This document shows, in pieces, positions 1 through 18,804 of a DNA stretch of 18,804 nt. Each line of letters begins with the position of its first letter. Within the stretch, counting starts at the first letter, position 1. The DNA comes from an uncultured archaeon (GTDB lineage Archaea; Asgardarchaeota; Thorarchaeia; Thorarchaeales; Thorarchaeaceae): assembly GCA_964458565.1 (NCBI GenBank), contig CAYWJO010000058.1:1-18804 (forward strand), written 5' to 3'. Under the pieces are notes generated by a model. It was not told the DNA's origin. It did no database searches and saw nothing but the letters and a program-made list of their open reading frames with translations. The translations under genes and the position numbers were made by a program.

Positions 1-2133
1 ACATTCCTTGATCTTTACCTCGTTACAGGAAATGAAACCTATCTTGATATAGCAAAAGACGTGTTCAATTGGCTCTACGAAATGAAGGTTGAAGTAGGTG
101 GTTTGACAATAGAAAATACATTCTATAGTCCTCCTGGTAATAATTATGGATGGAATGGAGATGCCAATCTTACTGATATGCTTCTTCCTGGAAATATTAT
201 ATCTACCGTGAAAACTGCGCGATTCATGTTGGATCTCTTCAGGACAACAATGCAGTCAGATCCATATCTCTTGGGAGCTGTAGGTGCTGGATATTACCTG
301 GCAAATAGTTGTATATATCTTGATACAGCCATACGTGCAAGTACATGGACATATGAAGGCATTATAGAGGCAGCTGAGATTGGAGAATTCTTGATGGACC
401 TAAATCAGGAGTTCTTGTTCGATCTCTATGGTGGTGCGGTCAAAGGTCTCGCCAACTATTTAGTCCTTACTTCTCAGGATGGTCCGGCACTTGCAAATTG
501 GTACGATGAACCCGGTCTGACAAAAGCTGCAGCAGGTTTCCTAGCTCGAGTTGTTCCTGGGAGTGGTGATCCTGATTATACAGCTTATGCTGAAGGCGCA
601 TTAGCCTGGCTTGAGGATTATGTTACAGCAGAATATGCTGACCTTGATACTGGTGTCGCTCCAGATAGCCCCTATCAGTTCTACGAAGGCAGTGGATTGG
701 CAGGAATGGCCGTTGATTTAGCAGACCTAAGAAACACTCTAGAAATCGACATCGATGCATCAATGGAGATAATTGCTGATGAAATACTACTAAGAGGGTA
801 TGAATCAGGTCAGGGAATTAACTGGAATGAACCATTCTGGACTTCTAATACTACTAAGATGGCTGACTCAGCAAGCTGGGTTAATGGCGCTTCTGGAATT
901 GGAGTAGCCCTTGCAGAAGCTTATCGAGATGTAGGTGATCAATCATATCGCTTATCCTTCCTCAATGTTTCAATCTGGTTGGGATACTGCATTGATTCTA
1001 TTGGAGGTACTGCTAATTATGAGCCATATTACAGTGGTGCATTGGCTGATATGATTAGGTCTCTAATCCATATGAGATCAGTTCTTCCAGTAATCTTCGT
1101 TGGTTATTTCGTGGATCCAATGACATCTCTCTCAGCTGGTGAGTTTGTCCTCTCTGGATATGTTCAATCAGTGGGATGGCACGCTGATGGAGTATCGCTG
1201 ACTGCTGATTTACCTGAAGTGTTCCTCTTACCTATTGGGCAAAGTGAAACCATTGTTGTGGGTACTATCCCTGAACCTCAAGCAGTTGTTGTCACATGGG
1301 ATATTACCTTCCTTGTATATGGCGATTTTGAACTCTCTATGACTGGCAATTCTACAAATGCTGGAGGCCAAGTGAATACAGCTAGACTTACAGTAACAGA
1401 CCTTGGTGTCGATAAAATAAATGAGATTGCTCAACCCCCCGGAACCTTTACAGCATTATCAATACCTGGTGTGTACAATAATACCTTGTACAACTTAGGT
1501 GAAAGTGTCTTTGTACCAATTGATGCGATATATGCAAATACTGGACTTCCAGCCTATAATGCCTCCATATCAGTTGGTGAATATGGGACATGCGTAGTAA
1601 ATGGTTCAGGTACTGCATTTATGCTGATTGAGGAGTTTGAACCTGGTACAAAAGATATACCCATCAGTATTAGATACGACAAGGAATCAGGGATTACCCA
1701 AGGTACGCACAATCTCACACTGTCTCTGACATTCTCAAGCCTTGAGGTCAAATATGCAAATGTGAGTACAACTACTGCACAAGCTGGACAGAGCGTTATC
1801 TTCAAGGGGCAAGTGCTATATTCACACAATGGTAATCCTATTGCTAGTGCAACTGTTGCACTCAATGATGTGATAAAGACCGTGACTGATACAAACGGAT
1901 ACTTCACATTTGAACACACAGAATTAACACCAGGTACAACCAACTACACAGTCACCGCGACCTCGGATGGCATAAATCGAATCATTGTGTCGTCATTAAG
2001 TGAAGACTTTCAGATCACATGGATTGGATTTTGGACACCTCTAAACACAATCTTAGTCATCAGTGGTGTTGGACTTCTTGCAGTTGTTGTCATCTTTGGG
2101 ATCAAGAGAATCAGGACGCCTGCTGAAAAATAG
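1..2133 (+). CDS. 5'-truncated membrane-anchored surface protein: LanC-like / six-hairpin (alpha/alpha) toroid domain + Ig-like beta-sandwich stalk + C-terminal TM anchor
   Basis: Frame 1 is open from base 1 (TFLDLYLVTGNETYLDIAKDVFNWL...), so the GTG at 61 is not the real start. About 6 helical-hairpin repeats of type FLxLYxxTGxxxYxxxAxxxxxWL. LanC-like GxxG loops (FYEGSGLAGM, SWVNGASGIG). Beta-rich Thr-rich C-half (G.PI.SA.V..N...TD.NG.F). C-terminal hydrophobic helix ILVISGVGLLAVVVIFGI followed by KRIR. Confidence 0.75.
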   Translation, partial: TFLDLYLVTGNETYLDIAKDVFNWLYEMKVEVGGLTIENTFYSPPGNNYGWNGDANLTDMLLPGNIISTVKTARFMLDLFRTTMQSDPYLLGAVGAGYYLANSCIYLDTAIRASTWTYEGIIEAAEIGEFLMDLNQEFLFDLYGGAVKGLANYLVLTSQDGPALANWYDEPGLTKAAAGFLARVVPGSGDPDYTAYAEGALAWLEDYVTAEYADLDTGVAPDSPYQFYEGSGLAGMAVDLADLRNTLEIDIDASMEIIADEILLRGYESGQGINWNEPFWTSNTTKMADSASWVNGASGIGVALAEAYRDVGDQSYRLSFLNVSIWLGYCIDSIGGTANYEPYYSGALADMIRSLIHMRSVLPVIFVGYFVDPMTSLSAGEFVLSGYVQSVGWHADGVSLTADLPEVFLLPIGQSETIVVGTIPEPQAVVVTWDITFLVYGDFELSMTGNSTNAGGQVNTARLTVTDLGVDKINEIAQPPGTFTALSIPGVYNNTLYNLGESVFVPIDAIYANTGLPAYNASISVGEYGTCVVNGSGTAFMLIEEFEPGTKDIPISIRYDKESGITQGTHNLTLSLTFSSLEVKYANVSTTTAQAGQSVIFKGQVLYSHNGNPIASATVALNDVIKTVTDTNGYFTFEHTELTPGTTNYTVTATSDGINRIIVSSLSEDFQITWIGFWTPLNTILVISGVGLLAVVVIFGIKRIRTPAEK

Positions 2134-2137
2134 TATC

Positions 2138-2190
2138 ATAAAAGGGATGAACGAGCATTAGACTCGCCATCCCCTCTCTTCCTTTTTATT
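2138..2190. terminator. Probable bidirectional terminator between convergent genes
   Basis: Stem GGGATG-aa-CGAG / CTCG-c-CATCCC (2144-2173) with a 7-nt loop. Pyrimidine/T tract downstream on + (ctctcttccttttt) and ATAAAA upstream, which is a T tract on the - strand. Starts about 10 nt after the stop at 2133. Confidence 0.6.
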
Positions 2191-2231
2191 ACATGTACTC
2201 ATGTTATATCTAGTTTGAATGATATTAAACT

Positions 2232-3668
2232 CTAATCTGTTTTCTTCTTTCTAGTTCTTTTTGGAGTCGTGGCTGCGACTTCCTCAGGTTTTTTGGTTTT
2301 TTCCTTCTTCTTACGTGTTTTCTTCTTTTTCGGTGCTTGTTTCTGCAACTCTTCAAAGTTCGGATCAATGTTGATATATCTTAGTACAAGTGCAGCTAGA
2401 AACAGGAATGGAGCGTATAATGGAGCCCACCATGTGAACCCAAATGCTGTTCCACCTGTAGCACTGATTGAGTACTCCATAATGAATCCAAGCAAGAGAA
2501 TAGATAAAGCTTGGAAGAAATTGAATGGAACTCCTTTGAACCCTTCGTACATACCTGCTCTACTTTCTCCTGATAATATTTCATCTACGTGAGCAATATC
2601 CGCAGGTACAATGTAGCTCATAAGGTAATAGACTGCCATGCATGCTGCAAGAGGTACGAAGAAGATAACTCCAACAATAACCTCAGGGATGATATTCACC
2701 AATCTTGCTACAACAGGGAATGAGGCCAGAAGAATAGCTAGGCAAATCATTGCAATAGACATAGTCTTACCTTTCCCAATTTTTGCAATCCCTTTTATCC
2801 AGATGAAAAGAAAGACTAGTATAGATATTACAAGGGCTATTGCAGGAATCGCCAGTTTTTCAATGGTATCGAGTCTCAGAACTTCTTGAGCGAATCCAAC
2901 AACCTGGGCAGTAATTCCTGCAAATGCAAATGAAAGGAATCCAATTGCAAACATCCAACCGACATAATCCTTATTTCTCAAAACAATCTTCGTTTCTTCC
3001 GCAATATTCCTCTCTTGTATAACGATCCCTGGTTTTTCCTTTATCCATAAAATTGATGGTAAATATAACAAGACTGTTGCCATGCTAAATCCTAGAATAA
3101 TTGAAAGACCGACTTCACTAAGTCCTGGTGGTGGTCCCCCAACAAATAGTAAAGCGATGAAGAATCCGATTGCTATTCCAATACCATTTGCAATCCAATT
3201 AGCTACATTCTCCATGCTTGAAACCAAAGCTCTCTCTTCGGGTTCAGTAATCTCAGGCATCCATGCTTGAAAAGCAGTAAGGAGAAATGCATAGAAGAAT
3301 TTGGTTAAACATATGAAAAATGCTAGGTAGCCAAATAAGGCTAGTTGAAAACTTGGATCTAATGTATTAATGAAGGCATTAGGTACGAACAAGAAGTATG
3401 TAGTAATAGATAGTGCTGGTGCACCAATAATAACAAACGGTTTTCGACGACCATATCTAGTATCTACATGGTCGCTATAGTAACCAATCAACCAATGAGT
3501 TATTCCTATAACCACATATGACATTGCTATGGCAGTACCAACTAGTAACCACGATAGCAGCCATTTATCACCGTAGAAATAGAAAACAGTCAAATCGACG
3601 ATGGTCAGTAAGAAAGTGGAGCCAAAACGACCCATTCCATATGAAAATTTTTTGTATAGAGGTAGCAT
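2232..3668 (-). CDS. MFS transporter, glycoside-pentoside-hexuronide (GPH/MelB-like, MFS_2) family, with Lys-rich C-terminal tail
   Basis: About 12 hydrophobic segments. GPH signatures KFSYGMG, IGYYSDHVDTRYGRRKPF, PEIT..EER, ADIAHVDE..SGESRAGMYEG. RBS-like AGGTGG upstream of the ATG. Confidence 0.9.
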   Translation of the reverse strand: MLPLYKKFSYGMGRFGSTFLLTIVDLTVFYFYGDKWLLSWLLVGTAIAMSYVVIGITHWLIGYYSDHVDTRYGRRKPFVIIGAPALSITTYFLFVPNAFINTLDPSFQLALFGYLAFFICLTKFFYAFLLTAFQAWMPEITEPEERALVSSMENVANWIANGIGIAIGFFIALLFVGGPPPGLSEVGLSIILGFSMATVLLYLPSILWIKEKPGIVIQERNIAEETKIVLRNKDYVGWMFAIGFLSFAFAGITAQVVGFAQEVLRLDTIEKLAIPAIALVISILVFLFIWIKGIAKIGKGKTMSIAMICLAILLASFPVVARLVNIIPEVIVGVIFFVPLAACMAVYYLMSYIVPADIAHVDEILSGESRAGMYEGFKGVPFNFFQALSILLLGFIMEYSISATGGTAFGFTWWAPLYAPFLFLAALVLRYINIDPNFEELQKQAPKKKKTRKKKEKTKKPEEVAATTPKRTRKKKTD

Positions 3669-3762
3669 TGTTTGAGGAACCCACCTACAAATTATGCGAA
3701 TACCGAATATGTAGTAATAGAGAGGTTGGATTTAAGTCTGGCGCAGCAAAAATTCTAGGTGA

Positions 3763-5010
3763 TTATGACCAGTTGAATATGGCTGTTACAGCGAAATGGT
3801 CAGAAGCTGTAGATGCAGGGCTATAGCTGATTACATTTGCACTTGCCATTTTATCATAGAAGAATGAATTGATAATGATGAAGTCAATACGGACTGATGC
3901 TGTATTAGACTGATGCCCATAAGTGTGACCAGGCAGTGTAGGATTAAGATGTCTGTAAACATCAGTGAAATTGTGTTGGGTTGAAGAATGGTTGCCATAG
4001 CTGATATTCAATGGGAAAAGCATCATTGTCATTGGACCATACCCTGATTCCATTCCCTCGGGAGCTAAGAGTCCAGTATCAACTGGTGAAAAGGAATTTT
4101 GATCGCTCATATATAGAATGGGCACATTACCCAGATTATCCATATAATTAATGATTCCTTCAGTTTCCATGTGTCTTCTGTTCTCGTTGGTCTCTCCTTC
4201 ACTTGCTTTTAGATGCCCCCCAATTACATGGATTTGTGTTCCATTTACATCAACAACTGCATCAATAAAATCATGAGTTACATCATAATCCGTCCCATCA
4301 TCAAGTTGAACAATTGGTATTTGAGTGAAATTCATGATAGGATATTTGGTGATGATTGCTTCACCAGATGTAGAGTATTGTATACCCTTTGCACATATCC
4401 CATCATAAAGAGGTTCGTTTTCGAAATGTGCATTTAAATCACTAACTGCATCATTGAATGATTCGTTAGCATTATCATCCATTGCACCAGTTTCAACAAG
4501 CACCAAGATGTCGGGATTTTCAGAAGATACTATGGTTTTCCAATCATCATTTAATCCTGATTCCAGAATGTTATACACCATCACTTTCAATGTTCCATTG
4601 AAAGTTTTCAGCACTTCATCGTGATTATCAACTACTACTTGAAAGAATCGACCAGCACTCTCTCCATGTGAATCTTCCGTGATTAATTTCAGAGTATGCT
4701 TACCATCAGGAATTAATGAGGTATCCCATGAGTATACTCCATCTGCGGTTGCGATGAAATTTCCATCGACGTAGACATTTGCATCGAGCTCCTCCTCATC
4801 TTCGACGTTGAATGTAACTTGAACTGTTCCAGATAATATGTCTCCAGGAGTAGGATTCTCAACAACTATTATTGGACGCTCATTATCTGGTATATCATTA
4901 GAGTTCCCTGCAAGAAGCGTAACAACGATGGTTGAAGTAATTATCACTAATATTAGTACTACAACAATTGTTGGTTTTTTATAATCCAATACAACTACCT
5001 CTGCTTCCAC
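3763..5010 (-). CDS. Membrane-anchored endonuclease/exonuclease/phosphatase (EEP, DNase I-like) family protein with an Ig-like domain
   Basis: N-terminal TM/signal anchor, then an Ig-like domain (P..GD.LSGTV.V...V.DG...YSWDT..IPDGKHTL). EEP motifs occur in canonical order: KVMVYNI, PDILVLVE, AIITKYPI, GHL, SDQN (GDFN equivalent), FTDVYR..P..GHTY, RIDFI, SDHFAV. The true start may be the TTG at 4989, which has GAGGT 7 nt upstream. Confidence 0.88.
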   Translation of the reverse strand: MEAEVVVLDYKKPTIVVVLILVIITSTIVVTLLAGNSNDIPDNERPIIVVENPTPGDILSGTVQVTFNVEDEEELDANVYVDGNFIATADGVYSWDTSLIPDGKHTLKLITEDSHGESAGRFFQVVVDNHDEVLKTFNGTLKVMVYNILESGLNDDWKTIVSSENPDILVLVETGAMDDNANESFNDAVSDLNAHFENEPLYDGICAKGIQYSTSGEAIITKYPIMNFTQIPIVQLDDGTDYDVTHDFIDAVVDVNGTQIHVIGGHLKASEGETNENRRHMETEGIINYMDNLGNVPILYMSDQNSFSPVDTGLLAPEGMESGYGPMTMMLFPLNISYGNHSSTQHNFTDVYRHLNPTLPGHTYGHQSNTASVRIDFIIINSFFYDKMASANVISYSPASTASDHFAVTAIFNWS

Positions 5011-5054
5011 TGGTGATATAGCCCAATGATTTGGTATATTTTAAAACTTCAGGC

Positions 5055-8000
5055 TTATCTAAATGTATCTTCCTGGTACTCCGAAGGACGCGGAAGAGCA
5101 TCAGGTCCTTGAATTAGATATTTCGAATCGATGGCGTCAAGAACAACAAGGTATGCTTTCCTCTCTGAGTATCCATGCCTGATGAGGTCTTTGATAATGT
5201 CTTCTGCTGTTACTCCATAATCAACATGAAGAGAAGCGATTGATTCCGCGACAGGTTTTAGTTCCTGTGGCATATTCCTCTTCACACCAACATACTTCCT
5301 CATTAAAGCCCTATCAAAAAGCTGGTTAAATTTAGGATCCAATTCTGAAGCAAATTCATCCGATATGTCTGCATTAAATGATGATAATTCAAGAACTTCC
5401 TTCTGTTCATCATAATGTTCACTAATCTCTTTTGCGAACTCTTTGAGGATTCCCTTCTGTCTATCTGATGGAGATTCAACATTAATCATTGCACAGATTA
5501 GATGGTTAGTCTGAACTGCCGTAATTACTTCAGATATGGGTATAACAGTACCAATTGGTTCATCCATCGAGAATTCAGAGCGGAAGTGTGATATTGCACT
5601 AATGAATGAACTAAGTATCGCTTCCTCAAATCCACCCCGAATTATTTTGGAATAAATGGGTAGACCCATTTCTCTATGAATGACTTGTACTCCCATGAGA
5701 TTCTTTGCATCTTCCAACCTGGTTCTTAGAGAAAGCAGCTCGATATTATTCCTTGCTGAAACTCCAACAAAATACCGTCTACCAATCGTGAATATAGATA
5801 CTACGATGAGTAAAGCAGTTGCTCCAATAACTCCAGATAGAAACGTAGCAATGATAAATATGTCAGGATTAGCTTGAGAATTCAACACTATACCTAGTTC
5901 AAAATCCTCATAATTCTCTTTTGTAATTCGAATTAATAGCAGATATAATCCTGCTTCTGGAACTGTAATTTCAATTGAGTAAATACCATTTGTTTCATTA
6001 AAGAAATCATGAGTCAAGATGTTATCTATATCACCTGTTGTATCAAGCAGATAGTATTCAACAAGCGCTTCAGTAATCGGTTGTTGGGTGTCAGCTTCAA
6101 TAGGTGCGACTGCCAGTGAGAGTATACTACCCGCAATTCTACTATATGTTTGATTCAATAAGTATGCTGAATTTTGTGAGATTGGAATCTTCAAGACTGT
6201 CATTATGAAATTCAATGATTGTCGCTGGTATCCCTCTCGAAACAACCAAATCGTAATGTTCCAGTTTCCCTTGATAGGTTGCAGAGTGAAATTATACCAC
6301 CCATTACCAGATTCACTCTCTAGGATGAATTCAAGATATAGAAGGGGGTAACCAAATTCTGCATCAACTATACCTCCATTTATTGATGAATTATAATATA
6401 ATGCAAATTCGTATTCTCTACCTTCAAAGTAAGAATCCAACATTCCGTAAGTTTTGATGCTTGTGGAAATTTCGCCAATATCAAATCTGACTGATGTGTC
6501 AGCATATTCATATCCATATTTCGAGATTCTCAAATATACGGTATATGATCCGGTGGAAGTTACCCTCACTGAAACATTGTAAATCCCATCACCAAACTCA
6601 TCTGTTTGTATCAATGTAGAAGGACTCTGTGTGGTGTTGATATTGGCCCCTTCAATACCGTTTCCGTTATGATGATAGAAAACTGAGAACGAATAGGTTT
6701 GATTATAGTACATTATTTCTGGCAACCCACGTCCAATATTATTAAGCTGTGTTGATATAGGTCCCACAATTAGATAAAATGATGCTGCGCTAGTAGTGAG
6801 CCCTTCACCCGTTCCGGTGAGTGTGATGATATATGTGCCAATTATTGAGGCAGTGAATTCTAAAGTATAATTTCCAATTTCTCCAAAAACGGGCGTTGCT
6901 TCACTAAACGATAATCCTTCCTGTGGTCCAGACCATGTAAGAATTGAAATATTGGCATTAGCAATTCCATCGCCATCTAGAAACATGTATCTTACTTTTA
7001 TAGTGCAATTATTACCAGGACTCAATTCAACATACTGATTCCCTATGATTGTCATTATCGTAAGGGCTGTAACATGGACTATTATTGTGCAATTAGTATC
7101 TTCAAAGTATGGTGCATTCACTTCTACATTGAGTTCATGAATTCCCACCTCTATTGAGGAGGTATTGAGATCCACTTCCCACCAATTCTTGGCAAGATTT
7201 GGACTTAAGGTAATTACTGTTCCAGACCAATTCGCTCTCACATCCAATTCATCTGATAGAACGGGAATGGCTGTGTCTTGATCATATAGGTAAACAGCGA
7301 TTGTGTAGCTATTACCATGTTCCACTTGAATTTCAGGAGTTTGTGGAAAACAATAAAGCTCGTGATGAACTTCAAACATGCCTGAACCATACGCAACTTC
7401 TGAACCATTAATCCAGAGAGCATGGATTGACCAGAGTCCTATTGATGCATTGTATGGTCCAATGGTTGCGCCTTCACTTATTATTGAGGTACTCTTGTCA
7501 TCATTTCTCTCATCTGTCAACCATAAATTATTGTCGGGATCAAACCAATGTAACTGGAGTTCAGTGAAAGGTGAATTGGATAAAACAGTTACATTGCATC
7601 TGATTCGTTGGTCACTCATGAATATCTCAGTATCATCCCAATTTTGACTAGAGTGTTTGTAGGTCTGTGTAGTAATAGATTCGATATAGTTAGGACATAT
7701 AAAATCAACTTGCCACCAACCAACGGAGTCCACTGCACCCATTGGAAGTGTTATGAAATTCACATCTGCGTATGCTTGTTGTGTCACATCATCTCCGAAG
7801 GTGTTGAATACCGACGCGTTAATCCAGTCATATGGATGATAGACGATAAACCCGAGATTTTCTGCTTCCGGATGTGATTGTATATAGGTATAAAGAGTCA
7901 GATTTACATCGTCATCGATTTTTACAGAGTAAGAAACCCCGATATTCTTGAGTGACGTTGTATATGATGATTTCTCCATTTTCAACATTTTACTTACTCT

Positions 8001-9770
8001 AATTGAATAAGCAAATGATACCGTGGAATTTGCAGAGAATTCTATTGGGATTGTGGATTTACTCCATGAAGAATAATTGAGTAATGCAAAACCAATTCCC
8101 GAGTCCGATTGAATATTAACATGTTCTGTTTCTAAAGTTCCTGCCGCAAGATTAACTGCCTCGTATGAAGGTGATTCAATGCCATCTAATGAAACATCAT
8201 CAATCAATACAGTAATGAACATACCATTGGTCGAATCTCCATCCAAATCACTATCAGTGTCCAGAATCTCAACATAACTTGATGAGTAATCTACATTCAG
8301 ACTGATTCTTGCTTCAAACAGGCTTGGCGTGTAGGACAAATTAACGGGAAGATATCCTGTGTCATACCAGGTCTGTCGTTGGGTGACATTTGTCAGATCT
8401 AACGTCCAATTCCATAGAGTTTCAGTCCCATCTAGAATTTCGAATTTCAGAGTAAATATCCCCTGAAAGTGATTGCCAATTGGTCCACTTTGATAGAGAT
8501 AGTTCATCTTGAACTCAAAATCTTTCTTTTGTTCTGTGTTGTTTATCACCTGATACCAGTATATTTCAGTGCCATTGAAATGTTGATATCGATCTGGATA
8601 TTCTCGCAAATATCCCTCGTTTTCAAGTGAAATATACCTACCATCTTCTTGAACGTAGGATGTCCGTTGCCTACCTGAGTCGGAAAGAAAATCTATTCGT
8701 GCTCTCCAACCGTCAGCGTAATATGTTCCATCATTAATCCAATCTTCATTAGTTCCGGGATTTCCATTTTCAAAAGTACCGTTTTGAACATAAAGCATCT
8801 TAAGAGTATCTAAACTAATCTCTAGTTGTTCTCCTTTCCACCCATTTGCACTTGTCCAAACATCCATGTTGAATGTGTATAAACCAGTTGGAATTAGACC
8901 TTCAACACCTGATGAATCAATAAGATTCTTTTCAAATTTATAGTAATTCTCTAGGCCATCCTCAGATCCAATAAGTGTCTGATTGAAATCACTTGCAATC
9001 TCTTTTAATCCTCTCTCTATGGAATAATATCTGAAATCATCAACACGACCATCAACTTGCTGATCAGATCTTGAGATTGAATTCATGATATTATTCTCTG
9101 TGTGTAGTCCCACTACCGAATCGACCCATGAATTCGTTGATGCATCTTCAGTGGGATTCGTTGTTTCATCGCCCCAATAGATTGAAAGAGAATTAGAAGT
9201 CTGATTCCATGCAATTGCAATAAAATACCAATGGTCCACTTCCCAGGTGTTCTTGGAACCGAACATAGTATTATCTGAACCCCAGTCCAAAACAAGCCTG
9301 CCACTATCCCATCGTGTTTCAAAATTTGCATGTTGTCCCCAAAATCTACCATGCGGTGCAGTTCCGTCCCATTTAATCCAACATGAGATAGTCCCTGCAG
9401 GTGATCCAAAATCACCTGAGCCTCCAACACCTACATAGAAATATCCTCCTGAACAATCTCCGGAGTATTGATTTCCAGGATCTCCTGATGGTAAATATGC
9501 TTCAGAAAAGGGACTTGAATAAACATCTGTACGGGCAATACCAGTATTGATCCAACTTGACGAGGTGCTAGCTAAGTGTTCTACTGTCACCGGATTCAAT
9601 GTTCCTGCTGATTCAGAGTCTGCTACATGATTATTTGTCTGATGAAGAAGGGGTTTCTCTGACCCATGATGCATACTATCCTCTAATAATGATTCCAGAG
9701 GGGGAGTAAAAGGAATCCCAAATAGTAAAATGACTACAATTAGTCCTATGACTATTTGTGGTCTTCTCAA
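5055..9770 (-). CDS. Giant type I membrane protein: signal peptide, LamG/ConA-like jelly-roll domain, multiple beta-sandwich/Ig-like domains, one TM helix, ~240-aa cytoplasmic domain (longin-like + helical/wHTH-like end)
   Basis: TTG start with GGAGG at 9782-9778. Basic + hydrophobic N-terminus. LamG motifs GTISCWIK, WYFIAIAWN, LSIYWG, DGRVDDFRYY, YYKFE (about 9440-8930). More than 25 NxS/T sequons before the TM helix (IFIIATFLSGVIGATALLIVVSIFTIG, about 5862-5780) and none after it. Confidence 0.85.
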   Translation of the reverse strand: MRRPQIVIGLIVVILLFGIPFTPPLESLLEDSMHHGSEKPLLHQTNNHVADSESAGTLNPVTVEHLASTSSSWINTGIARTDVYSSPFSEAYLPSGDPGNQYSGDCSGGYFYVGVGGSGDFGSPAGTISCWIKWDGTAPHGRFWGQHANFETRWDSGRLVLDWGSDNTMFGSKNTWEVDHWYFIAIAWNQTSNSLSIYWGDETTNPTEDASTNSWVDSVVGLHTENNIMNSISRSDQQVDGRVDDFRYYSIERGLKEIASDFNQTLIGSEDGLENYYKFEKNLIDSSGVEGLIPTGLYTFNMDVWTSANGWKGEQLEISLDTLKMLYVQNGTFENGNPGTNEDWINDGTYYADGWRARIDFLSDSGRQRTSYVQEDGRYISLENEGYLREYPDRYQHFNGTEIYWYQVINNTEQKKDFEFKMNYLYQSGPIGNHFQGIFTLKFEILDGTETLWNWTLDLTNVTQRQTWYDTGYLPVNLSYTPSLFEARISLNVDYSSSYVEILDTDSDLDGDSTNGMFITVLIDDVSLDGIESPSYEAVNLAAGTLETEHVNIQSDSGIGFALLNYSSWSKSTIPIEFSANSTVSFAYSIRVSKMLKMEKSSYTTSLKNIGVSYSVKIDDDVNLTLYTYIQSHPEAENLGFIVYHPYDWINASVFNTFGDDVTQQAYADVNFITLPMGAVDSVGWWQVDFICPNYIESITTQTYKHSSQNWDDTEIFMSDQRIRCNVTVLSNSPFTELQLHWFDPDNNLWLTDERNDDKSTSIISEGATIGPYNASIGLWSIHALWINGSEVAYGSGMFEVHHELYCFPQTPEIQVEHGNSYTIAVYLYDQDTAIPVLSDELDVRANWSGTVITLSPNLAKNWWEVDLNTSSIEVGIHELNVEVNAPYFEDTNCTIIVHVTALTIMTIIGNQYVELSPGNNCTIKVRYMFLDGDGIANANISILTWSGPQEGLSFSEATPVFGEIGNYTLEFTASIIGTYIITLTGTGEGLTTSAASFYLIVGPISTQLNNIGRGLPEIMYYNQTYSFSVFYHHNGNGIEGANINTTQSPSTLIQTDEFGDGIYNVSVRVTSTGSYTVYLRISKYGYEYADTSVRFDIGEISTSIKTYGMLDSYFEGREYEFALYYNSSINGGIVDAEFGYPLLYLEFILESESGNGWYNFTLQPIKGNWNITIWLFREGYQRQSLNFIMTVLKIPISQNSAYLLNQTYSRIAGSILSLAVAPIEADTQQPITEALVEYYLLDTTGDIDNILTHDFFNETNGIYSIEITVPEAGLYLLLIRITKENYEDFELGIVLNSQANPDIFIIATFLSGVIGATALLIVVSIFTIGRRYFVGVSARNNIELLSLRTRLEDAKNLMGVQVIHREMGLPIYSKIIRGGFEEAILSSFISAISHFRSEFSMDEPIGTVIPISEVITAVQTNHLICAMINVESPSDRQKGILKEFAKEISEHYDEQKEVLELSSFNADISDEFASELDPKFNQLFDRALMRKYVGVKRNMPQELKPVAESIASLHVDYGVTAEDIIKDLIRHGYSERKAYLVVLDAIDSKYLIQGPDALPRPSEYQEDTFR

Positions 9771-9777
9771 CCAGGCG

Positions 9778-9782
9778 CCTCC
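9778..9782 (-). promoter_or_regulatory. Ribosome-binding site for the TTG start of the 1571-aa gene
   Basis: GGAGG on the - strand, 7 nt upstream of the TTG at 9770. Confidence 0.65.
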
Positions 9783-10108
9783 GATTCTGCATCTCGAAAC
9801 AGACTATGTAATCTCGATTATTTAGAATGCAATGTTGATGTGAGTGAATGTAAACACCACGACGCAGCATCCTAATGATTTCTATACGTTTCAAAAGTAT
9901 TTCAGATAATCCTGTCTGAATACAGAGCCAAGAATTCCGTTTTGAACACAATCGATGAGATTGTTTGAAGATATTCTGATTGAGATTACTTTTGAATAAT
10001 CAGAACTAACCTTTCTATATACGATTTAATAGTAGATCATGATTCATCTAAAGTCCAGCTTAATTTGAAATCGTTGTGCTTAACTGTAAGTTATTGTGTA
10101 TTGTGATT

Positions 10109-10381
10109 ATGGACGATGACAAGAAAGAGGTATCTGAGAGAATTTTATCAAATTTGAAAAAGATACAAGAATCTAAAGGTGGTCGATGCGAGGGTTGTGG
10201 TTATGAGAGTAGAGATGCAGATTTCTTTGAATGTGAATTCTGTGGTGGACAACTATGCACTTACTGTGACAACATGACTGATGATTTTAAATTTATATGT
10301 CGTGAATGCATAAAATCAATGGATCTCACTGTGAATGATTTGCAATTCGAAGTTGATGGAGCGGGGCGATCTTTCTTCTAG
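10109..10381 (+). CDS. Small acidic 8-Cys double zinc-finger protein (FYVE/PHD-like spacing)
   Basis: ATG at 10109 preferred over GTG 10076 (GTGAT immediately upstream; the extension looks non-coding). Pattern CEGC-x11-CEFC-x4-CTYC-x10-CREC, preceded by a charged amphipathic helix. Confidence 0.8.
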   Translation: MDDDKKEVSERILSNLKKIQESKGGRCEGCGYESRDADFFECEFCGGQLCTYCDNMTDDFKFICRECIKSMDLTVNDLQFEVDGAGRSFF

Positions 10382-10437
10382 ATTCTACATGCATTGCTAT
10401 TCCTGTTTTACTGCCTAGAAACATCATTTTATCTAAT

Positions 10438-10932
10438 ATGGAGAGAACCTACTTGAACATGACACATGAATCACTATCCTCTATCAAAGTTCAGGGAATA
10501 CTTCTTGGTCATGAAATCGGAGAATGGGCGGGATTTAGAGCTGGAACTCTTAATCTTGAATTATTAACTGGTGAGCGCCTCACTCTGAGATTCGGTAAGG
10601 AATCAAAGGGTGTTATCCCTCCAATTTGCAGTAGCGTTGTGATAGAATATACACCAGGGATACTACCTGAGATTGTAACAATAGAGCTTGACACTGCAAA
10701 ATTTATTGATGTATACGAGAATTCAGGTCTTCATTACGAAACAACCTTGTTCTTCAATCGCCCGAAAGCATTGGTTGTAATTTCTTTGGTTGAGGTATTT
10801 GGAGGTATTAGCCTAGCTGTATTCGGTCTATTAATGGCTAGTGAGAAACCAATTGCTCCTTTCATTTTTGCAGCATTTGCTATTCCTCATATAATAATCG
10901 CTTTTCTTCTCTGGGACTATGCAGGCAGATGA
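10438..10932 (+). CDS. Hypothetical membrane protein: N-terminal OB-fold-like beta domain + two C-terminal TM helices
   Basis: Alternating beta-strand pattern (VQGILL..GTLNLELLTGERLTLRF..SVVIEYT..EIVTIE). Two hydrophobic helices at the C-terminus. The stop overlaps the next start (ATGA 10929-10932). Alternative start ATG 10459. Confidence 0.75.
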   Translation: MERTYLNMTHESLSSIKVQGILLGHEIGEWAGFRAGTLNLELLTGERLTLRFGKESKGVIPPICSSVVIEYTPGILPEIVTIELDTAKFIDVYENSGLHYETTLFFNRPKALVVISLVEVFGGISLAVFGLLMASEKPIAPFIFAAFAIPHIIIAFLLWDYAGR

Positions 10933-12014
10933 TCCAATCGCAACCGATACTCTTTCAAATTAGTAATCTGAGAGCGTTCATACCGAGTACTAAGGGTCCA
11001 ATGGCAATCATTAATGGTGTTTCTTTAGAGATTCAGGAGGGTGAGTGTTTTGGGTTGCTTGGAGAATCTGGTTCGGGAAAGACTTCTCTGATCAATGCAT
11101 CTCTTGGACTATTTCAGATAACACAGAGGTACTTAGATGCTAAAATTCGGTCTGAGTGGGCCTATCCATTTCAGTTAGAGTATATTGATAGGGTCATTTG
11201 GAATTCTACAGTTACTGGTAGTGTCAAGTACAGAGGTATTGAATTACTATCATTAACAGATTCAGAACGTGCAAGGTATCTCGGGAGTCATATATCGTAT
11301 ATACCTCAAGGACTACAAGGTGCATTAACTCCTGTATTTAGCATTGGTTACCAAACCGGTGAACCGTTGGAGATACATGATGCAGATAATCGAAGATTCC
11401 AAATGCGTGAAAGAGTACTAGAATTCCTGAACCTAGTTAGCCTTGCTGATGCTGATAGACGATTTGTTCTCGACCCTTCAAAATTCTCTGGAGGAGAAGC
11501 ACAAAGAATTCTAATTGCAATGTCACTCATTGCCGCTCCTTACCTTGTAATTGCTGATGAACCAACTTCCGCATTGGATGTTACTGTACAGTCGCAAATC
11601 ATCAGTCTGTTAGAGATGGTGAAAGAAGAATTCGACATAGGATTAATGTTGATATCACATGATGCCTCAGTGATTGCTGAATTGGCTGATCGTGTTGGTG
11701 TTCTCTATGCTGGAAGGATTGTTGAGGTTGGAGATTCTATTCAAATTTTTCACGAACCCAGTCATCCATATACTCAAGGGCTTATGAGTTGTTATCCTAC
11801 AATTGCTATGATGCAGATGGCTGCAGGTAAGAAACGACCAGTTCTACGAGGAATCCAAGGCTCGCCTCCGAGTCCAAGAGAGATTCCTCAGGGGTGTGCT
11901 TTTCATCCACGCTGTCCCTTTGTGAAGGATGAGTGCATTACATTGAAACCCAAACTACGAAAAATCAATACTAATCACTTAATCGCATGTCATCGCTACG
12001 AAGAGATTGTATAG
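10929..12014 (+). CDS. Oligopeptide/dipeptide-type ABC transporter ATP-binding protein (OppD/DppD-like)
   Basis: Walker A GESGSGKT, Q-loop YIPQ, signature FSGGEAQR, Walker B/D-loop VIADEPTSALD, H-switch ISHD, HPYTQGL. C-terminal GCAFHPRCP..C..P.L...H.IACH Cys cluster typical of OppD/DppD. Confidence 0.93.
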   Translation: MIQSQPILFQISNLRAFIPSTKGPMAIINGVSLEIQEGECFGLLGESGSGKTSLINASLGLFQITQRYLDAKIRSEWAYPFQLEYIDRVIWNSTVTGSVKYRGIELLSLTDSERARYLGSHISYIPQGLQGALTPVFSIGYQTGEPLEIHDADNRRFQMRERVLEFLNLVSLADADRRFVLDPSKFSGGEAQRILIAMSLIAAPYLVIADEPTSALDVTVQSQIISLLEMVKEEFDIGLMLISHDASVIAELADRVGVLYAGRIVEVGDSIQIFHEPSHPYTQGLMSCYPTIAMMQMAAGKKRPVLRGIQGSPPSPREIPQGCAFHPRCPFVKDECITLKPKLRKINTNHLIACHRYEEIV

Positions 12015-12079
12015 ATAGAAATAGGCGTTTCAATACTTTGAAACACCAACTTATACTAAATTCTAATCGATTATTAATT

Positions 12080-12445
12080 ATGACAAATCAGATAGAATCT
12101 AGAAATAGTGAGAAGTTGCGAGTATTTATCAAAAGTGAATCGAAAACCATACAAGCTGCAGATATGGATACTATAGGGCATCCCCTGTGTACACAGACAT
12201 GGTCTCCGACAGATAAGCTTGGTAAGGGTGAAATCATGCTTTCTCAGGAGCAGCAAATCCTGCTTGATGCAGTATATCGAGCTGCTGCTAAAACTAGGTT
12301 AGAAGTTGAGATTATCGATATCTCGAAATATGGGCTAATAAAACGACTGACTACCAAAGAAAAAATTCCTCGCATTGAATTTCGAGAGTATACCTTGGAA
12401 GGAATACCATGTTCAGATGAAATTGTCAAACTTGTGGAAGGATAG
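12080..12445 (+). CDS. Hypothetical protein, probable thioredoxin/glutaredoxin-like fold without CxxC
   Basis: ATG 12080 preferred; the 11987 start would overlap the ATPase. C-half pattern LEVEIIDIS...KIPRIEF...LEGIP.SDEIVKLV resembles the beta2 / cis-Pro-beta3-beta4 / helix of Trx-fold proteins. Confidence 0.6.
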   Translation: MTNQIESRNSEKLRVFIKSESKTIQAADMDTIGHPLCTQTWSPTDKLGKGEIMLSQEQQILLDAVYRAAAKTRLEVEIIDISKYGLIKRLTTKEKIPRIEFREYTLEGIPCSDEIVKLVEG

Positions 12446-12451
12446 AGTGGT

Positions 12452-13357
12452 TCAACCTCTAACATGTCTATCTAAGAGAATACTTCCGAGGGTTTTTCTG
12501 TTAGTAGCTCTGAAATGCAGCATTGTTGAGCAGCTCTGAATCCCTGGATAACTCAATATCTCTTGGCTTATCTCTTCCATCTCTGAAATCTCGTTAGTCG
12601 TCAGGAAGGAAAACATCGTATTATAAGATGGGTAATCTCTTGAACCCCAATATTCCATTAGGTATTTTCCATACATCCAATTAAGGAACTCATCTTTGAT
12701 TATTAGGTTTGGATTGTAGCTGATCTTACAAGTAAACGTGAGACCTCTGCCGCGATTAGGATTCCAGATGGGTAAATATCGTACTCGTTGATCTTTGTCA
12801 AATTGGTTAAGAATCATAGTTACTCGTTTTACTGTGAGTCCCGTTCTATCTGCTATTTCATGGGGTTGCATTCGTACATCATCGAGTAGTTGTTCAAGAA
12901 CTTTTAATTCATGATTAGAGAATTCAGGAAACTCAAGTTGTTGCTCAGAAGAGTATTGCAATTCATACCTCTCAATTCTTACAACTCCATTCACCTTTTC
13001 TATTGTCTTAGCAAGAGTTTCTAGTTGCTCTCTACTAATGTATTCTATAGCAATGTAGAAATCACCTGTAATTATTGGGTGTATTCGATATACTATCTCA
13101 TGCTTGAAGACTTTATCTGTGAAGATATCAATTGGGATAGATGAGTCGGTATAGACCATGAATGTTGCTAATCGAAGATTCAGAAGCGCTGGATTAGGGA
13201 AGAGCTCGAAACTCTCTATGAATCCGTCTTTTAAAAGCCTATCAACTCGCTTCTTGATGGAAGAGGGACCTAAGCCAATTTTCTTACTCATCTCACGGTA
13301 GCTCAAACGACAGTTTGTCATTAATTGCCCTATGATTTCCTTATCTTTCATATCCAA
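12452..13357 (-). CDS. Lrp/AsnC-type winged-helix transcriptional regulator with an internally duplicated (HTH + RAM-like) x2 architecture
   Basis: HTH1 DMKDKEIIGQLMTNCRLSYREMSKKIGLGPSSIKKRVDRLLKDGFI. HTH2 SNHELKVLEQLLDDVRMQPHEIADRTGLTVKRV. Each is followed by a beta-alpha ferredoxin-like segment ending in ..I..V.GV / ..IL..PGI. Confidence 0.88.
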   Translation of the reverse strand: MDMKDKEIIGQLMTNCRLSYREMSKKIGLGPSSIKKRVDRLLKDGFIESFELFPNPALLNLRLATFMVYTDSSIPIDIFTDKVFKHEIVYRIHPIITGDFYIAIEYISREQLETLAKTIEKVNGVVRIERYELQYSSEQQLEFPEFSNHELKVLEQLLDDVRMQPHEIADRTGLTVKRVTMILNQFDKDQRVRYLPIWNPNRGRGLTFTCKISYNPNLIIKDEFLNWMYGKYLMEYWGSRDYPSYNTMFSFLTTNEISEMEEISQEILSYPGIQSCSTMLHFRATNRKTLGSILLDRHVRG

Positions 13358-13383
13358 CTCAATCAGCTACTGTATATCCAAAC

Positions 13384-13396
13384 TGAGAAGTTCTCA
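13384..13396. promoter_or_regulatory. Candidate operator: perfect palindrome TGAGAA-G-TTCTCA
   Basis: 13-bp palindrome 27 nt upstream of the regulator start codon, between it and an AT-rich TATA-like stretch (TTATAGTTAAAC on the - strand, about 13415-13404). Confidence 0.45.
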
Positions 13397-13513
13397 CTTT
13401 CTTGTTTAACTATAATGATTAGGGTATCTCTTTAGGATTTTTATTACGATTATATGTATCAGACACGACGGTTTAGGGAACAATATCAGTTGATTATCGA
13501 TATCATGCAGGAA

Positions 13514-16500
13514 TCAATTTTTGCGTCTTCGATTTACATAGATGATTGTAATCACAACCAAGATAACAGATGGTATTGCTATCACTAGTATATCTGATAT
13601 TGAAGTGGGACTGCCAATAACAGTCACAACGACTGTGTCAGAAGACTGTTGCATGAATATATCAGTGAGTCGGAGTGTGACTGAATAATTCCCAATACTA
13701 TTACTAATGAATGAATAATGTATATCAGATCCATTCCACAGACCTGATTGCATAGAAGTGTCGTTTACCCTTATTTCATAATTCCAGGGAGCTATGTCAA
13801 ACCCAGTCCAGTTGATGATAATCTCCGTATTCAACTGTAAAGTAAAATCATCTGGTCCTACAATAAATGGAGGGTCAGCAATTCTTGTTGGGATATTATA
13901 GTAATTGGCAATAATTGCATCGAGCTCTATGAAGTTCCCCTCAAAATAATCAATGCGAACATATCTGACAGTGTCCAAAAACATACCTTCCAGATCAATA
14001 CTCGCATTACCATTAAAAATACCAAGCTGGTGCAAAGGCACGTTAAGTGCATTCGCCACTCTTACAGCATAAGAACCACCTGCAGCGATAACCTGAAAGT
14101 CATTACCCGCCCCATTAATTATCTCCTCCCCTTCACCCATATCTAGTGTTACATATCCATTACCATACTCTGTGAATATCGTAGTAGTATTCCCATCTGG
14201 CGAACCAATAGCATTCTCACCATCTGAATACCAGATTGATCTTGAGGATATCAGCTCATCCGCATAAGGATCACCCATGTCAAGAACAATATTGATGATT
14301 GTGACTGCAATGTCTGTATTTTCTTCGACATCGTTCACAAACAAGGTCAGATTATATTCTCCAGGAGCCCACTCCGGAGTTATCCATTCATCCACAGCGA
14401 TTGAAATGATTACAGCAGATACTATACCTTCAGCGAATAGATTATCGTTCTTCCAGATTTCCCATTCACTTGCTCCATGTACCTCCCATTCAAATACAGT
14501 GTTTTCAGTTCCCCACTCAATAATAGTGGGTGTAGGAGTAGCGGCGATAATTGGAATATCTGGCGGCAGGACCGTAATTAGAATAGTCTTGGTTGAGTAC
14601 ATGTCCACCCGGTCATATGCTAAAAATGTGACATTGTGGACACCCTCTAGTAATATAGGTAGGTCCCAAAGCACTGTCTCATTTTGATTGATCCAAATTT
14701 CCGTCGATGCTTGGGTTCCATCTATAAGAATCTCCCAGAATCGAGGACTACGGTCAAAAATATTCCATCTAAGAGTAATTGATTGATTCCAGATGAGTTG
14801 TGTGTCTGTAAAGGCCGTGCTGATGATTGGAGGAACAGCAGGATATACAGTAGCCCAAAAGAAATCACCATATAGAATTTCTGAATTGTTTAGTAGAATA
14901 AATGTCACATTGTAAACTCCAAGCGATAACAAATTCAGATCAAGATTGATATCATCACCACTCCAGAGTCCCGATTGGGTTACACTACCGTTTAGAGTGA
15001 GTGTGAAAGACAGCGGTGCTACTGTGAGTCCGGACCAGATGATAGTAGAATTGGGTTGTCCTTTCTCAATTGACATGGGTCCACTATACTCTATATGAAA
15101 TGGACCAACCTCGACCATTACTGTATCAGATATCGATTGTCCAAAATCGTTAGATATCAGCAAGGTGGCATTGTGGAATCCGTCTGCTAAGCTACCAATA
15201 TTGAAGGTGAGGTTTGTCGGTCGCCAGTATTTCTCAAAATCAAATGCACCAGAATCCATCATCACATCATCAATATACATTTGATAACTGCCTGGAAGAT
15301 ACTGTTTTGTTCTGTAATTGTACCAGCCCTCCCATGGAATCACAACTTCAGTACCAGACAATGCAAACATGTCTTTTGGAGAGTTAATAGTTGGGGTCAT
15401 TGTAAAACGTTCTGAGCGATAGGTTCCATATGTGCCATCTGAAGCTTGAAGGAAATCCAACTTCCAGACAACATTGCCATATGTGTCCACTTCAATGATT
15501 CCAGCTGTTATACCTACAGATGTAGTATGACCATAGCCAAAAGTACCAAGTCTATCACCATTTGGAAGCCGGTCTGCATCACCCCAACCTGGTGAGTAGT
15601 ATTCCGGGGGAGCAGTCCAAGACCAGCTTTCATATGCTGTCATAGTATCCTCATCGATTGTAATCTCAAGAATTCTCGAGTTATGCGAATCGGCATCCTC
15701 TTGATTGTGTAGGTCATTATCAAAGATGATGAAGGTATTTTCATCAACCCTCTCAACTGAATGTGCATGATAGAAGAGACTCTCCTTCTGAAGACCATTC
15801 TTATCAAAAAGCGTGAAATTACCATGCTCTCCGAGACCCCAGAGGATCTCACCAGAGGAATGATCGATTTTAAAGAATGTATTCGTGTTCCGACTATTGT
15901 AATATATTATGTCATCATCGACGTCAAAGAATATTGAATTTGAGTGAGTGACATCTGGTTGACCGAGCTCAATATCATAAAATGGACACCACCACTCAGG
16001 AGGAATAAAAGTGCTGGTGTTTAGCGACCAGATTACGTGCCCGTCACTGTCTCCTTCATATATTATATCATAGAGGTATGGTATATCATTAAAATATTCA
16101 AGAGTTCTATTGAAAGTAAACACTGTGTTTGCAAGAGGATTATATTCATACTCATGGTGACCTTTGAAAGCAATCTGTTCGAATGAATCATTGGCTAGGT
16201 TCCAAAAAGCTGGTCCAACATCAGTGCCAACTAGAATAGTGTTAGGATTGATGAATTTAGCCATTGAATCATATGTAAAGAGTTCTCCAATCCATCGTTC
16301 TTTAATGATATTGCCATCCATATCTGTGATGATGAGAGTGTTATTGTGGATATCAGATTTTTTACCAAGAACGAAGAGGTTGTAACCTTCGAACTCATTA
16401 CCAGTCCGAGTTACTGAAAAATATGAATCGTTAGTGTCTGCAATTTTCGCATTTTCATTTATTGGTAATGGATTCGGGGAAGTAGGTATCTTCTTAATAT

Positions 16501-16666
16501 TTGAGATTGTCCCTGTAACGGGCAAAGAGGATAGGGAGATAAGAATGATGATAACGAGCCCTAGCAGTGTTTTATTTGATATCTTGGTTATGGCACCAAT
16601 AGAACGCAATAGCATCATGCACATCATGAAACACAATCCAGAAAGAGTTTTCCCTGCATTGGTCAT
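13514..16666 (-). CDS. Surface-anchored aryl-sulfate sulfotransferase (ASST) family beta-propeller + ~5 Ig-like repeats + galactose-binding-like jelly-roll + C-terminal TM
   Basis: ASST motifs HHE (16159-16151), HSNS (15946-15935), YNSRNTNTFFKID..SGEILWGLG, FYHAH (H at 15763), IFDN, SRILEI.ID, YSPGWGDADRLPNG, YRSERF. Repeats of P.I..P.D.....I.W....P..Y.I..DG....G.W. C-terminal ILVIAIPSVILVVITIIYV-NRRRKN. Start uncertain: ATGs at 16666, 16627, 16624, 16618, 16615. Confidence 0.85.
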   Translation of the reverse strand: MTNAGKTLSGLCFMMCMMLLRSIGAITKISNKTLLGLVIIILISLSSLPVTGTISNIKKIPTSPNPLPINENAKIADTNDSYFSVTRTGNEFEGYNLFVLGKKSDIHNNTLIITDMDGNIIKERWIGELFTYDSMAKFINPNTILVGTDVGPAFWNLANDSFEQIAFKGHHEYEYNPLANTVFTFNRTLEYFNDIPYLYDIIYEGDSDGHVIWSLNTSTFIPPEWWCPFYDIELGQPDVTHSNSIFFDVDDDIIYYNSRNTNTFFKIDHSSGEILWGLGEHGNFTLFDKNGLQKESLFYHAHSVERVDENTFIIFDNDLHNQEDADSHNSRILEITIDEDTMTAYESWSWTAPPEYYSPGWGDADRLPNGDRLGTFGYGHTTSVGITAGIIEVDTYGNVVWKLDFLQASDGTYGTYRSERFTMTPTINSPKDMFALSGTEVVIPWEGWYNYRTKQYLPGSYQMYIDDVMMDSGAFDFEKYWRPTNLTFNIGSLADGFHNATLLISNDFGQSISDTVMVEVGPFHIEYSGPMSIEKGQPNSTIIWSGLTVAPLSFTLTLNGSVTQSGLWSGDDINLDLNLLSLGVYNVTFILLNNSEILYGDFFWATVYPAVPPIISTAFTDTQLIWNQSITLRWNIFDRSPRFWEILIDGTQASTEIWINQNETVLWDLPILLEGVHNVTFLAYDRVDMYSTKTILITVLPPDIPIIAATPTPTIIEWGTENTVFEWEVHGASEWEIWKNDNLFAEGIVSAVIISIAVDEWITPEWAPGEYNLTLFVNDVEENTDIAVTIINIVLDMGDPYADELISSRSIWYSDGENAIGSPDGNTTTIFTEYGNGYVTLDMGEGEEIINGAGNDFQVIAAGGSYAVRVANALNVPLHQLGIFNGNASIDLEGMFLDTVRYVRIDYFEGNFIELDAIIANYYNIPTRIADPPFIVGPDDFTLQLNTEIIINWTGFDIAPWNYEIRVNDTSMQSGLWNGSDIHYSFISNSIGNYSVTLRLTDIFMQQSSDTVVVTVIGSPTSISDILVIAIPSVILVVITIIYVNRRRKN

Positions 16667-16667
16667 A

Positions 16668-16682
16668 ATAAACTGAGTTTAT
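16668..16682. promoter_or_regulatory. Candidate operator overlapping a TATA-like box: perfect palindrome ATAAACT-G-AGTTTAT
   Basis: 15-bp palindrome in the 38-nt gap upstream of the ASST gene. It overlaps TATAAA on the - strand (16683-16678). Confidence 0.4.
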
Positions 16683-16704
16683 ATTCCTTATTTATTAGAT
16701 CAAT

Positions 16705-17487
16705 CTAGAACTTCTCCTTCTCTGCAATCATACCTAAAGCATAAGCAACAGCAGACTTAACATAGGTGTCTTCGTCATTGAGGTGTTTTTTCAGGGCTGG
16801 AATTGCACTCACATCTCCGATTTGTCCAAGAGCCTGTGCAGCCTGCCATCTGACATTTCTGTTTTCATCATCTAACGCAATTATCAAATGCGATAATCCT
16901 CTTGAATCACCAATCATTCCCAGAACCTTAGCTGCATTTTTTCTATCTGTCCAAGACTTCCGACTCAAAGCATGAATTAGAACCTCAAGAGCGACCTCCT
17001 GAATTTTCATCAATGAATGAGTTGCTTCTATTCGTACTTGATCGTTTTCATCTTTCAATGATTCAAGTAACAACTCTGCTGATTGCCGATCATCAACACT
17101 TCCCAGATCTATAATAGCCCTAGCTCGGACTGATGAATCCTTACTCTCTAAGTTTTCTGATAGACCATCTGTTTCTCCAGATTGTTCTATTTTTCCAACT
17201 GCCCACGCTGCAGCTGATTTTACGAATTTATCGGGATCATTCAAAGCTCTAACTAGTAACGGAATACTCCGAGAATCACCTATTTGACCAAGGGAAGATG
17301 CAGCACATCTTCTGATTATTGGGTCCTCATCCTGCAATACTTCGCCTAATGCTCCAATTGCTAAAGCATCACCTATACGACCAAGCGCTTCAACAGCTTG
17401 TTTTTTCATATCTATATCATCTGAGGATAGAATCGAGATTAGACTTACAATATCTCTATTCATTTCTAACTCAGTAACAGATGACAT
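16705..17487 (-). CDS. HEAT-repeat (PBS lyase HEAT-like / HEAT_2) protein, 8 repeats of ~31 aa
   Basis: Consensus AI..L...L.D.D..VR..AA.ALG.IGD repeated 8 times across the whole protein. GAGGT RBS at 17498-17494. Confidence 0.92.
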   Translation of the reverse strand: MSSVTELEMNRDIVSLISILSSDDIDMKKQAVEALGRIGDALAIGALGEVLQDEDPIIRRCAASSLGQIGDSRSIPLLVRALNDPDKFVKSAAAWAVGKIEQSGETDGLSENLESKDSSVRARAIIDLGSVDDRQSAELLLESLKDENDQVRIEATHSLMKIQEVALEVLIHALSRKSWTDRKNAAKVLGMIGDSRGLSHLIIALDDENRNVRWQAAQALGQIGDVSAIPALKKHLNDEDTYVKSAVAYALGMIAEKEKF

Positions 17488-17575
17488 GTGCGTACCTCTA
17501 ATATTATCAAATGTTTTCTTGTGTTTTTGGTCTTTCTATGATGGATAAAATCAAACTATCTCAGCTGACATGAAC

Positions 17576-17614
17576 TTGGCAGGGATTTCTCATAATCCTG
17601 CCAATGATTTTTTT
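17576..17614 (+). terminator. Terminator-like hairpin plus T7 tract in a divergent intergenic region
   Basis: TTGGCAG(G)GATT-tctcat-AATCCTGCCAA (17576-17604), followed by tga and TTTTTTT (17608-17614). Confidence 0.35.
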
Positions 17615-17787
17615 CATATTACAGTAAATCTGTTCACTGAGTAAGAAAAATGATTTGAGTTTTTCAATTTGGTGAAATCAAATAATTTTGAATAATAACG
17701 ATATCATCCTTTTTCTTTGATACAGGCAATTTACTGCGTTTTTCCAAATCCAGATATACTTGGTATTTGATAAAAGTTTGATATAAT

Positions 17788-18804
17788 ATGCAAGATTTCT
17801 TTGTCATCTCGAAACTAAGAACGGTATTTTCACTACTCATCATGGTGATAATACTGTCCTCCCTGATTCCAGTAAATCATGGGAGTATTATTTCAACAGA
17901 GAACGTAGTAGATAGATCGTCTAATCATATCAAAGAATCCTCATCAGATTACTGGCCTACAAATGGCTGGCTAAACGCAACACCTGAAGAACATGGTATG
18001 GACTCAACCACATTTCAAGAGATTCTTGATTATGTTGAGACTGAGAATCTACCCATAGAGTTCTTAATCGTAATCAAGGATGGTTACCTCATCTTTCAGC
18101 ATTATTTCCATTGGCTCTTTGAGCCGAATAAGAGAGAGCCTCTGTGGTCAGGAACTAGAGGAATCGTTGGTATGCTATTTGGTATGGCTCTGGATCAGGG
18201 TCTGATCAAAAACGTGACACATCCTGTTGTTGACTTCTTTCCAGACTGCAATATTGCCAATATGACTCCTTGGAAAGAGAGTATCACAATAGAGAACCTA
18301 CTTACAATGACAAGTGGCTTTGAGTGGGACGAGATAACCCTTTCCTATGATACACCAGGCAACTCCCTCAATGAGATGTTAATTACTGATAATTGGGCAG
18401 AATATGTCCTGAACCGCACTGTGATTCACGAACCTGGCAGTCAATGGAACTACTGTGGCGGAGAGTCGCATCTCCTATCCTGTATCTTCACAAAGGAAAC
18501 TGGAATGAGTATGTACGATTTTGCTATTACGAACCTATTCACTCCACTGAACATCACTAATACTTCATGGTCATCTGAAGATTATGGATTAACTAATGGT
18601 GCTTCAGGTCTAAGAATTACGCCTCATGACTTAGCAAAATTTGGTTATTTGATACTGAATAACGGCACGTGGGACTCTACTCAAGTAATATCAAATGAGT
18701 GGATTCAGAATGCCACATCATCGAAAAAATTGGTCACAGAAGAGCTCTCATATGGCTTTGAAACTTATTATTTTTTTTTTTTTTTGCTCTTTACTTTCTC
18801 GTGC
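17788..18804 (+). CDS. 3'-truncated secreted serine hydrolase, class C beta-lactamase / 6-aminohexanoate-dimer hydrolase-like family (not in the ORF track because there is no stop in the window)
   Basis: My translation from ATG 17788 is open to the window end: MQDFFVISKLRTVFSLLIMVIILSSLIP...YWPTNGWLNATPEEHGMD...LIVIKDGYLIFQHY...WSGTRGIVGMLFGMALDQGLI...ITIENLLTMTSGFEW...EPGSQWNYCGG..HLLS...LFTPLNI...GASGLRITPHDLAKFGYLILNNGTW..QVISNEWI. These are family hallmarks. Confidence 0.9.
   Translation, partial: MQDFFVISKLRTVFSLLIMVIILSSLIPVNHGSIISTENVVDRSSNHIKESSSDYWPTNGWLNATPEEHGMDSTTFQEILDYVETENLPIEFLIVIKDGYLIFQHYFHWLFEPNKREPLWSGTRGIVGMLFGMALDQGLIKNVTHPVVDFFPDCNIANMTPWKESITIENLLTMTSGFEWDEITLSYDTPGNSLNEMLITDNWAEYVLNRTVIHEPGSQWNYCGGESHLLSCIFTKETGMSMYDFAITNLFTPLNITNTSWSSEDYGLTNGASGLRITPHDLAKFGYLILNNGTWDSTQVISNEWIQNATSSKKLVTEELSYGFETYYFFFFLLFTFSC
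18771..18785 (+). repeat. T15 homopolymer near the window end
   Basis: 15 consecutive T inside the open frame, where similarity to the hydrolase family appears to stop. Confidence 0.9.

Follow-up and report, generated by a model that had tools for sequence, protein, structure and literature searches.

What does a predicted longin domain do at the inner end of a giant archaeal surface protein? Asgard archaea have longin domains among their eukaryotic signature proteins, and the longin domains solved so far are protein platforms, mostly for small GTPases (TRAPP, Mon1-Ccz1, SRX-SRbeta, GATOR1 and FLCN-FNIP). The question arises from a contig of an uncultured member of the Thorarchaeaceae (GCA_964458565.1, CAYWJO010000058.1), of which a stretch of 18,804 nucleotides was analysed, hereafter the window. 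A preliminary description of this DNA proposed a LamG-type sensor outside the cell, one transmembrane (TM) helix and a longin-like tail coupled to GTPase or cytoskeletal machinery. The architecture it outlined was borne out by the present analysis, and the coupling received no support from gene context.

The gene is a single ORF of 4716 bases, running from a TTG start at 9770 to a stop codon at 5055-5057, and the preliminary description concerned its final 808 bases. An identical 1571-aa sequence is present without a name in a public protein collection (P0128). Hydropathy analysis of the 1571 aa identified two hydrophobic segments, aa 4-25 and aa 1304-1330, the second of which is followed by 241 aa (nt 5058-5780), in agreement with the single TM helix and intracellular tail proposed earlier. 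The features are as follows.

5055-9770, reverse strand: whole gene, one open frame, encoding a 1571-aa single-pass surface protein
9696-9761, reverse strand: N-terminal signal peptide or signal anchor, aa 4-25 (hydropathy 2.4 over 19 aa, preceded by RR)
5862-9695, reverse strand: ectodomain, aa 26-1303 (~1280 aa), with 29 N-glycosylation sequons
8871-9593, reverse strand: probable LamG/concanavalin-like head, about aa 60-300 (homology to P0130, Atlas features)
5781-5861, reverse strand: TM helix, aa 1304-1330 (hydropathy 2.48, GRRYF directly after)
5700-5777, reverse strand: basic juxtamembrane helix, tail residues 2-27 (AlphaFold2 pLDDT about 97)
5310-5699, reverse strand: predicted longin domain, tail residues 28-157, beta-beta-alpha-beta-beta-beta-alpha-alpha-alpha (AlphaFold2 model, structure search)
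5103-5309, reverse strand: winged-helix-like domain, tail residues 158-226 (G203 and E206 nearly invariant)
5058-5102, reverse strand: C-terminal end, tail residues 227-241 (pLDDT 57-64, poorly conserved)

The orientation of the protein is indicated by its N-x-S/T sequons, all 29 of which precede the TM helix, where composition alone would give 16 (Poisson P 0.002); the absence of sequons from the tail, against 0.9 expected, is uninformative by itself. When 51 family members were pooled, the ectodomains contained 1693 sequons against 757 expected (2.58 per 100 aa) and the tails 17 against 38 (0.14 per 100 aa), an 18-fold higher density before the TM helix than after it. Across the family, the median net charge is +5 for the juxtamembrane stretch, which is basic, and -9 for the acidic longin part. 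The pooled sequon asymmetry and the basic juxtamembrane stretch thus place the tail in the cytoplasm, as had been proposed, and make the bulk of the protein an extracellular glycoprotein. The gene product is a giant, heavily N-glycosylated, single-pass surface protein. A LamG-like head comes first, then a long Ig-like stalk rich in beta structure, and a single TM helix connects these to a folded module in the cytoplasm.

The LamG identity of the head, already suggested in the preliminary description, is a reasonable assignment by homology. Residues 30-400 share 54% identity with the homologue P0130, which bears a precomputed match to PF13385 (Laminin_G_3), and an Atlas feature search returned Laminin_G_3 clusters with a score of 0.96 and 148-153 features in common; the window protein itself falls below Pfam detection with the PF13385 LamG profile. 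The remainder of the ectodomain gave weak, sub-threshold matches to Ig-like and E-set families only (YtkA, Big_1 and Filamin).

The tail was modelled with AlphaFold2 from an alignment of 55 sequences (A1), giving a pLDDT of 91.3 and a pTM of 0.85. In tail numbering, DSSP assigned to this model a helix at 2-27, strands at 28-35 and 41-46, a helix at 53-67, strands at 79-81, 86-90 and 94-100, helices at 106-123, 127-133 and 137-154, and a strand-helix-helix-helix-strand unit at 163-224. All of the secondary-structure elements previously read from the sequence were recovered, and they follow the longin order beta1-beta2-alpha1-beta3-beta4-beta5-alpha2-alpha3. The model aligns with solved longin structures across most of the domain, and clearly better than with unrelated folds. 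The highest-scoring match was Sec22b (score 11.9, rmsd 2.8, 123 of 128 residues), together with COPI chain 9qpq_L (11.5), TRAPP subunits and sedlin (about 11), AP sigma subunits (10-11), Fuzzy (10.4), SRX (10.1), GATOR1 chains (9.2-9.4) and a Lokiarchaeal longin (8yqg; 9.3), and the matches include representatives of TRAPP, Mon1-Ccz1, SRX-SRbeta, GATOR1 and FLCN-FNIP alike. A second search, independent of Foldseek and covering 48,161 representative chains, was again headed by longins only (synbindin 11.6, AP-3 sigma 11.1), with roadblock proteins (MglB, MglC and an Asgard RB) at 8.1-8.3. The predicted fold of the last ~240 aa is accordingly that of a longin, as first proposed. A profilin-like reading of the tail was discarded, no profilin being present among the 50 matches listed in either VIA list. 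As modelled, the tail resembles the compact, trafficking-type longins more closely than it does roadblock proteins or the large GAP/GEF longins, with Z differences between longin subclasses too small for assigning it to one of them.

Profile searches with the tail sequence returned no match in Pfam, NCBIfam or PDB (in PDB none at E <= 10), and the Pfam families Longin, Clat_adaptor_s, Sybindin, Sedlin_N and Fuz_longin_1 gave none at E <= 1 with the tail or with 55 family members. Since the tail matches no curated longin family, homology to any functional subclass is unproven. The same distance is evident in comparison with the compact eukaryotic longins (Sec22b/VAMP7/Ykt6, TRAPPC1/C2/C4, i.e. 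Bet5, sedlin and synbindin, the sigma/zeta and mu/delta-N domains of AP and COPI, and SRX), with which the tail shares the fold at 4-15% sequence identity. Unlike these, it follows a TM helix at the C-terminus of a giant extracellular protein, and it adds a long N-terminal helix and a C-terminal winged helix to the compact longin. The longin SNAREs have the reverse order (longin, SNARE motif, TM helix) and no ectodomain. Roadblock/LC7 proteins (MglB, LAMTOR) are built as alpha-beta-beta-alpha-beta-beta-beta and do not have the two C-terminal helices; Ragulator/LAMTOR and MglB are membrane-associated roadblock platforms for Rag and MglA GTPases. The cytoplasmic module has three parts: a juxtamembrane helix that is rigid and basic, a compact longin domain and, C-terminal to it, a small domain resembling a winged helix.

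To establish how widely this module occurs, an exhaustive HMMER search with the tail was run against 1.8 billion cluster representatives, which yielded a family of 126 clusters at 50% identity. The match is almost always C-terminal, on proteins mostly of about 700-2300 aa; short matches are probably fragments. All named relatives are "hypothetical protein" entries from Thorarchaeota, apart from one labelled Sifarchaeia and one locus from Hermodarchaeota, consistent with the earlier expectation of similar unnamed proteins in other Asgard genomes. In a survey of 301 sampled genomes of the phylum, tail-profile E-values of about 1e-60 to 1e-99 were confined to the window's own GTDB family, bar one genome elsewhere. 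At E <= 1e-10 the tail profile matches 67 of the 76 genomes in that family, usually with a best hit in the same range; there are one to six copies per genome, and tandem arrays occur at 13 of 78 loci. A related-loci search was seeded with a 14-row alignment. Other Asgard families gave weaker matches (1e-9 to 1e-22) that end open frames of several hundred to about 1900 aa, and each of the seven examined starts with a TM helix and a basic helix, followed by the same hairpin and helix motifs. This shared layout indicates that the design is broader than Thorarchaeia.

The window's own genome has three full members (C58; C6, 2043 aa; C9, 1625 aa) and a fourth, distantly related, on C24, which combines a longin-like tail with an acidic extension. 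Paralogues joining the same tail to different ectodomains had been envisaged; instead, the ectodomains align as homologues from about aa 311 onward, with 29% identity over 1041 columns, and the difference lies in the N-terminal head, the C9 alignment beginning at its own residue 155 compared with 311 here. Nor is the tail better conserved than the ectodomain, at 48-52% versus 54% among close relatives and about 29% for both among paralogues. The genome also encodes several soluble longin proteins with homology to the longin part of the tail (E 1e-12 to 1e-3); two other soluble paralogues have sub-threshold Fuz_longin_1 matches, and weak TrmB/HTH matches also occur among the soluble paralogues. 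An apparent stand-alone soluble copy of the tail (L036, CP070658.1) was an artefact of a gene cut by a 100-N scaffold gap. A 396-aa soluble longin encoded before a 2423-aa giant gene on C17 was considered as the unfused counterpart of the tail and rejected, as it gave no tail-profile match at E <= 1. The tail module is an autonomous conserved unit that defines an unnamed protein family, with full-length matches nearly restricted to one Thorarchaeial family.

One explanation of the tail is a biogenesis or sorting tag, by which very large surface proteins with a C-terminal anchor would be recognised for insertion, glycosylation or placement by the responsible machinery. A loose parallel is provided by the SRX longin of the SRP receptor, which docks on SRbeta. 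Against such a tag, the majority of this genome's giant single-pass surface proteins end in short tails of 6-40 residues and other giants bear an unrelated tail, so that the module is not needed for making such proteins, and we regard this explanation as very unlikely.

We tentatively favour a different reading, in which the tail is a membrane-tethered docking platform whose partner would most likely be small-GTPase machinery or a longin/roadblock protein, although we hold this with somewhat less than even confidence. The juxtamembrane helix would hold the longin domain at a fixed distance from the membrane, and the longin domain would recruit a cytosolic partner to the site of the surface protein, most likely a small GTPase or a GTPase regulator containing a longin or roadblock domain. 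Cell surface and intracellular machinery could thereby be coupled in either direction. The many possible partners in the genome, with about 30 small GTPases and several soluble longins, were counted in favour of the docking reading.

Conservation within the family suggests where such a partner might bind. Invariant tail residues are D24, G39, F59, A62, F66 and P81, those conserved in at least 90% of sequences are R21, G30, P41, S44, I60, R67, E69, T91, L94, C96, A97, D124, D156, L159, G203 and E206 (R21 91%, P41 93%, R67 95%), and Y43 is also counted among the invariant or near-invariant positions. F59, A62 and F66 track the buried face of helix alpha1 and belong to the core. R67-x-E69 is at the end of alpha1 and G39-x-P41 in the beta1-beta2 hairpin; judging from longin strand order, both should lie at one end of the sheet together with P81 (start of beta3) and T91 (beta4-beta5 turn). 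By topology, R21/D24, G49-G50-x-x-E53 and S83-D/E84 should occupy the other end, beside the juxtamembrane helix. The putative binding face of the docking platform would comprise the hairpin with its G-x-P, the end of alpha1 with its R-x-E, and the edge strand beta2.

The same residues raise the possibility of a catalytic function. FLCN, NPRL2 and SMCR8 accelerate GTP hydrolysis of GTPases, and the tail, alone or with a second longin, might by analogy do so for an Arf- or Rag-like GTPase, using the hairpin glycine-proline and the nearby arginine. In GAP-type longins (FLCN, NPRL2, SMCR8 and C9orf72) and some Asgard longins a GP motif ends the loop before strand 2, with an arginine finger adjacent (PMC12290439). 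The tail hairpin reads G-L-P, with G39 and P41 one residue apart rather than contiguous, a resemblance in sequence that is suggestive and not a match, and R67, at the C-terminal end of alpha1, would be near the hairpin going by topology. The longin GTPase regulators used for comparison (GATOR1 NPRL2/NPRL3, FLCN-FNIP or Lst7-Lst4, C9orf72-SMCR8, Mon1-Ccz1, Fuzzy-Inturned and BLOC-3) are soluble assemblies of several subunits that contain DENN domains or additional longin domains. In contrast, the tail has a single membrane-anchored longin with G-x-P instead of G-P, and gene order links it to neither a partner subunit nor a GTPase. We consider a catalytic GAP-type role improbable.

[quoted passage not shown] The best structural matches of the isolated domain include the DNA-binding winged-helix domains of SAMD1, KAT6A, MecI/BlaI and Fur. 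By analogy with ToxR and CadC, the protein might thus be a membrane-tethered transcription regulator whose winged helix binds DNA, possibly after release of the tail, and the weak TrmB/HTH matches of the soluble paralogues point in the same direction. The domain is, however, not basic (median net charge -1), its near-invariant residues are only G203 and E206, and a conserved basic recognition helix or wing was not found in the tail family. The charge and the conservation of only a glycine and a glutamate argue against DNA binding, and a regulator of this kind appears extremely unlikely. In the docking platform the winged helix would instead act as a second protein-contact module.

Gene neighbourhoods were examined for candidate partners by clustering the proteins predicted around 78 family loci, which provided 531 non-family neighbours; small GTPases were detected with an HMM built from the window genome's own set. 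Only one of the 531 was a small GTPase, where about 4.6 would be expected if they were as frequent as in the genome at large (30 in 3492), and the proposed coupling to GTPase or cytoskeletal machinery accordingly finds no support in gene context. None of the conserved neighbours at the 78 loci is a GTPase, longin or roadblock gene, and no soluble longin relatives were found beside family genes. In the window's own genome, no contig with a family gene carries a GTPase gene, except for one 35 kb away on C6. Five genomes from elsewhere in the Asgard archaea, four from a second family and one from a third, were inspected briefly; with 25-84 GTPase genes each, these lay no closer to the family genes than so high a density would produce by chance. 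Recurrent Pfam-annotated neighbours were FolE2, PTPS, DNA ligase and MetRS in one arrangement and PPDK, a PLP enzyme and acetyl-CoA synthetase in another, and these housekeeping genes reflect synteny among related species. Genes for a cytoplasmic LRR protein and for a small membrane protein come after the closest orthologues, a linkage inseparable from synteny, and do not adjoin the window's gene, whose flanks encode a 415-aa TM/Ig protein, an MFS transporter and an ABC ATPase, none of them kept beside relatives. Gene linkage is not required for function, and equally a fold in common does not show a function in common. The GTPase link of the docking platform is thus drawn by analogy from the known roles of solved longin domains.

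The lack of GTPase enrichment in the neighbourhood also suits an organising or anchoring module that would involve no GTPase, in which tails bind each other, as homodimers or as heterodimers of paralogues, or a cytoskeletal or scaffold element and so cluster, position or mechanically anchor the surface proteins. Several paralogues per genome, often in tandem, the rigid and confidently modelled juxtamembrane helix, and the dimeric state of an Asgard longin domain among the structural matches of the tail (8yqg) would all be consistent with this. Exposed polar conservation across paralogues (R67, E69 and G-x-P) suits a common external partner at least equally well, and a two-copy complex prediction (tail residues 1-228, alignment A1) scored 0.00, which speaks neither for nor against self-association. 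Overall, we judge an organising module of this kind to be unlikely.

A surface protein with a longin and winged-helix tail is a design absent from curated protein families. Asgard proteins with related domains that have been solved, namely the Lokiarchaeal Roadblock-Longin protein (PDB 8yqg/8yqk), Thor-RB and MKD1-RB (PMC10933270), are cytosolic, unlike the tail, and the word "transmembrane" is absent from that paper, which reports Asgard GTPase, roadblock and TRAPPC3 structures. A recent structural-clustering preprint includes longins only as soluble ESP families, and full-text searches of the literature turned up no Asgard longin protein described as transmembrane or single-pass. The docking platform could be part of something more general, in that Asgard archaea may possess widespread true transmembrane receptors, in which a giant ectodomain sensing glycans or adhesion is rigidly coupled, by way of a single TM helix and the juxtamembrane helix, to a longin/winged-helix platform that recruits or regulates one of the numerous Asgard small GTPases at the plasma membrane. 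We regard this broader proposal as speculative and rather doubtful. If true, it would represent a prokaryotic forerunner of membrane-anchored longin/roadblock GTPase platforms such as SRalpha-SRbeta, Ragulator-Rag and TRAPP, and would offer a concrete entry point to the role of Asgard GTPases.

Most genomes of one Thorarchaeial family carry the design, other Asgard families have divergent versions of it, and it bears on the use of the expanded Asgard repertoire of GTPases, longins and roadblock proteins in cells without endomembranes. A longin at the inner face of the plasma membrane has a defined location and provides a purifiable 241-residue bait for partners. Should a GTPase or a longin/roadblock partner bind, the archaeal cell surface would be directly linked to a eukaryote-like switch machinery; should no such partner bind, the longin fold would have had another job before eukaryotes.

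The longin-tail profile of the giant gene retrieved a distant longin-like tail elsewhere in the window's own genome (E-value 8e-7, small search), in a surface protein where it follows a TM and a basic helix and precedes a highly acidic C-terminal extension of ~110 aa.

C24, 2769-9140, + strand: surface protein of 2123 aa (L019)

A Pfam search with this whole 2123-aa protein returned no match anywhere. An apparent stand-alone tail of 205 aa at locus L036 (CP070658.1, a 'complete chromosome' record) was rejected, because it results from truncation of a family gene by a 100-N scaffold gap (L036:9900-9999). Soluble longin-domain genes in the genome occur as neighbouring paralogue pairs in the same orientation; the C-termini of the C61 pair are wHTH-like and its Fuz_longin_1 matches are weak.

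C13, 76807-78538: soluble longin gene pair (L005)
C61, 8373-10636: soluble longin gene pair (L006)

Giant single-pass surface proteins of 2423-5599 aa make up a second class in the genome, with non-longin cytoplasmic tails of 190-310 aa; none of the four listed here is matched by the longin-tail profile. Directly after the TM, these tails have a common motif, …P-K/Y-R/Q-L/I-R/K-Q-I-N…G-K….

C3, 108048-124847, - strand: second-class giant
C3, 96715-106293, - strand: second-class giant
C29, 18272-26032, + strand: second-class giant
C17, 22578-29849, + strand: second-class giant

Two genes come after the giant gene in the loci of its closest orthologues, one for a cytoplasmic LRR protein (~376 aa) and the other for a ~200-aa protein with a CxxC and two hydrophobic segments, an arrangement exemplified by locus L030 and with equivalents in ~20 loci.

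L030, 8458-9588, + strand: LRR protein
L030, 9629-10261, + strand: CxxC protein

Homologues of the two are absent beside the window's own giant gene and lie elsewhere in its genome (C29:36343-37512 and C26:25482-26078). The window itself contains the following genes.

3763-5010, - strand: 415-aa protein, co-directional with the giant gene and 44 nt downstream of it
12452-13357, - strand: 301-aa protein, two HTH_24 (winged-HTH) stretches
13514-16666, - strand: 1050-aa protein, arylsulfotransferase domain (ASST, PF05935)
16705-17487, - strand: 260-aa all-HEAT-repeat protein (HEAT_2, E-value 1e-52)

The 415-aa protein, which was not found beside relatives of the giant gene, has a TM at its N-terminus, a Big_7 Ig domain and, at the C-terminus, a region whose last residues are SDHFAV; this region, on which Pfam is silent, is reminiscent of endonuclease/exonuclease/phosphatase enzymes. 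The N-terminal HTH_24 stretch of the 301-aa protein also matches an AsnC-type HTH model. With 23 sequons and a hydrophobic segment at each end, the ASST protein is probably a surface-anchored enzyme.
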